Source: a virus. From it: a DNA stretch of 64,000 bases. Position numbers and translations under genes: made by a program. The notes beneath the pieces are model-generated. The model saw only the letters and a program-made list of their open reading frames with translations. It was not told the DNA's origin and did not search any database. This document shows, piece after piece, positions 1 through 64,000 of this stretch; the first letter of the stretch is position 1, and each line of letters opens with the position of its first letter. Location of the stretch: the IMG/VR virus record IMGVR_UViG_3300012985_000010, positions 1 through 64,000 of that record, one strand, 5' to 3'.

Positions 1-138
1 ACTTCCAAGGAGTGCGTCGGTACCGTTTGCGTTTCCGTTTACGGCAAGGCCTCCTGATACAGACCAGTTCGTCCTGACATCACAGACAGTAATAGCACTA
101 ACTGCAAAGTCTGCGTTCATGAATTGTGTTGGATACAT
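1..138 (-). CDS. 5' part of a gene running off the window (MYPTQFMNADFAVSAITV...), probably virion-associated
   Basis: ATG overlaps the TAA of the upstream tail-fibre gene (TAATG coupling at 136-140); frame open to the window edge. Confidence 0.6.
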   Translation of the reverse strand, partial: MYPTQFMNADFAVSAITVCDVRTNWSVSGGLAVNGNANGTDALLGS

Positions 139-1571
139 TAGCCGACCGTCCAGTTAATGGTAACGGTTACGTTCGTTGGTGGTGTTCCTCCCACAGAACT
201 TGTTACAGCGATTTGGATTACATCATTGGCGCTACCTGTCAGGCCAAGACCTGTAAAGGACTGGACCAGGGCACCGGCGCTTAGGGCCATTGCGCTTCCC
301 ATGTTGGCTGCCGATCCACCAGAAGGCGTCCTGATGATCTGGAAGTTAATAGGTGAGGCAGACGCGTTTGTGGCACAGGCGACTGAAATGCTGTTGATTG
401 TATACGCCTGGTCGATTGGTAGCCTTGCTGCGTATGTCTTCTGCGCCAGCGTTGCAATACCACCCAGGGTGACCACACTCTTTGCCTTACGAGCATCTGT
501 AAGACGAGAGTCGCTACCCTTTACAACCTGAACGCTAGAAGCGTCACCACTTGGCGGTACGTCTAGTGGAGAGGCCGTACCAAGCGTTGGCTTTGAAAGA
601 AGGTCTGCGTAAAGACCACTGGTTGCAACCGTTGCAAACGTTGGCTTTCCTGTCAGTGAGCCCCAGGTACCATCGAATAGCGTTGGCTTTCCTGTAAGGT
701 CATTGTAAACGCCTGTCGTTGCGACCAGTGCGAACGTTGGCTTGCCGGTCAGAGAGCCCCATGTTCCGTCGAACAATGCTGGCTTTCCTAGAAGGTCGTT
801 GTACTGACCAGTTGAGGCCACTGTAGCAAACGTTGGCTTGCTCGTCAGGTCATTGTACGAACCTGAGAACGCCACTGTTGCTAGCGCCGAGATATTTGCC
901 TTGCCGTCCAGGGCGCTCTGTAGTCCAACAACGTCAGCAATCGCGTGTGTGTGAACCGTGGCAGCCTTACCGTTTAGGAGATTGATAATCGTGGTCGAGA
1001 AGTTCGGGTCAGCGCCAAGGGCGTCTGAGATTTCCTTTAGTGTGTCAAGGACTCCCGGTGCGCCATTGATTAGGGCTGCAAACTTCGCGTCGACCCATGA
1101 CTTACGAGTAAGTTCGTTTCCACCGATTGGGTCTGCTCCATATAGAGGGGCTGCGGTGAAGGTCTTTGTACCGGTGATCGTTTCAGTACCGGCCAAATGG
1201 ACCAGAAGGGCTCCATCTGGGATGGCGGCAAGGGCTGTGTCCAGACCGTTAATCTCTTCGATCTCGTGGTTGTGGACAAGGTTCGCCTTACCATCGAGGC
1301 TACCCTGTAGTCCGGTTACGTCAGAAATGGAATGTGCGTGGTCCAGTGGAGCCTTTGCGTCCAGGGCTGCCTGTAGTCCACTAATACTACCAACGCCGTG
1401 TCCGTGGGAGACCGGCGATGCGCCTACGTCAACGTAGTCAATTTGTACGATGCCGACCTGTCCGTTAACGCTGGAAACACCAGCGGCACCTAGGGTGGCC
1501 GATGGGGTCTGTACTCGAAGGACCGAGTTCGTTTCCTTGATAATTACGCGTACTACGTCAGGAGCAGCCAC
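138..1571 (-). CDS. Tail fibre-like protein with internal repeats
   Basis: HxHxIxDVxGLQxALDxKA phage-tail repeats, 'APGVLDTLKEISDALGADPNF' fibre motif, ATVAxSGxYxDLxGKP repeats. Confidence 0.8.
   Translation of the reverse strand: MAAPDVVRVIIKETNSVLRVQTPSATLGAAGVSSVNGQVGIVQIDYVDVGASPVSHGHGVGSISGLQAALDAKAPLDHAHSISDVTGLQGSLDGKANLVHNHEIEEINGLDTALAAIPDGALLVHLAGTETITGTKTFTAAPLYGADPIGGNELTRKSWVDAKFAALINGAPGVLDTLKEISDALGADPNFSTTIINLLNGKAATVHTHAIADVVGLQSALDGKANISALATVAFSGSYNDLTSKPTFATVASTGQYNDLLGKPALFDGTWGSLTGKPTFALVATTGVYNDLTGKPTLFDGTWGSLTGKPTFATVATSGLYADLLSKPTLGTASPLDVPPSGDASSVQVVKGSDSRLTDARKAKSVVTLGGIATLAQKTYAARLPIDQAYTINSISVACATNASASPINFQIIRTPSGGSAANMGSAMALSAGALVQSFTGLGLTGSANDVIQIAVTSSVGGTPPTNVTVTINWTVG
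585..890 (-). repeat. Tandem coding repeats (ATVAxxGxYNDLxxKP and LFDGTWGSLTGKP units) in the tail-fibre gene
   Basis: Repeat units visible in the translation; GTTGGCTT recurs in the DNA; boundaries approximate. Confidence 0.75.
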
Positions 1572-1916
1572 TTAGACAGTTACACCCTTTCTCAGGGCCA
1601 CGGTACCATAGATAATCGTGTCCAGTTCATTTGTAGGCCATGTGATGACAACGTCGTATTCTCCACGACTGAATGTCCAGTTAGCGGTCTCGGTCTCGGG
1701 GATGTAAACAGACCAAACGCCATTAGCGGCATCCAGCGTAAAGCCGTTGCCGTTCGTCCATGTTCCATAAAGAGTGCTTCCACCCTGCTTATTCCTGATC
1801 TGCATTTTGAACTGGCAGCCGGTCAGGTCCTTAGGTAGACCTTCCTCATCGAGCCACTGGCTTTCAAGCCTGAACCCGACATTCTGCCTGATCTCGATGT
1901 CCTTCCTTACGGCCAT
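1572..1916 (-). CDS. Hypothetical virion-associated protein (beta-sandwich type common upstream of phage fibres)
   Basis: 114-aa ORF with GGAGG RBS; 'DLTGC..KMQIR' and 'G.YD' motifs. Confidence 0.6.
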   Translation of the reverse strand: MAVRKDIEIRQNVGFRLESQWLDEEGLPKDLTGCQFKMQIRNKQGGSTLYGTWTNGNGFTLDAANGVWSVYIPETETANWTFSRGEYDVVITWPTNELDTIIYGTVALRKGVTV

Positions 1917-1971
1917 TGAGCCCTCCAGTTTCTAAGTATACCAACATTATACCCACGGATCATCCAAAAGG

Positions 1972-3786
1972 CTAAATTACGAAAGGCTTGAAGTATTCTT
2001 GGAGTGAGTCGGGCATTTCGGCCTTTGGTGCGTCAGTAACCTTGCCTGGTCGGGTATCCTCTGACCGGGCCTTGTCACGAGAGTCCATTTGAGTAGCCTT
2101 GTACGACCAGACCTTGATTTCACCGTTGTAATCCTTAGGGGTGAGAGCGATGGCATTGTAAATGGCCCCACAGGCTGCGTCGGAAAGGTCCTTTCCACCG
2201 GAACGAGGGTGGTCGACCTTATCCCTGATGATTTGCAGTCGCAGCAACTCGTCAATTAGAATCTTGATCATGGGACCATTGACCCTTTCTTCGTTTACAG
2301 CAATCTGGAAATCGTCGTAATGCTTCTTGGCTACAGACAGAATCTCTGTTGAAATGCCGTACTGCTCTAGTTCACCCATGATCTGGTGAGAGTTCCAGCG
2401 GTCGAACGTGGCCTTTGCAATGCGGAAGCCACGACGCTTCAATTCAATGATGTAGTCTCGTACGTCATCGAATTCGACAGACTTATCTGATGTGGGGGTC
2501 CACCATCTAACGGCATCGACCTGAATAATTGGCTGGTAGGAACTGATACCTCCGTACTGGACGTTTACCCATTCGCTGACGTGAGCGAGCGCGACGGCAC
2601 AGCGGTCGTGCTTCTGGGCAAGGTCGACGTGAATGAAGTAAGGCGTGTCATCGTCCACAGGCTTAAAGTCCTTGTGGAAGACACCTCCGGCATCAACCAT
2701 GAGCGGCATAAGCCTGAAGGCATTTTCTACCTTTTCTCGTGACTTGAAGAAGGCGTCTACGGCCTCGGGTGGCATACATGCGAAACGAGACAGAGAGTCA
2801 ATTGGATCGTTCATGAAAGCGATCTTGAAGTCTTCGATCTGTCTGGTTGGGTTGACCTCCCAGGTAGGACGCTTTAGTGCGAATACGCCAGGGTACTCGT
2901 ACGCAATGATATCGTCCTCTTCCCACTTAATGGTGAACGTGTTGTTAGGCTCGTTCTCATCCAGAAGGGGGTTAATGATGAATGTGTGCTCGCGGATATG
3001 AGTGACCTTCTCAGCGATTACCGCCTCGTACCTTTCGGTAATGAAGTCACCCTTGAAACGAGGGAAGGACAGTAGGAGTAGTTTTCCTACGTCGGGGAAT
3101 CGTGAGTCTACCGAGGCGCGGTACATCTTGTAGATGGCGTCAGCGGTCTTGGCCTGGTCGTTACCGCTCGTGGACTCCATAGCGAAACCGGAGATTTCGT
3201 CGAGGATGACCAGGATAACGTTATATCCTTCCCAGGACTCACGCTGGGAGTGACCGGAGTGGACTGTGATGGCGTTGTCAAATTTAACAGCGTCCGAGGT
3301 GTTGGTGTACTTACCCAGGAACCACGGACTGTTTTCGATACGGCTGAGGAATCCCTTGAAGAAAACGTTCTTGGCCTGCTGGGAGTTGATAGCAATGTTG
3401 ATAATGTCAATTGCGTCTCCCGCTGGCTTACCGAAATACTTAGCAGGGTCCTTCAAGCAAAGGAGTAGGTACACAAGATATGCACAGGCGACGGTTGAGG
3501 AGAAGTCCTTACCGGACCCCTTTCCAAGCATCATGATAACCTCGTTGACCGTGGTATTCCAACGCTCAGTACCCTTTTCCTCACCGTACAACTTGATCAG
3601 GGTATGCTTCTTGTAAATCTGAGTAGCAGCACGAATGATCTGGTACTGGTATTCAGACAGAGGAACGGAGCCTAGGTACTTATCGGAGGTAACGAACTCC
3701 TCAACGTCTACCGGCATTTCCTCGAACTCTGACTCATCGAACATTTCGAAGAAGTCATCGAAGTTCAGATTACTGGTGCTATCCAA
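1972..3786 (-). CDS. terL: Terminase large subunit
   Basis: Walker A 'GKGSGKD', Walker B 'VILDE', C-terminal nuclease 'HVDLA...DH...KDLSDA'. Confidence 0.92.
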   Translation of the reverse strand: MDSTSNLNFDDFFEMFDESEFEEMPVDVEEFVTSDKYLGSVPLSEYQYQIIRAATQIYKKHTLIKLYGEEKGTERWNTTVNEVIMMLGKGSGKDFSSTVACAYLVYLLLCLKDPAKYFGKPAGDAIDIINIAINSQQAKNVFFKGFLSRIENSPWFLGKYTNTSDAVKFDNAITVHSGHSQRESWEGYNVILVILDEISGFAMESTSGNDQAKTADAIYKMYRASVDSRFPDVGKLLLLSFPRFKGDFITERYEAVIAEKVTHIREHTFIINPLLDENEPNNTFTIKWEEDDIIAYEYPGVFALKRPTWEVNPTRQIEDFKIAFMNDPIDSLSRFACMPPEAVDAFFKSREKVENAFRLMPLMVDAGGVFHKDFKPVDDDTPYFIHVDLAQKHDRCAVALAHVSEWVNVQYGGISSYQPIIQVDAVRWWTPTSDKSVEFDDVRDYIIELKRRGFRIAKATFDRWNSHQIMGELEQYGISTEILSVAKKHYDDFQIAVNEERVNGPMIKILIDELLRLQIIRDKVDHPRSGGKDLSDAACGAIYNAIALTPKDYNGEIKVWSYKATQMDSRDKARSEDTRPGKVTDAPKAEMPDSLQEYFKPFVI

Positions 3787-4294
3787 TGGTCTCTACATTG
3801 CCACTGAACTTGGCAAGTTCCTTTGCTGCCGCTGCCCTGCAATTAGGACAAACTATATTTCTAATGATGTTGGCTAGGATTTCCTGCTTGCGCTCGGTCT
3901 CTAGCATCTGCTGGGCGAGTTCAGCGTTTTCCAGCATTCCGGCCTTGTGGAGCATATCTACTCTGCGTGTCTCTGAGTCCATAGCCAGTTTCAAGGCTCC
4001 TGTCTGACCCTTTAGGTCACCGTCATTACCGGCCTTCTCTGCAATCTCCCATGCCTCCTGCTTAATCAGGGCGTAGTGATTGTCAGCCTCGAATACAGCG
4101 TCCTGGGCCTTTAGGGCAGCGTAATCTCCGTGGGACAATGATGTCTTCCACGATTCGATATACTCCTTGGTTGTAGCGTATGGGAGTTCCATTTCCTTCG
4201 AGATACGCCTAAGGCTTTGCCCCTTTAGGTACCTCGTACCAACATCGGCCATGACTGCTACCGACGCTGAGATTGGCTCTAACTCAGTTGACAC
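3779..4294 (-). CDS. Probable terminase small subunit / HTH protein
   Basis: N-terminal HTH-like 'GQSLRRISKEMELP', helical body, CxxC; directly upstream of and overlapping terL. Confidence 0.55.
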   Translation of the reverse strand: MSTELEPISASVAVMADVGTRYLKGQSLRRISKEMELPYATTKEYIESWKTSLSHGDYAALKAQDAVFEADNHYALIKQEAWEIAEKAGNDGDLKGQTGALKLAMDSETRRVDMLHKAGMLENAELAQQMLETERKQEILANIIRNIVCPNCRAAAAKELAKFSGNVETIG

Positions 4295-4592
4295 GCTTTC
4301 GTCTACTCCTCTTTGGCCTTACAACAGCGGAGACTCGATCCACATAGAACGACCTGCAAAAGCCGGTGTCCGTCATGCAATCTACCCACTGCTTGTTCAG
4401 CGACAGGTTATGAACTAGGCACTTGAATACAAACTGCCCTCGAACGTTCTTTATCTTGATTTTGTCGCCTGGCTTAATTATATCAGACTTGAAAGGCATT
4501 TCATAGTACAAGACGATCTGGGACTGCGAAGCACTGTAAGGGTCGGCCTTCTCACCCTTAAACGCCTTGCGCTTTGTCATCCCTGCTGCCAT
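4284..4592 (-). CDS. Hypothetical protein
   Basis: ORF coupled by TAATG overlap; SH3-like beta-rich sequence. Confidence 0.65.
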   Translation of the reverse strand: MAAGMTKRKAFKGEKADPYSASQSQIVLYYEMPFKSDIIKPGDKIKIKNVRGQFVFKCLVHNLSLNKQWVDCMTDTGFCRSFYVDRVSAVVRPKRSRRKRVN

Positions 4593-4762
4593 TACGAATA
4601 CTTCCGTCCTGTAGTCGGACTCCATACGAGTCCGGGTGCCTTAATTACTCTGATCCTGTTTGCTCCGCAGTCGCATTCAACCGGGTCATCAATCTCGGAA
4701 AACTTCCTGATGATGTCACCCTCTTCATTGCACTCGGGGCACTTGTAGTTATAGATAGGCAT
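4592..4762 (-). CDS. FmdB-family zinc-ribbon protein
   Basis: 'MPIYNYKCPEC...CDCG...RVI.APG' signature. Confidence 0.8.
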   Translation of the reverse strand: MPIYNYKCPECNEEGDIIRKFSEIDDPVECDCGANRIRVIKAPGLVWSPTTGRKYS

Positions 4763-5309
4763 TGAACCATTCCACCCTTTCTTCAACCGATCCAGCAGGG
4801 ACCTCTCGGGCCCAAGGGCAGATACGCTTGACGTAATGTCTTACCAAATTGTCGACCTCTGTCTGATACTGTACGTCGGTGTCTCGAATACCGTCGTCTT
4901 CCAGCCCAATAATTGGGGGGAAGTACAGTAGCCTATCATACTTACGAATCCTCTGACGTACCAAGTCCTCTGTGATCTGCTGGTACAACTCGTCTACCGG
5001 CGCTGGGCTCCAAACGTGGCGGCGCTGGTATTCGTTGTAGGCCAGACTGTCCAGGGGCGTACGATCCGTGATGACATTCCTGTACTGCTCCAACGCCGTG
5101 TCCTCGGCAACAGCCCTGCCGAATAGCGTGAGCATTTGAGAGAGCCTGTCAGCACCCTGATTCAGGTCAAGGCCAGCAGCCCAGACCTTACGGCTAATAC
5201 TTGACACGGCATGGAAGCCACTGTGACATCCTTCCTTCTGTGCCTCAACAAAGGCGTTTACAAAGGTGGTCTTGCCCGTGCTGTGCGAGCCGATACATCC
5301 GATAAGCAT
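4749..5309 (-). CDS. P-loop nucleotide kinase-like / AAA_28-type ATPase
   Basis: 'GSHSTGKTT' P-loop, 'ITDRTPLDSLAY' motif; start at TAATG overlap. Confidence 0.8.
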   Translation of the reverse strand: MLIGCIGSHSTGKTTFVNAFVEAQKEGCHSGFHAVSSISRKVWAAGLDLNQGADRLSQMLTLFGRAVAEDTALEQYRNVITDRTPLDSLAYNEYQRRHVWSPAPVDELYQQITEDLVRQRIRKYDRLLYFPPIIGLEDDGIRDTDVQYQTEVDNLVRHYVKRICPWAREVPAGSVEERVEWFNAYL

Positions 5310-5989
5310 TAGTATTTCTCCGTATTGTGAATAGTAGTTGGGCTGTCCCAATCGTAATTTACTGGCAGGTAGTTCTGGTGCGAGGTTGCAAATGCGTCGA
5401 TCCACACATTGTTTGCGAGGTCCATGACGAAAATGTCAATCGGTCCAGAGATACCGTACTTCTCAGTGTACCCTAGAATCTTTCTTGCGCCTTCTGGCGT
5501 ATACATGATAGTCACGAAGCAGTAGGACTGGTAGTTTCTAACCACGACATTGTTTTGCTCGATACCGGCGTACGCCATTGGTGAGTTAGGGAACTGACAA
5601 TCGTGTGGCGTGTAAAGGGAAACTAGGTCCCATTCCTCAGGCAGGTACTTCATAATCAGTTCCATGTTCTCATCGAACTGTGGACGGATGATTGCGTCGT
5701 CCTCGAACACGATGACCGGCTCTGACTGCTCAGAGATAGCACGGTAGGCTCGGAGGTTGGACAACCAAACGCCCAACTCACCCTTCTTCATCATGTAAGC
5801 CCAATTGTAGAACAGGGGGTGCCCGTTCTCGAAAACCTCAGGGAATTCTGCACGGGCCTCTAAGACCTGTGCCTCGTCGCTACCATTAACGCAGTCAATG
5901 ACGATCTCGTTGTCTGGACCTAGGGTATTCCTAATCAGGTCCTTCTGCCAGGCACGGTCATCATTGATGCTGATGATTATGTACTTCAC
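5309..5989 (-). CDS. Glycosyltransferase family 25-like
   Basis: 'KYIIISI..DR', 'KGELGVWLS', 'IVFEDDA', 'TPEGARK', 'PID' GT25 motifs. Confidence 0.85.
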   Translation of the reverse strand: MKYIIISINDDRAWQKDLIRNTLGPDNEIVIDCVNGSDEAQVLEARAEFPEVFENGHPLFYNWAYMMKKGELGVWLSNLRAYRAISEQSEPVIVFEDDAIIRPQFDENMELIMKYLPEEWDLVSLYTPHDCQFPNSPMAYAGIEQNNVVVRNYQSYCFVTIMYTPEGARKILGYTEKYGISGPIDIFVMDLANNVWIDAFATSHQNYLPVNYDWDSPTTIHNTEKY

Positions 5990-6129
5990 TTTCGGATCAG
6001 TCCAAACTTTTCAAGCCAGATGTAGACCTGGCGCTGAGAGCACTTCGCCTCCTTGGCGATCTCAGCAGGAGACTTCTTCTTCTTTAGGTACCGGTCTCGC
6101 ATCCAGGCCTCGTTCTTTTCTAGGCTCAC
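5986..6129 (-). CDS. Small HTH DNA-binding protein, 47 aa (MSLEKNEAWMRDRYLKKKKSPAEIAKEAKCSQRQVYIWLEKFGL..), not in the ORF track
   Basis: Translated by hand; GTGA overlaps with both neighbours; HTH pattern 'SPAEIAKEAKCSQRQVYIWL'. Confidence 0.75.
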   Translation of the reverse strand: MSLEKNEAWMRDRYLKKKKSPAEIAKEAKCSQRQVYIWLEKFGLIRK

Positions 6130-6695
6130 TTTGTCCTCGTCAGTTTGTTTACTGCGTAGAAGGCAAGCCCGAAGGCGTCACCGACGTTATCGTCATCAAG
6201 TTCCAGGTCGTACCTGTCGTTGAAGTAATCCAGCGTCCGCTGCTTGCGGATCAGCCTTCTCTTATTACTGTACCATGAAGCGGACTTCCCTGGGTTATCC
6301 TTAATCAGGGCATCCTTCTCCACCTTGCTGAAATTCTTGTTGCCAATGAAGTTCTGCCACTGCTGCGGGGTAACAGCAATAACCTTGGTATCCTCAGTCA
6401 TCAGGGCAGCCATCGTGGCACCATATACATAGGCCAACTTGATAGCAGCATCGGGACTGTTTACGAACACGGCTGACTCGATAGCCACATAGTCCGGGTC
6501 CATAGCGTCTAGGATTGCCTCAGTCTTTTCCTTAGCGTCACGAATTCTCTCATAGATGTCGGCTCCGTTGAGGTTGTAGATGCCCCACTGAAAAGGCTGA
6601 CCGTCTCTGAAAAGACAGTACGCGATGGCCTTAGTGGATGCGTCGATCCCCAAAACATCTGTTGCTTCGGTCTTCGTGATCTTAGATAGCGCCAA
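6126..6695 (-). CDS. RuvC-like Holliday junction resolvase
   Basis: 'VLGIDAST', 'VAIES', 'DDNVGDAFGLA' RNase H-fold acidic residues. Confidence 0.85.
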   Translation of the reverse strand: MALSKITKTEATDVLGIDASTKAIAYCLFRDGQPFQWGIYNLNGADIYERIRDAKEKTEAILDAMDPDYVAIESAVFVNSPDAAIKLAYVYGATMAALMTEDTKVIAVTPQQWQNFIGNKNFSKVEKDALIKDNPGKSASWYSNKRRLIRKQRTLDYFNDRYDLELDDDNVGDAFGLAFYAVNKLTRTK

Positions 6696-6975
6696 GGAGG
6701 TACCCCTTTACGTTTTCTGCTACCTGCTTCTTTGTAGGACCGGAGCACTTGTTGCAGTAATCCGCTCCGTTGTATCTGGACAACTTAACTCCACAACTGC
6801 CACAGGCCCGCTCCTTTCCTTGGAGACGGGCCTGCTTGGCGTAGTAGTTAGCCATGATATTTGCATTGGTAGCAATGCGGCAGCATTCGGAAGAGCAATA
6901 CTTCTGATTATGCTTGCGCTTAGTAAACTGGTTAGTACAATCCTGACGGGCACACGTTATAATTTCGGAAGTCAC
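6682..6975 (-). CDS. Cys-rich zinc-binding hypothetical protein
   Basis: Several CxxC motifs: 'QKYCSSECC', 'CGSCGVKLSRYN'. Confidence 0.7.
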   Translation of the reverse strand: MTSEIITCARQDCTNQFTKRKHNQKYCSSECCRIATNANIMANYYAKQARLQGKERACGSCGVKLSRYNGADYCNKCSGPTKKQVAENVKGYLLGAI

Positions 6976-7730
6976 TTTCTCACCTCCAATGGGAGGAGGG
7001 TGACTTCACCTTCACGCCACTTATCGTAACACGGGCGTTGTACCGGACAGTTCTTACATTCTTTCGACTTACGACTTGGGAACGGCCTGTTGGGAATTGT
7101 TTCCCCATCATATGCCGCCCTGACCTCTCTCATCCAGGTGAATAGGTAATCGGCGTACTCTGCGTAATCCGACAACTTCACCTCGACTGGCAGTAGTTCC
7201 TGAGTGTTCTTGTTCTCGTAGAGAACGATTCCCTTGTCAATACCAAGGGCCTTTAGGTACATGAGAATCTGGACTAGGTGGTACGGGGTCACGTTCTTGT
7301 TAGTCTTCCTAAACAAGAAGACCTCCTGTGCGGCGGTCTTGTATTCTCCTACCACCTTTTCACCGGCCCAATCAATGATGAAATCAACAAACCCCCTGAT
7401 TGGGGGGTCTACGAACTTGATTTCCTTTTCGATCTCTACCGGGTGTCCCAACTTCTGGACGATCTCTTCAATCTTGCCGTGGGAGATTGTGCCGTGATGC
7501 ATCTTTGCGACTGCACCGGAGTCGATGTCCTCTTCGAATACTTCACCGCTAAAAGCGATATACCAGTAGCGAGGGCAGGTACCGTGGCTATAGCCTAGCG
7601 AACTAGGGGAAAACGTCTTCTTCTGAGTGAACCCATTGGGTCGCCTCATTCCTAGATACGCTTCGTCAACAGCGGCTACAAAGCCTTTGAGTGTAAACTC
7701 AGGGGTCTCCTGAGTATCTGTGGTTTCCAT
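6972..7730 (-). CDS. Cas4-like PD-(D/E)xK exonuclease
   Basis: CPR...D-x-EYK motif, 'QILMY', C-terminal CxxCxxxxxC Fe-S cluster. Confidence 0.85.
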   Translation of the reverse strand: METTDTQETPEFTLKGFVAAVDEAYLGMRRPNGFTQKKTFSPSSLGYSHGTCPRYWYIAFSGEVFEEDIDSGAVAKMHHGTISHGKIEEIVQKLGHPVEIEKEIKFVDPPIRGFVDFIIDWAGEKVVGEYKTAAQEVFLFRKTNKNVTPYHLVQILMYLKALGIDKGIVLYENKNTQELLPVEVKLSDYAEYADYLFTWMREVRAAYDGETIPNRPFPSRKSKECKNCPVQRPCYDKWREGEVTLLPLEVRK

Positions 7731-7734
7731 TACC

Positions 7735-8064
7735 CTAATTATACCTTACCAAATACTTTAGTGCATCGACTAGTTTGTCAATATTCTCCCGTGCGGAGTA
7801 GTAAACGTTCTTCTTTTTGTAGTTCTCGGTCCCTGCCGCGCCCTTTTGGAGCGTGGTGTAATACTGGGACAGGAGCCCCATCTTAGCCGAAATGGCCTGT
7901 AGCCTGACGATCAGGATGGGGGCCTTTACTGACAAATGGTCAGCGTTGATGATCAAGTCCACGATAGCCGCTAGGGCCTTGTCCAGATCCTCGTCCTGCA
8001 TGAATTCGGAAATGTCGTTAAACTCGGTTACCTTGCTGATTAGTTCAGCCGTTGTCTCTGACAT
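7735..8064 (-). CDS. Hypothetical helical protein in the recombination operon
   Basis: 109-aa ORF, tightly packed in operon. Confidence 0.7.
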   Translation of the reverse strand: MSETTAELISKVTEFNDISEFMQDEDLDKALAAIVDLIINADHLSVKAPILIVRLQAISAKMGLLSQYYTTLQKGAAGTENYKKKNVYYSARENIDKLVDALKYLVRYN

Positions 8065-8347
8065 CTGTCAGTTCCTCCAATACTTCCCACTCGATAATAG
8101 CGAGTCGGATTTTCTTTCCGCCAGCCTCCATGATCACCTTTAGGACCGGAGAGGTGCTGCGGTCGGTACGCATAGCGTCCGTACATACCTTCGCCCACAT
8201 TTCAGGGGTAATTCGGATACCCTTGGGGTACTCCTTATAGTCTACCAGAAATCCGCGCCACTTGGCGTCGCCCTTCTCATAGTCCCCTCGACCTGAGTTT
8301 TTCTGCAAGGAGGCACCGTCCATCTTGGCCTCGCCGCGCTCAGACAT
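8045..8347 (-). CDS. PD-(D/E)xK nuclease / Holliday junction resolvase-like
   Basis: 'NSGRG..KGDA....LVDYKE' motif. Confidence 0.7.
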   Translation of the reverse strand: MSERGEAKMDGASLQKNSGRGDYEKGDAKWRGFLVDYKEYPKGIRITPEMWAKVCTDAMRTDRSTSPVLKVIMEAGGKKIRLAIIEWEVLEELTDVRDNG

Positions 8348-8516
8348 CGAAATTCCACCTTACCTTAGTCTCGTGCGTTTTAGAGCACTTTAGGATTAGG
8401 AAGCCCTCTTTGACGTGCCCCGAAGTGATCTCTTCGTCGCACTCAGCGCAGCGTCCATTAACAGCAATAGCGTCTTCATCTTTACCCTCTCCGAGGAATT
8501 CCTTAAATCTTTTCAT
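8340..8516 (-). CDS. Small zinc-ribbon protein, 58 aa (MKRFKEFLGEGKDEDAIAVNGRCAECDEE...CSKTHETKVRWNFDV), not in the ORF track
   Basis: Translated by hand; fills the gap between recA and the resolvase; CxxC...CxxxH. Confidence 0.65.
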   Translation of the reverse strand: MKRFKEFLGEGKDEDAIAVNGRCAECDEEITSGHVKEGFLILKCSKTHETKVRWNFDV

Positions 8517-9504
8517 ACAGGGTCTTCCTGTACTCCTCGATTAGATCAGGGTTCTCTCTAAGGTGCTTGATGACCTTAGTCTTACCCTGCATCTTCTCGT
8601 CACCAACGACGTACCATGTACCGGACTTTTCGATGACACCGTATTCTTCACAGGTATCTACTAGGTCGGCAAGAGTGTCAATGCCAACATGGTCCCCGTC
8701 AAAGTAGAAGTCGTAACTTCCGCCTACGAACTGTGGACCCGTCTTGTTGTAATCTACGGTCCAATCGACACCGCGCCCGACCCTACGCTTTACAACGCGG
8801 TCACCTAGCGTAACGTCGTCGTAGATACAGTTCTTGTCAGACTCGCTCGACCACAACTTTACAATCGTGGTGGAGAAGAACTTGACAGCCATACCTCCGG
8901 TTGGGATATGCGTAGCGTGCATTGAACCAAACGAGTTCCTCTGCTGAGAGATCAGCACGAGCATCGTGTTCTGGTTTGCGAAGTTCAGCATCTTTACTGC
9001 GTGAGTCATATCCTTTGCCTCGGCACCAATCTGCTTTGTGTCCTGCAACTGCTTCAACTCTTCGCTGTCCTTCTCGAAGTAGATGGCAGGTAGCAGGGCT
9101 GAGATTGAGTCCACAACAATTAGATCGACACCGGCAGCCATTAGGTCGGTACCAACGTCAACCATCTGGTTAATCGTCCTAGTGTCAGCAACAATCAACT
9201 GATCAACGTCGACACCGAGCCTAGTGGCCCACTCCGGGTCGAACGTTTCCTCTGCGTCCAAGAACGCACAGGTCTTTCCTGCCTTTTGAGCAATGGCGAT
9301 CATCTGTAGAGCGAATGCCGTCTTACCGGCAGACTTGTTGCCCCACAACAGAATCTGGCGACCGAAAGCGAACCCTCCGCGCAGAGCAGCCGTTAGGCTA
9401 ATGCTTGGCGTTGGGAGTTTTTCGATCTTTACTGCGGACGCTTCTAGCACCCTTTTTCTTGTCTTTGGGTCCAGAGCGCCCAGAATTTCTGAAATGTCCT
9501 TCAT
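8503..9504 (-). CDS. recA: RecA-like recombinase
   Basis: 'GNKSAGKT' Walker A, 'FLDAE', 'IVVDSISAL', 'TGGMAVKFF'. Confidence 0.92.
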   Translation of the reverse strand: MKDISEILGALDPKTRKRVLEASAVKIEKLPTPSISLTAALRGGFAFGRQILLWGNKSAGKTAFALQMIAIAQKAGKTCAFLDAEETFDPEWATRLGVDVDQLIVADTRTINQMVDVGTDLMAAGVDLIVVDSISALLPAIYFEKDSEELKQLQDTKQIGAEAKDMTHAVKMLNFANQNTMLVLISQQRNSFGSMHATHIPTGGMAVKFFSTTIVKLWSSESDKNCIYDDVTLGDRVVKRRVGRGVDWTVDYNKTGPQFVGGSYDFYFDGDHVGIDTLADLVDTCEEYGVIEKSGTWYVVGDEKMQGKTKVIKHLRENPDLIEEYRKTLYEKI

Positions 9505-9658
9505 TCATATCCTGTTCTAATTTAGCCGCCAACTCCTTTAGGGTCTTATCCCGTGAAGCAGCCAGCCGTTTAATAACAGACGCGATTTCTTCCTCATCAT
9601 ATGATCGCAGGACAAGGAGATATTCGCCTGTGACGCCCTGCATCATGTATCCGTTCAT
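9398..9658 (-). CDS. Hypothetical protein, probably leaderless
   Basis: ATG 5 nt downstream of TGCTATAAT; 3' end overlaps recA. Confidence 0.5.
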   Translation of the reverse strand: MNGYMMQGVTGEYLLVLRSYDEEEIASVIKRLAASRDKTLKELAAKLEQDMNEGHFRNSGRSGPKDKKKGARSVRSKDRKTPNAKH

Positions 9659-9672
9659 ACCTAATTATAGCA

Positions 9673-9999
9673 TCAGGCTAAAACGCCGTGCATATGAGGC
9701 CTGCCGGTGTTCTTCGCGTGCTTGATGCTGATAGCCTCGTCCAGTGATCCACGGACCTGACCGGCCTCTAGTAGCATCTGGTAAAAGTCGAACGTGCGAA
9801 TGCAGATGTCTGCAATCTCGTCCATGATCTTATCAGCACCCTGCTCCTTGCGGTAAGCCTCTAGTACCTCAGAAACCTCTGAGTGTACCAGCGCCAACTT
9901 CATTAGAGCGACCTGCACGTCCACCTCTGGGAAGTCGTGAAAGCCCTTGTTCTTTGCGTTCTCGTGGACGGTGTACGCCCACTCATCAATCGTCTTCAA
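9673..9999 (-). CDS. MazG-like nucleotide pyrophosphohydrolase
   Basis: 'LALVHSEVSEVLEA.RK...DEIADICIR.FD' motif. Confidence 0.88.
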   Translation of the reverse strand: MKTIDEWAYTVHENAKNKGFHDFPEVDVQVALMKLALVHSEVSEVLEAYRKEQGADKIMDEIADICIRTFDFYQMLLEAGQVRGSLDEAISIKHAKNTGRPHMHGVLA

Positions 10000-12900
10000 T
10001 TTGCTTAATGCTCCTTAGTACGAGTGTTCCGTCATCCATCGTTCCGACAGATAGACTTACCTTGTTACCGGGCTTGCCGTGAGCAAGCGCGTGTACGAAC
10101 TGCTTGCTGAAAGCCATGACCTTACGGAGTTCGCCCTTTGAGTTAGCAAGTACCAACTCGGCGTAATCCTTACCGGCCTTCGACCTTCTGTAGTTCGCTG
10201 AGATTACATAGTATTCCTTGTGGGCTAGCGTGACCTTTCCCTTTAGGTACTTGACCAACGCGTCGCCCTTCATGTCCTTCAATTCGGTGGCAGCGATGTA
10301 TCGTGAAATACTGCTACCGGCCTTCATGACGAGGTACATCTGACCCTTCTCGATTTGCGTAGACGGACTGGTAAAGCCTGAGAAGCCTCCACCCTCGTCC
10401 ACGAACTCAACCCTGCACCAGCCGTTCTTGCGAACGATGTCCTTTGCAAGGCCTAGGAGGATGGAGATTCCAGCCTCATCAATCTCGTCAGAGCGCATCA
10501 CGCTTTCCCTGAGGGTCGCTGGAATTGCCTCCAGGTCGAACTTAGGGATTCCCAGGTACTCGTAGTAGTTATTCCCCTCCTCGCCAGTCTTCGGCTCTAG
10601 AGTGGCACCTACCGCCCTGAGGGTGGATGCGATCCTGGTATTGATGCCAGAACCCTTTGCGTAAACGAGATCATCAAAGTCCTTCTGCGACTGGTATGGT
10701 CGGTGTCGGATGATGATGCTCGCGGTCACGTCAGAAAGGTACTTGACCTTTTGCAGGCCGTACAGAATCTTCCCGTCGACAACCTCGAAGTCAGAAGGGC
10801 TGACATTGATATTAGGCAGGCCGATCTTGACGCCCAGGCGCTTGCACTCGATCAGGTACGGGGTCAACTCGTCAGGCTTTTCCTGGCTACGAAGGATCGA
10901 GCACAGGAACTCGGTTGGGTAGTAATACTTCAACCAGGCCGTCCAATACGTGATGATCGAATATGCGACAGCGTGCGACTTGTTGAACGAGTACCCAGCG
11001 TGAGCCTCGAAGTCATGCCACAAGCCCTCAGCCTGCTCTGTGGTAATCTTTCCCTCACAGCCGCTCAGGAACTTCTGACGGTACGCGTCGAATTCCGTAG
11101 AGTCCTTCTTCTTTCCGATGATCCTACGAATCTTGTTAGCGTCACCCTTTGTCATACCAGCAAGGTCGGTACATGCGCGCATGACCTGCTCCTGGTAAAT
11201 GATCAGTCCGTGGGTTTCAGCCGTGATCTCATCGTAAATCGGGTGTACCTGCGTGTCCTGAGCCCTGCCGTTCTTCCTGGCAATGTACTCGACACCTACA
11301 GTGTTGTAGGCACCGGGCCTGACGAGAGCCGTAGAAGCAGCCAGGTGCTCGAATGTCGAGACGCCCATTTCCTTCAACAGTTTCGTGTAGGCGCTCTGCT
11401 CGGCCTGGAATACTCCAACGGTCTGTCCAGTAGACAGTCCACGGAATACCCTAGGGTCATCGAAGTTCCACGGCAGGCTCACCTCAGGGGTATTCTCGTC
11501 GCGGTGCTTGTTGACCATATCCAGAGTCTCGTGGATTACAGTCAGGGTCTTTAGACCCAGGAAGTCGATCTTGATTAGACCCAGGTCGGCAGCCTCGTTC
11601 ATATCCAGCGCGATTGCTGGCAGACGTGACTTGTCCTTTGAGTCGGTATCCGTGCGTGACTCAATTGGAGCATAGTCCTCTAGAGGCAGCCTAGATACGA
11701 TTAGACCGGCGGCGTGCAGACCCGTACCACGAATCTTTCCACGAAGCGTCCTAGCCATATCCAGTACCTCAGGGTACTTGTTCCTGTAGTCCAGCGTGTC
11801 GTTTGAGTCCTCGAATCCCTCGAAGTCCTCAACCTTCTTTAGGACAGCCTCAGTCTCACCAACAGGGACGCTAAAGACGCGGGCTGCGTCCTTGATTACG
11901 CCCTTGTCGCGGAAGTAGTTGAACGTGACGATGTTGCCGACGCTCGGGTACTTCTCGACCATATGCTGCTTTACCTCGCCACGACGACCATCCTCGAAGT
12001 CGATGTCGATGTCAGGCCAGTCGTTACGCTCTTCGTCAATGAAACGAGAGAACAGAAGGTCGTACGGAATCGGGTCAACCTGTGTGATACCCAATAGGTA
12101 GCAGACAAGGGAGCCCGCAGCAGAACCACGACCGGGACCGACCATGATGTTCTTTGATCGAGCCCACTCAATAGCCTCGGCTACGACAATGAAGTAGGAC
12201 GCGAAGTCCTTTGACTTGATGACACCCAATTCTTCCGCTAGACGATCCTTGTACTCCTGCTTATTGTTGAGACCTAGACGGTTCATGGCAAGGTTGCAGG
12301 CTGTCGTCAATTCGACGTTAGCGTCTCCTACCGGGCGTGGAAGTAGGTCCAGGTCCGCGTAGTATTCGTAGTCGCCAATCTTCTCAGCGACCTCTAGAGT
12401 GTTGTCGTAAATGTCGGTACGGTTGATCTCCTGCGCCACCATCTGCTCGTGCATTGACTCGCGCTCGGTGATGAACAGGTCCCACTCTTGGAACGACATC
12501 TTGCGCTCAGGGTAAAGGTAGTTGAACTTCTCCAACATATCCTTCTTCTCCCGCATACCGGCGAAGGTCGCGTCAGCGGCCCTGGCAGGGTTGGTGGAAA
12601 GGATCAGGAATGCCTCTTCGATTGCGCGCTGCTCTGCCGACGCGTAGTGGCAGTCAGCAGTGACGACAGGCTTTACACCGTAAAGGTCAGCCATGTCCAG
12701 CAGCCCGTTGTTAATGTTCAGCGGGTTGTGGGTCTGGACCTCCATGTAAAAGTCCTTGCCGAAGCGGTCGACAAACGCCTTTGTCCACATGTTTGCGGAC
12801 GCGTCGTCACCTCGCTCAATCGCCTTTGCGATCAGGCCGTTTAGGCAGCCTGATAGGACGATGAGGTCATCACCGAATTCGTCTAGGATTTCAAAGTCGA

Positions 12901-13273
12901 TACGAGGCTTGTGGTAATAGCCCTCATTCCAAGCAACCTGTGACAACTTCTGAATGTTCCTCATGCCGTTCTGGTTCTTCGCAAGAAGGATGAGGTGGTT
13001 GTAAACCTGATCGCCCTCTTCACGCTTGGCCTTAGCCCTGCGGTCGAAACGGTCGGTTGCTGAAATGTATGCTTCTACGCCGAGAATTGGCTTGATGCCC
13101 TCGGCCTTCGCTGCTCTCTGTAGAGCGCGGTGGCCCGCCAATGTACCGTGGTCGGTAATGGCGATGCTGTTGTGGCCTACACTCTTTGCTACCTGTACCA
13201 ACTCTGATGGGTCACAAAGACCGTCTAGCAGGCTGTACTGGCTGTGAACGTGTAGGTGTACTAGGTCTGACAA
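9986..13273 (-). CDS. dnaE: DNA polymerase III alpha subunit
   Basis: PHP 'HLHVHSQYSLLDG', 'GPGRGSAAGSLV', 'PDIDIDF', 'YSFNKSHAVAY'. Confidence 0.96.
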   Translation of the reverse strand: MSDLVHLHVHSQYSLLDGLCDPSELVQVAKSVGHNSIAITDHGTLAGHRALQRAAKAEGIKPILGVEAYISATDRFDRRAKAKREEGDQVYNHLILLAKNQNGMRNIQKLSQVAWNEGYYHKPRIDFEILDEFGDDLIVLSGCLNGLIAKAIERGDDASANMWTKAFVDRFGKDFYMEVQTHNPLNINNGLLDMADLYGVKPVVTADCHYASAEQRAIEEAFLILSTNPARAADATFAGMREKKDMLEKFNYLYPERKMSFQEWDLFITERESMHEQMVAQEINRTDIYDNTLEVAEKIGDYEYYADLDLLPRPVGDANVELTTACNLAMNRLGLNNKQEYKDRLAEELGVIKSKDFASYFIVVAEAIEWARSKNIMVGPGRGSAAGSLVCYLLGITQVDPIPYDLLFSRFIDEERNDWPDIDIDFEDGRRGEVKQHMVEKYPSVGNIVTFNYFRDKGVIKDAARVFSVPVGETEAVLKKVEDFEGFEDSNDTLDYRNKYPEVLDMARTLRGKIRGTGLHAAGLIVSRLPLEDYAPIESRTDTDSKDKSRLPAIALDMNEAADLGLIKIDFLGLKTLTVIHETLDMVNKHRDENTPEVSLPWNFDDPRVFRGLSTGQTVGVFQAEQSAYTKLLKEMGVSTFEHLAASTALVRPGAYNTVGVEYIARKNGRAQDTQVHPIYDEITAETHGLIIYQEQVMRACTDLAGMTKGDANKIRRIIGKKKDSTEFDAYRQKFLSGCEGKITTEQAEGLWHDFEAHAGYSFNKSHAVAYSIITYWTAWLKYYYPTEFLCSILRSQEKPDELTPYLIECKRLGVKIGLPNINVSPSDFEVVDGKILYGLQKVKYLSDVTASIIIRHRPYQSQKDFDDLVYAKGSGINTRIASTLRAVGATLEPKTGEEGNNYYEYLGIPKFDLEAIPATLRESVMRSDEIDEAGISILLGLAKDIVRKNGWCRVEFVDEGGGFSGFTSPSTQIEKGQMYLVMKAGSSISRYIAATELKDMKGDALVKYLKGKVTLAHKEYYVISANYRRSKAGKDYAELVLANSKGELRKVMAFSKQFVHALAHGKPGNKVSLSVGTMDDGTLVLRSIKQIEDD

Positions 13274-13310
13274 AATGCCTCCGTAGGCTTCGGTTGTTTA
13301 GAAATGGACA

Positions 13311-13336
13311 TGGGTGGGGCCCGAAGGCCCCACCCA
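13311..13336 (-). terminator. Intrinsic terminator hairpin after the SSB gene
   Basis: TGGGTGGGGCC-CGAA-GGCCCCACCCA perfect stem. Confidence 0.75.
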
Positions 13337-13341
13337 ACGTC

Positions 13342-14010
13342 TTACCAGTCGGAAGGTGAATCCTGCTTTGCAGCAGGTGCTTCCTCTACGGCCTGGTCGT
13401 TGCCGCCTCGAACATATGCCTCCTGCTTCTCGTAAGGGATGTCCCTTACAGCAGTGGTCTTTAGATCGAACAGTTCATACTTGGTTGGGTCTGCTGGCTC
13501 AGCAGGCACAGCAATTGCTGTGTACGAAGTGGTGTTCTGGCTTGAACCAGTACGACCGATCTTCCATGATGCACCAGTGATGCCGCCGACCTCTTCTGCG
13601 TATGAGATAAGGTTCGGGGTGATGGACTTGTCTGAGAAGCCCTGCGAGATAACCTTGACGTCTCCGTCTACAAGTACGTTGGCGTAGAAACGAACCTTCG
13701 CCTTCCACTTGCTGTTACCGGTCTCGTTTACCTGATCGCAGCCCCAGCACTTGCCTTCGTCGTCCTTTGTACAAAGGAACTTGCGCTTGAACGAGAACGG
13801 CTCCTGCGGAGTGTGCTCGACAGCGAGAATGGCTGTGCCTGCTGCTTCGTTGTAACCTGGGGAGTCTGCGTCAATCTCCTGTAGGAACTGAGCCCTTACG
13901 ACTTCCTTGTCCTTGATGGACAGCCAGTTTACCTTTACATAATCGCCACCGCTACCGGCGGCGTCCTCTGCAACCTTCTTGGCAGAGGCCAATCCTTCTA
14001 GAATACCCAT
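13342..14010 (-). CDS. Single-stranded DNA-binding protein (gp32-like)
   Basis: Zn motif 'H...C...CWGC', OB-like core, acidic tail ending in DW; lies between primase and polymerase. Confidence 0.75.
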   Translation of the reverse strand: MGILEGLASAKKVAEDAAGSGGDYVKVNWLSIKDKEVVRAQFLQEIDADSPGYNEAAGTAILAVEHTPQEPFSFKRKFLCTKDDEGKCWGCDQVNETGNSKWKAKVRFYANVLVDGDVKVISQGFSDKSITPNLISYAEEVGGITGASWKIGRTGSSQNTTSYTAIAVPAEPADPTKYELFDLKTTAVRDIPYEKQEAYVRGGNDQAVEEAPAAKQDSPSDW

Positions 14011-14069
14011 TTTAGTAATTTCTCCTTCGTGGCCGAGAGGCCTGTTGTGTACTTCAATTATACCATGTA

Positions 14070-15131
14070 CTAGTAAAGATCGAGAAGCAAGTATTCAAAG
14101 TGTGGTCTTGCGTTCTGCACTACCGTCAGTCTATCAGACTCAGAAATTGCACTGATATCCTTGGCACCACCAGGGTAAACTTCGGTGTCACTGTAGCACG
14201 CCCAGAAGATTTCCTTGCTGGGCAATGCCGATGCGATCTTCATACCTAGGTCACGTCCGGGGTTGTGACCTATGCACTTTCGGTCTGGACACTTCTTGCA
14301 ATTCGGGTAGAACTGCTTTTCATCGAAGTCGGTACAGATGATGATGCGCTCGTAGTTCCTGTCGAGCAATTCAGCCTGTGCCCTACTCAGCACACCACCG
14401 AGTAGAGCCCCACTGTTCTTCAAGCCAACCTGTGCAAACGACATAGTGTCGAATGCTGCCTCGGTGACAAGGATCGTTCCGCCGCCGCGCTTTGCAGTCT
14501 GACCGTTGTAGATCAACTGATTACGAGGGAGGTGACCGGAGTTCTTAAACCCCTTCTCGCCTGGAGTACGACCAACGAATCCGACGAACATACCGTCGTC
14601 AGCGAATACGGGAACGGTGATCAGGTTCTTCTTCTCGGAGTAACCGATCTTGAACTCTGCCAGAACGAAGTCGTTAAAACCTCGACCGTGCATGTAGTCC
14701 ATAGCGACCTGAGACTTCCAGAAGTTATCCTGCATTTCCTGTAACTTTTCTAGCGGGTAGGGCTCGATCTCCTTCGGACCATCATCGGCCAAGACCGAAG
14801 CCATGATCTTCTCGAAATCGGGTTCGCCCGTGCGGTGAGACGCAATGAACCTAAGAACCTCGTACTCGTTCTTTTTGGTTACAGCGGAGACGAGGTGGTT
14901 GAATACACCGGCCTCACCGCAGGACGGGTTGAAGCAGCAATATACGCCGGTCACTTTACTGACTGTCAACGCTGGGCTATACGTGTTCCCGTGGAACGGG
15001 CACAGGCATAGAAAGTCGTTGTCGGTCTGTCCTTTGACCGTAACCCCTATGGAGTTAAGGACGGCTCTGATTTCTTGCTGGGTGTAGACATTGGTATAGT
15101 CCTTCCCGCTGAGACGCCTTCCACTTGCCAT
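14070..15131 (-). CDS. DNA primase
   Basis: CHC2 zinc finger 'CPFH...CFNPSC', 'GFVGR', TOPRIM 'VTEAAFD...TDFD'; start uncertain. Confidence 0.9.
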   Translation of the reverse strand: MASGRRLSGKDYTNVYTQQEIRAVLNSIGVTVKGQTDNDFLCLCPFHGNTYSPALTVSKVTGVYCCFNPSCGEAGVFNHLVSAVTKKNEYEVLRFIASHRTGEPDFEKIMASVLADDGPKEIEPYPLEKLQEMQDNFWKSQVAMDYMHGRGFNDFVLAEFKIGYSEKKNLITVPVFADDGMFVGFVGRTPGEKGFKNSGHLPRNQLIYNGQTAKRGGGTILVTEAAFDTMSFAQVGLKNSGALLGGVLSRAQAELLDRNYERIIICTDFDEKQFYPNCKKCPDRKCIGHNPGRDLGMKIASALPSKEIFWACYSDTEVYPGGAKDISAISESDRLTVVQNARPHFEYLLLDLY

Positions 15132-15358
15132 GACTTCTTCTTCCCTACATACATGAAGTACATTACTAGTTCACAATCGAAGTGTTCCTTTTCAGCAACA
15201 TACGACGTTGTGAATACAGTGTCGAGGTCAAGGCACGGAACGTAACCGCTGTCGCGCATTGAATCCTCTAGGGTCTTTTCCCAGGTAGCCCTTACCCTTA
15301 CTACGCCCGAATCAGCCACCTGGCCCTTTAGGACCTCACGGTGAATGTTACGAGCCAT
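15047..15358 (-). CDS. Hypothetical protein between helicase and primase
   Basis: ORF in operon; start chosen at MARNIHRE. Confidence 0.6.
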   Translation of the reverse strand: MARNIHREVLKGQVADSGVVRVRATWEKTLEDSMRDSGYVPCLDLDTVFTTSYVAEKEHFDCELVMYFMYVGKKKSWQVEGVSAGRTIPMSTPSKKSEPSLTP

Positions 15359-16577
15359 CTGCTGTGCCATATGTTTCCTTAAGTGTTCCTCGGCCAAAGT
15401 CTGCTTCCAGGTAGAAAGCAAAACTAGGTCCGTGACGATTCTTCCTCTCAACACACTCAACTAGGTTGGTGTCCTGGTGGTGATGAATTGCCATTGCCAT
15501 GTCCGCGTCGTACTCGATGGCCTTTGACCAAGCGACCTGCGACAACATCGGAGGTCCCTTCGTGTCAGAGATATCATCCATTGTTGCTGCGGTAATGTCG
15601 ATAACTGGAATGTTATTCGAAAGAGCGAGCCTCTTTAGTTCCCGAGAAATGTTCATGTTTCTCTCGGTCGGCTGCTTTGATCTACCATTGTCAGTAAGCA
15701 ACTGGTGATAGTCGGCTACTACAATGGAAGGCTTGTATTGGTCGATCTTCGCCTGAATGATGTCAGGAGTGACCTCACCAACGCCCTCGTTGGAAACGAT
15801 GATGAACTCTGGCTTGTCAGTCAGAGTCTTCTTTCCCCACGAGCGGAAGTCGTCTGTGTTGACCATACCCTTCTGGAAATCGCTCATCCTAAAGATACCG
15901 GAACCCATCAAGGTGTAGATGCGGTTACGCATATCCTCGGGTGACATTTCAAGGGAGATAATCATTGGACGGTGCCCCTGCATCCATGCCTGACACATAA
16001 GGTATTCTGAGATCCAAGACTTACCTCTACCGGGCCAACCAATCAGAACGATTAGGTGACCAGGCGCGAGGCCTGTAGGGTACGCAGCGTCCAGGGCTTT
16101 GAAGCCGGTACGAATACCAGGCGTTCCGCCCATTTCCTCTGTGAGAGACCGCAGGTCGTCATAGTACCGGCCAGCGTTCTCGTAGTCAGTAATGTTCAGG
16201 TCCTTGACAGAGTTCGTGAGACGAGCGAGGCCCGTCATTTCCTTCTGCATTCGAGCCAGGACCTCAGAAGGGGCCGAGCCCTTTAGGTCGTGGATACCAC
16301 CGATTAGCAGGTTACCCAACGTGTTGTTTAGGTAGCCGCTCTTCAATTGGTCAACGTAATACTGAGTTGGACCGCTAACGTCACTCTCTCTGAATTCGGG
16401 ATGCTTTGACCTCAACTTATCTGGCGAGGGTGTCGTTCCGTAAATCTTGTAGTAACGCTTGACGCTCTCCCACATGTCTCCGTGGGTCACAAAACACTCA
16501 TCGAGGTTCTGAGCGAGGGCCGGATTGATGTCCTTGTTCTCTAGAACAGCCGAGATTACATCAATCTCCGTCGACAT
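15348..16577 (-). CDS. dnaB: DnaB-like replicative helicase
   Basis: 'GWPGRGKS' Walker A, 'ISLEM', 'VADYHQL', 'IEYDAD', 'KNRHG'. Confidence 0.92.
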   Translation of the reverse strand: MSTEIDVISAVLENKDINPALAQNLDECFVTHGDMWESVKRYYKIYGTTPSPDKLRSKHPEFRESDVSGPTQYYVDQLKSGYLNNTLGNLLIGGIHDLKGSAPSEVLARMQKEMTGLARLTNSVKDLNITDYENAGRYYDDLRSLTEEMGGTPGIRTGFKALDAAYPTGLAPGHLIVLIGWPGRGKSWISEYLMCQAWMQGHRPMIISLEMSPEDMRNRIYTLMGSGIFRMSDFQKGMVNTDDFRSWGKKTLTDKPEFIIVSNEGVGEVTPDIIQAKIDQYKPSIVVADYHQLLTDNGRSKQPTERNMNISRELKRLALSNNIPVIDITAATMDDISDTKGPPMLSQVAWSKAIEYDADMAMAIHHHQDTNLVECVERKNRHGPSFAFYLEADFGRGTLKETYGTADGS

Positions 16578-16908
16578 TCACGCCCTCCGTTTCTACTAAT
16601 TCCTTGGTCTTTTCGAGAAGTTCTCTCGTACGTCTGTCATCCTCTAGTCTAGCATCCCTGGCGACGGCCAACTTATCGAAGTTCTGCAAGAAGAATGGCA
16701 GGCTGTTCTTGTGGTTTCCGTCGAGGGTGAAGTAATAGTCTAGAAGGGCCTTAGCGTTTAGGTAGTCAACACTGTCAACTACGTCCGCTGCCCCCCACTT
16801 CTCCCGGTAGCGATTTACTACAGGCTTCTTGCCATACTTCTGAGTGTACAACTTCTCATAGTATGTCAGGACGCCCATAGCCTCCTTCATTCGCTGCTGG
16901 TTAGTCAT
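16561..16908 (-). CDS. Hypothetical protein (possible helicase loader by position)
   Basis: ORF directly upstream of dnaB. Confidence 0.6.
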   Translation of the reverse strand: MTNQQRMKEAMGVLTYYEKLYTQKYGKKPVVNRYREKWGAADVVDSVDYLNAKALLDYYFTLDGNHKNSLPFFLQNFDKLAVARDARLEDDRRTRELLEKTKELVETEGVNVDGD

Positions 16909-17110
16909 TGCTTCGGAGTTCGGCCTCGATCTCAACGACCTGCTCTACCAACTTGGTCTGAGCGAACGTCTTAATCCTGTGAAAGGCTTCGTCCATTGTT
17001 TCATCGTCACGTCGGGAGTCTTCAATCTCAACCTTTACGTGTACGTTTTCGAAATTCCCTAGGTTCCTAAGGAAGTCATACCCAACCCTAATCAACGGCT
17101 GTGCTGTCAT
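16901..17110 (-). CDS. Hypothetical protein
   Basis: 'RNLGNFENVHV' motif of small conserved phage proteins. Confidence 0.65.
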   Translation of the reverse strand: MTAQPLIRVGYDFLRNLGNFENVHVKVEIEDSRRDDETMDEAFHRIKTFAQTKLVEQVVEIEAELRSND

Positions 17111-17396
17111 GCACCACTCCAAATCCTGCGGGGACGCGGTTTTCTTCGGCAGGGTCAACCTGCTCTTCCACGCCCGAGACTCTTTCCGCCATGTTCAACC
17201 ATGCGAAACTTACCTTTAGCAGACCGTCAAGGTCGGCTACTCGTTCTGCTACTGTAGTGGCTTTGTCCAAGATATACGCAGACCGGGCCAAGCAGTATTC
17301 ATAGTCCAAGTCTACCATGTTCGAATCGTCGTCGCCAGTCTCATCCTTTTCAGGGTCTTCCTCGACAGCCTCTTCTACAACCTCTTCATCACTCAT
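17088..17396 (-). CDS. Acidic hypothetical protein
   Basis: TAATG-coupled ORF. Confidence 0.6.
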   Translation of the reverse strand: MSDEEVVEEAVEEDPEKDETGDDDSNMVDLDYEYCLARSAYILDKATTVAERVADLDGLLKVSFAWLNMAERVSGVEEQVDPAEENRVPAGFGVVHDSTAVD

Positions 17397-17929
17397 TAAA
17401 TCTCCTCTGCCTTCCAGACAGGAACAAGGTGCCCCTTAGAATCTTTCTTGTAGAGCACCTTGTCCCCGGCTAGAATCCTCTGGACCTCGCTGCGCGGAGT
17501 GAGGGTCTGATTAGCGTTTTCACGAAAGTCCTTCGTTGGGCGTCCGTTCTGGACTCCGCAGAAGAACTCGTGTACTTCAAGCACCTGCTTCTCACTAAAG
17601 TAGTACCTCGGGACTGACGGCTTGTCAGTCAGCGAATATGTAGCAGCCGGGGCTGGCAACTCACCACGCTGAACGTAGTGGTTAACTCTACCACGGTCTC
17701 TACCGATGATCGCACCGACCTCCGTAGTCGAATACGCCTTCCCCTGTCGTCTCACCCAATCACTGTAAAGGTACTTGACCTCCTTGTGCTGTGGGTAATT
17801 CCAGGCGATGATGATATCTCGACCTCGGTGGATGTACAACTTCTTGTGGAGTTCGCCATTAAGGAAGAAGACCGAACGCTTTTTGATGTCGTTCGGCCAC
17901 TTCCCTACAAACCCAGTAGGTGCCGTAAT
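17396..17929 (-). CDS. MerR-like HTH DNA-binding protein, probably starting at ATT 17929
   Basis: 'AYSTTEVGAIIGR' HTH; frame stays open 30 codons upstream of the TTG at 17839 to an ATT that follows AGGAG. Confidence 0.7.
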   Translation of the reverse strand: MTAPTGFVGKWPNDIKKRSVFFLNGELHKKLYIHRGRDIIIAWNYPQHKEVKYLYSDWVRRQGKAYSTTEVGAIIGRDRGRVNHYVQRGELPAPAATYSLTDKPSVPRYYFSEKQVLEVHEFFCGVQNGRPTKDFRENANQTLTPRSEVQRILAGDKVLYKKDSKGHLVPVWKAEEI

Positions 17930-18087
17930 TCTCTTTCACTCCTAACGAGGAAGCGCCCGAAGGCGTTTGTCTCTTTGTCCACGAACCATCGCTTGCCGCA
18001 CCTCGAACAGGTCAGTTCAAACTTCTGATTCTCCGTGAACGTTCTGTCGACAAACACCCTGCCGTGACACTTTCTACACCAAAGCAT
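17905..18087 (-). CDS. Small zinc-ribbon protein
   Basis: CxxC...CxxC 'CRKCHGRVFVDR...CSRCG'. Confidence 0.7.
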   Translation of the reverse strand: MLWCRKCHGRVFVDRTFTENQKFELTCSRCGKRWFVDKETNAFGRFLVRSERELRHLLGL

Positions 18088-18096
18088 GGTAGAGCC

Positions 18097-18414
18097 TTAC
18101 TCTTCGCCCTTATTGGGTCCAAAAAGGTTAACTGCTTCCAACTTGGCGTTTAGACCTGTATTCTTAATGATCAGGTTGTAGATAATTGATGATGATGCGT
18201 AAACGGCGGTACCAAGACCGGCTAGGTCATGGGTATCGAGAGCGTACTCTCCACTGACACCGACGACGGCTGCACCACCGACAAGGCTCAGTCCGATAGC
18301 AACCAGGGTCTTAATCCTGTTGCTCCAATGGGACTGCTTGATTGTTGAAACTGCAAATGTTACAACGACTGATGTTACTAGAACAGCCGCCGAACCTGTA
18401 GTCAGAATATCCAT
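18097..18414 (-). CDS. Holin-like membrane protein
   Basis: Three hydrophobic segments, 105 aa, strong GGAGG RBS, own TGCTAGAAT -10. Confidence 0.65.
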   Translation of the reverse strand: MDILTTGSAAVLVTSVVVTFAVSTIKQSHWSNRIKTLVAIGLSLVGGAAVVGVSGEYALDTHDLAGLGTAVYASSSIIYNLIIKNTGLNAKLEAVNLFGPNKGEE

Positions 18415-18448
18415 TCGTGTATTACCTCCTCACTTAATTCTAGCACAA

Positions 18449-19204
18449 TTACGCCTGGAACTTTTTGCCGTTCACATAGCATGTGTAATCGTGGATTCTA
18501 ATTAGTTGGCAGAATGGGCGAACCCCATTCTCCACGTTCGCAACGAGGAAGCCTGCCTGCCAGTCGTGAGAGGTGGTGTAATCCATCTGGCTCTCGTCTG
18601 TTAGGTGACCAATCTCGTAACCCTCTAGGATTTTCCCTGTCAGGTCGTAGGTCTTGTTGTAAATGCCCTGCCTGTGGGAGTGTCCTCTGATGAGTGATAC
18701 CCCAAAGTTCAAGCAGTCATTCCTCACGCTTTCTGCAGCGTGCTTGGAGATAGACTCTCCGTGGTGAACAAACATGTCACCGAACCTTCGTACCGGCGGC
18801 TCGTTGTAACGATGCCACTCAATACCCTTGTCCTTGTACTGATACAAAGTGTCAGGAGTGATGAGGTCCAGCATTGCTGGTGCCCTCTTTTCCAAGTACG
18901 ACTCATGACGGGTCCATCCGTGGTTACCGTCGTGGAAGTGAATATCCGCGTCCGGGTTTCCGTTTCTCAGTTCTCCCAAGAAGTCGCGGGTACCTCGTAC
19001 ACCGCCATCTTCAATTGAGACAACGGATGCAGGAGTTCCCTCAGCCCAACGGCTGGTGGAGTCTGCATCGTCAATGTCACCGGCGAGGTCAATAGCGTCA
19101 GGCTTGACGTACTTCATGACCTTCATGAACAACTCGACTTTCCTAGGGTCGTGGCGAGGGAAGTGAATATCCGACACTACGATCCACTTTAAGTCGTTAC
19201 CCAT
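18449..19204 (-). CDS. Calcineurin-like metallophosphoesterase
   Basis: 'SDIH', 'GDIDD', 'GNH', 'HHG', 'GHSH' motifs. Confidence 0.9.
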   Translation of the reverse strand: MGNDLKWIVVSDIHFPRHDPRKVELFMKVMKYVKPDAIDLAGDIDDADSTSRWAEGTPASVVSIEDGGVRGTRDFLGELRNGNPDADIHFHDGNHGWTRHESYLEKRAPAMLDLITPDTLYQYKDKGIEWHRYNEPPVRRFGDMFVHHGESISKHAAESVRNDCLNFGVSLIRGHSHRQGIYNKTYDLTGKILEGYEIGHLTDESQMDYTTSHDWQAGFLVANVENGVRPFCQLIRIHDYTCYVNGKKFQA

Positions 19205-19219
19205 TAAATACCTTTCTGT

Positions 19220-19486
19220 TTACGAAACGCGTGCGCGGTCATGCTGACATCTAACGCACGGGAAGAGATTGAACTCAGGATTGTTATCCGTCTTGTCCTC
19301 AGAGATATGATGTACCTCTTCCCAGGTTTCTAGTACGCGCCCATACAGTGCTTCAAGAGCGAGCCTATGTTCATAGTACCACCCTCGGAAAGACTTGGGG
19401 TGCTCAGGCACCTTGATCAGGACGTAACCGTTATATGCTATCTTTTGCTCCCGGCCCGCCCAATTGCGGATCGGAACGTAGGCCAC
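19220..19486 (-). CDS. HNH endonuclease (HNH_3 type)
   Basis: 'YEHRL...EVHHISEDKTDN...NL'; GTG start chosen just after the upstream stop. Confidence 0.8.
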   Translation of the reverse strand: MAYVPIRNWAGREQKIAYNGYVLIKVPEHPKSFRGWYYEHRLALEALYGRVLETWEEVHHISEDKTDNNPEFNLFPCVRCQHDRARVS

Positions 19487-19487
19487 T

Positions 19488-19922
19488 TTAGCCCTTGATT
19501 CCAATCGCAATGTAGTGAACGCCTCTAGCAATACCGCTGTTCTGTCCCCAGTAATTGTATGAGAATCCTGAGGAACTGACATTCTTGATCTGCACGGTAC
19601 CGGCTACATAGTGAGCCGTGTATGAGGTTGCCACTACAATTGGGGGGCCTCCGAACGCCTTGGTGAACGTGACGTTATACGCCGAGGAAACGCCGCTCTT
19701 ATTTAGACCGACATTTCCGTTGTTCTTGTAAGACGCCTCGATCTGTACCTGGGTCTTGGCATTAGAGAAATTCCTCTTGTCGCGCGCAAGGTGTCCTAGG
19801 ACGAGCGGCTGCTCTTCCTTTAGCGCGTAGAGGTTGTTGATGATATTGACCAATGTTTCAAGGTCCGCTGGCTGACCAGCAGGAATCTCAATATCGTCTC
19901 GCCACTGTGTATCTGAACCCAT
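19488..19922 (-). CDS. Minor tail protein (H-type lectin / gp53-like C-terminus)
   Basis: 'VTFTKAF..PPIVVAT...SGF...YIAIG' pattern. Confidence 0.65.
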   Translation of the reverse strand: MGSDTQWRDDIEIPAGQPADLETLVNIINNLYALKEEQPLVLGHLARDKRNFSNAKTQVQIEASYKNNGNVGLNKSGVSSAYNVTFTKAFGGPPIVVATSYTAHYVAGTVQIKNVSSSGFSYNYWGQNSGIARGVHYIAIGIKG

Positions 19923-20353
19923 TACAAATCTTCCCCATCCTGATGTGAATTTATCTCGCTGTCAGAGACAATGAGCGCCTGGCTACCCTTAACCCCAATG
20001 TACTCCAAAGAGTCCGGGTCGGTTATCCACCGCTTCTTGCTGTCTGACACTAAATACATTTTACCATCGGCTATACTCTGAATCAAAGTTCCGTCGCGGA
20101 ATCCAATGGAGCCGCTGATCTTGTACTCAGAAATAGTCACCTGGCGGGCCTGGGCCACCGGAATCTGCCATGACTGGAACGCCCTCTCAGATACAAACCT
20201 AAAGAGAGAGTCCTTCTTCACATAGTAGAAGTCTCCGTCAACCTGAACCGCAATACCTGATGGGTACTTGTACGGCTTTAGTGGAATCTTAGGCGTCGGA
20301 GGTGCTAGGACCGGTGCCGGGGTCTGGGCTGGTTGCTTCTGCCGCTGCCACAT
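19922..20353 (-). CDS. Hypothetical protein
   Basis: Two 'G..Y.V...' repeats; start uncertain (20353 or 20392). Confidence 0.6.
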   Translation of the reverse strand: MWQRQKQPAQTPAPVLAPPTPKIPLKPYKYPSGIAVQVDGDFYYVKKDSLFRFVSERAFQSWQIPVAQARQVTISEYKISGSIGFRDGTLIQSIADGKMYLVSDSKKRWITDPDSLEYIGVKGSQALIVSDSEINSHQDGEDL

Positions 20354-20489
20354 TTGATAGATCCCTTTCCTGATAGCCCTGAATAACTTCATCGCGGTCT
20401 CGAAGTTCTGCTCGTAGAATCGCGTTGTCTACTGTTAGATTTCCAATGACTCCCTTTAGGTCGTCAATGATTACCTGTACGTCTGCCAC
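20289..20489 (-). CDS. Small coiled-coil protein (possible fibre chaperone)
   Basis: AAGGAG RBS, TGGTATGAT -10 upstream. Confidence 0.6.
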   Translation of the reverse strand: MADVQVIIDDLKGVIGNLTVDNAILRAELRDRDEVIQGYQERDLSNVAAAEATSPDPGTGPSTSDA

Positions 20490-20524
20490 TTATGGCTCCT
20501 TTCGTCTCTACTTATCATACCAGA

Positions 20525-23500
20525 CTATGAATTGACGATGGCTTCGAGTTCAGCAAGACGTCTGGTCAGGTCCTGAATCTTGGCGATGGCTGGTACCACC
20601 AGGCGCTTATAGTCAATAGTCTGGATAGTACCGTCTGGATCGCGCTGGACGAACAGGTCCCAATTAGGGTCGTCTGCCATTTCCTCAGCGATGAATCCAG
20701 CCTGGTCCGGTGCTTCGTCGCCAAACTCTTCGACATCTGCAATTGCCTTGTACACAACTGGACGTAGGGCGAGGATGTCGTAGTCATCGTATGTCTCAGT
20801 CCTGACATCTGTCTTGTACCTAATAGACGAGGAAGGGTATCCAATAAGACCGGAAGAGTTTAGTACCAAATCCCTAGTAGATGCAAGCGGTGTTGAGTAT
20901 GGGCCACGGGCGGTGAGGCCACAGTCACCGGCAAAGGTTGCCATCTGATCACCAGACAGGTTTCCAGGCGTCAACTGAAGCGTAGCCCTGACCGAGTACG
21001 AGGTGTACGAAGGCGAGGTGATCAGCGTTGAAATGGTGTCAGAGTAAAGCAGTCCAGGTGAAAGACCGGCTGGCGGTGATCCATTGTTAGGGTAAAGGTA
21101 GACGACGCCTGTACTAGAGATAAGAATTCCACGGGTGGTAGAGCCAGGGTCAGAGTCCAGGCTGAACGATCCAGTAATTGTCAGGGCACCGCTAGATGCT
21201 GACAGGTTGAACGACTGTACTCCGCTGGAGTTGTACCCAAAAAGACCAGAGTTACTTAGCAGGATTCTGGCGGCAGAGGTTGCGCTCTGAAGCGTAAAGG
21301 CACCAGCGTTTGTCAGGGAGACGGTCTTTGTTCCACCAGAGTTGTATGCTGCCAACTCGGAGTTTGTCAACTGTACGCGTGCGCCCGAGGCTGCTGACTG
21401 AATGGTGAACGAGTTACGCGCAATTAGAGCATTGTACTCAGCATTTCCATCTGAGGTTACCTGCCAACCGCTTGTTCCGGTTACGAAGTTGGCAGACTGC
21501 ATAAGGGATGCAGCGCCATCTGTTGGGTTGCCAGCACCGGCACCGACAACAGCATTTCCACGGATCAGTACGTTTGCAAAGTTTGCGTATCCATTCGTGT
21601 TGATACTCCAAACCGGCTGTACGACACCGTTGATACTCACGGTTGCGGTCGAGGTGATTTGTCCAGTACGAATCGAGGCACCATCAATTACCGTATTATC
21701 AGGGTACTTGTATGTGGTTGCCGAGCCGCCCTGCTCGAACTGTAGGGCAGACATTTCATGGTACCCCTGGCTGAAACTGTGGAATCCAAGAACGATTGCG
21801 GTTGTCGTGGCACTAGTGGTGAACGTCCAGGTTTTTCTGGTCTGCGCCGAACTGACCGTCTGCGATCCAGAGTCGACAATAGTACCGTTCTGATCCTTGT
21901 ACCTTACAAAGAAGGTACCTGAACCGTACATTGTTGGGTAGAAACTGAACGTGTAGGTGGTACTTGGTGTTACAAAGATGTTGTAGTCAGTCGAACTCTT
22001 ACCTAGCCAGAATCCGTTGTTTGTATTGGCCGGGGTTGCATTGTTTGCATTCCAAACGAGGACAGACTTGTTGTCGATGCTAGAAGCCAGGTAGTTAGAC
22101 CCGATACCGGAACCGACATAGACTCCATCGGTAAGCCAGGTGATGGCATTAGGTACGGTCGAGTCATATAGGTATGGACCCCAATCGAACATGGAGTAAA
22201 CGGCTGGGATGTAGTTGGTGACACCAGTAGTGAACGACTGTGCTGAAATACTACCCTGGTTAATCTCTAGACCGTCCCTGCCAAGCCTCCATCCAGAGAC
22301 ACCGGGCGTATAGTTACCAGACTGAATAAATCCGCGCTGGCCCTGAACAACAATGGTTCCAGGGTTGTTTAGCAGGTCTCCCACCCTCAGGTCGTTTGTG
22401 AATACAGTTCCTGAGGTGATCTTATTGGCATTTAGGTTCGTAATCTTTGCATCTGTAATGGTTGCGTACGCAATATTAGCAGCACTGATAAGTGGAACCG
22501 ACTGCCCAGATGATGTTGCAGAGAGAACGGAGCCACGGTTTCCAGCCTTGTCTACGCCAACAACAGCAGCGTACCAAGTCTGCGCTGTGTTGGTGGAGGT
22601 TCCACCATCTGTTGAAGGGATTGAGAACAGCCCGCTTGGGGCTGGACCGGCCCCCATGATTCCATTTGGCTTTGTGACTCCAAGGGTTGCTGGTACCGGC
22701 GTGGTCGTGGAAAGGTAGACCTCGTAATATGAGAGGTCTGGATTCATAGGCGTTGTATTGTCAGACTGCAGGCCGCTGTGCGAGACCTGAATCATGGTCT
22801 GGTTAGATGAAACCGTAGGTGCCGCTGGCGTGGAAGGTCCAATAAGGTCCTTAGCGGTAAGCAGAGGATATGTGCTAGCACTTACCCATGCAGACATGTT
22901 ATTGAACTTGTCATACGAGGCAGTCTGGACATAGTAGTTTGTATTTGCAATAAGGTCGGCAAGGGTCACGGTCTGACTCGTTGCGACCGTTGCGCTGCCG
23001 GGTCCAGACGGTGTAGAGCCGTCCATTAGAGGAACGTCGACTATTGTCCAGGGTCCAGTGCTTCCAGTCGAGAACCTCAACTTATGACCAGAAAGGTCCG
23101 TGTCACCAGTTTTTGATGTCCAGGTTGCCGTTAGGTTGGCCGTGTACCCCGTTGGGTCGCCAAGGTTGGATGTTGTTGTTACCGTCGCTGCATTAGGCGT
23201 TGCTGGCGGTGTAACGTCGACGAGACCTGGGTTTGTAGGCGTCATGGCAGCAGTTACCGAGTACGGTCCAGGCTGGTTGAACTTGTCGTAGAATGCAACC
23301 TTAAAGTACATAACAGAAGCATATGAAAGCGTGACGTACGTCCAACTGTTTACGTCACCAGAGAAAATACGACTGGCACCAGTGGTGTTTGCAGCGTTGG
23401 TTGTACCGACCCATACCTCAGCGTACTGGTAGTCATCGAATGCAGCCTTGTCCCACGCGAGGCTGATCTTGTCTGGACCGGCTGTACCGACAACGTTTGT

Positions 23501-23938
23501 GGCCTGTGTAGGGGCAGGGTTGTCAGCGTATACGGACGGAGTCCATGTGACAGGCTTATTTCCAGTCCTGTCTACAGGACGGATTTCAATACGGATGTGT
23601 GGGCGTGGAGTGGTAAAGAAGGCCACGTTGTCAGAGAAGTTAAGAGTGACAGTCTCACCAGCGGTCTTGAACGTTGGTGAATAGTTGCTGCCGTCATAGG
23701 TCCAGCGAACCTCGTAGTGAGAGAAGTCGGTTGGCTTTGAAGCGTATGACCACTGTGAAACAAACGTGTCTCCAACAGGCACACACGTTGGAGTTCCAAC
23801 AGCCGGAAGAGCGCCAGTGTCAGAGGTAACGGGCAGGGTGAATGTATGACTCCATTCAGAGAAAGCCTCTCCGTTATCTGCCCTTACCTGAACGGCGTAG
23901 GTCTTTCCTGGCTGTAGCGATTCGAGGTACAACAGCAT
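20525..23938 (-). CDS. Minor tail / central fibre protein with FnIII-like repeats and C-terminal S74-type intramolecular chaperone
   Basis: FnIII-like segments; 'SSIRYK..V....LRPV.Y....GFIAEE...IDY' chaperone motif with terminal coiled coil. Confidence 0.85.
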   Translation of the reverse strand: MLLYLESLQPGKTYAVQVRADNGEAFSEWSHTFTLPVTSDTGALPAVGTPTCVPVGDTFVSQWSYASKPTDFSHYEVRWTYDGSNYSPTFKTAGETVTLNFSDNVAFFTTPRPHIRIEIRPVDRTGNKPVTWTPSVYADNPAPTQATNVVGTAGPDKISLAWDKAAFDDYQYAEVWVGTTNAANTTGASRIFSGDVNSWTYVTLSYASVMYFKVAFYDKFNQPGPYSVTAAMTPTNPGLVDVTPPATPNAATVTTTSNLGDPTGYTANLTATWTSKTGDTDLSGHKLRFSTGSTGPWTIVDVPLMDGSTPSGPGSATVATSQTVTLADLIANTNYYVQTASYDKFNNMSAWVSASTYPLLTAKDLIGPSTPAAPTVSSNQTMIQVSHSGLQSDNTTPMNPDLSYYEVYLSTTTPVPATLGVTKPNGIMGAGPAPSGLFSIPSTDGGTSTNTAQTWYAAVVGVDKAGNRGSVLSATSSGQSVPLISAANIAYATITDAKITNLNANKITSGTVFTNDLRVGDLLNNPGTIVVQGQRGFIQSGNYTPGVSGWRLGRDGLEINQGSISAQSFTTGVTNYIPAVYSMFDWGPYLYDSTVPNAITWLTDGVYVGSGIGSNYLASSIDNKSVLVWNANNATPANTNNGFWLGKSSTDYNIFVTPSTTYTFSFYPTMYGSGTFFVRYKDQNGTIVDSGSQTVSSAQTRKTWTFTTSATTTAIVLGFHSFSQGYHEMSALQFEQGGSATTYKYPDNTVIDGASIRTGQITSTATVSINGVVQPVWSINTNGYANFANVLIRGNAVVGAGAGNPTDGAASLMQSANFVTGTSGWQVTSDGNAEYNALIARNSFTIQSAASGARVQLTNSELAAYNSGGTKTVSLTNAGAFTLQSATSAARILLSNSGLFGYNSSGVQSFNLSASSGALTITGSFSLDSDPGSTTRGILISSTGVVYLYPNNGSPPAGLSPGLLYSDTISTLITSPSYTSYSVRATLQLTPGNLSGDQMATFAGDCGLTARGPYSTPLASTRDLVLNSSGLIGYPSSSIRYKTDVRTETYDDYDILALRPVVYKAIADVEEFGDEAPDQAGFIAEEMADDPNWDLFVQRDPDGTIQTIDYKRLVVPAIAKIQDLTRRLAELEAIVNS

Positions 23939-24864
23939 TATAGGCTGAACCTCATCGTGTACTCAATGTCCATGTCAATGTTTGCAACCTTTGGGATTGC
24001 TGTCACGACTGCGCGTGAAACAAGGGCTGACAGTTCATCAGAGATATTTGCGTCCATTACTGAGATACCGTCAAGGGCTACGGAACATGTACCACCAGCA
24101 CCGGCGGTGGTGGTGATCTTAATCTGCGTCACGTTAGTCCAGTCGTTTACCCAGTTGGTAAATACGCTCATGTTCTGGTTTAGCAACTGCGCCTGGAATA
24201 CACCAGCACCGGCAGTATGGGTGGCTGGGGTGTAGGTGTAATACAACGAGTACCCCGCTGAGTTAATAAACTCCAACTTTACACTAGCGCAGTTTGTGTC
24301 GAAGGTTCCGAACTGTAGCGCGAACTTGTCAGTGGCGACGTACTTGCTCAGGTCCCATACACCATTTAGTGTGAGGATTGAAGTGTTGTTGGCTGGAATG
24401 GAGTTGATCTTAATTGCGTCCGCGCCGAGCCTGACGTTTGTTGCGTCCGCTGCAATGGCTGGACCGTTTGCTACCGCCCAACCCTCTCCCGTCGACTCCA
24501 TCAAGGCGAAGACCCTATTTGACACACCACGGTTAGCGGTGTTGGCTGAATCAACAACCAGTCCGCACTCGGTAATCTTAGCGGCTAGCCCCTTGGGCAG
24601 GGAGCCTCTGAATACGATATCGAACGTTGAATAGTCCTTTACTGCCTTTAGGTCGACTGGTACACGGGCTACCTCGAAGTACAGATTAGCGTCACCCACA
24701 CCGGCTGCGGTGTTTACGGTGCCAACAACGAGACCGCCGCCGAACTCTGGAATCTGTCCAGCCAGGTACCTAATGATAGCCTTCTTGCCGGTGGTGGTGA
24801 TTAGGTTCTTACCCTCTCCGACACACTCACCGTTCGCGTAAAAGCGGTAAATTCCCTCAATCAT
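23938..24864 (-). CDS. Minor tail protein
   Basis: 'NLITTTGK.AI', 'ITECGL', 'DIEY' motifs; tail module context. Confidence 0.75.
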   Translation of the reverse strand: MIEGIYRFYANGECVGEGKNLITTTGKKAIIRYLAGQIPEFGGGLVVGTVNTAAGVGDANLYFEVARVPVDLKAVKDYSTFDIVFRGSLPKGLAAKITECGLVVDSANTANRGVSNRVFALMESTGEGWAVANGPAIAADATNVRLGADAIKINSIPANNTSILTLNGVWDLSKYVATDKFALQFGTFDTNCASVKLEFINSAGYSLYYTYTPATHTAGAGVFQAQLLNQNMSVFTNWVNDWTNVTQIKITTTAGAGGTCSVALDGISVMDANISDELSALVSRAVVTAIPKVANIDMDIEYTMRFSL

Positions 24865-25157
24865 TAGACGAACCTGATTTCATAGTTAGTTGCCCCGAGG
24901 ACTTCCTGTACGTTCAAAACTACGTCGACAACAATCTGACCGTCAGAGAGAGCCCTTGTCTGCTGCGATTCAATAGAGATACTCTCTGGGGCCTCGATCT
25001 GGATGCTGACACCAGCCGCATTCGGGTCCTCATCAAACTCGTCGGTATCCTCATCAATTACCTCATACGGAGTTACAGCAGGGCCAGCGCCTGGTTCTTG
25101 GAAGGTCGCTGGCTGCTGGACAATTTGATTAGAGGTGATTTGCGTAGTAGTTGTCAT
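24864..25157 (-). CDS. Small minor tail protein, leaderless
   Basis: ATG 6 nt after a TTGACT-N17-TATAAT promoter. Confidence 0.65.
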   Translation of the reverse strand: MTTTTQITSNQIVQQPATFQEPGAGPAVTPYEVIDEDTDEFDEDPNAAGVSIQIEAPESISIESQQTRALSDGQIVVDVVLNVQEVLGATNYEIRFV

Positions 25158-25163
25158 TTACTG

Positions 25164-25192
25164 ATTATATCCTCGTCCCAGGTTAAAGTCAA
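25164..25192 (-). promoter_or_regulatory. SigA/HrdB-type promoter
   Basis: TTGACT-N17-TATAAT on the minus strand. Confidence 0.7.
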
Positions 25193-28100
25193 CTGGTCCT
25201 GACCGCCGTGACCTTCGTTTCCAGACCCGCATTCCAGGTATTGCTGATCCTGTTAAGGACGAACGTTCCTGGGTCCGCAGCGTCGTGGACGATGGCTAGA
25301 GAGTCAGACAGTTGCAGCAACGGATTGCCGAACAGTTCAATTTCGTACCTATCCTTCTGCTTTCCGAAGTTATTGAAAATCCATTCAGCCAACTTATTTG
25401 CAGCGTCGGCTGTCTGAATCCAGGTGGCGTCGAATGACAACTCCTGCTCTCCGCGCCTGCGGATTGAAGCGTCATCCTTCTTTTCGATCTTCTGAGGTTC
25501 GGCCTGGAATACAGTCTTTCCCCAGATATAGAAAGCAGACTTCTCGCCTGAACGTGGGACATTGGCGAACTCGCCCTCTGGCTTGGATAGGAACTGGTAC
25601 TGATTCGTCGTATTTACGATTCGCACGTTAGCACCCATAGGTCCAGGGTTGAAGAAGTAAAGACCGACGTTAGGGTTCGACATGTAAATCTTGCTGTGGA
25701 GGGCCGGTACAGCCGTGTACCTGTAACTCTCCGTCAGCAGTTCACGGGCGAACGGGTAGTTGTTTCCAGTAAAATCATCAACCTCGATGTCAATTGACTT
25801 CGTCTGGTTGAAGGCTGCAAGGTACAGTCCGAACCTGTAGTCAAGGAGGCTCTTGTGGGCTGCCTTAGCGTCTGCCGCGTCGGTCATTTCCAAAATGTAG
25901 TCATTGTCCGGGTAGAACAGTTTAGTCTCTGCTGGCAACTTCTTGTACTCCTTGCCAGATGGGAAGTCAATTGAGTAGAACTTGTCTACTCGCATCTTGC
26001 TTCCACCGGTAACAAAGAAACCAGCCCAGTTGTTCCTAGCCACGACCGAGCCCGCTGGCTCTAGGAAAACCTTTACGCAGCGGTTGTCAATGTAGACAGC
26101 AAATGCGCTCTTGTCGTCCTTAGTGGTCATTCGGATGACCTCCATGTAATGCCAGGTGTTGTACTTGACATTGGTGTGGTGCTTCTCGAAGAAGTCAGTC
26201 TGCTCCTCCTGTACCGTCGTCTTTGGAGCAGCAACCTTCATAGCCGTAGGGGTGCCGTCATTTTCAATACGGTAAGCCTTTGTCTCTCCACGAACAGTAG
26301 CGTCGCCGGAGACACTTGGGTCTCCGATTTCAGTGACCTGGAAGACGTACCCCTTGTGGTCCTTGGCTCCCTGTGGGAATAGCATTAGACCGACCGAGCC
26401 GTATGGCTTGGACTCGATCTTGAACTTCATTCCGACGCGGTTGAATGAGCCACCCGTGTTCTTGAATGCAGTTACGCGGTTGTTCTTCCTATTGGTCAGT
26501 GATGGGTTGTTTAGGAGGACTCCACCGGCTCCGTCCAGCCAGATGTTCTGAGGGCAGTTTGCAGACGCCGCAAGGTTTCCGTCGATGTGGTTACGAACCT
26601 TGAACTCGTTTAGCAACTTGTACTTGGCGCTACGGTGGTTCTTGACCGGAGCCTTCTTCAACTTTAGCCTACCAGTAAACAGTGGTGGCCTTCCGTTATT
26701 CGCCTCGACGGCAGCCCAGTAGTCAGTGGCATCGTCGCATAGATAAAGCGTAGAGCCAACCTTGTATTCCTTAGCCGTGTACTCCAGGTGCTCACCGTCA
26801 ACGATGATCCTACTCTTGAATCGTGGCATCTGGTCAGACGAAGTTGACCTAATGACAGCGTACTGGTCACCGATCAGAAGGTCTGCGTTTAGTTCACACG
26901 CGCCAATACCGTAGTCATCAGGTGCCTGCCAGAAGATTTGGTTTGTAGAGCCCGAGATGTTGAAGTCGTTTGTAGCACGGTAGTTTACGGAGACCTTATT
27001 GCTACCCTGCGCTGGCTTGTTGTTCAGGCTGATGATGTCAGGCTTCTCGGCACCGTTTGCGTGGTGACGAGCAGTCCAGTTAGCGGCACGGGTGTTGTAT
27101 AGGTACTCCTTCGTGTAAACGTTAAGAACACCGTCCTCACCGAAGACCATTGCCATCTGGCAGTCCTTTGCCAACTTGGTCAGAACCTCCCAGACCTTGT
27201 CGTCCTTCGAGCACCAGAAGTGGTCAATTACAGGAGACTCTCCAGCGACCGACTCAAAGACCCTAACATCCTTGAATCCAACACTGTCGCACAGAGCCCA
27301 TACGATCTGGGCTGCGTGGTACTTCTTTAGGAGTACGTCGGCGCAAGAGGCTTCCTGTAGCACTCGGGCGTAGTCTACAAGGGAGACGGTGCAGTTCTCG
27401 TCAGCGTTTACATCCCATGAGTCGGAAAGCATAGTTCCTAGTGGTACTAGACCGGCGCTCTCGTTTAGCCTTGGCGAGTAGTCATTTAGAGTGGTCCCTG
27501 GGTCCATCTGCATGTCTGTAACCCAGAAAGAGGAGCCCGCTGGTGGAAGGCCTCCAGCGGTCCTTAGAACCACCTGTAGTCCCATCCTGTGGTTGACACC
27601 AGTATATCCAGAATAGGCATATGAAATCCTCTGCCAGGTTCCGTCCATTACATAGTCGAGTGCGCCAGGACTTGCCTCTGTCAAATATCCATTGCTCGTG
27701 TCGTAGATACGCGGGCCAATACCGATCTTATAGCCAACCGGCCCCTTAATCCAGGCAGAGAGCACTACAGGCGTGGCTGCTGTGAAGAACTGCTTGTCTG
27801 GAATGAAGTGCATAAGACCCTGAGGGTTTACGATTGAGTCAGTGGTCACCTTGTAACTAGCATTTCCACTTCGATTGACGGTTGGGTCAGCGACCACGGT
27901 TGCGGCGAAGTACGGATTGGTCGTTGATGTATCAAGTCCGAACTTGGCCTGAGTGTTTGGAAGAAGATTGTTCTTTCCTCCGGTGACATTGTTGTAGTCA
28001 ACGTACAGCCTGATTAGCGCGTGCTCGTCGAGGTACGGAGAAATAGGACTGGTCAGAGCCTTCTTGTTGAAGAACCCCGTGTAGTTAGCCATATTCACAG

Positions 28101-28956
28101 AACCAGTGTTTGCGCTAATGACTCCGACAGGAGCGATCTCATCGTTCTCAGACAGAGTGTTCTCTACGTTGAACGTGTCAAGATACGAACCGGCATATGC
28201 CTCGATCTTGGCTGCAATCTCTAGCAGTTCGAGGCGGCATGAGCCACGGCTTAGAGAGGTGACGTTTACACGGACAGCCTTTACAGTCTTTAGGTTGTTG
28301 TTGGTGCCGTCGACATAGTAGTAGTTTGGGGAGGTTGACCAGTATCCGCTGTGTACCGGTGCCCATAGGTCGACCACGCCGCTACTTGGAACAACAACGT
28401 CTGTAGCGACTGTGGTGAATGTTGTACCGTCTGCAGAAATCTGTACGGTCCACTTTACAGGCTTGGTGACGTGGGTGTTGAACTTGATGCTGATCTTGTT
28501 TGCGTTAAGGGCAGATGGGTAGGTAATGGTTGGGGTTACGTTAGATAGAGGGTAACTTCCAGAAGAGATCGTACCGCTAGAGATTACCGGCGCTGCCCAA
28601 TACTTATACCTAGAGTCAGGGCCAATGTAGTAGAAGCGTGAGGCATTAGACTGCCTGCTTGCCTCGGTCATGCGCGCGTAGGAGTAGAACTTGTAGAAGT
28701 CCTTTGCTGCAGGGTCGTTGATTACATAGGCAATACCTGAACCATACTTGTCGAGGTCGGCAATTGACTTTAGTGGAAGCATGTTACCTGCACCATTCTC
28801 GTTCCATGCCTTGTCAATGGCAGGAGTTGTGGCTGGGTTGTCCACGACTGGAGTGTGGTATCGGTTCATGTTCCACTCAATTGTACATACAGGCTTCTCT
28901 CCAATGACGGAGGTGTTGTTCCTGATGGCAGTGTTAACCGTTGGGAAATTCTTCAT
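25189..28956 (-). CDS. Large minor tail protein (hub/Tal-like, with carbohydrate-binding-like inserts)
   Basis: 1255 aa, second gene after the tape measure; C-terminal 'GNPLLQL.D' motif. Confidence 0.8.
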   Translation of the reverse strand: MKNFPTVNTAIRNNTSVIGEKPVCTIEWNMNRYHTPVVDNPATTPAIDKAWNENGAGNMLPLKSIADLDKYGSGIAYVINDPAAKDFYKFYSYARMTEASRQSNASRFYYIGPDSRYKYWAAPVISSGTISSGSYPLSNVTPTITYPSALNANKISIKFNTHVTKPVKWTVQISADGTTFTTVATDVVVPSSGVVDLWAPVHSGYWSTSPNYYYVDGTNNNLKTVKAVRVNVTSLSRGSCRLELLEIAAKIEAYAGSYLDTFNVENTLSENDEIAPVGVISANTGSVNMANYTGFFNKKALTSPISPYLDEHALIRLYVDYNNVTGGKNNLLPNTQAKFGLDTSTTNPYFAATVVADPTVNRSGNASYKVTTDSIVNPQGLMHFIPDKQFFTAATPVVLSAWIKGPVGYKIGIGPRIYDTSNGYLTEASPGALDYVMDGTWQRISYAYSGYTGVNHRMGLQVVLRTAGGLPPAGSSFWVTDMQMDPGTTLNDYSPRLNESAGLVPLGTMLSDSWDVNADENCTVSLVDYARVLQEASCADVLLKKYHAAQIVWALCDSVGFKDVRVFESVAGESPVIDHFWCSKDDKVWEVLTKLAKDCQMAMVFGEDGVLNVYTKEYLYNTRAANWTARHHANGAEKPDIISLNNKPAQGSNKVSVNYRATNDFNISGSTNQIFWQAPDDYGIGACELNADLLIGDQYAVIRSTSSDQMPRFKSRIIVDGEHLEYTAKEYKVGSTLYLCDDATDYWAAVEANNGRPPLFTGRLKLKKAPVKNHRSAKYKLLNEFKVRNHIDGNLAASANCPQNIWLDGAGGVLLNNPSLTNRKNNRVTAFKNTGGSFNRVGMKFKIESKPYGSVGLMLFPQGAKDHKGYVFQVTEIGDPSVSGDATVRGETKAYRIENDGTPTAMKVAAPKTTVQEEQTDFFEKHHTNVKYNTWHYMEVIRMTTKDDKSAFAVYIDNRCVKVFLEPAGSVVARNNWAGFFVTGGSKMRVDKFYSIDFPSGKEYKKLPAETKLFYPDNDYILEMTDAADAKAAHKSLLDYRFGLYLAAFNQTKSIDIEVDDFTGNNYPFARELLTESYRYTAVPALHSKIYMSNPNVGLYFFNPGPMGANVRIVNTTNQYQFLSKPEGEFANVPRSGEKSAFYIWGKTVFQAEPQKIEKKDDASIRRRGEQELSFDATWIQTADAANKLAEWIFNNFGKQKDRYEIELFGNPLLQLSDSLAIVHDAADPGTFVLNRISNTWNAGLETKVTAVRTS

Positions 28957-29382
28957 TTATACCTCGATTAGGGTGAACGACAGGTCCCAGAAGTCGAAGT
29001 TTGGATTTCGCTTTCTGATTGAAAAGTCTGGTGGGGTGTCCCACATTACCGTGATTGTCTCCTCAGGGGAGGCAAGGGATGAGACGTTGCCGCTATAGAA
29101 CAACTTAAGGGTGAAGGAGCGGTTGGCGTTGAAGAAGTTGACAATTTCCTCTCCAGTCCAATAGCCGTCGACTGTGTACTGCGCCCTAGAAGGCACGTTG
29201 TCGAATGAGAAAGAGAACTTTCGCTTTGTGGCAATAAAACGCTCACGCATGGTTCCATCGGCCATGCGCTTAGCATTCTTCACGTCTTCCCTGGATACCT
29301 GAGTGGCCTTACGGTTGTGGTCAGTCACATATCCTGAGGTCGCGCCTTCAAAGCGGACTTGTGCCAGTAGAGGCAGTGGCAT
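28957..29382 (-). CDS. Distal tail (Dit-like) minor tail protein
   Basis: First gene after TMP; 'RMADGTMR...K..F' and 'F.L.EV' pattern. Confidence 0.75.
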   Translation of the reverse strand: MPLPLLAQVRFEGATSGYVTDHNRKATQVSREDVKNAKRMADGTMRERFIATKRKFSFSFDNVPSRAQYTVDGYWTGEEIVNFFNANRSFTLKLFYSGNVSSLASPEETITVMWDTPPDFSIRKRNPNFDFWDLSFTLIEV

Positions 29383-32300
29383 TACTTAATCACCCTTTCT
29401 CTACCTAGTTTAACATCCCTCTTCCTCAAAGCCGCAGTGACACCGGCCTCAACGTCAACCTCGCTGTTTACAGGGCCGTAGAAGTTGACCTCGACCTTCT
29501 CGCCAGCGATGACATTGCCGTTTGCGCTCAACTGGTTAGCCAGAGCCTCAAACTTGCTGGTAATAGGTGATGTAAGGACGGCCTCGCCCTTGTGAAGGTT
29601 AGCCAGGGTGTTGTCGTAATTGATCTTTGCGCCACTAGCCAACTGCGGAATCTTCAACTGAGGAAGACGACCATAATCAACCTTGTCATAGCCATGACCA
29701 ATTCCCTCGACCCGGACCTGTGCGCCAGTGTGAGGAGCGTCAATCATCTGTCCGTTTCCGACGTACATTCCGACGTGATGGGCAACCTGCTCCCCCTTGT
29801 GGGTAAAGAATACTAGGTCGGCTGGGACGGCATCTGCACCGTCAATCGACTTAGAGTAGTTCTTCTGCGCGTCAGCAACACGAGGAATCGACAGTCCTGC
29901 CTGGCGGGCTGCGTACTGGATAAGTCCAGAACAGTCGAATCCGATCTTAGGATTCTCTCCACCCCAGACGTACGGTAGGCCCAACTGAGCGTATGCTGCC
30001 CTAAGCATTGCGTTTCGGGCCTCGGCGCTCTTCATTCCGCTAAGTACAGGTACGTTAGCGCCTGCGCCGCCGCCTGTTGATGCGTTTGCGCTTGCGGTCG
30101 CATCCTGCGCGGTGGCGATCTGAGACATTGCTGTATTTACAGCCATTCTTCCGATAGTAGGAAGAAGCATCCTAGACATTGCTGAACCAAGGATGCCGCC
30201 GTAATCCTGACCGACCATTCCACCCTTAGCGAACCTAGGGAACTTGCGCTTATTGACAGACTCCATGAACTCTGGACCGTAGTGGTTTACAGCCTCGGCA
30301 GTGTGTACAAACTCTCCATGAGACAGCCATGCTGGAATCTTGTCATCCTTTGGACCACCAGGGCCGCTTACAGAACCTCCATCAGCGAATCCAGCCAGAC
30401 CGGCTCCGATTGCCAACGTGGTGTCGCTCTGACCGTTTGCACGAGCAGCGAAGTATTCAGCGACGGACATCTTTGGAGAGGCACCGGCCATCAAGGCCTG
30501 GCCGCGAGCAGAGACCTTGATTCCCAGAGCGTCAGCAATGGTCTTAATGGTGAACTGGCGAGCAGCCTCGGCCAACTTAGGGTCCTTGCTTTCCTTGTTG
30601 ATCTTAGAACCAGTGCGCTTTCCTAGTCCGTCCCATGCGTCGGTCCACAGGGTAGCAGCGGTCTTTGCAGAGACGCCGAACTTAGGAGCGTACTTCTCAG
30701 CGACCTTCCAGGTAGCAGCAACGTCGCCCTTGGCCTCAGCAAACTCTGCCTTCATTGCCTTGACGATCTTTTCCTGGTTCTCCTTCCACTTTTCAGCAGC
30801 CTTGTTGGATGCCGTGGCAGCAGCCTCGGTTGCCTCAATCCTCTTGTCAGAAGCCTTTTGTGCAGACTCGACAGAAGCCTCGTCAGCAGCCTTCATCTTA
30901 GCCAATGCTGTTTCTGCTGCCTCGACCTTCTTGTCACGCTCGTTTTCAATTGCAGCGATCTTCTTGTCAGCAGCATTTCCAGCGGCAGCGTTCTTGTCCT
31001 CCAACTTGTTGTTCTGGTTGAAGGCGTCACGCTCGTTACGGATACGGGCTGCGGCGAACAGGTCTCCACCAGCGACGGCCTCATTGTAGTCTACATTGTA
31101 GTTCTTCAATGCGGTTAGTCGACGGATACGCTCCTGCTCTGCCTCGAATGCTGCCTTACGCTTGTCCTCGGTACGCTTGATTGCGTCGATTTCCTTGTCA
31201 GCATTCTTCTTGATCTTGTCGATGTTATCCTGGGCAGCCTTTTCCTTCTTGTCAAAGCCATCCTTTAGGGCCTTCATCTTGGCCTGCTCAGCCTCGCGCG
31301 TGTCCTTTACCATCGCAGCGTTAGCCTCACGGGTGTTCTCGACGTAGTTCTTAACGTAGTCGTCTACGGCTGAACTGAATGCACCGGCGAAGTCAGAAGT
31401 TGCCTTCTCGATTCCAGTGGTCATTTCTCCGACAGCGACACCAAATGCAGCACTAGAAGCGGCTGCGGCGTCAAGACCTCCTGCGTACATGGTCAAACCA
31501 CCACCGGCAGCCTGAGCGAGTCCGACGACCTTTGCTAGGTCAGGATTTAGTGCCACCGTTGAGGCAGTCATTGCGTCTGTTGAACCCTGAACAAGGTTCA
31601 GAGTATTGGCAAGAGATCGGCCAGGTGCTCCCATAGACTCTAGGGTCTTTAGCAGGTTGTCCCTACCGGCCTGGTCTAGAAGCATGAACTTGTCGACCAA
31701 GCCGTCTACACCCTGCTCGATTGGTACGCCGACGGATGCGAATAGAGACTGAATCTTAGGACCGTTAAGAGTGTCTGTAAGCATTGAATCTAGGACGCCC
31801 TCGCCGTTCGTCTGTGCGACTAGGTCAGCCTTGATTGTTTCGTACATCTGCTGTAGGTTCTCGGTCAACTTACCGTTTTCAGGTGTGATCAGACCGGCCT
31901 GGATACCGTCAGAAATGATGGTACCAAGTTCTGTACCGTACGCGCTAGCAGCCTCCTTGCCAGCCTTGAACTCGTCGGTAAGGAACATCCTTTCGCCGTC
32001 GTGAGGAATCTCAATTCCATTAGCGTCGTAGTAAGCCGAGACCTGATGAGAAAGGTCAACGTCAGGGCTAGCCTTAGAGGCATTAGCCTTTGCAGCGTTG
32101 AACATTTCCTCCTTATCCTTGCCCTTCGCCCATCCTGAAAGTTCAGCGACGACCTTTACGGTAAGCGTTGTCTTGTCTAGGGCCTGGCCGAGAGCGTTTA
32201 GGAACTGGTCGGCCTGCTGAGGTGAAACGCCCTTGATGATAAGGCCGCTGTAGATTTCCTTCAGCCTTCTGGCTAGGTCTTCGTCGTCCAACTTCTTTAG

Positions 32301-35300
32301 ACCGTCAATCATGTCAGCGTTGTTGCTCTTTACCTGATCGACCATTGTCTTAGAGGCAGCAGCGGCACCGGTTGCGTTTACGGTGTAGCCGTTCCACGCA
32401 TCAGCAGCGGGCTTCAACTTGAAGATATCGGCATTGTCAGCCGCGACGTTTGTAAACGTCTTCTTCATGTTGTCAGCAGCGTCCTTTGCGTCCTGAACGT
32501 ACTTCTCCCACTTCTTCTTGTTGTTAGCGATCAGGATTCCGATACCGGCTGCGGCAATACCGATTGCTAGACCCCAAGGTCCGAACATAGCACCGGCAAG
32601 AGCCTTTCCAGCCATAGCCATTCTTCCAGCACCAGCAGTAACCCTGCTGCTCAGCCTTCCGATAGCACCGTCACCCATGTTGCCCATCTGGTTAGAGAAG
32701 TTCTGGCTGAACTTGGTGATTAGACCTCCCTCGCCTCCGAGGTTGGTCATCTGCTCTAGCATTGGAAGCATTGACATTGCGGTTCCGCCGATCATTGCGA
32801 ACTTACCGAATGCGCTGTCCATGTTTCCTAGGAACAGTGTAGACATTGATAGGAGCAGACCGAATCCACCGGCGACGTTTGCTACGTTACCGGCAATGTT
32901 CTTGGTGTGTACGACAGTCTCCTCGGCGTTGTCCGCTACCTCACGGGTCGCCCTGGCAGTTCCCTCAGCACTTTCCTGAGCAGAGTTATTGAATGCCTGA
33001 CCCCAGTTCGATGCAGGAGCGTTATTCTTTGCAGCGCGCTCCTTCTTCTTTTCAACCTTCTCCCACTCGGCGTACTCGGCCTGGTAACGCTCACGAGCAG
33101 CCTGGTTTCCAGCGACAGCCTCGGCGTCAACCGTATCGCCCATTACTGGGTGTACCTTGTTACGCTTAGCCCTTGCAGCAGCAGCACCACCCTCGCCTGG
33201 GTTTAGACCGGCTGCCTCCATGTTGTTAACATTAAAGTCTACAAGTTCACCCTCGGCGTTCTCCATTGCCAAAGCAAGTTCCAGGCCAGTCTGGTCTAGA
33301 AGCCTAAAGACCCTGACGCTCTCTCCGGCAGCGTCCTTCATCGTGGTCATCTGGTACGAAACTGCGTCACCGGCAAGAGCCATGCTGGCAGACATTTGAG
33401 GAATGGTGCGTGCAGTCTTTGTCTCAGGCGCAGGAAGCGGTACTAGTGGCTTAGGGTTCGGCGCTGGACGCTCAGAGGATAGGGGGGTGTCGAACGTGAA
33501 CTCGTCTGGGTTTAGACCCTCACGAGCGACAGACTTACGAGCGTACTCCCTCCACGAGTCACCTACTCCGACGACCTGCTGCTTAAACTCTTCATCGACA
33601 CCATTGCCGAGACGAGTAAGCATCTGTCCCATTTCCTCGGCGCTCTTGCTCGTTGCTGCCGCGATGTGGAACTTAAGGCTGTTCATCAGTTCAGGGTTTC
33701 TAGTTGCCTCGGCCCAAAGAGCGGCACCGCCCTCGTTGTAAAGCCTGAACATACCCTCCTGCTGTCCAGCAATGAACGTTGGGTCGAACTCTCCTGGCAT
33801 TACGGATGGGTTTCCACCGGACTTGCCTCGTGCGGCACGTCCCTGGTTTCCGGTCACGCTCTCCATGAATCCGTAGAATGGGTTGAAACTCTTTCCACCG
33901 TACTTCGCACCGTGTACAGGGTCCTCAGATGAAATGAAGTGGCTGTACTCTGTACCGGGACGGTTCGGGTTCTGCAGCATTGTTGCGGTTTCCCTCAGGG
34001 CTGCAGCAAATACTGGGTCGGCATCCTGAAGGTTTGCAGCGACACGGTTTAGTGTGGACGAGATAGACTTCATCTTGTCTACGCTTGCCTGGAATAGAGG
34101 GGTGGAGTCTCCGATGGTTGGGTTCTGAATGGTAGCACCAACGAATGGACGACCAGAGAAGGATTCTCCAAGCATCTGTGCGGCCATTGCCATAAGCATG
34201 TGGTTAGACTTTACAGAACCTCCACCCTTACCACCAGAGGTTGCTGCTGGTAGACCGGAGCCTGTAATCAAGAATGGGTTCTGTGATCCGTACGAGACCG
34301 GCGATGAAACTACGCCAGCAGCACGACGATGCTCGCCGCCTAGGTTAAGCGCAGCGACAGAGGCTCTCATAGCATCCGTTGCCGTCTTAATTGCAGCCGC
34401 GTGGTCGAATACAGCCTGGGTGTCCTTGTCTAGGGACGCCATGTGTGCGATTGTCTGTGGGTCTAGAGGCTGCTCGAACTCTGGACGTGGACGACCCATC
34501 ATGCGTGCGCCAAAGCCTCCAAGAAGGTTCCAGCCCTTCTTGATCTGACCGACGAAGTTAGCCATGATACCCAGGGTCATAACAGCAGGTCCTAGAATTG
34601 CTCCAAGGGCCGTCACGACCTCAACAATTGTCTTGACCGAGTCAGGTAGGGCGTTGAACATCTTTAGAATCTTGTCGATGAATCCCATGATTGGCAGGGC
34701 GATCTGTACGAAGTCCTGACCAACAGAGATCATATCGTTCTTGATTGAGTTAATGGCACGCTGCCACCTATTGCTTAGGGATTCGGTCTTCTGCTTCATT
34801 TCCTTGTCGGCAATGACGCCCAACTGACCGGCAGACATACCCATCAACTTCATAATCTCTAGGGTCTGTGAACCCTCCGCGCCAATGTTCTCGAACAGGG
34901 CGCTCATACGAGCAAACTGGTACTTACCGAACAAGGCTGCGATGGACTGAGAACGAGCCAGTCCGTCTAGTCCTGACAGTTCCTTTTGCAGGGCTAGAAT
35001 GGTTGGGGTCAACTGGCCCTTGTTTGTCTCTACGATAGACTCGATGTCAATGCCGTATCCAGCAAGAATCTTCTTTGCCTTCGTAGAAGGATTGATGATG
35101 GAAGCCAGACCAGCCTTTAGAGCATTAGCACCTTCTGCTGCTGAGATACCACCTTCACGCATAGCGGTCATGTATAGGGCTAGGTCTTGTACGTCTCCAC
35201 CCAGAGCCTCGACAACAGTACCGGCGCGAGGGATTGCCTCGGTCATGTCACTCATGCTTAGGCTGGTTGCGTTTTCAGCAGCGTTCAGGAAGTTAATACT

Positions 35301-36224
35301 GTTTGCTAGTTCCTCGTTGTTCTGCTTGAATGCTGTCTGTAGGGAAAGGGTGGTCTTCATAGCGTCCTGGCGCTCAATGTCACCAAGTACCATCAGACGG
35401 TTAGTTGAAGTGATGGTCTTTAGAAGATCGGAGCCCTCCTTACCCGTAGCAGCAATGTCTGCTGAAAGGTCTAGTAGGTCGTTCAGTGACGTACCAGTCG
35501 ATTCAGAAAGTCCCTGGGTCAGGTCCATGACCTGAGCCTTGATCTGCTTAATTCCCTCGGTTGTGGTACCGGTGACGCCGGAACCGTAAACCTTAGCCAG
35601 GTTGGTCAGGCGCTTGTCAGCGTCAAGGAATACCTTGGCTGCTGTGGCACCGAAGATTACTACAGGAAGGGTAAGACCAACGGTCAACTGACGACCGGCC
35701 CACTGGGTATTCTTACCCCAGTTAATCAGGCTCTCGTTGGACTTCTTTAGCAGGGTGTTCATGACAGCCTGCTCCTGGTTGAACAACTTCGCAGCGTCGG
35801 TCGTCTTGTTTATTCCGTTTGGAGTAGCGACGAGCATTTCACCGCCACCTCTATTGAAGGTGACGGAGTTCATCATACGCTGCTGGTATTCAGCGAGTTG
35901 CCTTACTTCACCGGCAACTCCACGGCGGTACTCTCTAATGGCACGTCGGTATTCGCCCAGGCTCAACTGGTTCTTTGCGAGCCTCTTTCCGAATTCATCA
36001 ACCTGCTTGCCAACATTGACCAGTCCGACATCGAACTGGCCGCTGCCCTTCATAATGCTGGTCCACTTTGAAGATGCCGAGTTCAGGGCAGCCTGCTGAG
36101 CAGTAATACCCTGAATCAACTTAAGATGGGCAGCCATCTTAGCGTTCAATGTATCAATCTGGGCGTTCAGAGAACCCATATTGGTTAGTACATTGAACCG
36201 GACATCAATCATCGTGTCAGTCAT
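29382..36224 (-). CDS. Tape measure protein with C-terminal NlpC/P60 peptidoglycan hydrolase
   Basis: 2280 aa, Ala-rich helical; TMP core 'WGKNTQWAGRQLTVG'; 'GLPYVWGG...FDCSGL...HVGMYVG...APHTG'. Confidence 0.93.
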   Translation of the reverse strand: MTDTMIDVRFNVLTNMGSLNAQIDTLNAKMAAHLKLIQGITAQQAALNSASSKWTSIMKGSGQFDVGLVNVGKQVDEFGKRLAKNQLSLGEYRRAIREYRRGVAGEVRQLAEYQQRMMNSVTFNRGGGEMLVATPNGINKTTDAAKLFNQEQAVMNTLLKKSNESLINWGKNTQWAGRQLTVGLTLPVVIFGATAAKVFLDADKRLTNLAKVYGSGVTGTTTEGIKQIKAQVMDLTQGLSESTGTSLNDLLDLSADIAATGKEGSDLLKTITSTNRLMVLGDIERQDAMKTTLSLQTAFKQNNEELANSINFLNAAENATSLSMSDMTEAIPRAGTVVEALGGDVQDLALYMTAMREGGISAAEGANALKAGLASIINPSTKAKKILAGYGIDIESIVETNKGQLTPTILALQKELSGLDGLARSQSIAALFGKYQFARMSALFENIGAEGSQTLEIMKLMGMSAGQLGVIADKEMKQKTESLSNRWQRAINSIKNDMISVGQDFVQIALPIMGFIDKILKMFNALPDSVKTIVEVVTALGAILGPAVMTLGIMANFVGQIKKGWNLLGGFGARMMGRPRPEFEQPLDPQTIAHMASLDKDTQAVFDHAAAIKTATDAMRASVAALNLGGEHRRAAGVVSSPVSYGSQNPFLITGSGLPAATSGGKGGGSVKSNHMLMAMAAQMLGESFSGRPFVGATIQNPTIGDSTPLFQASVDKMKSISSTLNRVAANLQDADPVFAAALRETATMLQNPNRPGTEYSHFISSEDPVHGAKYGGKSFNPFYGFMESVTGNQGRAARGKSGGNPSVMPGEFDPTFIAGQQEGMFRLYNEGGAALWAEATRNPELMNSLKFHIAAATSKSAEEMGQMLTRLGNGVDEEFKQQVVGVGDSWREYARKSVAREGLNPDEFTFDTPLSSERPAPNPKPLVPLPAPETKTARTIPQMSASMALAGDAVSYQMTTMKDAAGESVRVFRLLDQTGLELALAMENAEGELVDFNVNNMEAAGLNPGEGGAAAARAKRNKVHPVMGDTVDAEAVAGNQAARERYQAEYAEWEKVEKKKERAAKNNAPASNWGQAFNNSAQESAEGTARATREVADNAEETVVHTKNIAGNVANVAGGFGLLLSMSTLFLGNMDSAFGKFAMIGGTAMSMLPMLEQMTNLGGEGGLITKFSQNFSNQMGNMGDGAIGRLSSRVTAGAGRMAMAGKALAGAMFGPWGLAIGIAAAGIGILIANNKKKWEKYVQDAKDAADNMKKTFTNVAADNADIFKLKPAADAWNGYTVNATGAAAASKTMVDQVKSNNADMIDGLKKLDDEDLARRLKEIYSGLIIKGVSPQQADQFLNALGQALDKTTLTVKVVAELSGWAKGKDKEEMFNAAKANASKASPDVDLSHQVSAYYDANGIEIPHDGERMFLTDEFKAGKEAASAYGTELGTIISDGIQAGLITPENGKLTENLQQMYETIKADLVAQTNGEGVLDSMLTDTLNGPKIQSLFASVGVPIEQGVDGLVDKFMLLDQAGRDNLLKTLESMGAPGRSLANTLNLVQGSTDAMTASTVALNPDLAKVVGLAQAAGGGLTMYAGGLDAAAASSAAFGVAVGEMTTGIEKATSDFAGAFSSAVDDYVKNYVENTREANAAMVKDTREAEQAKMKALKDGFDKKEKAAQDNIDKIKKNADKEIDAIKRTEDKRKAAFEAEQERIRRLTALKNYNVDYNEAVAGGDLFAAARIRNERDAFNQNNKLEDKNAAAGNAADKKIAAIENERDKKVEAAETALAKMKAADEASVESAQKASDKRIEATEAAATASNKAAEKWKENQEKIVKAMKAEFAEAKGDVAATWKVAEKYAPKFGVSAKTAATLWTDAWDGLGKRTGSKINKESKDPKLAEAARQFTIKTIADALGIKVSARGQALMAGASPKMSVAEYFAARANGQSDTTLAIGAGLAGFADGGSVSGPGGPKDDKIPAWLSHGEFVHTAEAVNHYGPEFMESVNKRKFPRFAKGGMVGQDYGGILGSAMSRMLLPTIGRMAVNTAMSQIATAQDATASANASTGGGAGANVPVLSGMKSAEARNAMLRAAYAQLGLPYVWGGENPKIGFDCSGLIQYAARQAGLSIPRVADAQKNYSKSIDGADAVPADLVFFTHKGEQVAHHVGMYVGNGQMIDAPHTGAQVRVEGIGHGYDKVDYGRLPQLKIPQLASGAKINYDNTLANLHKGEAVLTSPITSKFEALANQLSANGNVIAGEKVEVNFYGPVNSEVDVEAGVTAALRKRDVKLGRERVIK

Positions 36225-36879
36225 TAGTCAGTATCCACCATGTAGGCCTGCCCCATTTGCATTGCGTCGATAATCTCGTCTCCGATGTTATCTACGTCAA
36301 TGTCTAGGCCGAGCAGTTCCTTATCCGCGCGTAGTTTCGCACGGTCCTTGGCGCGGTCAAAGTCCGACTTACCGCCTTCATCAGGGTCTCCACCAGCAAG
36401 ACGGACCTGGAACATCTTGTCCTCCAGGTCCTTCTCTCGCATAGCGTTAAGTGTCTCTAGTAGTTCAGGCATAGACAAATTCTCCTCTAGATCGGCGTAA
36501 TTTCGCCAATGCCCTAGAAGAAACACCTCCCTTTCGTATTTGGCTAAGTCGACTTCCGACCAACTTAGCCCACTGTCGGATTTGGGGAGTTTACACTCAC
36601 CCCGCCCGCAACTTCCATGATTCTATTCATTGTTGGGAGGTCTAGCAAATCTGCTAGAACATCCACGTTGTCAGCGCCACTAACCTTGCCCTCTAGAATG
36701 ATTGAGCAAGCCTCAAGCATGGCATCCAACTGCCCGTCCTGGTCATCAGGCTTTACGTCTGAAATCTTGCCGACGACCTCCATGAACTTACGCAGCCTCT
36801 TAATGTTGAGTGGACGGATCTCTACTACCTGACCGTCCTGCAATTCGAATTCTACAATGTCATAAACTGATGTAGCCAA
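36224..36879 (-). CDS. Tail assembly chaperones: G (36565-36879) and G-T fusion via -1 frameshift into the 36224-36526 frame
   Basis: Two ORFs between major tail and TMP; C CCA AAT slippery heptamer at 36580-36586; -1 frame open through to MFLLGHW. Confidence 0.82.
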
Positions 36880-36905
36880 AACAACCTCCTATGGTTATCT
36901 TGACA

Positions 36906-36967
36906 ATTGTACCGTTAGGGTGGTATAAAAGCAAACCCCGGTGCCCATGAGGACACCGGGGATGCTT
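36906..36967 (-). promoter_or_regulatory. Terminator hairpin whose U-tract contains the -35 of a TTGCTT-N17-TACAAT promoter
   Basis: CCCCGGTG..CACCGGGG stem followed by TTTGCTTTT; -35 at 36929-36934, -10 at 36906-36911. Confidence 0.7.
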
Positions 36968-36976
36968 AAGCCTGAT

Positions 36977-37684
36977 TTAGGCAACGTCAACGACGCGACC
37001 GTACTGCTGGGTAGATGCTCCGAGGTCAGGAAGAAGACGGAAAGATACAGGGAATACTGTAGCCTCCGTACGCTTTAGACCCTGGGTTGAAGACTCAACA
37101 GAAATGGCACGGCTTGCAAGGTAGGCACGCTGGTTGGCGGTACCAGAGGTACCGCTTGGCTTGCCTCCTACGAAGAATAGGACGCGCTCCTGAGGAGAGT
37201 CACCTAGGGTTCCTGGGTTCATGATCAGACCAGCCTGAGTGGCAGAACCGTCATAGTTGGTAGGGGTGTAGTTTGATGCAGCAAGGTCCCAGACATATAG
37301 CAGGTTGTCTAGAGTTGGCTCAGCAAAAGTGGTCTTGACCGTAACGGTCATCTTCTGCTTGAACAACTTTGCAGCGTCAAGAATCTGGTCTACCTCTACC
37401 TCACCGTACTCTGGCGAGTAGGTTACCTCAACACCTTCCTGGGTTAGACCGGCGTCACGGAACTTTAGGGTTCCACCTGAAACGTTGACGGTGGTACCAC
37501 CACCGGCAGTACCAGCAAGACCTGCAATCCAACCACGGTAGTCCTTAGGAGAACCGGAAGCGGAAGCCTTAATGTTGTTCCAGATTGAGTCAGTGTAACC
37601 AGTTGTAGGAGCAGCACCTGTTGCAATTGATCCAATTGCTAGGGACGCAGCACCGACAATGATGTTACTTGAAGTTGTACTCAT
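36977..37684 (-). CDS. Major tail protein
   Basis: 'NIIVGAA', 'G.TQEGVEVTY.P..GEVEVDQ..D', 'FPVSFRLLPD'; GGAGGTG RBS. Confidence 0.85.
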   Translation of the reverse strand: MSTTSSNIIVGAASLAIGSIATGAAPTTGYTDSIWNNIKASASGSPKDYRGWIAGLAGTAGGGTTVNVSGGTLKFRDAGLTQEGVEVTYSPEYGEVEVDQILDAAKLFKQKMTVTVKTTFAEPTLDNLLYVWDLAASNYTPTNYDGSATQAGLIMNPGTLGDSPQERVLFFVGGKPSGTSGTANQRAYLASRAISVESSTQGLKRTEATVFPVSFRLLPDLGASTQQYGRVVDVA

Positions 37685-37743
37685 ATTTGATTTTCACCTC
37701 CCTGTAGTGAGAGTTCGTGAAAACTTACCTTCGTCATGGCTTT

Positions 37744-37772
37744 ATAGTAGCCGAAAACGACTTATGAAGCAA
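37744..37772 (-). promoter_or_regulatory. Promoter for the major tail gene
   Basis: TTGCTT-N17-TACTAT. Confidence 0.6.
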
Positions 37773-38253
37773 CTCTTTTGTACGAGTAACTGATTACGAC
37801 AGGGGAGACCTGGCGTCCAGCCTCTTCAATTGCCGGGGCGGAAATGACGGCCTCGCTAATTGAGAAGTTGAAGAATAGGAAGTGCCCGTTATTGGTGGTT
37901 GCGAACTTGTTTACCTGATCTGCGGACACATCTGCCTTACCGAACTTGTCCTTTAGGAGTTCAAGGATTTCCAGGGTCTTTGACATGCTCCCAGTTACGA
38001 TAGCCAGGGTAACCTCGTCCCTTAGCATCCAGTATTCTACCGGGTCCGTTGAGGTCACTAGGTCGTATACGATATGCGGCTTGTCCGAGAGTTCATCCGA
38101 GAACTCGGGTAGGTCCTGAATTGGCAGGATTGGACTGATCGGATCAGAGAACCCGTTTAGGTAGTAGTCCTGGTCGTTAAAGACCTCTGTCTCGAATAGA
38201 ACGTCTGACAGGTAGTTTCTGAACGTGTAAACGGCTGACTTCTTGTAATCCAT
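37762..38253 (-). CDS. Probable tail terminator
   Basis: Directly upstream of the major tail gene; 163 aa. Confidence 0.6.
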   Translation of the reverse strand: MDYKKSAVYTFRNYLSDVLFETEVFNDQDYYLNGFSDPISPILPIQDLPEFSDELSDKPHIVYDLVTSTDPVEYWMLRDEVTLAIVTGSMSKTLEILELLKDKFGKADVSADQVNKFATTNNGHFLFFNFSISEAVISAPAIEEAGRQVSPVVISYSYKRVAS

Positions 38254-38996
38254 TATGGGTTCACCTCGGCAGCAATAGCCTTACCAACCGCACGGGCCTG
38301 AGCGAAGTTAGGTACACCGATTGTGATCTTTCCACTACGGCCCATTCTTGCAGCAGCCCTCTGTCCAACGTTTGTAAGGTATGTTGTGGTAATGTCCGAC
38401 ACCTTCTTACTTCCGTATGACTTGAAATAGTCCTTTGTTGCACGACGCATTGAGCCATGTACTAGCGGGCCTCCCGCGCGTGCGACGTTGACCTGCTTAC
38501 GGGTAAACCTTAGACCGGACTTCTTCGTCGGGTCGTCAATAGCCATGAAACCCTTACCCCGTGGGCGGATTCTCACTGGTAGGCCGTACTCCATTGTCAT
38601 TGCCTTATTGATGAAGATGTAACGCTTCTTGACGACAAGGCCTGATGGACCGGGTGTCTGCTGGGCCTCGGTCAATGGGACTCGTGACTTGGACGGCCTG
38701 AATCCAATCTGGAAAGCAATCTGCGTCTTAGCAGTACCGGACTTCATCTGGTTAAGGTCGAACAGACGCTTGGCGCTCTGGCCGATTCCATTGGTCTCAT
38801 ATAGGTGATGGAAGGCCTTTGGGTTAGCAGCAGCCTGAGCGTTAACGTATGAAAGAAATGAACGGTTCAACTGCCTGTGCGTCTCAGCACGGAGTCTCTC
38901 CATGTTCTTCACGTCCTCTGTCGCGTACTGTAGGGCGTACTTCACAGCAGCCGGTACCTCCACGAACTTATTGAACTCACTATGCACTCCACCCAT
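38253..38996 (-). CDS. Neck / tail-completion protein
   Basis: 'FHHLYE...G....RLF', 'FINKA..ME.G'; head-tail module. Confidence 0.6.
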   Translation of the reverse strand: MGGVHSEFNKFVEVPAAVKYALQYATEDVKNMERLRAETHRQLNRSFLSYVNAQAAANPKAFHHLYETNGIGQSAKRLFDLNQMKSGTAKTQIAFQIGFRPSKSRVPLTEAQQTPGPSGLVVKKRYIFINKAMTMEYGLPVRIRPRGKGFMAIDDPTKKSGLRFTRKQVNVARAGGPLVHGSMRRATKDYFKSYGSKKVSDITTTYLTNVGQRAAARMGRSGKITIGVPNFAQARAVGKAIAAEVNP

Positions 38997-39414
38997 CAAG
39001 GGACTGCACCTCGGCTCGGTCAAGGAATACGTCGTACTCGATCTGTGTACCGAAAGGCTCGACTACCGGCGTCACACCGATTACATCGAAAATGGTAGGG
39101 TCCTCAGACGCACCCTCTTCGAGCCAGATGATTTCACCGTCGGAGCCACGCACGTTTGTCACACGCATGGTGTCGTCAATCTTGTACATGGTCTTGATAC
39201 GCAGGTAGTCTTCCTTGCGGTAAATGTCGCGCCACTTGTCGGTGGTTCCGAAGTCCTTACCGCGCAGGTTTCCTAGGCCACGGGCCATTACGTCAATCGT
39301 CTCTACGAGCATCCAGACGCGCTCGATAGAGCCCGTCTCAGGGTCCTGACGCTTTTCCTGCTTAAAGACATCGGCCTTCATGTTGTACATTGAGCCAACA
39401 ATGCACCCGAACAT
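38980..39414 (-). CDS. Head-to-tail stopper
   Basis: TAATG-coupled to the adaptor; SPP1 gp16-like size and position. Confidence 0.65.
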   Translation of the reverse strand: MFGCIVGSMYNMKADVFKQEKRQDPETGSIERVWMLVETIDVMARGLGNLRGKDFGTTDKWRDIYRKEDYLRIKTMYKIDDTMRVTNVRGSDGEIIWLEEGASEDPTIFDVIGVTPVVEPFGTQIEYDVFLDRAEVQSLDGWSA

Positions 39415-40304
39415 TAAACAACAGCCCAATTGACAGCGATGAATGGCTGCAGGATGCTGTCGGCGCTGGAATTGCCAGTGCCATTGAATGCTCCGTCGTT
39501 GAAGACGATCCTCCAGTCAGATGCCGAGATTGACTCGACAAACCTATTCCTCCAGTTGGACTCCTTGCAGAAGAAGTCGTTTACCAAAAGCATTGCTGCC
39601 TGGTTAACTGCGTCTGGAATATAGTCCCATCCGTAGACTCCAGTTACGTCGTAACGAGTGCCGGATGCGAACTTGCCTGCTGACCAGTGGATAGGGTCGT
39701 AGGTGAGGTACTGCTCGGAAGCAATTATCAAAGCCTTGCTTGTAGGCGAGATATTTACTGCCGCGCCAAAGTCATTTACATTAACGTCGGTGGCGTCGTA
39801 CACCACAACATCATTTACGTTGATCCTGTCCACACGAACGACCCTCTGGGTCAGCGTGAGGATATTGTCACCCTGGCCCCTCGCAAATACAGTGTCGTTG
39901 TATGGGTAGAAGTGCTGCCCGCAGAAGGAATCAATCTGGTGGCGTGCGTACGCCTCGGCAGCCTTTAGCATGTCATACTCAGTTTCGGTTGGCGCAAGGG
40001 ATGTCAGTTCAGATACCGATAGGTACGGCTGGACGACAGTCATGCGCTCGTTCCTGACGACAGTCTCTCCTGCTAGGTCGTACTCCCACGTCAATACTAG
40101 GTCTGTTGAGACATCAGTAATGGACGGTCCAATAATGGCTGAGTACACACCTTCGGAGTCCTGCAAGACGTCAGGTGATGCAACAAAATCACCGGCGCGG
40201 GTCTTAACCGTCAGCGTCGGATCGCTAGAGGCGTCAGTCAGTACGCCCGAGACGTAAAGTCTCAGCGTGACTGATTCCACTTCGTTCTTATAGATAATCG
40301 ACAT
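39414..40304 (-). CDS. Head-to-tail adaptor
   Basis: 'ID.FCGQ.F', 'G.YGW..IP..V.QA...L', 'TGN..AD.IL' motifs. Confidence 0.75.
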   Translation of the reverse strand: MSIIYKNEVESVTLRLYVSGVLTDASSDPTLTVKTRAGDFVASPDVLQDSEGVYSAIIGPSITDVSTDLVLTWEYDLAGETVVRNERMTVVQPYLSVSELTSLAPTETEYDMLKAAEAYARHQIDSFCGQHFYPYNDTVFARGQGDNILTLTQRVVRVDRINVNDVVVYDATDVNVNDFGAAVNISPTSKALIIASEQYLTYDPIHWSAGKFASGTRYDVTGVYGWDYIPDAVNQAAMLLVNDFFCKESNWRNRFVESISASDWRIVFNDGAFNGTGNSSADSILQPFIAVNWAVV

Positions 40305-40331
40305 AACACCACCCATATTCAATCTTCCATA

Positions 40332-40387
40332 ATTGTATCAGGGGGTTGGGTATAAAGCAAAGGAGGCCCGAAGGCCTCCTTTTACTT
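40332..40387 (-). promoter_or_regulatory. Terminator hairpin fused to a TTGCTT-N17-TACAAT promoter
   Basis: AAAGGAGGCC-CGAA-GGCCTCCTTT stem; -35 at 40355-40360, -10 at 40332-40337. Confidence 0.72.
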
Positions 40388-40842
40388 TACCTGTCGTAGA
40401 ATTCCTTGACTTCGGCGTCAGTTGCTAGAACGAAACCGTCTTCCAATCGGAAGATTTCATTTGCGTCATTCCTTGGAACTGCGGCGAACGGATGGTCCTT
40501 GCTAAACTGGTACTTGCCTAGTGCCTCGTACGAGTAATTGCTTCGGGTCATCTTTAGTAGCAGTAGGTCTTCACCCTTGGTTGGCTTTGTTGGGGCAGGC
40601 GCTGCGCTACCGTCATTGTCATTGTTGTCAGACGGGGTGGCCTTGTCCTCCTCGTCATCATTGTCCTCGTTTGCTGCCTTCTGGGCTGCTTCTGCTGCCT
40701 CGTGGTACTCAGAGGAAATACCCTCTTCTTCCAGCCATGCGAGGATTTCCTTCTTTGTCTTGGTCTTGGCCTCAGCCTCGTCCAATCCATACCCTTCAGC
40801 GACTTGCCTCAGAGCGGCTACCTTAGTAGTTTCGAAACTCAT
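40387..40842 (-). CDS. Hypothetical protein after the capsid gene (N-terminal HeH/Rho-N-like segment, acidic linker)
   Basis: 'KVAALRQVAE.YGL...KTKKEIL' pattern; GGAAGG RBS. Confidence 0.65.
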   Translation of the reverse strand: MSFETTKVAALRQVAEGYGLDEAEAKTKTKKEILAWLEEEGISSEYHEAAEAAQKAANEDNDDEEDKATPSDNNDNDGSAAPAPTKPTKGEDLLLLKMTRSNYSYEALGKYQFSKDHPFAAVPRNDANEIFRLEDGFVLATDAEVKEFYDR

Positions 40843-40883
40843 GTACCTTCCTTTCCTTCCTCTAAGTGTATCATAAACCGAAC

Positions 40884-40909
40884 GGGAGGAGGGCCGAAGC
40901 CCTCCTCCC
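40884..40909 (-). terminator. Terminator after the major capsid gene
   Basis: GGGAGGAGGGC-CGAA-GCCCTCCTCCC perfect stem. Confidence 0.75.
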
Positions 40910-40933
40910 TATTCAGTTATGACATCGCTCGAA

Positions 40934-41944
40934 TTACGGTGCGACCTTGACATCCTTGACGACGACGTACGCGTCTAGGTTCTCGATTGCAACTCCAACT
41001 CGGACGTATACGGTGTACTCGGTTGTGTCCTTCTTTGGCTTGAACTCACGGTGAACCGTGACTTCACGCTTGATACCGACGATGCGGTTCTGTGGGAAGG
41101 TCAACTCGACGTATCCGTGGTTTCCAGTTGCTCCGGTGTATGTACCTGAAGCCGACTCTGTGTACAGAGGGACCTCAATGATAGGGATTCCGAAGGCGAA
41201 TGGAATTACGGTGCTACCACCAGCGCCCTGAGGTGCTGCTGGCGTACCACGAAGAATGCTTGCGGCAATGTCTTCTGGGGTACCACCAGTTCCAATCGTG
41301 GTCAGGTTGTATAGGTAGTCCTGTACAAGTCCTGAACCCGTGTAGAAACGTAGACCGGCACGACGCTGCTTGTAGACTCGTGGAAGCGCCTTAAGGGCCT
41401 TGTTGAAGGTACCCTTAGAGATTGTGCTTCCAGACTCGGAAGAAACACGACCACCGGCTAGGGACTGAACCCTGAAACCGTCGAATGACTTGTACAGCGG
41501 GTCGCCTGTCAATGCAGTCGAACCGTTGATGCAAAGGTCCTCGATGTCGTTTCCGAAAGCCGTAGCCATCAGACGTACGACGTGATCTTCCAGTCCTGAA
41601 CCCTCAATGTTGTCCTCTAGGGACTCGGTTGAAAGTTCGAAGTCTAGACGCAACTTCTTCGTGGTCAGCGAGACCTTGGAGAAGGTTGGGTTGGCGTTGA
41701 CACCAGTGTCGACGGCCTCAGTTGCGAGACGAGCCAACTTAGCGCCTACGGCCACCTTGTCAATGTCCATTGTGTCAGCCCTCATTCGGACTGTACGAGC
41801 ATCCTGTAGAATTACAGTCTGGTCCCACATGTAGTCAATGAACTTGTTAGCCTGGTCCTTGGTTAGAAGACCACCGCCACCCTGATTAACTCCATCAGTA
41901 CCGGTAGTGGTTACTACCTTTTCTAGAAGTTCGTTGTTACTCAT
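40934..41944 (-). CDS. Major capsid protein (HK97 fold)
   Basis: 'GGLL..DQA..FID', 'LSTESLEDNIEG', 'D.EDL.ING'; AGGTAGGTG RBS. Confidence 0.92.
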   Translation of the reverse strand: MSNNELLEKVVTTTGTDGVNQGGGGLLTKDQANKFIDYMWDQTVILQDARTVRMRADTMDIDKVAVGAKLARLATEAVDTGVNANPTFSKVSLTTKKLRLDFELSTESLEDNIEGSGLEDHVVRLMATAFGNDIEDLCINGSTALTGDPLYKSFDGFRVQSLAGGRVSSESGSTISKGTFNKALKALPRVYKQRRAGLRFYTGSGLVQDYLYNLTTIGTGGTPEDIAASILRGTPAAPQGAGGSTVIPFAFGIPIIEVPLYTESASGTYTGATGNHGYVELTFPQNRIVGIKREVTVHREFKPKKDTTEYTVYVRVGVAIENLDAYVVVKDVKVAP

Positions 41945-41975
41945 TATATGTTTTTCACCTACCTTTCGTTTTGGT

Positions 41976-43247
41976 TTAGTTTGATACTAGTGATTCGGTA
42001 CTGACGAAGGTTCCGTTCCACTCGCTCTTCTTAATTGTTTCCTCCGTTGATCCTCCTTCGAGGTCACCGGACTTCTTTACTGCCGTAGCCTTCTCTAGGC
42101 GGTCAGTGCTTGCCTTTACCTCACCAATTTCCTTGGTGACAGACTCCTTCACACCTTCGAGCGACTCGGAAATCTCCTTGGTTGTCTTTGCAAGGTCTTC
42201 TACACCAGCGACTGCTGTCTCTAGTGCGTCGATCTTCTTGCTAAAACCGGTTAGGGTCTCTGTGACTGCCGTTGAGAAAGATTCGAATGCCTTGGCAAGG
42301 TCGAACTCGTCCTTCGTCTCGACCTCAGAGACCTCTTCTACCGTTTCGTCTGCGGCAGGGGTTTCTACAACCTCAGCGACCTCTTCTACGGTCTCAACTG
42401 TTTCAACGGTCTCTTCGACCGGCTCTACTGTCTCTTCTGTTGCCAACTTTTCTACACCTCCTCTTCCGTCCGTTTCAGATGGTGTTGCCACCTCTTCTGA
42501 ATCCGGCTTAGTTACTTCCTCTGTGCCACGAGAGCCCAGAAACTTGTTTACGACATCGCCAATTGTGGTATTGGGGTCGTTGTGCTCGATCCAACCGATG
42601 TTCTCCATGTCAGACTCACAGATGGCGCACTTCCTGGTCTCGTCCGAGGTCATTACCGCTGCGCGGTCCTCGGGGCACCAGAAAACGTTGTCCAACTTGA
42701 TGTCTACAGCGGAGCCGGTAAGTTCTAGACCATCGGCTCCCTTCTGGATGGAAAGTACGTTGGCGAACTGATTAGCGGGGTTGTCTACTAGAGACAACTC
42801 GTGGAGTTCCAAGTCCTTGATTGTACGAATCGACTTCTGAACGTCCGGGTTGAACTCTGTGTCAGAGTCCTTGATCACTCCACCAATAGAAAAACCTGTC
42901 AGAGTGCCATCAAGGACCTTCTGCCAGGTATCTTCTGCTCCAAGTGAAATGTAAGACTTTACGAATACTCCCTGATAAGTCTTGTCAGACTCCGCATCGT
43001 AGTACGGCTCCTGACTGAATGAAACTACCTTTCCAACTGCAACAGGCTGGTGCATTTCGCGGAGATTACCACGGAACGTACCGAAAGCCTTGGTGGCAGC
43101 GTCGATAGGCACGATGTCATCGTGCTGGTCAATGTTGTCGAGAGATGCGAAGCCGGATACGATCCTGCGCTCCTTATCAATCTTGGCGAGCGGAACAGAG
43201 ATTCTGAACGAGTCGCCATTTGACGTAAATACGGTCTTTTCAATCAT
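41976..43247 (-). CDS. Capsid maturation protease with C-terminal scaffold
   Basis: 'REMH', 'TGFSIGG', 'ELSLVDNPAN' protease motifs; acidic coiled-coil tail; start at MIEK after TTGCGT-N17-TATTAT. Confidence 0.88.
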   Translation of the reverse strand: MIEKTVFTSNGDSFRISVPLAKIDKERRIVSGFASLDNIDQHDDIVPIDAATKAFGTFRGNLREMHQPVAVGKVVSFSQEPYYDAESDKTYQGVFVKSYISLGAEDTWQKVLDGTLTGFSIGGVIKDSDTEFNPDVQKSIRTIKDLELHELSLVDNPANQFANVLSIQKGADGLELTGSAVDIKLDNVFWCPEDRAAVMTSDETRKCAICESDMENIGWIEHNDPNTTIGDVVNKFLGSRGTEEVTKPDSEEVATPSETDGRGGVEKLATEETVEPVEETVETVETVEEVAEVVETPAADETVEEVSEVETKDEFDLAKAFESFSTAVTETLTGFSKKIDALETAVAGVEDLAKTTKEISESLEGVKESVTKEIGEVKASTDRLEKATAVKKSGDLEGGSTEETIKKSEWNGTFVSTESLVSN

Positions 43248-43276
43248 TGTGGTGTAATAATACCAACCTATTAGTT

Positions 43277-43681
43277 CTAACGCAAATTCTGGTGTTGCAA
43301 TTTCAGCATGATGTATAGATAACCGCAGGTCACCCAGATCAAAGCCGTGATTAGAGTCAGCAAAGCCTGCCATGCTGTGAAGACAAAGATGAACCACATT
43401 GTCAGCCAGAGGATGAACGTATTCATCACGCAAATCCTCAATGCGTTGTAGTAGTTCTTCCATCCCGCGTACATGGTGGGCAGGCCGATTAGTACAAAGA
43501 TGAGTCCTGTGATCCACTCAGGGTTTGTACCGAGCGGTGTGTTTGTGGTACGTCCAAGGAATACGTCCCAGGGAAGCATAATCCAGAGCCCAATGAGAAC
43601 TGTCCAGACACCGGCCACGAACGGAATGATGGGGTTAGGGAATCTGTGCGCCTCTTCTTTAAGCGTCTGGATTAGACTCAA
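43277..43681 (-). CDS. Four-TM membrane protein between portal and protease
   Basis: Four hydrophobic segments; overlaps the portal stop. Confidence 0.7.
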   Translation of the reverse strand: MSLIQTLKEEAHRFPNPIIPFVAGVWTVLIGLWIMLPWDVFLGRTTNTPLGTNPEWITGLIFVLIGLPTMYAGWKNYYNALRICVMNTFILWLTMWFIFVFTAWQALLTLITALIWVTCGYLYIMLKLQHQNLR

Positions 43682-45231
43682 GGTGTGGTCCTTCCGTCGC
43701 CCTTCGCGTTACGACCCTCGCCTGATGAATCAGTCGCTCTTGTAGCCCTTTGGCTGTCTCTTTCACGAGTTTGTCCTACTTGTGCAGCGTTTTCAGCCTG
43801 AATCTGCCCTGTTAGAGGCAAAACCTTGTCGCCGCCCTCGATAGGGGTCTTACCCTTACGGTTACGAATTTCGTTTGGAGTACTCTCCTGAATCGTCGCG
43901 TAAATCTTGTCGATGTCAGCCTGAGTCTTCTCATCGGTCAGCGTCAACTCGACCAACTTGAACTTGAATACGTCGGTGCGCTCTCCAATGATCTTCGAAA
44001 TCTTCTTCTGGACAATGTTCTGCTCAGGTCCGCAGACCTGCTCCTTGAACATCTTGTCAGCGTCACGAGCGGCTGCTAGGGCGATGCCGTTTGGCAGACC
44101 CAACTTGTTGATAGGCGTACGCTGAGTCATTAGAATCTCGTCGCGGTTGTCTGCACGGTAGGACTTGAAAGAGCCTTCCTGTACACCAGTCTCGACCGGC
44201 TTCATTTCGAAGTCGATCTTCTTGTCAATTGCCTCGGAAGACAATGGGATAACGACTGTGCGGTGGTTCTTACCCTTTACGTTTCCCTCTAGGAACTCCA
44301 TTAGTTCCTTTAGAGCACCGTCAGACCACTTAGCGTTCTTGGTGACGATGACGTATCGAGGAGCAGCCTTGTGCTCGAAGTAGTCCAGGTTGTACCTTGA
44401 AGAGAACTCGTTTCCTGCTACTGCTGTCTTAGCAGAAACAATCTCAGGCACTCCGTAATAGTTGCCTGTAGGTGAGTAGTTCTTGAAGTGAATAACCTCA
44501 TTAGGGTTGGTGTCTCCACCAATTGGATCTGGGTTTCCGCTCTGGAAGTTCGCAAAGAATACTGCGCGTCGGCCCACAATCTGGACAAACCCGTCACGCT
44601 TAGTTCGTACTCGTACGGTGCTGGCGGGGATGTGTCCAATGTAACTGATCTCGCCACCTACAGTTCTTCCAATCTCTAGATATCCATTACCTGTAGTCAG
44701 ATAATCCGTGTACATGTTCTTTAGGACTACAGTTAGGTCTTCGTCCTGGGAAATGTCGTCAAGCCAGTCCTTCACGTCGCTCTTTAGTCGAGCCTTCTTC
44801 CTACGGGCACGCTTGATTGACTCCTCGTTCTCTAGAGCCTCCATAGCCTGCAGCGCCCGGTCGGATTCGATTAGGTCATAACCTAGACCTACTGTATTAG
44901 TGCATCGAGCATCGACCGCTCCACGGTGGTACCCTGACATCTCATATAGGGCAGCCAGGTAATCCATGTTGTATGGTGGGGCTACAACTTCAAATGCGTT
45001 GTACCCGGTTTCTGTGTCCGTTTCAATTCGCTTGCTTCCAGCCTTGCGGCGAGCCAACTTCCTCTTGAAAACAGGTGAAAGGCCCTTTAGGGTCGCTGTC
45101 TCTTCTAGGTCAAGGGCGAACTCGTCTTCAAATACCTTTACGACACCAGCGGCTTCGCTGATATCTGGGTAATTTACCGACAGTTCAAACTCCTCGGTAT
45201 CGTCTTCTACTGCTGAAACTGAACTAGTCAC
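43678..45231 (-). CDS. Portal protein
   Basis: 'TGNGYLEI.R', 'HIP..TVR', 'NEVIHFK...YYGVP', 'TPNEIR...P..GGD'. Confidence 0.92.
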   Translation of the reverse strand: MTSSVSAVEDDTEEFELSVNYPDISEAAGVVKVFEDEFALDLEETATLKGLSPVFKRKLARRKAGSKRIETDTETGYNAFEVVAPPYNMDYLAALYEMSGYHRGAVDARCTNTVGLGYDLIESDRALQAMEALENEESIKRARRKKARLKSDVKDWLDDISQDEDLTVVLKNMYTDYLTTGNGYLEIGRTVGGEISYIGHIPASTVRVRTKRDGFVQIVGRRAVFFANFQSGNPDPIGGDTNPNEVIHFKNYSPTGNYYGVPEIVSAKTAVAGNEFSSRYNLDYFEHKAAPRYVIVTKNAKWSDGALKELMEFLEGNVKGKNHRTVVIPLSSEAIDKKIDFEMKPVETGVQEGSFKSYRADNRDEILMTQRTPINKLGLPNGIALAAARDADKMFKEQVCGPEQNIVQKKISKIIGERTDVFKFKLVELTLTDEKTQADIDKIYATIQESTPNEIRNRKGKTPIEGGDKVLPLTGQIQAENAAQVGQTRERDSQRATRATDSSGEGRNAKGDGRTTP

Positions 45232-45592
45232 GCAGACCGGCCTCCTGAGCCTTCATTGTGTCAATAAGTGCTGGGACATCCCATTCGTCAGGCTGCTCGC
45301 CTGCGGCTAGACGCTCCAACTGCTCCTGGTATTCCTCATCTGTAACCTTGCGCTGACCGGCCATGAATACAGGCTGGCCCTCGTTAACACCGAGAGACCT
45401 AGCGGCATCTGCCATCTTAGCCATCTTTGTAAGATCGCCACGCATACTTGGTACGACTAGGAAGTTTCCTTCGTCGTCACCGATATATGTACCATCAGGC
45501 ATCTTCCAGTAGTAAAGACCGTAATCTGCCTCTTCGACCGCCGAAACGCGAGCGTTCTTGACGACCTTCTTTAGTAGTTCTTCATCATCCAT
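45224..45592 (-). CDS. Hypothetical protein upstream of portal, leaderless start MDDEELL
   Basis: ATG 7 nt after TACAAT; 'GLYYW.MPDG...D.EGNFL'. Confidence 0.7.
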   Translation of the reverse strand: MDDEELLKKVVKNARVSAVEEADYGLYYWKMPDGTYIGDDEGNFLVVPSMRGDLTKMAKMADAARSLGVNEGQPVFMAGQRKVTDEEYQEQLERLAAGEQPDEWDVPALIDTMKAQEAGLRD

Positions 45593-45620
45593 AACACCGA
45601 TTGTACACCCAATGGACTTA

Positions 45621-48600
45621 TTATGCAGAATCTGGCTGCTGGTCGACCGAAATCTGCTTGTAACCCCAGGTTCCTGACACGTTGACGAACCTATCTGGCG
45701 AGTTTGGCTCACTTAGCGTCGCAGCGACGGTATCAGTTAGTTTACCGCTATTCCTTCCACGCAAAACGTCGTAGTGCTCGGCCATATCTGCTGCGCTCAA
45801 TACATAGTCGTAGAGTCCGATCATCTTGACCGTACCACCGATGGAACTGGTTGCGACGTTGGCAATTGACTTAGCCATGAAGTTGAACTTACCCACATCG
45901 TTTGCGATTGGGGCAATTGCAGTGTTCGTACTCATGACGACATAGTGCCACTGCTGGCTAGGGAAGTAATACCCAGTTGGGGACGCTGGCATGGCAGAGC
46001 CCATCGTTGCCTGACCACCATAAATGGTTACGCTGGTAAATCCGGTGTACTGGTACACCGTTCCGTCGTAGTACAGAGAGTAAACCGTGGTTCCGTTGTC
46101 ATGGTAGAACAAATACTGGTTGGTAGCCCTGGACCTGATCCTGAACAGCATTTCAATTGACTTATAGGTCTTTGCTGAACCCAGGAGCGTTCCAGAGGCG
46201 TCAACGGACGCGTCGGTGCTATTGCTCTGGAAGTCAAGGTGTAGACCGGAGACGGTATTGGCATAGAAGCCATTGTAAACGCTATATGATGATGGGTGGA
46301 GGTCCAGTTCACCGAAGATTGGTACGGTACCGGAGACGGTCAGAGCCCTGCCGTGGTTTGCGCCCACGACCGAGTGGCTGTTGAAAATCTTGAACCTCAG
46401 CCTGTCAATATTGACCTTTGCGTGGCTGGAATCATCGGTCTGCAACTCTACACGCACCCAGAGTGTAGAGTTACTCAGTACCTGGCCGTTTGTAGCGAAG
46501 AACGGAATGGAGTTGTCGTTGTCCACTCTGATGTTAGACCAGTTGGTACCATCCGGGCCGGTCCTGACGATTGCGTGGTATCCGTCAGTTGCAGTGATGC
46601 CCGCTACGGCACGAGTCTGTGGGCCGTAGTTCATTCTGGACGAGGCAATAGTTCCATCTGGCAGTGGAATCTTATAGGTAGCGTATCCGTACTGAGACAC
46701 CTCTAGATTTCCATTAGCAAACTGAGGAGTCCTCGACAACTTCAAGGTGAAGTCGGCTACGGTGTCTGAGAAGGTCAATGATGCTTCCGGCTTGTTTCTG
46801 ATATTGATAACCTTCAACTTAGAGTTCCACGGCTTGGTGTACTCGAAGTTGTTTCCAATTACGATATCAGCGGTGTTGTCGAATGCAATAGAGGCTGCAC
46901 TGGTATTTGTCAATGTGATAGAGGTTCCACCAGTATCCGTGTAAACTACCACCTTGTCATTCTCGATTACTGTGTAGAACGAGTGCCATCCGGTACCGAT
47001 GGCTGTTGAAAGCGCACCCTCGGTCTCTTGGGTAGTCCACGCCAATGTGTATGGGTCGAGGTACTCGTATGTAATAGCCAACTTATTGTTCGACTTGATG
47101 CGAAGCGTGACGACCTTCTTTGAGTCACCGCTCCTCAATTGCCATAGCACGGCCTCTACTGATGTGTTGTGTACCGCTGTGTCAACGTAGTATGACCCCT
47201 GGATTGATGAGAAGTTCTGCCCCATGTATGTACCAACGTCATTGTAAACAATTCCCTGGTTGGTGTAGACATAGACACCATCGTTCACCGTCGCGCTGTA
47301 CAGAAGGTCTCTCCAGACGTACAGACGGTCAATCCACATTTCATCACCAGAGACAGCATCAGTTGCTGCATTCTCAGCGCCAAATTCAGCGTAATATGCG
47401 TTTGACGGTGCCTTGACGTTTACCTCGTGAAGAATAGGTCCGTTTAGGCTTACAGATGCAGCCTGGGTGGTTCCGTAGTCAGTAGAGATCAGGCCTCCGA
47501 CGTTGTTATACCAGGAAACCCTAAGACGAGCCTGCTTTGAGTGGTACACATTTGCGTGTACTCGGTACGTCTGATTAGGCGTGACAAGGTATGCGAGGTA
47601 GCCACGCATCTTTTCAGGGCCACCAGAGGTCTTGCGGAAATAGATAGAGTGATTGGCGTTGATGAAGTATGTGCTATTAGGAACGGTTGATCCACCACCG
47701 TCGCCATAAATGACACAGTTCTCTGCAACCCAGCCGCCGGTGCCGTAGGTCCTGATGTTTGCATCCTGGTCACCAATGATACTCTCATACGGCTTTTCAC
47801 CACCGAGATATGCTACAGCAGGTTCAATGTTGTAAAGGCTAACTCCATCTGCCTGAATTGAGACGTTCCTGTATGCCTCCGGGGCTGTCCATGTGTCAAC
47901 GTCAAATGACTTGTCGAAGAGGACGCCGTTGGCACCATCGTTGATGTTGTAAATCTCACCACCGTCAGCCTCGAATGCGCTAACGTAATCTGGGAAGTCA
48001 ATACCGGCAGCGTAGTGGTCCTTTATCTCCTTATCGGAAAGTACACGGTTGTAGACTGCATGGTTTTCAACCCACATCGCTCCACCGGCTGAGCCTGTGG
48101 TTGGAATCTGGAACGCCTTTGATGCGTTGTTTAGACCTCTGATCCAAGGACTATTCATTGGCATTGAGCCTACCGGCTCACCGTTTACATACAGCGCAGC
48201 ACCGGCACCGGTCCATACGCCCACAACATGGTACGCGCGGGCGAGGTCAGGAAGTCCGTAGTAGACCTCTGCTAGTGGGAAATACTTGTCGTATCCTCGA
48301 CCGTAGTTCCAGCCTTCGCCGGAGACACCCCATACGAGCATTCCATTGCTAATCCTGAATCCAGAGCGGTAGCAGAAGTTGATAGCGAAGTCGCTGTAAA
48401 AGAGGCTGTTTGAGTCAGTCCATGTAATGTTGTCAAGGTGGAACCAGAACTCGACGCTAAACGGGTGGTCTTCACCATTAAGCGGAGTGGTGTATCCATT
48501 TGCCATATTTGACCGGGCGAGGTCTGAGGCCGAGTTTTGCTGGAACCTCATACACCCGTCGGAACCGGCTGTCATTGGGAAGTTTCGGAACTGATATGTC

Positions 48601-48728
48601 GAGTAAGCGCCGCCGCCAGATGTGATTGTGCGTCCACCACCAGTAGAGTCCGCTGCTGGAAGCGCGGTGTCGTCTAGCCGGTGGTGGGTTACGGGGTTGG
48701 ACTTAAGGACTTCTTCAATGTAGGCCAT
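45621..48728 (-). CDS. LamG/concanavalin-A-domain virion protein
   Basis: 'P..H.RLD', 'FSVEFW', 'YHVVGVW....LYVNG', 'AVYNRVLS..EI..HY' LamG pattern; leaderless start MAYIEE. Confidence 0.8.
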   Translation of the reverse strand: MAYIEEVLKSNPVTHHRLDDTALPAADSTGGGRTITSGGGAYSTYQFRNFPMTAGSDGCMRFQQNSASDLARSNMANGYTTPLNGEDHPFSVEFWFHLDNITWTDSNSLFYSDFAINFCYRSGFRISNGMLVWGVSGEGWNYGRGYDKYFPLAEVYYGLPDLARAYHVVGVWTGAGAALYVNGEPVGSMPMNSPWIRGLNNASKAFQIPTTGSAGGAMWVENHAVYNRVLSDKEIKDHYAAGIDFPDYVSAFEADGGEIYNINDGANGVLFDKSFDVDTWTAPEAYRNVSIQADGVSLYNIEPAVAYLGGEKPYESIIGDQDANIRTYGTGGWVAENCVIYGDGGGSTVPNSTYFINANHSIYFRKTSGGPEKMRGYLAYLVTPNQTYRVHANVYHSKQARLRVSWYNNVGGLISTDYGTTQAASVSLNGPILHEVNVKAPSNAYYAEFGAENAATDAVSGDEMWIDRLYVWRDLLYSATVNDGVYVYTNQGIVYNDVGTYMGQNFSSIQGSYYVDTAVHNTSVEAVLWQLRSGDSKKVVTLRIKSNNKLAITYEYLDPYTLAWTTQETEGALSTAIGTGWHSFYTVIENDKVVVYTDTGGTSITLTNTSAASIAFDNTADIVIGNNFEYTKPWNSKLKVINIRNKPEASLTFSDTVADFTLKLSRTPQFANGNLEVSQYGYATYKIPLPDGTIASSRMNYGPQTRAVAGITATDGYHAIVRTGPDGTNWSNIRVDNDNSIPFFATNGQVLSNSTLWVRVELQTDDSSHAKVNIDRLRFKIFNSHSVVGANHGRALTVSGTVPIFGELDLHPSSYSVYNGFYANTVSGLHLDFQSNSTDASVDASGTLLGSAKTYKSIEMLFRIRSRATNQYLFYHDNGTTVYSLYYDGTVYQYTGFTSVTIYGGQATMGSAMPASPTGYYFPSQQWHYVVMSTNTAIAPIANDVGKFNFMAKSIANVATSSIGGTVKMIGLYDYVLSAADMAEHYDVLRGRNSGKLTDTVAATLSEPNSPDRFVNVSGTWGYKQISVDQQPDSA

Positions 48729-48735
48729 ACGTTCG

Positions 48736-48794
48736 ATTATATCGTCTGGCTGGGGATAAAGCAAACCCGGCCCCACCTAGGGACCGGGTTGCTT
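48736..48794 (-). promoter_or_regulatory. Terminator hairpin fused to a TTGCTT-N17-TATAAT promoter
   Basis: AACCCGG..CCGGGTT stem plus TGCTTT; -35 at 48759-48764, -10 at 48736-48741. Confidence 0.72.
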
Positions 48795-48881
48795 AATCGT
48801 AACTATTACCATACCTAAGGTCCTTCTGCACGAAGGCCGGTAGACGACTTACCCCGCTGTATTACCAGCAAGCCACGCCGT
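48758..48881 (-). ncRNA. Candidate ~120-nt small RNA
   Basis: Extended -10 TGGTATACT (48888-48896), two hairpins, then a terminator; longest ORF seen is 11 codons. Confidence 0.4.
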
Positions 48882-48896
48882 AGTTCTAGTATACCA

Positions 48897-49703
48897 CTAC
48901 TTGTAACGCTTGTTGTAAACGGACTGCTGCAAAGCCTTCCATGTACCGCCGCGACCCGTAGGGCCACCGCCAACTGCGCCATTAGGATTCCTGTAGTTGT
49001 GCTTCTTCTGGTACGAAACGATTGCCTTATGCAGGCCGTCGTTGGCTGTACCGGTCAGAGGTCCCTTGTAGTATCCAAGGTACTTCAACCACTTCTGAAT
49101 CCTCAATACGTTCGACTGGTCAGCGAAGGTAGCATTTCCATTGTGAATGTTCTTCCTGATGCTGGCCTTGAACTTCAACTTCTTGCCGAAATACTGCCCC
49201 ACCTTTAGAGGGAACTTACTTGGCTTGAATGGAGGAGTTGTTGGGTACTTGTCGTGAATTCGGACATATCCAACAACGTTAGCAGCCCTTCTCCACTGGT
49301 ACGCTACAGTTCCACCATTCCACTGATTTGCAGCCGAAGTATTTCCGCCTACAGAGTAGTAGCCTCGTGAGGTTGCGTCTGCGGCTGCCATTTCGACATG
49401 GCGACCGTGGGCGAAGAGGACAACTAGGTCACCCTTCTTTAGACCCTTGATGCCGCTGTGCCAACGACCACGCTGACGACCCCACTGCTCGATATAAGAT
49501 ACGGATACCATCTGCCAAGGCAACTTTAGACCTCCGTGGTAAGCAGCGTCAATGACGAATGCTCCACACCAAGGGTTGCCCTGTAGGTTTACACCCCAAT
49601 GGCTCTTAACGTGCTCCCAGGCAAAGCAGCGGTTCGAGCCACGAGGACTCTCTGTGCGGCCTACCTGCGCGCGTGCGTATGTGACTGCTGTATGCACACC
49701 CAT
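48897..49703 (-). CDS. Endolysin (CHAP-like catalytic domain plus peptidoglycan-binding domain)
   Basis: 'PWCGAFV', 'GDLV.F...HVE', 'GNTS'; C-terminal 'VLRIQKWL..LGYY.G..TG....AI..YQK'. Confidence 0.85.
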   Translation of the reverse strand: MGVHTAVTYARAQVGRTESPRGSNRCFAWEHVKSHWGVNLQGNPWCGAFVIDAAYHGGLKLPWQMVSVSYIEQWGRQRGRWHSGIKGLKKGDLVVLFAHGRHVEMAAADATSRGYYSVGGNTSAANQWNGGTVAYQWRRAANVVGYVRIHDKYPTTPPFKPSKFPLKVGQYFGKKLKFKASIRKNIHNGNATFADQSNVLRIQKWLKYLGYYKGPLTGTANDGLHKAIVSYQKKHNYRNPNGAVGGGPTGRGGTWKALQQSVYNKRYK

Positions 49704-50089
49704 TACGCTTCACTCCCTGATCCGCCGATGTCTAGACCGTCAAGGACGGTGGTGTCATCGAGGTCTTCGATGACTTCCTCGTCTAGGTCAATATCTACAT
49801 CTGCGATTGGAGCCTCGCCTGGTGCCGAAACGTCACCGGGCTCTGCTGGGTCTACGACCTCAGTCGTCTCTTCTACTGGTACTTCTTCTGGAACCTCGGC
49901 TGGGTCCTCAGGGGATGGTTCAACAACTTCCTCCGGTACTTCTACCGGCTCCTCTACAGGAGTTTCCACTGGAGTATCAACAACCGGGGTTTCCACTACT
50001 ACAGAGCCCTCGTCTTCCTGCTCCAATGGAACAGGGCCACGGCCCAATAGCGCGCTAATGAAAGCGATGATTCTGTCAATTATTGACAC
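49703..50089 (-). CDS. Acidic Pro/Glu/Val-rich protein with N-terminal amphipathic helix, coupled to the endolysin
   Basis: AGGAGG RBS; TAATG overlap with the lysin. Confidence 0.65.
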   Translation of the reverse strand: MSIIDRIIAFISALLGRGPVPLEQEDEGSVVVETPVVDTPVETPVEEPVEVPEEVVEPSPEDPAEVPEEVPVEETTEVVDPAEPGDVSAPGEAPIADVDIDLDEEVIEDLDDTTVLDGLDIGGSGSEA

Positions 50090-50116
50090 TTCTGAAAACC
50101 TCCTTTAGTTCTCTTT

Positions 50117-52198
50117 TCATTGTAACACGGCTTCCTTCTCGGTCTCTAGAGGAATCTCGCAGTAATCGGTTGTGCAGAACTTCTCTCCGACCGCGTCTTC
50201 CTGTGGACCATTTAGGTAGAACGGTACGAGGCTCAACTTTGCAATCTGTGCAGATTCCTTTTCGTATTCAGCCTTGTCCGACCTTGTGTATGGCATCTGA
50301 GCGTACTGGTCGTTTGACTGCTTCAAGAATGAAACGGTCTTCAACTGACCCTCGAACATATGAATTACGCTCTCTACGTTGTCCCCATCGACATCATCGT
50401 CAAACGATAGCGTGACGGAAACAGCGTTGTCCGACCAGTATCTCTGAGCCGTTGCAGCGAGGTTAGCCTTTTCGAATAGACTGACCTCCGTGTCACTACG
50501 ACGTGCCTTTGAGTGAATCGGGAAGTAAACGACTGCGGTACCTACTGGGTCATTCTCGGCTGGTTCTACACGGTAACCGTGATCCCTAAAGCCCTGCACC
50601 ATCGGCTCGTCTGAGCGGAAGCGCACGGTCTGTAGGAAGTATTCACCGCCGGGGCTCCAATGAGCACCAGGAGAGACACCGGCCAACTTGGAGACGGTGC
50701 CTGATGGCTTTACGGTCGTCGTCTTGATTGACTGGCGAACACATAGCCATTCCGAGTAAACCTCGTCGTACTTCTGAATTGCGTCGTACCCAGCGTCCAT
50801 CCAGTCACGGAGGGCCGGTAGTCCACGGGTGTCAGCGAAGTCAGCAATACCACTCATACCAGTACCAATACGCCTGTTCCTCTGCATGATTGCATTGGTC
50901 TCAGGCCAGTGGGTAGGCAGAAGGGTGACCGTCTTTGCGTACAGGTACGCGAACTTTAGGGTACGAATGTAGTCCTCTACAGAGTCATGGCGGCTGATGA
51001 ACGTCTCTACGAGAGTACACATTTCACCAGACTCTAGTGGCTGCTCGGCGCAAGGGTTGTACCCGACTGCACGCCAGTCAGCGTTTGTGATTCCATCCTT
51101 GATACGACCGTACTGGCGGGTTACGTCCATCCAGAGGATACCGGGCTCGCCATTTGTGCGAATACGGTCAACTAGATGGCTGTAGTCCGAACCAACCTTG
51201 GCCTCGACAGAGTTGTTGGAAAGCCCACCCCATTCACGACGGTAATACGCCGGTCCCTGAGTGATGTACTCCCAGGTCTTAGGGTCCTGCTTGCCAAACT
51301 GCTTTGCGTCTAGGAAGTCCTCGTCGTCAATATGTCCAACGTACATTTCAGCACTACGACGAACGTTGCCAGCGACAACACAGAACCCAATCTGGTTCAT
51401 GATGTCAGCAATTGCTCGACGTGTTAGGTTCATGCCAACTAGTGCGTCAAGGACTAGACGAATCTGGTCGTGGAGTAGCATTAGCGACTCTGGACCGGAA
51501 GCGGTGCCACCGAACGTCTTGATCGGCTCACCCTTCTTCCTAATGTCGGAGTAGTCCATCTTCATGAGCCCCTTACCGGCGACTAGGTACGTGTTGATCA
51601 GGATACGAGTTGACTCGGCCCAATCCTCACGAGTATCTGCGATCTTGTAAACGAAGGTATCACTTGGGTCTGGCTTGTGGACGAGGAAGCCCTTATCGGC
51701 ACCCTTATCGTCAAATCCACATCCGACACCGAGCATGGACGCTTCCATTACCCACGCGAACGGGGCTCCTGGGTCATAACGTGTCATGTCATTCGTGCTC
51801 TTAAAGGCACAGTTCTGCAATGCTGCAGAGTTCTTCTGCTCGTTTACGAGCGGGGTGCCCATGACCCAAAGTCCTCGACCGGGTGGCGTCCACTTGAATG
51901 TGTAAAGGCGCTCGAACGCTTCCTGCGCTGAGGCCTGTGCCTTACGGTCGTTCCACGGAAGTCTATTCTCCTTGGCCCAATCCTTTTGGATCGAGTACAT
52001 GCCCTCGATGACGCGGCGGCAGACTTCGTACCACTGCTCCTTGGTTCCATCATCCTTGACCCTTGAATAGGTACGCATGAAGATGATCTCGCTAAAACTG
52101 TTTCCTGCTCCGTCTGTGAAACCCCAGTCTACCTCGCGGGTGACATAGGGCTCGATGAAACCTTCCGGCAGGCGGAAGGATAGTTGCAATTCACTCAT
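50117..52198 (-). CDS. nrdJ: Class II (adenosylcobalamin-dependent) ribonucleotide reductase
   Basis: 'PPGRGLW', 'NCAF', 'AGNVRRSA', 'NPCAEQ', 'TTVKPSGTVS', C-terminal CxxxxC; no beta subunit in the window. Confidence 0.9.
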   Translation of the reverse strand: MSELQLSFRLPEGFIEPYVTREVDWGFTDGAGNSFSEIIFMRTYSRVKDDGTKEQWYEVCRRVIEGMYSIQKDWAKENRLPWNDRKAQASAQEAFERLYTFKWTPPGRGLWVMGTPLVNEQKNSAALQNCAFKSTNDMTRYDPGAPFAWVMEASMLGVGCGFDDKGADKGFLVHKPDPSDTFVYKIADTREDWAESTRILINTYLVAGKGLMKMDYSDIRKKGEPIKTFGGTASGPESLMLLHDQIRLVLDALVGMNLTRRAIADIMNQIGFCVVAGNVRRSAEMYVGHIDDEDFLDAKQFGKQDPKTWEYITQGPAYYRREWGGLSNNSVEAKVGSDYSHLVDRIRTNGEPGILWMDVTRQYGRIKDGITNADWRAVGYNPCAEQPLESGEMCTLVETFISRHDSVEDYIRTLKFAYLYAKTVTLLPTHWPETNAIMQRNRRIGTGMSGIADFADTRGLPALRDWMDAGYDAIQKYDEVYSEWLCVRQSIKTTTVKPSGTVSKLAGVSPGAHWSPGGEYFLQTVRFRSDEPMVQGFRDHGYRVEPAENDPVGTAVVYFPIHSKARRSDTEVSLFEKANLAATAQRYWSDNAVSVTLSFDDDVDGDNVESVIHMFEGQLKTVSFLKQSNDQYAQMPYTRSDKAEYEKESAQIAKLSLVPFYLNGPQEDAVGEKFCTTDYCEIPLETEKEAVLQ

Positions 52199-52290
52199 AT
52201 ATGTATAAACTCCTCCAAAGTCCTCCTCAGAGGACTGACGTTTTCGATGTATACTTCCATCTTACCATCGGCAACTTACGGTTCAGAAAG

Positions 52291-53352
52291 TTACGAGAAT
52301 CTTTCGAGAAGATTCTTGAACGCAGTTTGCGTCAATGTCTTCCAGTCGTTTTCTTCATGAATATAGGGTGCCATCGTGTGTGTCAGGTGCGTGTAGTAAA
52401 CTCTGTTTTCAGCAAACTCTCGCATCTGGTGCTTCAAGGACTCGTAGTCTGGTTCGAACATCTTTCCTGGGTGAATGTCCTGCCACGGTGACTCTACGAG
52501 GTTGGTCTTTACTCTCAGTGTGCCCGGTAGCGCGTAGTCACACCAGTCGGTTGTCATGATCGTGGGGAGCCCGGTACCGAGAGCCTGCAAGGGGATGAAC
52601 CCGAAGCCCTCTCCCCATGATGGGTACACCAGGCAGTGCGCGCTCGCATATAGACCCTGCAATTCAGAGAGTTCCATATCACGCGTGATGACATGAACGT
52701 TGTTGATCAGATCATCCGGGCGGCGCACCATCTTTGCCTGATCGTAGTCTCGCACCAGTGACGATCCGTGACCCTTGATGATCAGCCTGTAGTTGGGATC
52801 ATCAGCAAATAGTTCCTTGAACGCTTCGAAGACCATTTGCCCACCCTTTCGTGGGGCTGGCTCTCCAATGTGCAGGAAGGTGATCGGACCCTTCATCCCA
52901 CGCTTGACCGGAGCCCATGCGTGATCTATTCCATGAGGGTAGACTAGACCAGGAAGGTCAACGCCTCCTTCGCGGAACCATCGCATACCGAGATGGTTTG
53001 TAGTCCAAAACTCGTCGCAGGTCTCGTTGATCATCTGAGGCCACAGTTCAAGGGGCTTAGACTCATCCTGGTAGCCGATGCTCATGCCAGCGATTCCGTT
53101 CGGGGCCTTCTGTGCAAAACTCGGGCCGGTCATGCCTGTTGACTCCCACGGTGTATAGCCAATAGTGTATTGACCATCGTAGTGAACGTAGTCCTGTGGC
53201 TGACAGAAGTTGAACATCACGTCAGCGGTGGGATCGTTAAACGACACCGGGATTCCAAGTTCGTTCAAGGTCTCTGTGATGTGCTTTGCGGCATACCAAA
53301 AGCCTTGACGTTCTGTGAAAATACCGTAATCGGTATGAAGTGAGACTCGCAT
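52291..53352 (-). CDS. Glycosyltransferase family 4 (GT-B), leaderless
   Basis: 'PHGID', 'RKG', 'PSWGEGFGFIPLQALGTGLP'; ATG 6 nt after TGGTACGAT. Confidence 0.88.
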   Translation of the reverse strand: MRVSLHTDYGIFTERQGFWYAAKHITETLNELGIPVSFNDPTADVMFNFCQPQDYVHYDGQYTIGYTPWESTGMTGPSFAQKAPNGIAGMSIGYQDESKPLELWPQMINETCDEFWTTNHLGMRWFREGGVDLPGLVYPHGIDHAWAPVKRGMKGPITFLHIGEPAPRKGGQMVFEAFKELFADDPNYRLIIKGHGSSLVRDYDQAKMVRRPDDLINNVHVITRDMELSELQGLYASAHCLVYPSWGEGFGFIPLQALGTGLPTIMTTDWCDYALPGTLRVKTNLVESPWQDIHPGKMFEPDYESLKHQMREFAENRVYYTHLTHTMAPYIHEENDWKTLTQTAFKNLLERFS

Positions 53353-53419
53353 GACTCCATCGTACCACGATGGTCACGGACTGGTTACGAGAAATTTCTC
53401 CCAACTTGACACAGGGTCG

Positions 53420-53570
53420 AATCAGTGGTCTCATAGAGAAGTGGTGGTGGTGATAACTAGATAAACACATTACTTAGATAAACCAATAACTTAGGATAAG
53501 GAAGTAAATACCATTAAGGAAGAAGATAACCGTTACTGGTTAAGAGTAGTTAATACCTATAGAGAAGAAC
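53420..53570. other. AT-rich, purine-skewed segment at the transcriptional strand switch (candidate origin)
   Basis: Repeats TAGATAAAC x2 and ACTTAG(G)ATAA; lies between divergent gene blocks. Confidence 0.4.
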
Positions 53571-53752
53571 GGCAGGATACCACACACTTTTTATCCTGTC
53601 CAAACGACTCGGATCACACCCCACTCTTCCCTCGTCTGGACGCAAATGACGACATTGAACTTTACTGCCTAGCCTGCGGTTGGACCGTCAAGCCTGGGTA
53701 TTACACACTCGTCCGACTAGAGCATGAAGTCTTTAACGTACCCTCTCCTTGA
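53513..53752 (+). CDS. Small zinc-binding protein (CPxxxxH...YCLAC) with an apparent ATT start, not in the ORF track
   Basis: 79-codon open frame with no ATG/GTG/TTG; ATT 8 nt after AAGGAAG. Confidence 0.55.
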   Translation: MKEEDNRYWLRVVNTYREERQDTTHFLSCPNDSDHTPLFPRLDANDDIELYCLACGWTVKPGYYTLVRLEHEVFNVPSP

Positions 53753-53798
53753 GAGTAGTGGGGTTGCCCCCGAATCCAGACTATGGTAGGGTAGTCGG

Positions 53799-54413
53799 AT
53801 GCTCATTCAGAGGATCGCCGGTTCTTTGTTGGTAGGAATCATCGCCGTAACAGGCGTGCCAGCACCGCAACCCGCCGTCGAACCCGCGATAGAGGTCACA
53901 CCCAAGGTGGTCGCGTCCACCAAACTGATTCCACTCGACGTGCTTAACGCACGGAGGGCAGCAGCAGAATTACGCGCGAGCCGCAGCCAGGCTCGGACAC
54001 CCAAGTCGACCGATCATTCGGTCAGGAAGGCACACAAGAATTCTAAGACGGTAGTGGTGCATCGCGCGCCCGCCGCCAAGAAGAAGGCAAAGAAGGTCAA
54101 GGTCTACAAGGTCAGCAGCGCGGGGAACCGTGCTCTGGGAAAGCGGCTCGCCTCGGCGCGCGGCTGGGGCTCTGGCCGTCAGTGGTATTGTCTAGAGAAG
54201 TTGTGGACAGAGGAATCTGGCTGGTCGACCACCTCGGATAACCCAAACTCCGACGCTTACGGAATTCCGCAGGCGCTTCCGGGGAGTAAGATGGGTAGAG
54301 GGTGGCGCACGAACGCTACCGTTCAAATTAAGTGGGGATTGAAGTACATCAGCGGGCGCTACGGCACCCCTTGTAGTGCGCTCTCCACTAAACACTCGAA
54401 GGGTTGGTACTAA
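53799..54413 (+). CDS. Secreted lytic transglycosylase-like protein
   Basis: N-terminal signal peptide, Lys-rich linker, 'CL..LW..ESGW...AYGIPQALP...QIKWGL.YI..RYG.PC.A....GWY'. Confidence 0.85.
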   Translation: MLIQRIAGSLLVGIIAVTGVPAPQPAVEPAIEVTPKVVASTKLIPLDVLNARRAAAELRASRSQARTPKSTDHSVRKAHKNSKTVVVHRAPAAKKKAKKVKVYKVSSAGNRALGKRLASARGWGSGRQWYCLEKLWTEESGWSTTSDNPNSDAYGIPQALPGSKMGRGWRTNATVQIKWGLKYISGRYGTPCSALSTKHSKGWY

Positions 54414-55127
54414 TTGAGCGACAGGGTTAACGTCCTTGATAAAGGATATGTCCGTTTGGTCAACGTCATGGGCGATGATCTCTCGGTAGTTAACGCTGCC
54501 CGCGTGTCGTATGACAAGGAGTCGGGGAGTTTCTCAGATAATGACGAGAGGCTCCTCGACTTCCTCATTCGTGAAGGACACACGTCTGTCCTCCGACACC
54601 AGGCACTTACATTTGAGGGCTACGCGCCCCTACTAGTCGCGCGGCAGTGGTACAAGCACACCATCGCAGCGACATACATTGACGACCAGAATGGATGGAA
54701 TGAGTCCTCTAGGCGGTACATTACGGAGAACGAAGAGTTCTATCTACCTGGGCCGGGAGATTGGCGTAGTAAGCCTGAAAACTCTAAGCAGGGTAGCGGT
54801 GAGAACCTTGATCCTGAGGTCGGATTCCACTGGACGAACTACCTAGAGTCATTCCAGGCCGAAGGTGAGAAACTGTACAAGCGTGCAATGGAAGCCGGAA
54901 TCGCGCCGGAGCAGGCAAGACTGTTCCTACTAGCCAATGGCCTATACGTTCGGTTCCGCTGGACTACCAGCCTTGCCGCTACATTGAACTTCCTGTCTCA
55001 GCGTACGGACTCACATGCACAATATGAGATTCAGCAGTATGCTGGTGCTATCGAAGGTTTCGTGGAGGGCGCGTTCCCGCTTACCTACCGGGCCTTTCAA
55101 AAATACGAAAAAGATGAGGTAGAGTAA
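54414..55127 (+). CDS. thyX: Flavin-dependent thymidylate synthase
   Basis: 'VNAARVSY', 'GHTSV', 'VARQW.KH', 'NESSRRY', 'APEQARL.L', 'HAQYEI'. Confidence 0.92.
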   Translation: MSDRVNVLDKGYVRLVNVMGDDLSVVNAARVSYDKESGSFSDNDERLLDFLIREGHTSVLRHQALTFEGYAPLLVARQWYKHTIAATYIDDQNGWNESSRRYITENEEFYLPGPGDWRSKPENSKQGSGENLDPEVGFHWTNYLESFQAEGEKLYKRAMEAGIAPEQARLFLLANGLYVRFRWTTSLAATLNFLSQRTDSHAQYEIQQYAGAIEGFVEGAFPLTYRAFQKYEKDEVE

Positions 55128-55375
55128 TGGATGTAAATGAATATGCTTATGCTGTGGAGCGCGCTGTCGAGGCTGCGATCACAGGCTCTAGCGCCTTCGC
55201 CCCTGTGCGTGCGCGTGACGAGGAGTTTACTGTGACGGTGGACCTGGCCCCTGATGACACTTCGGGGAAGTCGCGCTTACAGTTGACGTTCGACGTGGAG
55301 CCCGGTAAGATTGATTATGACACGAGTGATGTAACGGCTACGGTCGATTATGTCGTTGCGGATTATGAGTCGTAA
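55127..55375 (+). CDS. Hypothetical protein, paralogue of the next gene
   Basis: TAATG coupling; shares the 'Y.Y.V.R..E....GSSAF' motif with 55375-55629. Confidence 0.7.
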   Translation: MDVNEYAYAVERAVEAAITGSSAFAPVRARDEEFTVTVDLAPDDTSGKSRLQLTFDVEPGKIDYDTSDVTATVDYVVADYES

Positions 55376-55629
55376 TGGACGAGCACACTTATGGGTATCA
55401 GGTCTGTAGAGAGATTGAGCGCCGAGTCTCGGGCTCTAGTGCTTTCTTTCAGTACCGTGAGGCTAAGTCTGCCATAGAGTTCCAGGTGTTCTTTACCCAT
55501 CGTGGTGAGAAGTTGCGCCTTGACTACGAGATTGATAAGGGTCAGATGGTTGACGTAAAGGCAGAGGTCAATCGTATGGTTGGCTATATTGCCGCAGACT
55601 TAAAGGGGTGGAAGTCTAGTGACGACTGA
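55375..55629 (+). CDS. Hypothetical protein, paralogue of the previous gene
   Basis: TAATG coupling; shared GSSAF motif. Confidence 0.7.
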   Translation: MDEHTYGYQVCREIERRVSGSSAFFQYREAKSAIEFQVFFTHRGEKLRLDYEIDKGQMVDVKAEVNRMVGYIAADLKGWKSSDD

Positions 55630-56077
55630 GCAGATGGATGAGGTCGACGCACAGAATCAGTTGCGGGACCGCCTGCAGAAATTGAGATTCAATATGGTAG
55701 ATATAGCACTTGAAGATTTGGATGAGGTGAAGCCTACATTGAGTAAGGTGAAGTATACAACGAGTGGTAAGACGCTGGCTGAGATCGTAAAGGACCTCAG
55801 TGCGCTTTTGAACGCCGGTTTTGAGGTGGAGTTCTACATCGAGCCGGAAGCGATTGCAGCCCCTCCATATCACCCTCACCCGTATGGTCCTGGTGTTCGT
55901 GGTGGTATCTCTCCCGATACGCACATCATGAATCTGACTAGCGGGGTGGACAACCCTGAAAAAGTAGGTAGTGGTGATACGTTTATCGCCAATGTGTTTG
56001 TCCCTAAGACGGATGACACTGATATTGCTAAGGTTGTCGAGGATCACATTCGTCTCGGCTCCGCGAGAGGACACTAA
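55619..56077 (+). CDS. Hypothetical protein
   Basis: 152-aa ORF in a coupled operon. Confidence 0.6.
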   Translation: MTTEQMDEVDAQNQLRDRLQKLRFNMVDIALEDLDEVKPTLSKVKYTTSGKTLAEIVKDLSALLNAGFEVEFYIEPEAIAAPPYHPHPYGPGVRGGISPDTHIMNLTSGVDNPEKVGSGDTFIANVFVPKTDDTDIAKVVEDHIRLGSARGH

Positions 56078-56334
56078 TGTTTGACATTAACGAGGATGAG
56101 CCGAAGAAGTCTGAGAATCATTTGACGCCAGCGCAGGCTGCTGGTATCGAGTTGCTGGAACGCATCCATGACCTTCTGCTAATAAATCACATCGACCAGC
56201 AGCGTAACTACGACTTGCTGTTCGCAATTGCTACAGGGCAGTCTGCGGACGCTGTGAGTGCTATGTACGAGCAGCATGAAGCGGGTAAGGTTTTTGCTCC
56301 TGAACCAGCATTGGAGGAAGCAGATGGGTCCTAG
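56077..56334 (+). CDS. Hypothetical protein
   Basis: TAATG coupling; 'R.YD.L..I......H..G....P.P'. Confidence 0.65.
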   Translation: MFDINEDEPKKSENHLTPAQAAGIELLERIHDLLLINHIDQQRNYDLLFAIATGQSADAVSAMYEQHEAGKVFAPEPALEEADGS

Positions 56335-56590
56335 ATTTACGTTCAGAATCCGGCCCGGTGATAAAGAGGGCCAGGTATGGTGGGAAGTATATGACCTAGA
56401 AGAACGTCTAGACATGGTTATCGAGAGACTCCGACCTAATGAGAGCGCCGATGCTATGCTGAAAAGGGCTCAGTCTTGGGCTCAAGAGTTGTTAAGGTAT
56501 CACACACCCTACGTCGTTAGCCACCTTGATGAGGTTTCCGACAGACCATACGATGTATATGGAGAGATTGATGCCTTACACGATAAGTGA
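56324..56590 (+). CDS. Hypothetical protein
   Basis: GGAGG RBS before MGPRF. Confidence 0.6.
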   Translation: MGPRFTFRIRPGDKEGQVWWEVYDLEERLDMVIERLRPNESADAMLKRAQSWAQELLRYHTPYVVSHLDEVSDRPYDVYGEIDALHDK

Positions 56591-56747
56591 GAAGGATTAC
56601 CTGTTTAAGGACGGACATTCTGTCCGCTGTCCCTCCTGCGGAGGGCAGATCAAATACTTCTTCACACCGGGCAACGGTAATGGTTACACATTGCGTTGTA
56701 TGAACACGTTCTGTGACTTCACGTCACACGCTGTAACGGATTTCTAG
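56571..56747 (+). CDS. Small zinc-ribbon protein
   Basis: GGAG RBS; CPSCGG...CMNTFC. Confidence 0.6.
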   Translation: MPYTISEKDYLFKDGHSVRCPSCGGQIKYFFTPGNGNGYTLRCMNTFCDFTSHAVTDF

Positions 56748-56754
56748 GAGAAAT

Positions 56755-56958
56755 ATGCCTATCAAGATCATCACCTCAATGGAAACTCTCTTCCGTCTTG
56801 CCAGAGAACTAGGACAAGCACGTCTACGAGGTAATCCAGAGGAAATCGCAAGAGCAGAAGCATCACATAAGGCGTATGAGACTCTAGTATTGGAATCAGA
56901 CGAGATTATAGGCTTCCCAGGACTAGGACTACCGGGCCATGAGCGTAAAATCTCGTAG
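56755..56958 (+). CDS. Hypothetical protein
   Basis: AGGAG RBS. Confidence 0.6.
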   Translation: MPIKIITSMETLFRLARELGQARLRGNPEEIARAEASHKAYETLVLESDEIIGFPGLGLPGHERKIS

Positions 56959-57187
56959 AATCATCAGTTGTGGTGATCTCAACGACAATTTGATGTACAG
57001 AATCATCGTTGTAGAAGATGATCTTGTTGTTGATTGGTGGTACTCACCGAAAATCGACTTTAACATCCCCGAAGGACGTGTACGCTCCGATGTCGTCAGT
57101 CACGTCATACTCAAAGACTACCCATACTGGCTCCCACCCGATCCCCACGTCATCATCAAAGGAACATACCAAGATCATCTTTCATAA
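56939..57187 (+). CDS. Hypothetical protein
   Basis: ORF ending the ThyX operon. Confidence 0.45.
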   Translation: MSVKSRRIISCGDLNDNLMYRIIVVEDDLVVDWWYSPKIDFNIPEGRVRSDVVSHVILKDYPYWLPPDPHVIIKGTYQDHLS

Positions 57188-57300
57188 TTGACATTTTGCA
57201 AACTTTCGGTTAGATGTATGATCCAGCCATCCCTGCGAATTGTTGATCTTGATAGTGCGCCCATATTCTTTACCTTCCCGTTACCTAATCTGCCCGATTC

Positions 57301-57322
57301 TGTCAGTGTCCGATGATAGTCT
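57301..57322 (+). promoter_or_regulatory. PafBC/RecA-NDp-type promoter
   Basis: TGTCAG-TGTCCGATGA-TAGTCT matches TGTCRG-N10-TANNNT. Confidence 0.6.
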
Positions 57323-57357
57323 GACGGAGTCGGAAACACAGAGCGAGAGGAAACGAA

Positions 57358-57576
57358 ATGGTCAACATCGGAGAGCGGGTCACCGTTCACACGTTCGCAT
57401 GGCAGGGTCGAGAGGGTACTATCCTCGAAACCTTCCCGTCCGTCCCCTGCCCGTGGATGCCTAGCGTGTCCACCGTGGCTACCGTGCGCGTTCGCATTGA
57501 CGGACGCATGACCTACCGTGGCCGTGAGGATGACGTTATCGCACACGTCACTCTCGACTCTGTGAAGGGGATCTAA
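57358..57576 (+). CDS. Small hypothetical protein (SH3-like)
   Basis: GAGG RBS; first gene of the early-type array. Confidence 0.65.
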   Translation: MVNIGERVTVHTFAWQGREGTILETFPSVPCPWMPSVSTVATVRVRIDGRMTYRGREDDVIAHVTLDSVKGI

Positions 57577-57869
57577 TGTTCATCCTCACCGATACCTACG
57601 CTGCCCACAATTGGGAGCCTGAGATTGTCTACACGCTCCCCTGTAGGGGTCACGAATGCGGAACCCCTGTCCTAGTCATGGATGATGACTCCGATATCTG
57701 CCCCGACTGTGACGGGTGGGAGTCGGACGCTATGGCGGCAGGGTACGCTGCCTATGCCAACATGAAAGCCATGCGCGAGGATGACCGCTGCCCCGTATGC
57801 GGTGCCTACGGGATGATGAACCAGAACATGCGTTGCATGACCCTTGACTGTGTCATGGGTGACGCGTGA
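57576..57869 (+). CDS. Cys-rich hypothetical protein
   Basis: TAATG coupling; several CxxC motifs. Confidence 0.65.
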   Translation: MFILTDTYAAHNWEPEIVYTLPCRGHECGTPVLVMDDDSDICPDCDGWESDAMAAGYAAYANMKAMREDDRCPVCGAYGMMNQNMRCMTLDCVMGDA

Positions 57870-58087
57870 TTACCCTTCCGACCTCACCCGCCGCATGGGT
57901 GAGGGTAGGGGATAGGGTATTGCTGCCTAAGGCTACCCGCTATGTTCGCATTGTGAATGTCGAATATGCGGTTAGTGACATTCGGGATATCCGCGTGACA
58001 TATGCGGATATCAACACAGGAAAGGGTATTCGCACCCGGTCCATTCGCCGTAATGCGCGTGTCATTCTCTACCCTGAGGGGATCTAA
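57866..58087 (+). CDS. Small hypothetical protein
   Basis: GTGA coupling. Confidence 0.6.
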   Translation: MITLPTSPAAWVRVGDRVLLPKATRYVRIVNVEYAVSDIRDIRVTYADINTGKGIRTRSIRRNARVILYPEGI

Positions 58088-58179
58088 TGCGAATCACCTT
58101 TCGCGGATATGCGGTTATCGCATTCATCGGTTTCGCTATCGGATATCTCATTCCGATAACCTATTGGATCGGAGGGTAG
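58087..58179 (+). CDS. 30-aa single-TM peptide (MRITFRGYAVIAFIGFAIGYLIPITYWIGG), not in the ORF track
   Basis: TAATG coupling; hydrophobic. Confidence 0.55.
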   Translation: MRITFRGYAVIAFIGFAIGYLIPITYWIGG

Positions 58180-58190
58180 TTGCATAGGGG

Positions 58191-58240
58191 AAGGTTGCAC
58201 CTGCAAGTGTTTCCGACAGAACCTTTGCAGGTGCAACCTT
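58191..58240. repeat. 16-bp perfect inverted repeat (terminator-like)
   Basis: AAGGTTGCACCTGCAA (58191-58206) / TTGCAGGTGCAACCTT (58225-58240). Confidence 0.8.
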
Positions 58241-58386
58241 TGCCCGTGCAAGTAGTTGTGTCGCAAGCGACCCAAGACGTTTATGTTACGACAAGGGTTA
58301 AGTTTCCTGGGACTAGCGAGGCGCTACGTTCCCTTATATTATGATCGCCCCTTGATTCGTCAGGGTCTACATGCTAGGATGGGTAG

Positions 58387-58872
58387 ATGAGAAACACCAT
58401 TATCTTCGATATGGACGGTACCCTGTGCGACGTACAGGCAATCCGTCATTATGTGCGTGGGGACAATCAGAACTTCGACGCATTCCACAAGGCCTCCCTC
58501 TGGTGCCCACCCAACTACGATGTGCTCGAAGCAGCACAGGGTCATGCCTCTGACGGATACCACATCACCATCGTCACCGCAAGGGATGAGAAGTACCGTG
58601 ATGTCACAGAGGATTGGCTTGACAAGTACAAGGTCCCCTATGACGTTATGTACATGAGGCCCTGGGGAGACCGGCGCAAGGATCGAGACGTAAAGATCGA
58701 GATTCTCGAAGAGATCAGAGCCTCGAACCTCAACCCCGTACTTGCCTACGATGACAACCCCCATGTGATCGCCATGTGGAAAGAGCATGGAATCGACGTG
58801 GAGGTTGTTCCTGGTTGGGACGCGACACCTCTCGAAGAACTCGCCGGTATCTTGACACCCGACCACGTCTAG
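58387..58872 (+). CDS. HAD-family phosphatase (polynucleotide kinase/phosphatase 3'-phosphatase-like domain), leaderless
   Basis: 'IFDMDGTL', 'IVTAR', 'MRP.GD.R.D...K', 'YDD'; TTGATT-N17-TAGGAT ends 6 nt before the ATG. Confidence 0.85.
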   Translation: MRNTIIFDMDGTLCDVQAIRHYVRGDNQNFDAFHKASLWCPPNYDVLEAAQGHASDGYHITIVTARDEKYRDVTEDWLDKYKVPYDVMYMRPWGDRRKDRDVKIEILEEIRASNLNPVLAYDDNPHVIAMWKEHGIDVEVVPGWDATPLEELAGILTPDHV

Positions 58873-58886
58873 GGTAGGTTCGAGTC

Positions 58887-59102
58887 ATGCAGAACACACC
58901 GCTTGCCCGCATCGGCAACTACTCCATCTTCGAGACCGCCAATCCCAACATCTTCGAGGCCGTGAGTGACTACGGTCCCGTTACCAGGATCGCGGCTGTC
59001 AGGGAAGGTCACTTCGGGTACAGGTGGATCATCACTCGAACCCTTCGTCCCAACCCGGACAAGTTCCTGAACCTGTTCGACCTCATCCAGACTCTCCCTT
59101 AG
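58887..59102 (+). CDS. Hypothetical protein
   Basis: 71-aa ORF ending just before a cassette. Confidence 0.55.
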   Translation: MQNTPLARIGNYSIFETANPNIFEAVSDYGPVTRIAAVREGHFGYRWIITRTLRPNPDKFLNLFDLIQTLP

Positions 59103-59203
59103 AAAGGGGCGGGGCGCGCTCTTGAACCTCATTACGACCGCGCCGAAGTTTTGTCAGAGTCGTGTGGTAGAGTTCGAGCATCACCTCAACCAAGGAGAGC
59201 GCC

Positions 59204-59353
59204 ATGTGTGAAGACTACCCCTGCTGCGGCCACACCCCGTCTGACCCCTGCACGCGCGAGTGGTACGACGAGCCCGACGCTTTCGACCCCCGCAAGAACC
59301 CCCACGCGTTCTGTGACCACGCCAACGGTGACTACGCCTGCGACGACTACTGA
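59204..59353 (+). CDS. 49-aa Cys/His/Asp-rich protein (MCEDYPCCGHTPSDPCTREWYDEPDAFDPRKNPHAFCDHANGDYACDDY), not in the ORF track
   Basis: AAGGAG RBS; own promoter TGTCAG-N10-TAGAGT (59152-59173). Confidence 0.75.
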   Translation: MCEDYPCCGHTPSDPCTREWYDEPDAFDPRKNPHAFCDHANGDYACDDY

Positions 59354-59484
59354 GAGGCTAGCCCTTCGGGGCGGGGCGCGGCGTTTCCGGCGATTACGAA
59401 TGACGGCGAATTTCCCCGGCGTTTCTGTTGACACGGGACGGCGATTCTGTGTTAGACTCTACCTACCCAACCAGGAGGCACATC

Positions 59485-59739
59485 ATGAGCAACGTCCGCG
59501 TCATCCCCGCCCACGTCGACACTCCCCCGGTCGATGCTGAGTCCGCTGAGTTCTCCCGCTTCGTGCCGGAGCACCTGCTGGGTGACTTCGAGGTCGACGT
59601 TCTGCAGGGCGAGGCCATCCCCACGATCAACGACACCATCGACTTCTGGGCTGAAATGGCAACCTGCGAGCACGGCCTGTCGCGCGAACTCTGCGACGGC
59701 CCCATGCACTACCCGGCAGACAACCCCTACGACTTCTGA
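59485..59739 (+). CDS. Small acidic protein with C-terminal CEHGLS..LC.GP.HYP motif
   Basis: AGGAGG RBS before MSNVRV. Confidence 0.75.
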   Translation: MSNVRVIPAHVDTPPVDAESAEFSRFVPEHLLGDFEVDVLQGEAIPTINDTIDFWAEMATCEHGLSRELCDGPMHYPADNPYDF

Positions 59740-59865
59740 GAAACCTCGCTCCTGCCCTTGACAAAGGGCAGGGTGCGCGGGGCGCGGTCGGGCGTGTCAT
59801 TACGAAGCCTGTTTGATTTTGTCGGTGCCGTGTGTTACTGTTGGCTCAACCAACCAGGAGGAAAC

Positions 59866-60102
59866 ATGAACGACTGCATCGAGCACACCATCCCCGCTGA
59901 CTGCGAGGGCGAGGTCATGTTCTACCAGGCCCTTTCCGGCTCGGGTGAGTCCTACCCCCGCTGCGAGAAGGGTTACGCCGAGTACGTCGAGCGCGTGCAG
60001 CCCCAGATGGACTCGATCCGTGAGCGGTACCCCGACTCCTCCACCCCGCCGTCCTGGTTCGACCCCACCTACGCGGGCGAGCGATGGGACGATGACTACT
60101 GA
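59866..60102 (+). CDS. Small acidic protein (..PSWFDPTYAGERWDDDY)
   Basis: AGGAGG RBS; promoter TTGATT-N17-TACTGT overlapping TGTCGG-N10-TACTGT. Confidence 0.75.
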   Translation: MNDCIEHTIPADCEGEVMFYQALSGSGESYPRCEKGYAEYVERVQPQMDSIRERYPDSSTPPSWFDPTYAGERWDDDY

Positions 60103-60239
60103 GCACTCGCCTTCGGGCGGGGCGACCGTTACCTTTCTGTTACGAAATGAGTCTGATTTCGTGGGGAAACTGTCAGACCCCTACGCTAGAATCTGGATAC
60201 AGGCAAGAGGGAGAACGGTTCTCCCAGGAAAGGCAAGTC

Positions 60240-60560
60240 ATGATCATCAAGTCCGTTAGCCAGTGGGACGTTATCTCCCTCCCTTCGTTCGACCCGTCCG
60301 GTCGTTCTGACTTCCAGGTGGTTGAGATTACCACTGACGCCAACGGTGAGTACGTTCACCTTAAGGCTGTCTCTCCCGATGGTCACTACGTCTCGAAGCA
60401 GGTCGGTGTTCGCACGATGGGTGACACCCTTCGTAACGCTCGTCCTGCCGAGTGCGTGGAGTGCCGTACCAACGTGTATGTGCCTCACAACTCTTGCCTC
60501 TACGGCGGAAACCGTACGGGTCACTCAAAGACTCACTGTACCGCGAATGCGTGTTACTAG
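60240..60560 (+). CDS. Hypothetical protein with Cys/His-rich C-terminus
   Basis: AGGAAAGG RBS; promoter TGTCAG-N10-TAGAAT (60171-60192). Confidence 0.7.
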   Translation: MIIKSVSQWDVISLPSFDPSGRSDFQVVEITTDANGEYVHLKAVSPDGHYVSKQVGVRTMGDTLRNARPAECVECRTNVYVPHNSCLYGGNRTGHSKTHCTANACY

Positions 60561-60664
60561 ACACGCCCGAGCGCGGGGCGCTCGTTACCTGTTTGTTACG
60601 AAAGACGTTTGATTTCGTGGGTGATACCTGATACGGTGTACCTACCAACGACAAGGAGAGTCAA

Positions 60665-60853
60665 GTGTTCCAGATCAAGCCCGTTTCGCCTCCGGCCCCC
60701 GAGTGCTTCGTTCCGAAGCAGTTTGAGACCGAGAGTGAGGTGCTGTCCACTCTGATCGTCAACGGTTGGAGCGAGATTCACCACCCGTCGGGCACCGTCT
60801 GGCGTCACGACGTTTCCGGTCGCATCGTTCGCATCGTGGAGGTTGACGCGTGA
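60665..60853 (+). CDS. Small hypothetical protein
   Basis: AAGGAG RBS; TTGATT-N17-TACGGT promoter (60609-60637). Confidence 0.65.
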   Translation: MFQIKPVSPPAPECFVPKQFETESEVLSTLIVNGWSEIHHPSGTVWRHDVSGRIVRIVEVDA

Positions 60854-61239
60854 TCAACAACGTGGAGAATTCGATCCTGGTCTGTCGCATCCTGGCAGAC
60901 AACGGCCTCGGCGGGCGTTCCTTGGAGCGTGCGGCAACTTCGATCATGGCCCTCGGCGCAAAGGACATGTCCAATGTCCCGCAGGCTAGCGGCTCCCCCC
61001 TTGCCGATTGGGAGAAGGAGTTGCTGGACCCGCAGTACCGGGTCAAGGAGTGGTGTATCCGTCACCTGGACGAGTACCGCACCGAGGACGGTACCTCGTA
61101 CCGTAAGATCATGATGATCAAGGACGTGAAGGCTGCGTTTGGTCTCTCGCTTAAGGAGGCGAAGGACCGTGTGGACGAGTGCGTGACCAATGCGGACCTC
61201 GCCCAACTGCGTGAGCGCCTGACCGGCAACTCGTACTAG
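60850..61239 (+). CDS. Protein with C-terminal ribosomal L7/L12 CTD-like domain
   Basis: 'KIMMIKDVKAAFGLSLKEAKDRVD' resembles bL12 'KI.VIK.VR...GLGLKEAK.LVE'. Confidence 0.65.
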   Translation: MINNVENSILVCRILADNGLGGRSLERAATSIMALGAKDMSNVPQASGSPLADWEKELLDPQYRVKEWCIRHLDEYRTEDGTSYRKIMMIKDVKAAFGLSLKEAKDRVDECVTNADLAQLRERLTGNSY

Positions 61240-61382
61240 GCGATTTCAGCCCGCCCCAAGCCCTTGACAAAAGGGCTTGGAGGCGCGGGGCGCACCTTTA
61301 CCTTCTCTTTACGAACACCTGTTGACTTCCCTGGTCTCAGCGTGTATGGTTTACCTATCAGCCCCGATGAAGGAGTGGTCAC

Positions 61383-61502
61383 ATGAACACCAGCGAGAAG
61401 ATTGCCGCCGCCGTGGCGAACCAGAAGGCCGTCAAGGCCCAGCGCGCACGGGAAGCAATGGCTCGCGTGGCTGCTGCTTCACCGGGGCTGCCCAAGTCCT
61501 GA
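61383..61502 (+). CDS. 39-aa Ala-rich basic peptide (MNTSEKIAAAVANQKAVKAQRAREAMARVAAASPGLPKS), not in the ORF track
   Basis: AAGGAG RBS; TTGACT-N17-TATGGT promoter (61322-61350). Confidence 0.6.
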   Translation: MNTSEKIAAAVANQKAVKAQRAREAMARVAAASPGLPKS

Positions 61503-61800
61503 GGCGCGCGGGGGATGTGGACCCCTGCGCTTGGAACGAGGCTTGGCCCACCTCAACTCAGAAACGGGCCCACAACTTCACAGCGCGTGTCTCCTAGGTA
61601 GGGACTAGACGAATCGGAACACACTTACCCGAGGATGGAAGCGGTCGTTTCGTAGCACACGAGGAGTAGTGTCCCGCCCCTGCTACCATATCCCACCGTA
61701 ATCGAACACCTACCTAGGCGAGACGTTCTGTGGATGGCGCATAAGTGAATATGGTCATGAGTAGCCCCTAATGGCATAAGCAACCATTAGGGGCATATTC
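61503..61800 (+). ncRNA. Candidate ~300-nt structured non-coding RNA
   Basis: Several nested stems including CCTAGGTAGG/CCTACCTAGG; no RBS-led ORF; ends in an 11-bp hairpin. Confidence 0.45.
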
Positions 61801-61856
61801 ATGCGGGGCGCGCAGCGCCAACAGTTTACGACCGGCGCTCGATTTCCCTGGACCTA

Positions 61857-61885
61857 GGGGGCCAGCCCATGATAGGCTGGCCCCC
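61857..61885. terminator. Hairpin terminating the inverted gene
   Basis: GGGGGCCAGCC-CATGATA-GGCTGGCCCCC. Confidence 0.7.
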
Positions 61886-61891
61886 TTGTGG

Positions 61892-62116
61892 TCAGGACTC
61901 GGTGGGAGCCTTGGTCAGATCGACCTTCGGAGTCTCCACCTTCGGAGCGGCGACGGGGTTGTCAGCCTCGAACTTCACGCCCTTGGCGCGAGCCTCGGCC
62001 ACGAGAGCACGGCCCTCGTTCGAGAAACGACCCTTGACGGAACCCGGCTTCGCCAGGCCCTTCTCGATCAGCAGAGCGCGGGGGCTCTCGTACTTGGTGC
62101 GGAACTTGCGGGCCAT
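61892..62116 (-). CDS. Small basic protein, possible Lsr2/AT-hook-like DNA binder
   Basis: AAGGGAGG RBS; 'R..L..KGL....KGRFS' resembles the Lsr2 C-terminal RGR motif. Confidence 0.6.
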   Translation of the reverse strand: MARKFRTKYESPRALLIEKGLAKPGSVKGRFSNEGRALVAEARAKGVKFEADNPVAAPKVETPKVDLTKAPTES

Positions 62117-62357
62117 GACAGGCCCTCCCTTCACTTTCGGTGAGGGCGTGTCCCTCACTCACAGGACTAACTATACACGGATACACCGACGATTGGAACC
62201 CTTTGTCCAACCTTTCTTGGTAAAGGAATCTTTGCCCCCGCCCTATTGACAACGATCATCAGGGCGGGCCGCGCTCGGGCGTGTCGTTACGAAGCCGTGA
62301 CAATTTCCCCGGTGATACGGTTGCGCGGTGTCGGTCCCCTAGTGTATAGTTTGAGCC

Positions 62358-63104
62358 ATGACAAACACCCTCGCGCTTCGACTGTCCACCGACCGTAAGA
62401 CGACCCCTTCCGCAAACAAGGCGGGAACGCAGGCAAACGTGAGCAACGCTTTCGGCTTGCTTTCCGGGCGGGAGTTTTCGTGCCCCGGTCAGACTGCCGC
62501 GTGCGAGGCTGTTTGCTACGCTGGCAAATTGGAGAACATCTTTAAGGGATTCCGCGCGGTTATGGAGTCGAATTGGAACGCCGTTAAGGATGCGTCCGCT
62601 AATGATATCGCGCGGTCGCTTAACCACCTTATCGGTGAATTCCGTATCGCTGCTAATAAGCGTGGGGCCTCGCTCGATTTCCGCATTCACCATGACGGGG
62701 ATTTCTTTTCTCGCGCGTACGCTCGCGCATGGTCTGCGGTTATCCTCTCCAACCCTGACGTGAATTTCTGGGCATACACTCGGAGTTTCACGCCGGGAAA
62801 CAATGTCGTCGATATCCTCGCCGGTATTCCGAATCTCACCCTTTACCTTTCGGTGGACGAGGGGAATGCGGAATGGGTGGACGAGATTATCAGTGAGCAC
62901 CCGGATATCCTTATCGCAACGCTTACCGATACTGCCGCCGAAGGTGCGGCAATGATGGGCGAATGGCGAAACCGTCCGGGTGCGGCGTGTCCCGAGGTTA
63001 TGGGCCGAATTCCTCTCATTACCGTAAACGGTGGCGCGTGCATTTCCTGCGGACTTTGCCCTAATGGCAAGGCCGATATCCGATTCGCAGCAAAGGGGAA
63101 GTGA
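62358..63104 (+). CDS. Gp88-like Cys-cluster (radical-SAM-like) phage protein, leaderless
   Basis: 'SCPGQT.AC..VCYA', 'FRIHHDGDF', 'FWAYTR', 'NL.LYLS.D', 'C.SC.LC'; ATG 7 nt after TATAGT. Confidence 0.75.
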   Translation: MTNTLALRLSTDRKTTPSANKAGTQANVSNAFGLLSGREFSCPGQTAACEAVCYAGKLENIFKGFRAVMESNWNAVKDASANDIARSLNHLIGEFRIAANKRGASLDFRIHHDGDFFSRAYARAWSAVILSNPDVNFWAYTRSFTPGNNVVDILAGIPNLTLYLSVDEGNAEWVDEIISEHPDILIATLTDTAAEGAAMMGEWRNRPGAACPEVMGRIPLITVNGGACISCGLCPNGKADIRFAAKGK

Positions 63105-63105
63105 C

Positions 63106-63279
63106 TTGTATATCATCAAGACTCGTAACCGTAAGACCGGCCGCGCGGATATCAAGGTGCATTCCGGGGATTATTCCTCGGCTGTTACCCGTACCAACCG
63201 GCTCAAGAATGCGAACACGGTTAGCCTTCACGCTAACACCGGTCGCTGTCTGCTCCGGTCTCCCGGTTCGGTTATCTAA
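63106..63279 (+). CDS. Small basic hypothetical protein (TTG start)
   Basis: Directly after the gp88-like stop; ends before a hairpin and cassette. Confidence 0.5.
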   Translation: MYIIKTRNRKTGRADIKVHSGDYSSAVTRTNRLKNANTVSLHANTGRCLLRSPGSVI

Positions 63280-63381
63280 CCCGTGCGCGGGCGTGGCAAC
63301 ACGCCCGAGCGCGGGGCGCGCGTTACCCTTTCGTTACGAAAGGTGCTTGATTTCGTGGGGCTCTGCTGATAGGTTCTCTGC

Positions 63382-63843
63382 ATGGAAATCTTCCGCATCG
63401 AACACGGCCAATACCTCCACGGTCCCTACAACACGGCGCATTGGGACAGCAAGTCCATTTGCGACTGTGGCTACTTCCCCGCGATGGAGAAGTGGAACGA
63501 GGACATGAACCGTGAGTTCCCCTGGCACGATGACGACTGTTTCTTGATGCAGTTGCGTTCGGTCACTGAGGCAATGCTCAGCGAGCACTGCGATATCGCA
63601 CACCCGCCGCCGCAGCGTGACAACCTGTTCGATATCGCACCTGACGAGGTGTGCGCCTTCCTCGACCTCGCAGACCTCCACGAGTGGTTCGCAGGCTTTC
63701 AGGACACATTGGCCGAGGTTGGGTACCGCATTTCCGTCTTTGAGGTTGACGAGTGTGATATCCGAGTCGGTGACACTCAGATTGTTTTCCGCAACGGTGA
63801 GAGGTTGACAACCCTCCCCCTGACTGGTAAGGTCGCAGCATGA
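63382..63843 (+). CDS. Hypothetical protein, leaderless
   Basis: TTGATT-N17-TAGGTT ends 6 nt before the ATG; 'FRIEH...GPY...HP.P..D....CAF.....L..WF' pattern. Confidence 0.7.
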   Translation: MEIFRIEHGQYLHGPYNTAHWDSKSICDCGYFPAMEKWNEDMNREFPWHDDDCFLMQLRSVTEAMLSEHCDIAHPPPQRDNLFDIAPDEVCAFLDLADLHEWFAGFQDTLAEVGYRISVFEVDECDIRVGDTQIVFRNGERLTTLPLTGKVAA

Positions 63844-63998
63844 CGAAGAACAAGCGCCGAGCGCGCCCGCAGAAGCAGAAGGACAAGGTACAGCGTGTGC
63901 AGGACCTCCGCAGGGGTTCGACCGCTCAGCCTCACGCCCTTGCCACCGACTACAAGCGTAGCCCGAAGCACAAGGGACGCGGGTGGGAGGATGCGTAA
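63840..63998 (+). CDS. 52-aa very basic protein (MTKNKRRARPQKQKDKVQRVQDLRRGSTAQPHALATDYKRSPKHKGRGWEDA), not in the ORF track
   Basis: ATGA coupling to the upstream gene. Confidence 0.6.
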   Translation: MTKNKRRARPQKQKDKVQRVQDLRRGSTAQPHALATDYKRSPKHKGRGWEDA

Positions 63999-64000
63999 GT

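Follow-up and report, generated by a model that had tools for sequence, protein, structure and literature searches.

Predicted phage promoters resembling host PafBC-dependent promoters in the small-gene module of an uncultured actinophage lineage

We analyzed a window of 64,000 nt, the first part of the 72,394-bp record of this soil phage (G000, about 58% complete). The window contains a module of small genes in which two kinds of promoter alternate, ordinary ones with the layout TTGAYT-N17-TANNNT and others with a TGTCRG element near position -26, here called -26-type promoters. The annotated genes, the ordinary promoters and a repeated cassette are as follows.

61892..62116, minus strand: gene for an Lsr2-like DNA-bridging protein (74 aa; phrog_6269, E 1.5e-08)
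62358..63104, plus strand: GP88-family gene (PF17338, E 2.3e-40; phrog_1392)
58352..58380, plus strand: ordinary promoter TTGATT-17-TAGGAT, 6 nt upstream of the leaderless ATG at 58387
59428..59458, plus strand: ordinary promoter TTGACA-19-TAGACT, upstream of gene 59485-59739
60609..60637, plus strand: ordinary promoter TTGATT-17-TACGGT, upstream of genes 60665-61239
61322..61350, plus strand: ordinary promoter TTGACT-17-TATGGT, upstream of gene 61383-61502
63347..63375, plus strand: ordinary promoter TTGATT-17-TAGGTT, 6 nt upstream of the leaderless ATG at 63382
59095..63386, plus strand: intergenic cassette in nine copies, GCGGGGCGCG, 13-14 nt, TTACGA(A), 8-9 nt, (TT)GATTTC

The product starting at ATG 58387 is a HAD/PNKP-type phosphatase, and homologues of the GP88-family gene are found in Streptomyces BE phages and in Mycobacterium phages. 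The cassette is the source of the ordinary promoters' -35 elements, and the -26-type promoters, given below, overlap or follow it.

57301..57322, plus strand: -26-type promoter TGTCAGTGTCCGATGATAGTCT (13.5 bits), ending 35 nt before ATG 57358, which opens a run of four small genes (57358-58179)
59152..59173, plus strand: -26-type promoter TGTCAGAGTCGTGTGGTAGAGT (17.5 bits), with a TGG preceding the -10 and without a -35, ending 30 nt before ATG 59204 (49-aa Cys-rich ORF)
59813..59841, plus strand: hybrid promoter, a TTGATT -35, 1 nt and then TGTCGGTGCCGTGTGTTACTGT, ending 24 nt before ATG 59866 (78 aa, phrog_6230)
60171..60192, plus strand: -26-type promoter TGTCAGACCCCTACGCTAGAAT (25.1 bits), with no -35, ending 47 nt before ATG 60240 of a 106-aa gene
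62170..62191, minus strand: divergent -26-type promoter cGTCGGTGTATCCGTGTATAGT, with one mismatch and the GTC kept, ending 53 nt upstream of the inverted Lsr2-like gene's ATG
62329..62350, plus strand: -26-type promoter TGTCGGTCCCCTAGTGTATAGT, upstream of the GP88-family gene and its leaderless ATG 62358

The initial annotation had named five exact plus-strand matches to TGTCRG-N10-TANNNT (57301, 59152, 59820, 60171 and 62329), the last of them 7 nt upstream of the leaderless ATG, and a one-mismatch minus-strand copy at 62191-62170; all are present, the distance to ATG 62358 is indeed 7 nt, and the minus-strand copy reads CGTCGGTGTATCCGTGTATAGT with its GTC triplet intact. A scan of the whole record located a sixth exact intergenic plus-strand site at 64836, beyond the window. 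At all -26-type sites of G000, a start codon lies 7-53 nt downstream.

The strict pattern occurs 8 times in the window compared with an expectation of 0.81 +/- 0.84 (100 shuffles), and 0 of the 100 shuffles contain as many as 8 matches. The remaining three window matches (20786, minus strand; 35615 and 52381, plus strand) are situated within long ORFs, score below 12 bits against the lineage position weight matrix (PWM), and look like chance matches. A PWM built solely from the relatives' sites, applied with a cut-off of 12 bits, yields 7 matches in G000 compared with 0 or 1 in 20 block shuffles, and 6 of these 7 are the intergenic plus-strand sites, co-oriented with their genes. A reading of the whole set as chance matches in AT-poor intergenic DNA could appeal to the 3 of 8 window matches that are coding, but it is refuted by the shuffle and PWM controls and is at odds with the conservation of the sites in relatives; we consider its probability negligible. 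It is also true, as first described, that minus-strand promoters do not carry the motif, at least for the minus-strand gene block at 1-53 kb, where the only matches, the exact one at 20786 and a PWM one at 8063, are both coding.

The layout of this class is TGTCRG near -26 (-28 to -23), exactly 10 nt, and TANNNT, usually with TGn before the -10 and mostly without a -35. The 10-nt gap is found in all 7 G000 sites and, on the gene strand of 97 related loci, N10 was counted 707 times compared with 1-39 times for each of the other spacers from N6 to N14. The lineage logo has no -35 and shows WWW preceding TGTCAG. The claim that most sites lack a good -35 holds, because the match to TTGACA is 3/6 or lower in 4 of 6 sites (spacers 16-19), while 4/6 is reached at 59820 (TTGATT, 17 nt) and at 64836 (TTGTAA, 18 nt). 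TG is present at -15/-14 in 4 of 6 G000 sites and in 281 of 523 non-seed lineage sites; counted by position across 706 lineage sites, T occurs in 68% and G in 79%. The commonest extension among the 523 sites outside the search seeds is TGTCAGTGG (195 sites), which is the form found upstream of host repair genes, and many phage sites favor ACC or TCC after TGTCAG, beyond the published host consensus. In the relatives, 51 of 706 sites have an ATG beginning 6 or 7 nt past the -10, versus 0-5 at each adjacent offset, which fits leaderless starts. Judged by sequence, the six sites on the plus strand, together with the divergent one on the minus strand, are genuine promoters and form a second, distinct class.

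The same promoter class, at 9-15 copies per genome, extends across a ~10-kb small-gene module of uncultured 100-116-kb actinophages that have a capsid protein in common with this phage. The core of the GP88 promoter is kept in G000, L001 and L003 (where it reads TGTCGT) with diverged flanks; at the same position, L002 has a plain TTGACT-17-TACCCT promoter in the motif's place, and a difference in timing between the classes is not a given. The complete genomes with many sites all belong to one capsid lineage, a lineage-specific phage factor being therefore conceivable; the counts are 5/5 (records at least 90% complete, from a capsid search that did not include G002, which also has sites) and 6/6 in a second sample, with part of the many-site sample chosen with an ACCC seed and hence biased. 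In three cultured Streptomyces BE relatives the motif is at control level (0, 1 and 2 matches), so the promoter class is not shared throughout this virus family. Streptomyces and Rhodococcus phages have the nearest cultured capsids, and WhiB is encoded in 5/5 large relatives; by these two indicators, the hosts of the lineage are actinobacteria. Conserved TGTCAGTGGC and TGTCAGACC promoters are also found in an unrelated viral contig family with a GC content of 0.65-0.69, which has no proteins in common with this lineage's loci (tblastx, 1e-5).

The pattern is not confined to viruses. A metagenome scan recovered TTGTCAGTGGC-N6-TANNNT at 120 loci or more, and Pfam was run on 10 first downstream ORFs drawn from the 33 loci whose GC content was 0.6 or higher. 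Among the matches listed are RecA (L249, L260), UvrA (L276), SbcD (L316), helicase domains (L320, L328) and an HTH_11+WYL regulator gene 3' of the motif (L279); L271, L330 and L348 contain a RecA P-loop motif, and by N-terminal sequence alone L318 resembles RecA and L253 resembles UvrA. A recA gene also follows the motif in contigs with GC of 0.45-0.50 (L230, L256), and the L256 recA promoter is identical at 19 of 23 positions to G000 64835-64857, the promoter of a RIIA-like gene. The pattern marks recA, uvrA and other repair genes in environmental, apparently actinobacterial DNA.

These observations bear on another reading, according to which the sites are plain extended -10 promoters of the housekeeping sigma, with TGTCRG read by RNA polymerase or by a host factor other than PafBC and with no link to DNA damage. 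A TG at -15/-14 is common and might remove the need for a -35, two G000 sites have a -35 of 4/6, and the GP88 position of L002 is occupied by a canonical promoter. However, this reading leaves unexplained why the hexamer is invariant and always 10 nt away, and why it also precedes host repair genes; PMC8635444 assigns this element to PafB. We regard this reading as quite improbable.

PafBC, turned on by single-stranded DNA (ssDNA), acts as master activator of the DNA-damage response in actinobacteria. According to PMC8635444, its consensus is tGTCgg(N10)tA(N3)T, with a strictly conserved GTC at -26 and no -35 consensus, the -26 element is read by PafB, and the DNA-binding residues of PafBC are conserved across actinobacteria. 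PMC11804915 adds that PafBC requires ssDNA and leaves promoter DNA unbound without RNA polymerase. According to Stratton et al. 2022, conservation of the M. smegmatis PafBC motif in S. venezuelae was not seen in an initial search (PMC9380542). Seven G000 sites agree with the published motif, six of them with an exact TGTCRG and one with cGTCGG. The initial interpretation, that some early phage genes are placed under the host damage/ssDNA sensor, is partly supported, as the sites agree with the consensus, precede genes, mostly lack a -35, belong to a class conserved in related phages with a strict 10-nt gap, and share their pattern with repair-gene promoters of environmental contigs.

Use of the host's PafBC by the phage is, on this comparison, the best reading and probably the correct one. 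Since the phage promoters are built like host PafBC-dependent promoters such as that of recA, the host's ssDNA sensor may be what switches on this block of small, early-type genes. The -26-type promoters would use the -10 of the housekeeping sigma (TANNNT, often with TGn), and TGTCRG at -28 to -23 would replace the -35 and be read by the helix-turn-helix of host PafB, with PafBC wedged between the promoter and domain 4 of sigma ('sigma adaptation'). The phage would borrow the host's own PafBC, and ssDNA arising during infection, whether through end processing, replication or nuclease attack, would activate it; the -26-type promoters would then fire together with the ordinary TTGAYT-N17-TANNNT promoters of the same module. 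That PafBC binds these sites, that ssDNA triggers it and when the genes would be expressed are all inferences. The dependence of PafBC on ssDNA and RNA polymerase makes this mechanism awkward for the very first genes expressed, and the control-level counts in the cultured BE relatives, the S. venezuelae search, the restriction of many-site complete genomes to one capsid lineage and the plain GP88 promoter of L002 also speak against it.

A phage-encoded activator was the alternative initially offered, in the form of a WYL protein encoded beyond the window. No WYL or PafC-type HTH (PF13280, PF19187) was matched in G000, whether in the part beyond the window or overall, or in 7-9 relatives, of which 5 are at least 90% complete, so this version finds no support in these records, G000 itself being about 58% complete; nor was there a match to Sigma70_r2 in G000 and 7 relatives, or to MotCF (MotA) or AsiA at E<=1 in 8 phage records (5 at least 90% complete). 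A phage adaptor without detectable similarity to PafBC, MotA or AsiA could nonetheless read TGTCRG at -26 and bridge to sigma domain 4 of the host, in which case TTGAYT would mark the true early class and TGTCRG a phage-timed middle class. The promoters are laid out like T4 middle promoters, with an activator box where the -35 would be and a good -10. T4 middle promoters have an A/T-rich triplet before the activator box, which the WWW before TGTCAG in the lineage logo recalls. The two classes are interleaved in G000, the multi-site complete genomes all fall in one capsid lineage, the motif is absent from cultured BE relatives that infect PafBC-bearing Streptomyces, and the ACC/TCC spacer preference exceeds the published host consensus. 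A very basic protein of ~50 aa, conserved next to GP88, is one of two gene families common to the modules of all six compared genomes, and has no match in the cultured-phage collection.

The cost of this adaptor reading is that a copied host element, complete with the exact 10-nt spacing and the TGG extension, becomes a coincidence. In the complete relative G005, moreover, the module opens with a divergent TGTCAG promoter pair (the scan covered this class), the motif, including its ACC variant, is also conserved in unrelated high-GC viral contigs, and MotCF, AsiA, sigma, WYL and PafC-HTH were not found in the searches above. A phage-encoded adaptor is accordingly possible and, in our estimate, unlikely. 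A specific form of it, a lineage-coded sigma adaptor that lacks a WYL sensor and copies the -26 specificity of PafB, would fire 6-15 phage promoters constitutively and either force on or titrate the host PafBC regulon; we hold this form to be unlikely too, if anything slightly more so. The small basic protein adjoining GP88 is one candidate for such an adaptor, and a PafB-mimicking sigma adaptor would give actinobacteria a new equivalent of the sigma appropriation of T4.

If the phage does use host PafBC, then 6-15 promoters of its small-gene module would be wired to the PafBC ssDNA sensor in a lineage that can be called widespread, occurring in soil and low-GC environmental samples. PafBC would count among the host factors of phage development and might offer a route to phage resistance, infection by the phage would itself naturally trigger the PafBC regulon, and hundreds of natural promoter variants (706 collected) would be available for dissecting sigma adaptation. 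At the level of titles and abstracts, we found no publication describing phage promoters that carry this motif; Rafique et al. 2025, cited in PMC12848934, reportedly deals with pafBC and mycobacteriophage resistance.

We now compare these promoters with known systems. They share with PafBC (RecA-NDp) promoters the 22-nt layout, the GTC, the 10 nt, TANNNT and the absence of a -35 consensus. They differ in belonging to a phage, where a record has 6-7 of them (9-15 in relatives), in preceding small genes without assigned function and Lsr2-like, GP88 and RIIA-like genes, and in preferring ACC/TCC after TGTCAG; they also have no accompanying LexA box (4 loose matches versus 2.9 expected, with 0 at a promoter). 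The T4 middle promoters (MotA box plus AsiA) are alike in having an activator box for the -35 with a host-type -10, and in being interspersed with ordinary early promoters in a small-gene module, and PMC8635444 itself likens PafBC to T4 sigma appropriation. In T4, however, MotA and AsiA are phage-encoded, whereas 8 records here yielded no homologue; the box here is a host regulator's site, and so the activator may be host-encoded. SOS-wired phages and prophages likewise tie phage expression to a host DNA-damage or ssDNA signal, as proposed here, but they do so through de-repression via LexA or CI, whereas control here would be positive, via a WYL activator, and would act on the small-gene module of an apparently lytic phage. 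The nearest actinobacterial case that we found is that of LexA-controlled prophage genes in S. venezuelae, as given in PMC9380542. Finally, the Streptomyces cluster BE phages (Stanwilliamsviridae) have capsids 55-60% identical to that of this phage, GP88 homologues and a similar genome size; the three BE genomes carry the motif only at control level, whereas the motif-bearing phages form an uncultured sister group.

Judged from sequence, the TGTCRG-type sites of this phage (TGTCRG, exactly 10 nt, TANNNT) are genuine promoters with the architecture of host PafBC-dependent ones, and the most economical reading, because it requires no unseen phage protein, is that they probably use host PafBC itself. 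The strict pattern was matched 8 times in the window (0.81 expected) and no shuffle got to 8; three of the eight matches fall within long ORFs and appear to be coincidental. The five intergenic plus-strand matches and the one-mismatch minus-strand copy named in the initial annotation were all recovered in place, and a further intergenic site, the sixth, was found at 64836, shortly past the window's end and 39 nt upstream of an RIIA-like gene (64897–66891). Enrichment over shuffled sequence was also borne out by a position weight matrix built only from relatives, which gave seven hits, including all six intergenic sites (shuffles, 0–1). Our survey between 53.4 and 67 kb covered 13 intergenic gaps on the plus strand, each 40 nt or longer; six carry a TGTCRG-type promoter, six carry an ordinary promoter alone and one has neither class.

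Promoters of the right arm
53764, plus strand: ordinary TTGnnn-17/19-TAnnnT promoter alone
57301, plus strand: TGTCRG-type promoter
58352, plus strand: ordinary promoter alone
59152, plus strand: TGTCRG-type promoter
59428, plus strand: ordinary promoter alone
59820, plus strand: TGTCRG-type promoter
60171, plus strand: TGTCRG-type promoter
60609, plus strand: ordinary promoter alone
61322, plus strand: ordinary promoter alone
62329, plus strand: TGTCRG-type promoter
63347, plus strand: ordinary promoter alone
64836, plus strand: TGTCRG-type promoter
Minus strand, divergent from the promoter of GP88 (a phage gene at 62358–63104): cGTCGG-N10-TATAGT before the inverted Lsr2-like gene (phrog_6269)

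Most TGTCRG-type sites lack a good -35, as had been noted at first reading: a hexamer with four of six matches is found solely at 59820 (TTGATT) and 64836 (TTGTAA, 18 nt). TGn stands immediately upstream of the -10 in four of the six sites, a feature that plain extended -10 promoters would share; we regard that reading as improbable, and it leaves the conserved hexamer without explanation. A generic sigma-70 scan showed no enrichment (8 hits, 6.2 expected) and recovered one ordinary promoter only, because its consensus was too strict for the -10 boxes of the others. LexA boxes were at chance level in the window (4 loose matches, 2.9 expected), with none at promoters.

The window makes up bases 1–64000 of a 72,394-bp IMG/VR record, which CheckV estimates to be 58% complete. 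Minus-strand genes occupy window bases 138–53352, those identified being portal, protease, major capsid, class II ribonucleotide reductase and glycosyltransferase; plus-strand genes run from 53.8 kb on and comprise ThyX, a HAD/PNKP-type phosphatase, many small ORFs, GP88 and the RIIA-like gene. We infer solely from the RIIA-like gene, GP88, the small ORFs and the serial promoters that this right arm is temporally early. The RIIA-like protein (64897–66891 of the record, outside the window; 897–2891 of locus L128) matches phrog_612 at E 1e-92 and HATPase_c weakly. GC rises at ~58 kb from ~0.51 to 0.57–0.59, precisely where the multi-promoter small-gene module starts, and the small genes downstream of the promoters are mostly without a family in Pfam or PHROGs. 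One of them, a 78-aa gene at 59866–60102 (phrog_6230), is 69–75% identical in DNA to genes of Mycobacterium phages (GuuelaD, Faith1 and DirkDirk among them) and matches Streptomyces and Arthrobacter phages more weakly, a pattern that points to probable gene exchange among actinophages of different host genera.

The capsid protein shares 55–60% identity with its counterparts in Streptomyces cluster BE phages (Stanwilliamsviridae, ~130 kb) and 45–47% with those in Rhodococcus phages. Megablast of 57–64 kb against the cultured-phage collection found no near-identical phage, and the sequencing runs containing 57000–64000 are three soil DNA runs, two of them possibly the source, and none RNA. From its capsid kin, its Mycobacterium-phage-like gene and its occurrence in soil-metagenome runs only, we take the record to be an uncultured soil actinophage. 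Neither WhiB nor tRNA genes were found as host clues in the 72 kb or in the window.

The promoters of the small-gene module are embedded in copies of an intergenic cassette, GCGGGGCGCG...TTACGA...TTGATTTC, present nine times between 59095 and 63386, and its TTGATT supplies the -35 of the ordinary promoters. The cassette is ~60 nt long, with invariant parts GCGGG.CG, 13–14 nt, TTACGA, 8–9 nt and ..TT (GATTTC); further, more degenerate copies lie at ~64.7 and 67.8–69.1 kb of the record. By its sequence, it could be a regulator-binding module plus a terminator remnant.

Searching with GP88 yielded two related records that carry the same promoter class. G001 has six sites, clustered and co-oriented; in G002 (115 kb, complete), four exact sites lie in the same orientation within 1.6 kb, and a fifth follows ~1.9 kb beyond. 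Their consensus is TGTCRGACCCCyrTGcTAnnnT, with an ATG 6 nt after several sites. The core of the GP88 promoter is kept, between divergent flanks, in the phage studied here and in the related loci L001 and L003 (TGTCRG/TGTCGT; 62329–62357 in our record). At the orthologous site of L002 (~5950–6000) the class is swapped for TTGACT-17-TACCCT, and this substitution by a canonical promoter counts against the use of host PafBC. L001 and L002 are the two closest relatives; in both, inspection by eye showed a recurring ATGTCCG(N)TTT ~30–45 nt upstream of several TGTCRG sites, which is absent from our record.

An extended-consensus scan of IMG/VR matched at least 120 loci. Most of the loci listed have a GC content of 35–42%; together they contain the loose pattern 768 times, and three or more co-oriented sites are found in 97 of them. 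On the gene strand of these 97 loci, N10 spacers number 707, compared with 1–39 for each other spacer from N6 to N14. Their logo reads WWW-TGTCAG-(T/A)(C/G)(C/G)...TGnTAnAAT with no -35 signal, the positions set by the search pattern being uninformative by construction. The listed loci with at least three sites contain 706 sites. Search seeds account for 183 of these; the other 523 are most often extended by TGG (195), with TCC at 62, ACC at 62 and TGC at 61.

The large low-GC records have 9–15 sites each, in a ~10-kb small-gene module whose edge holds one or two divergent sites, and all five of them encode a capsid homologue (44–58% identity) and a WhiB gene. The capsid homologue was also present in 26 of 50 further motif-bearing records, and in six of the six that are at least 90% complete. 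From this capsid distribution, we assign the promoter class to one uncultured lineage of 100–116-kb actinophages. The motif was at control level in three cultured BE genomes (0, 1 and 2 hits). Both the confinement of the class to one lineage and its absence from the cultured BE relatives weigh against the host-PafBC reading.

The initial annotation had offered a phage WYL protein beyond the window as an alternative; it gained no support from searches of the record (58% complete) and of seven relatives, five of them at least 90% complete, which turned up no WYL or HTH_PafC domain. Nor did the family searches of these genomes find Sigma70_r2, MotCF or AsiA. Only two gene families occur in the module of every one of the six genomes compared: GP88 and a very basic protein of ~50 aa. 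GP88 also occurs in Streptomyces BE phages and in Mycobacterium phages, and we rejected it as the activator on account of that occurrence and of the three BE genomes tested, which lack the motif. The basic protein (52 aa at 63840–63998; conserved core RVxELRRSNAA...Y.RK.KH) is usually encoded just upstream of GP88, lacks counterparts in the cultured-phage collection and gives a weak PHROG hit only; its candidacy as a phage factor is weak. That an unrecognised phage adaptor acts at the TGTCRG promoters we think rather unlikely.

The link to the host motif was sought in metagenome contigs, with a scan for TTGTCAGTGGC-N6-TANNNT, a pattern whose core comes from the recA literature. At least 120 loci matched, in a sample that is not random, and the first downstream ORFs were examined for the 33 of the listed matches whose GC was 0.6 or more.

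Genes downstream of the motif in metagenome loci
L249 and L260: RecA, by Pfam
L271, L330 and L348: RecA, by P-loop motif
L318: RecA, by resemblance of the N-terminal sequence only
L276 (Pfam) and L253 (sequence resemblance): UvrA
L316: SbcD
L328 and L320: helicases
L279: HTH_11+WYL regulator

The other first ORFs of these 33 listed loci include an aldehyde dehydrogenase, an MFS transporter and many without assignment. LAGLIDADG-domain inteins interrupt motif-preceded environmental high-GC recA genes (L260 778–3228, L318). Two contigs of 45–50% GC (L230, L256) have recA behind the motif and a LexA box directly downstream of the -10. The recA promoter of L256 is identical at 19 of 23 positions to 64835–64857 of the phage record, the TGTCAG site before the RIIA-like gene and the best-scoring of the sites. 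In 17 of the 87 listed metagenome loci with GC below 0.6, a near-identical TTGTCAGTGGCTACTGATATAAT promoter directly precedes a family of ~90–100-aa genes (..PPHLQRMVN.G..G.DI.HGELKNLML..; L234, L239, L248, L259, L266, L278 and L301 among them), which appears to be phage-borne.

A second viral contig family, of 65–69% GC, has TGTCAGTGGC and TGTCAGACC promoters that are invariant in sequence; leaderless ORFs of 59–62 aa follow the TGTCAGACC form. Comparison of windows of up to 15 kb (tblastx, 1e-5) found no proteins common to these contigs and the lineage loci, the single hit being L027, a single-site locus; by sequence, this family seems to carry the motif independently. Its conserved unit lies at four places.

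Conserved unit of the high-GC contigs
L151, 440–1040
L213, 9030–9780
L225, 2020–2650
L227, 3920–4545

The unit consists of the TGTCAGACC promoter, the leaderless ORF, a second small ORF and a TTGTCAGTGGC promoter directed back at a shared hairpin, which may produce a short antisense or small RNA. A DUF6221 gene lies downstream of the back-directed promoter in L213, a locus without a match among cultured phages, and an Rfam search of six high-GC loci returned no family.

The published PafBC consensus is tGTCgg(N10)tA(N3)T, with the 5′ part at -23 to -28 and no -35 consensus; the recA promoters of actinobacteria strictly preserve its GTC triplet, the -26 element is read by the PafB HTH, and PafC contacts sigma domain 4 (PMC8635444). 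To associate with RNAP-SigA, PafBC requires both a promoter of this kind and the presence of ssDNA (PMC11804915); ssDNA-dependent activation is awkward for very first genes, which tells against the host-PafBC reading. So does the statement of Stratton et al. 2022 that the M. smegmatis motif was not found conserved in S. venezuelae. The RecA-NDp motif also occurs in other Actinobacteria (PMC8223512) and was reported upstream of S. coelicolor recA and SCO6735 (PMC5087735). At the level of titles and abstracts, we came across no publication describing the PafBC/RecA-NDp motif in phage promoters. The use of host PafBC, as we propose it, would explain why the phage promoters share with recA-type promoters the same element, the same spacing and the same extension.
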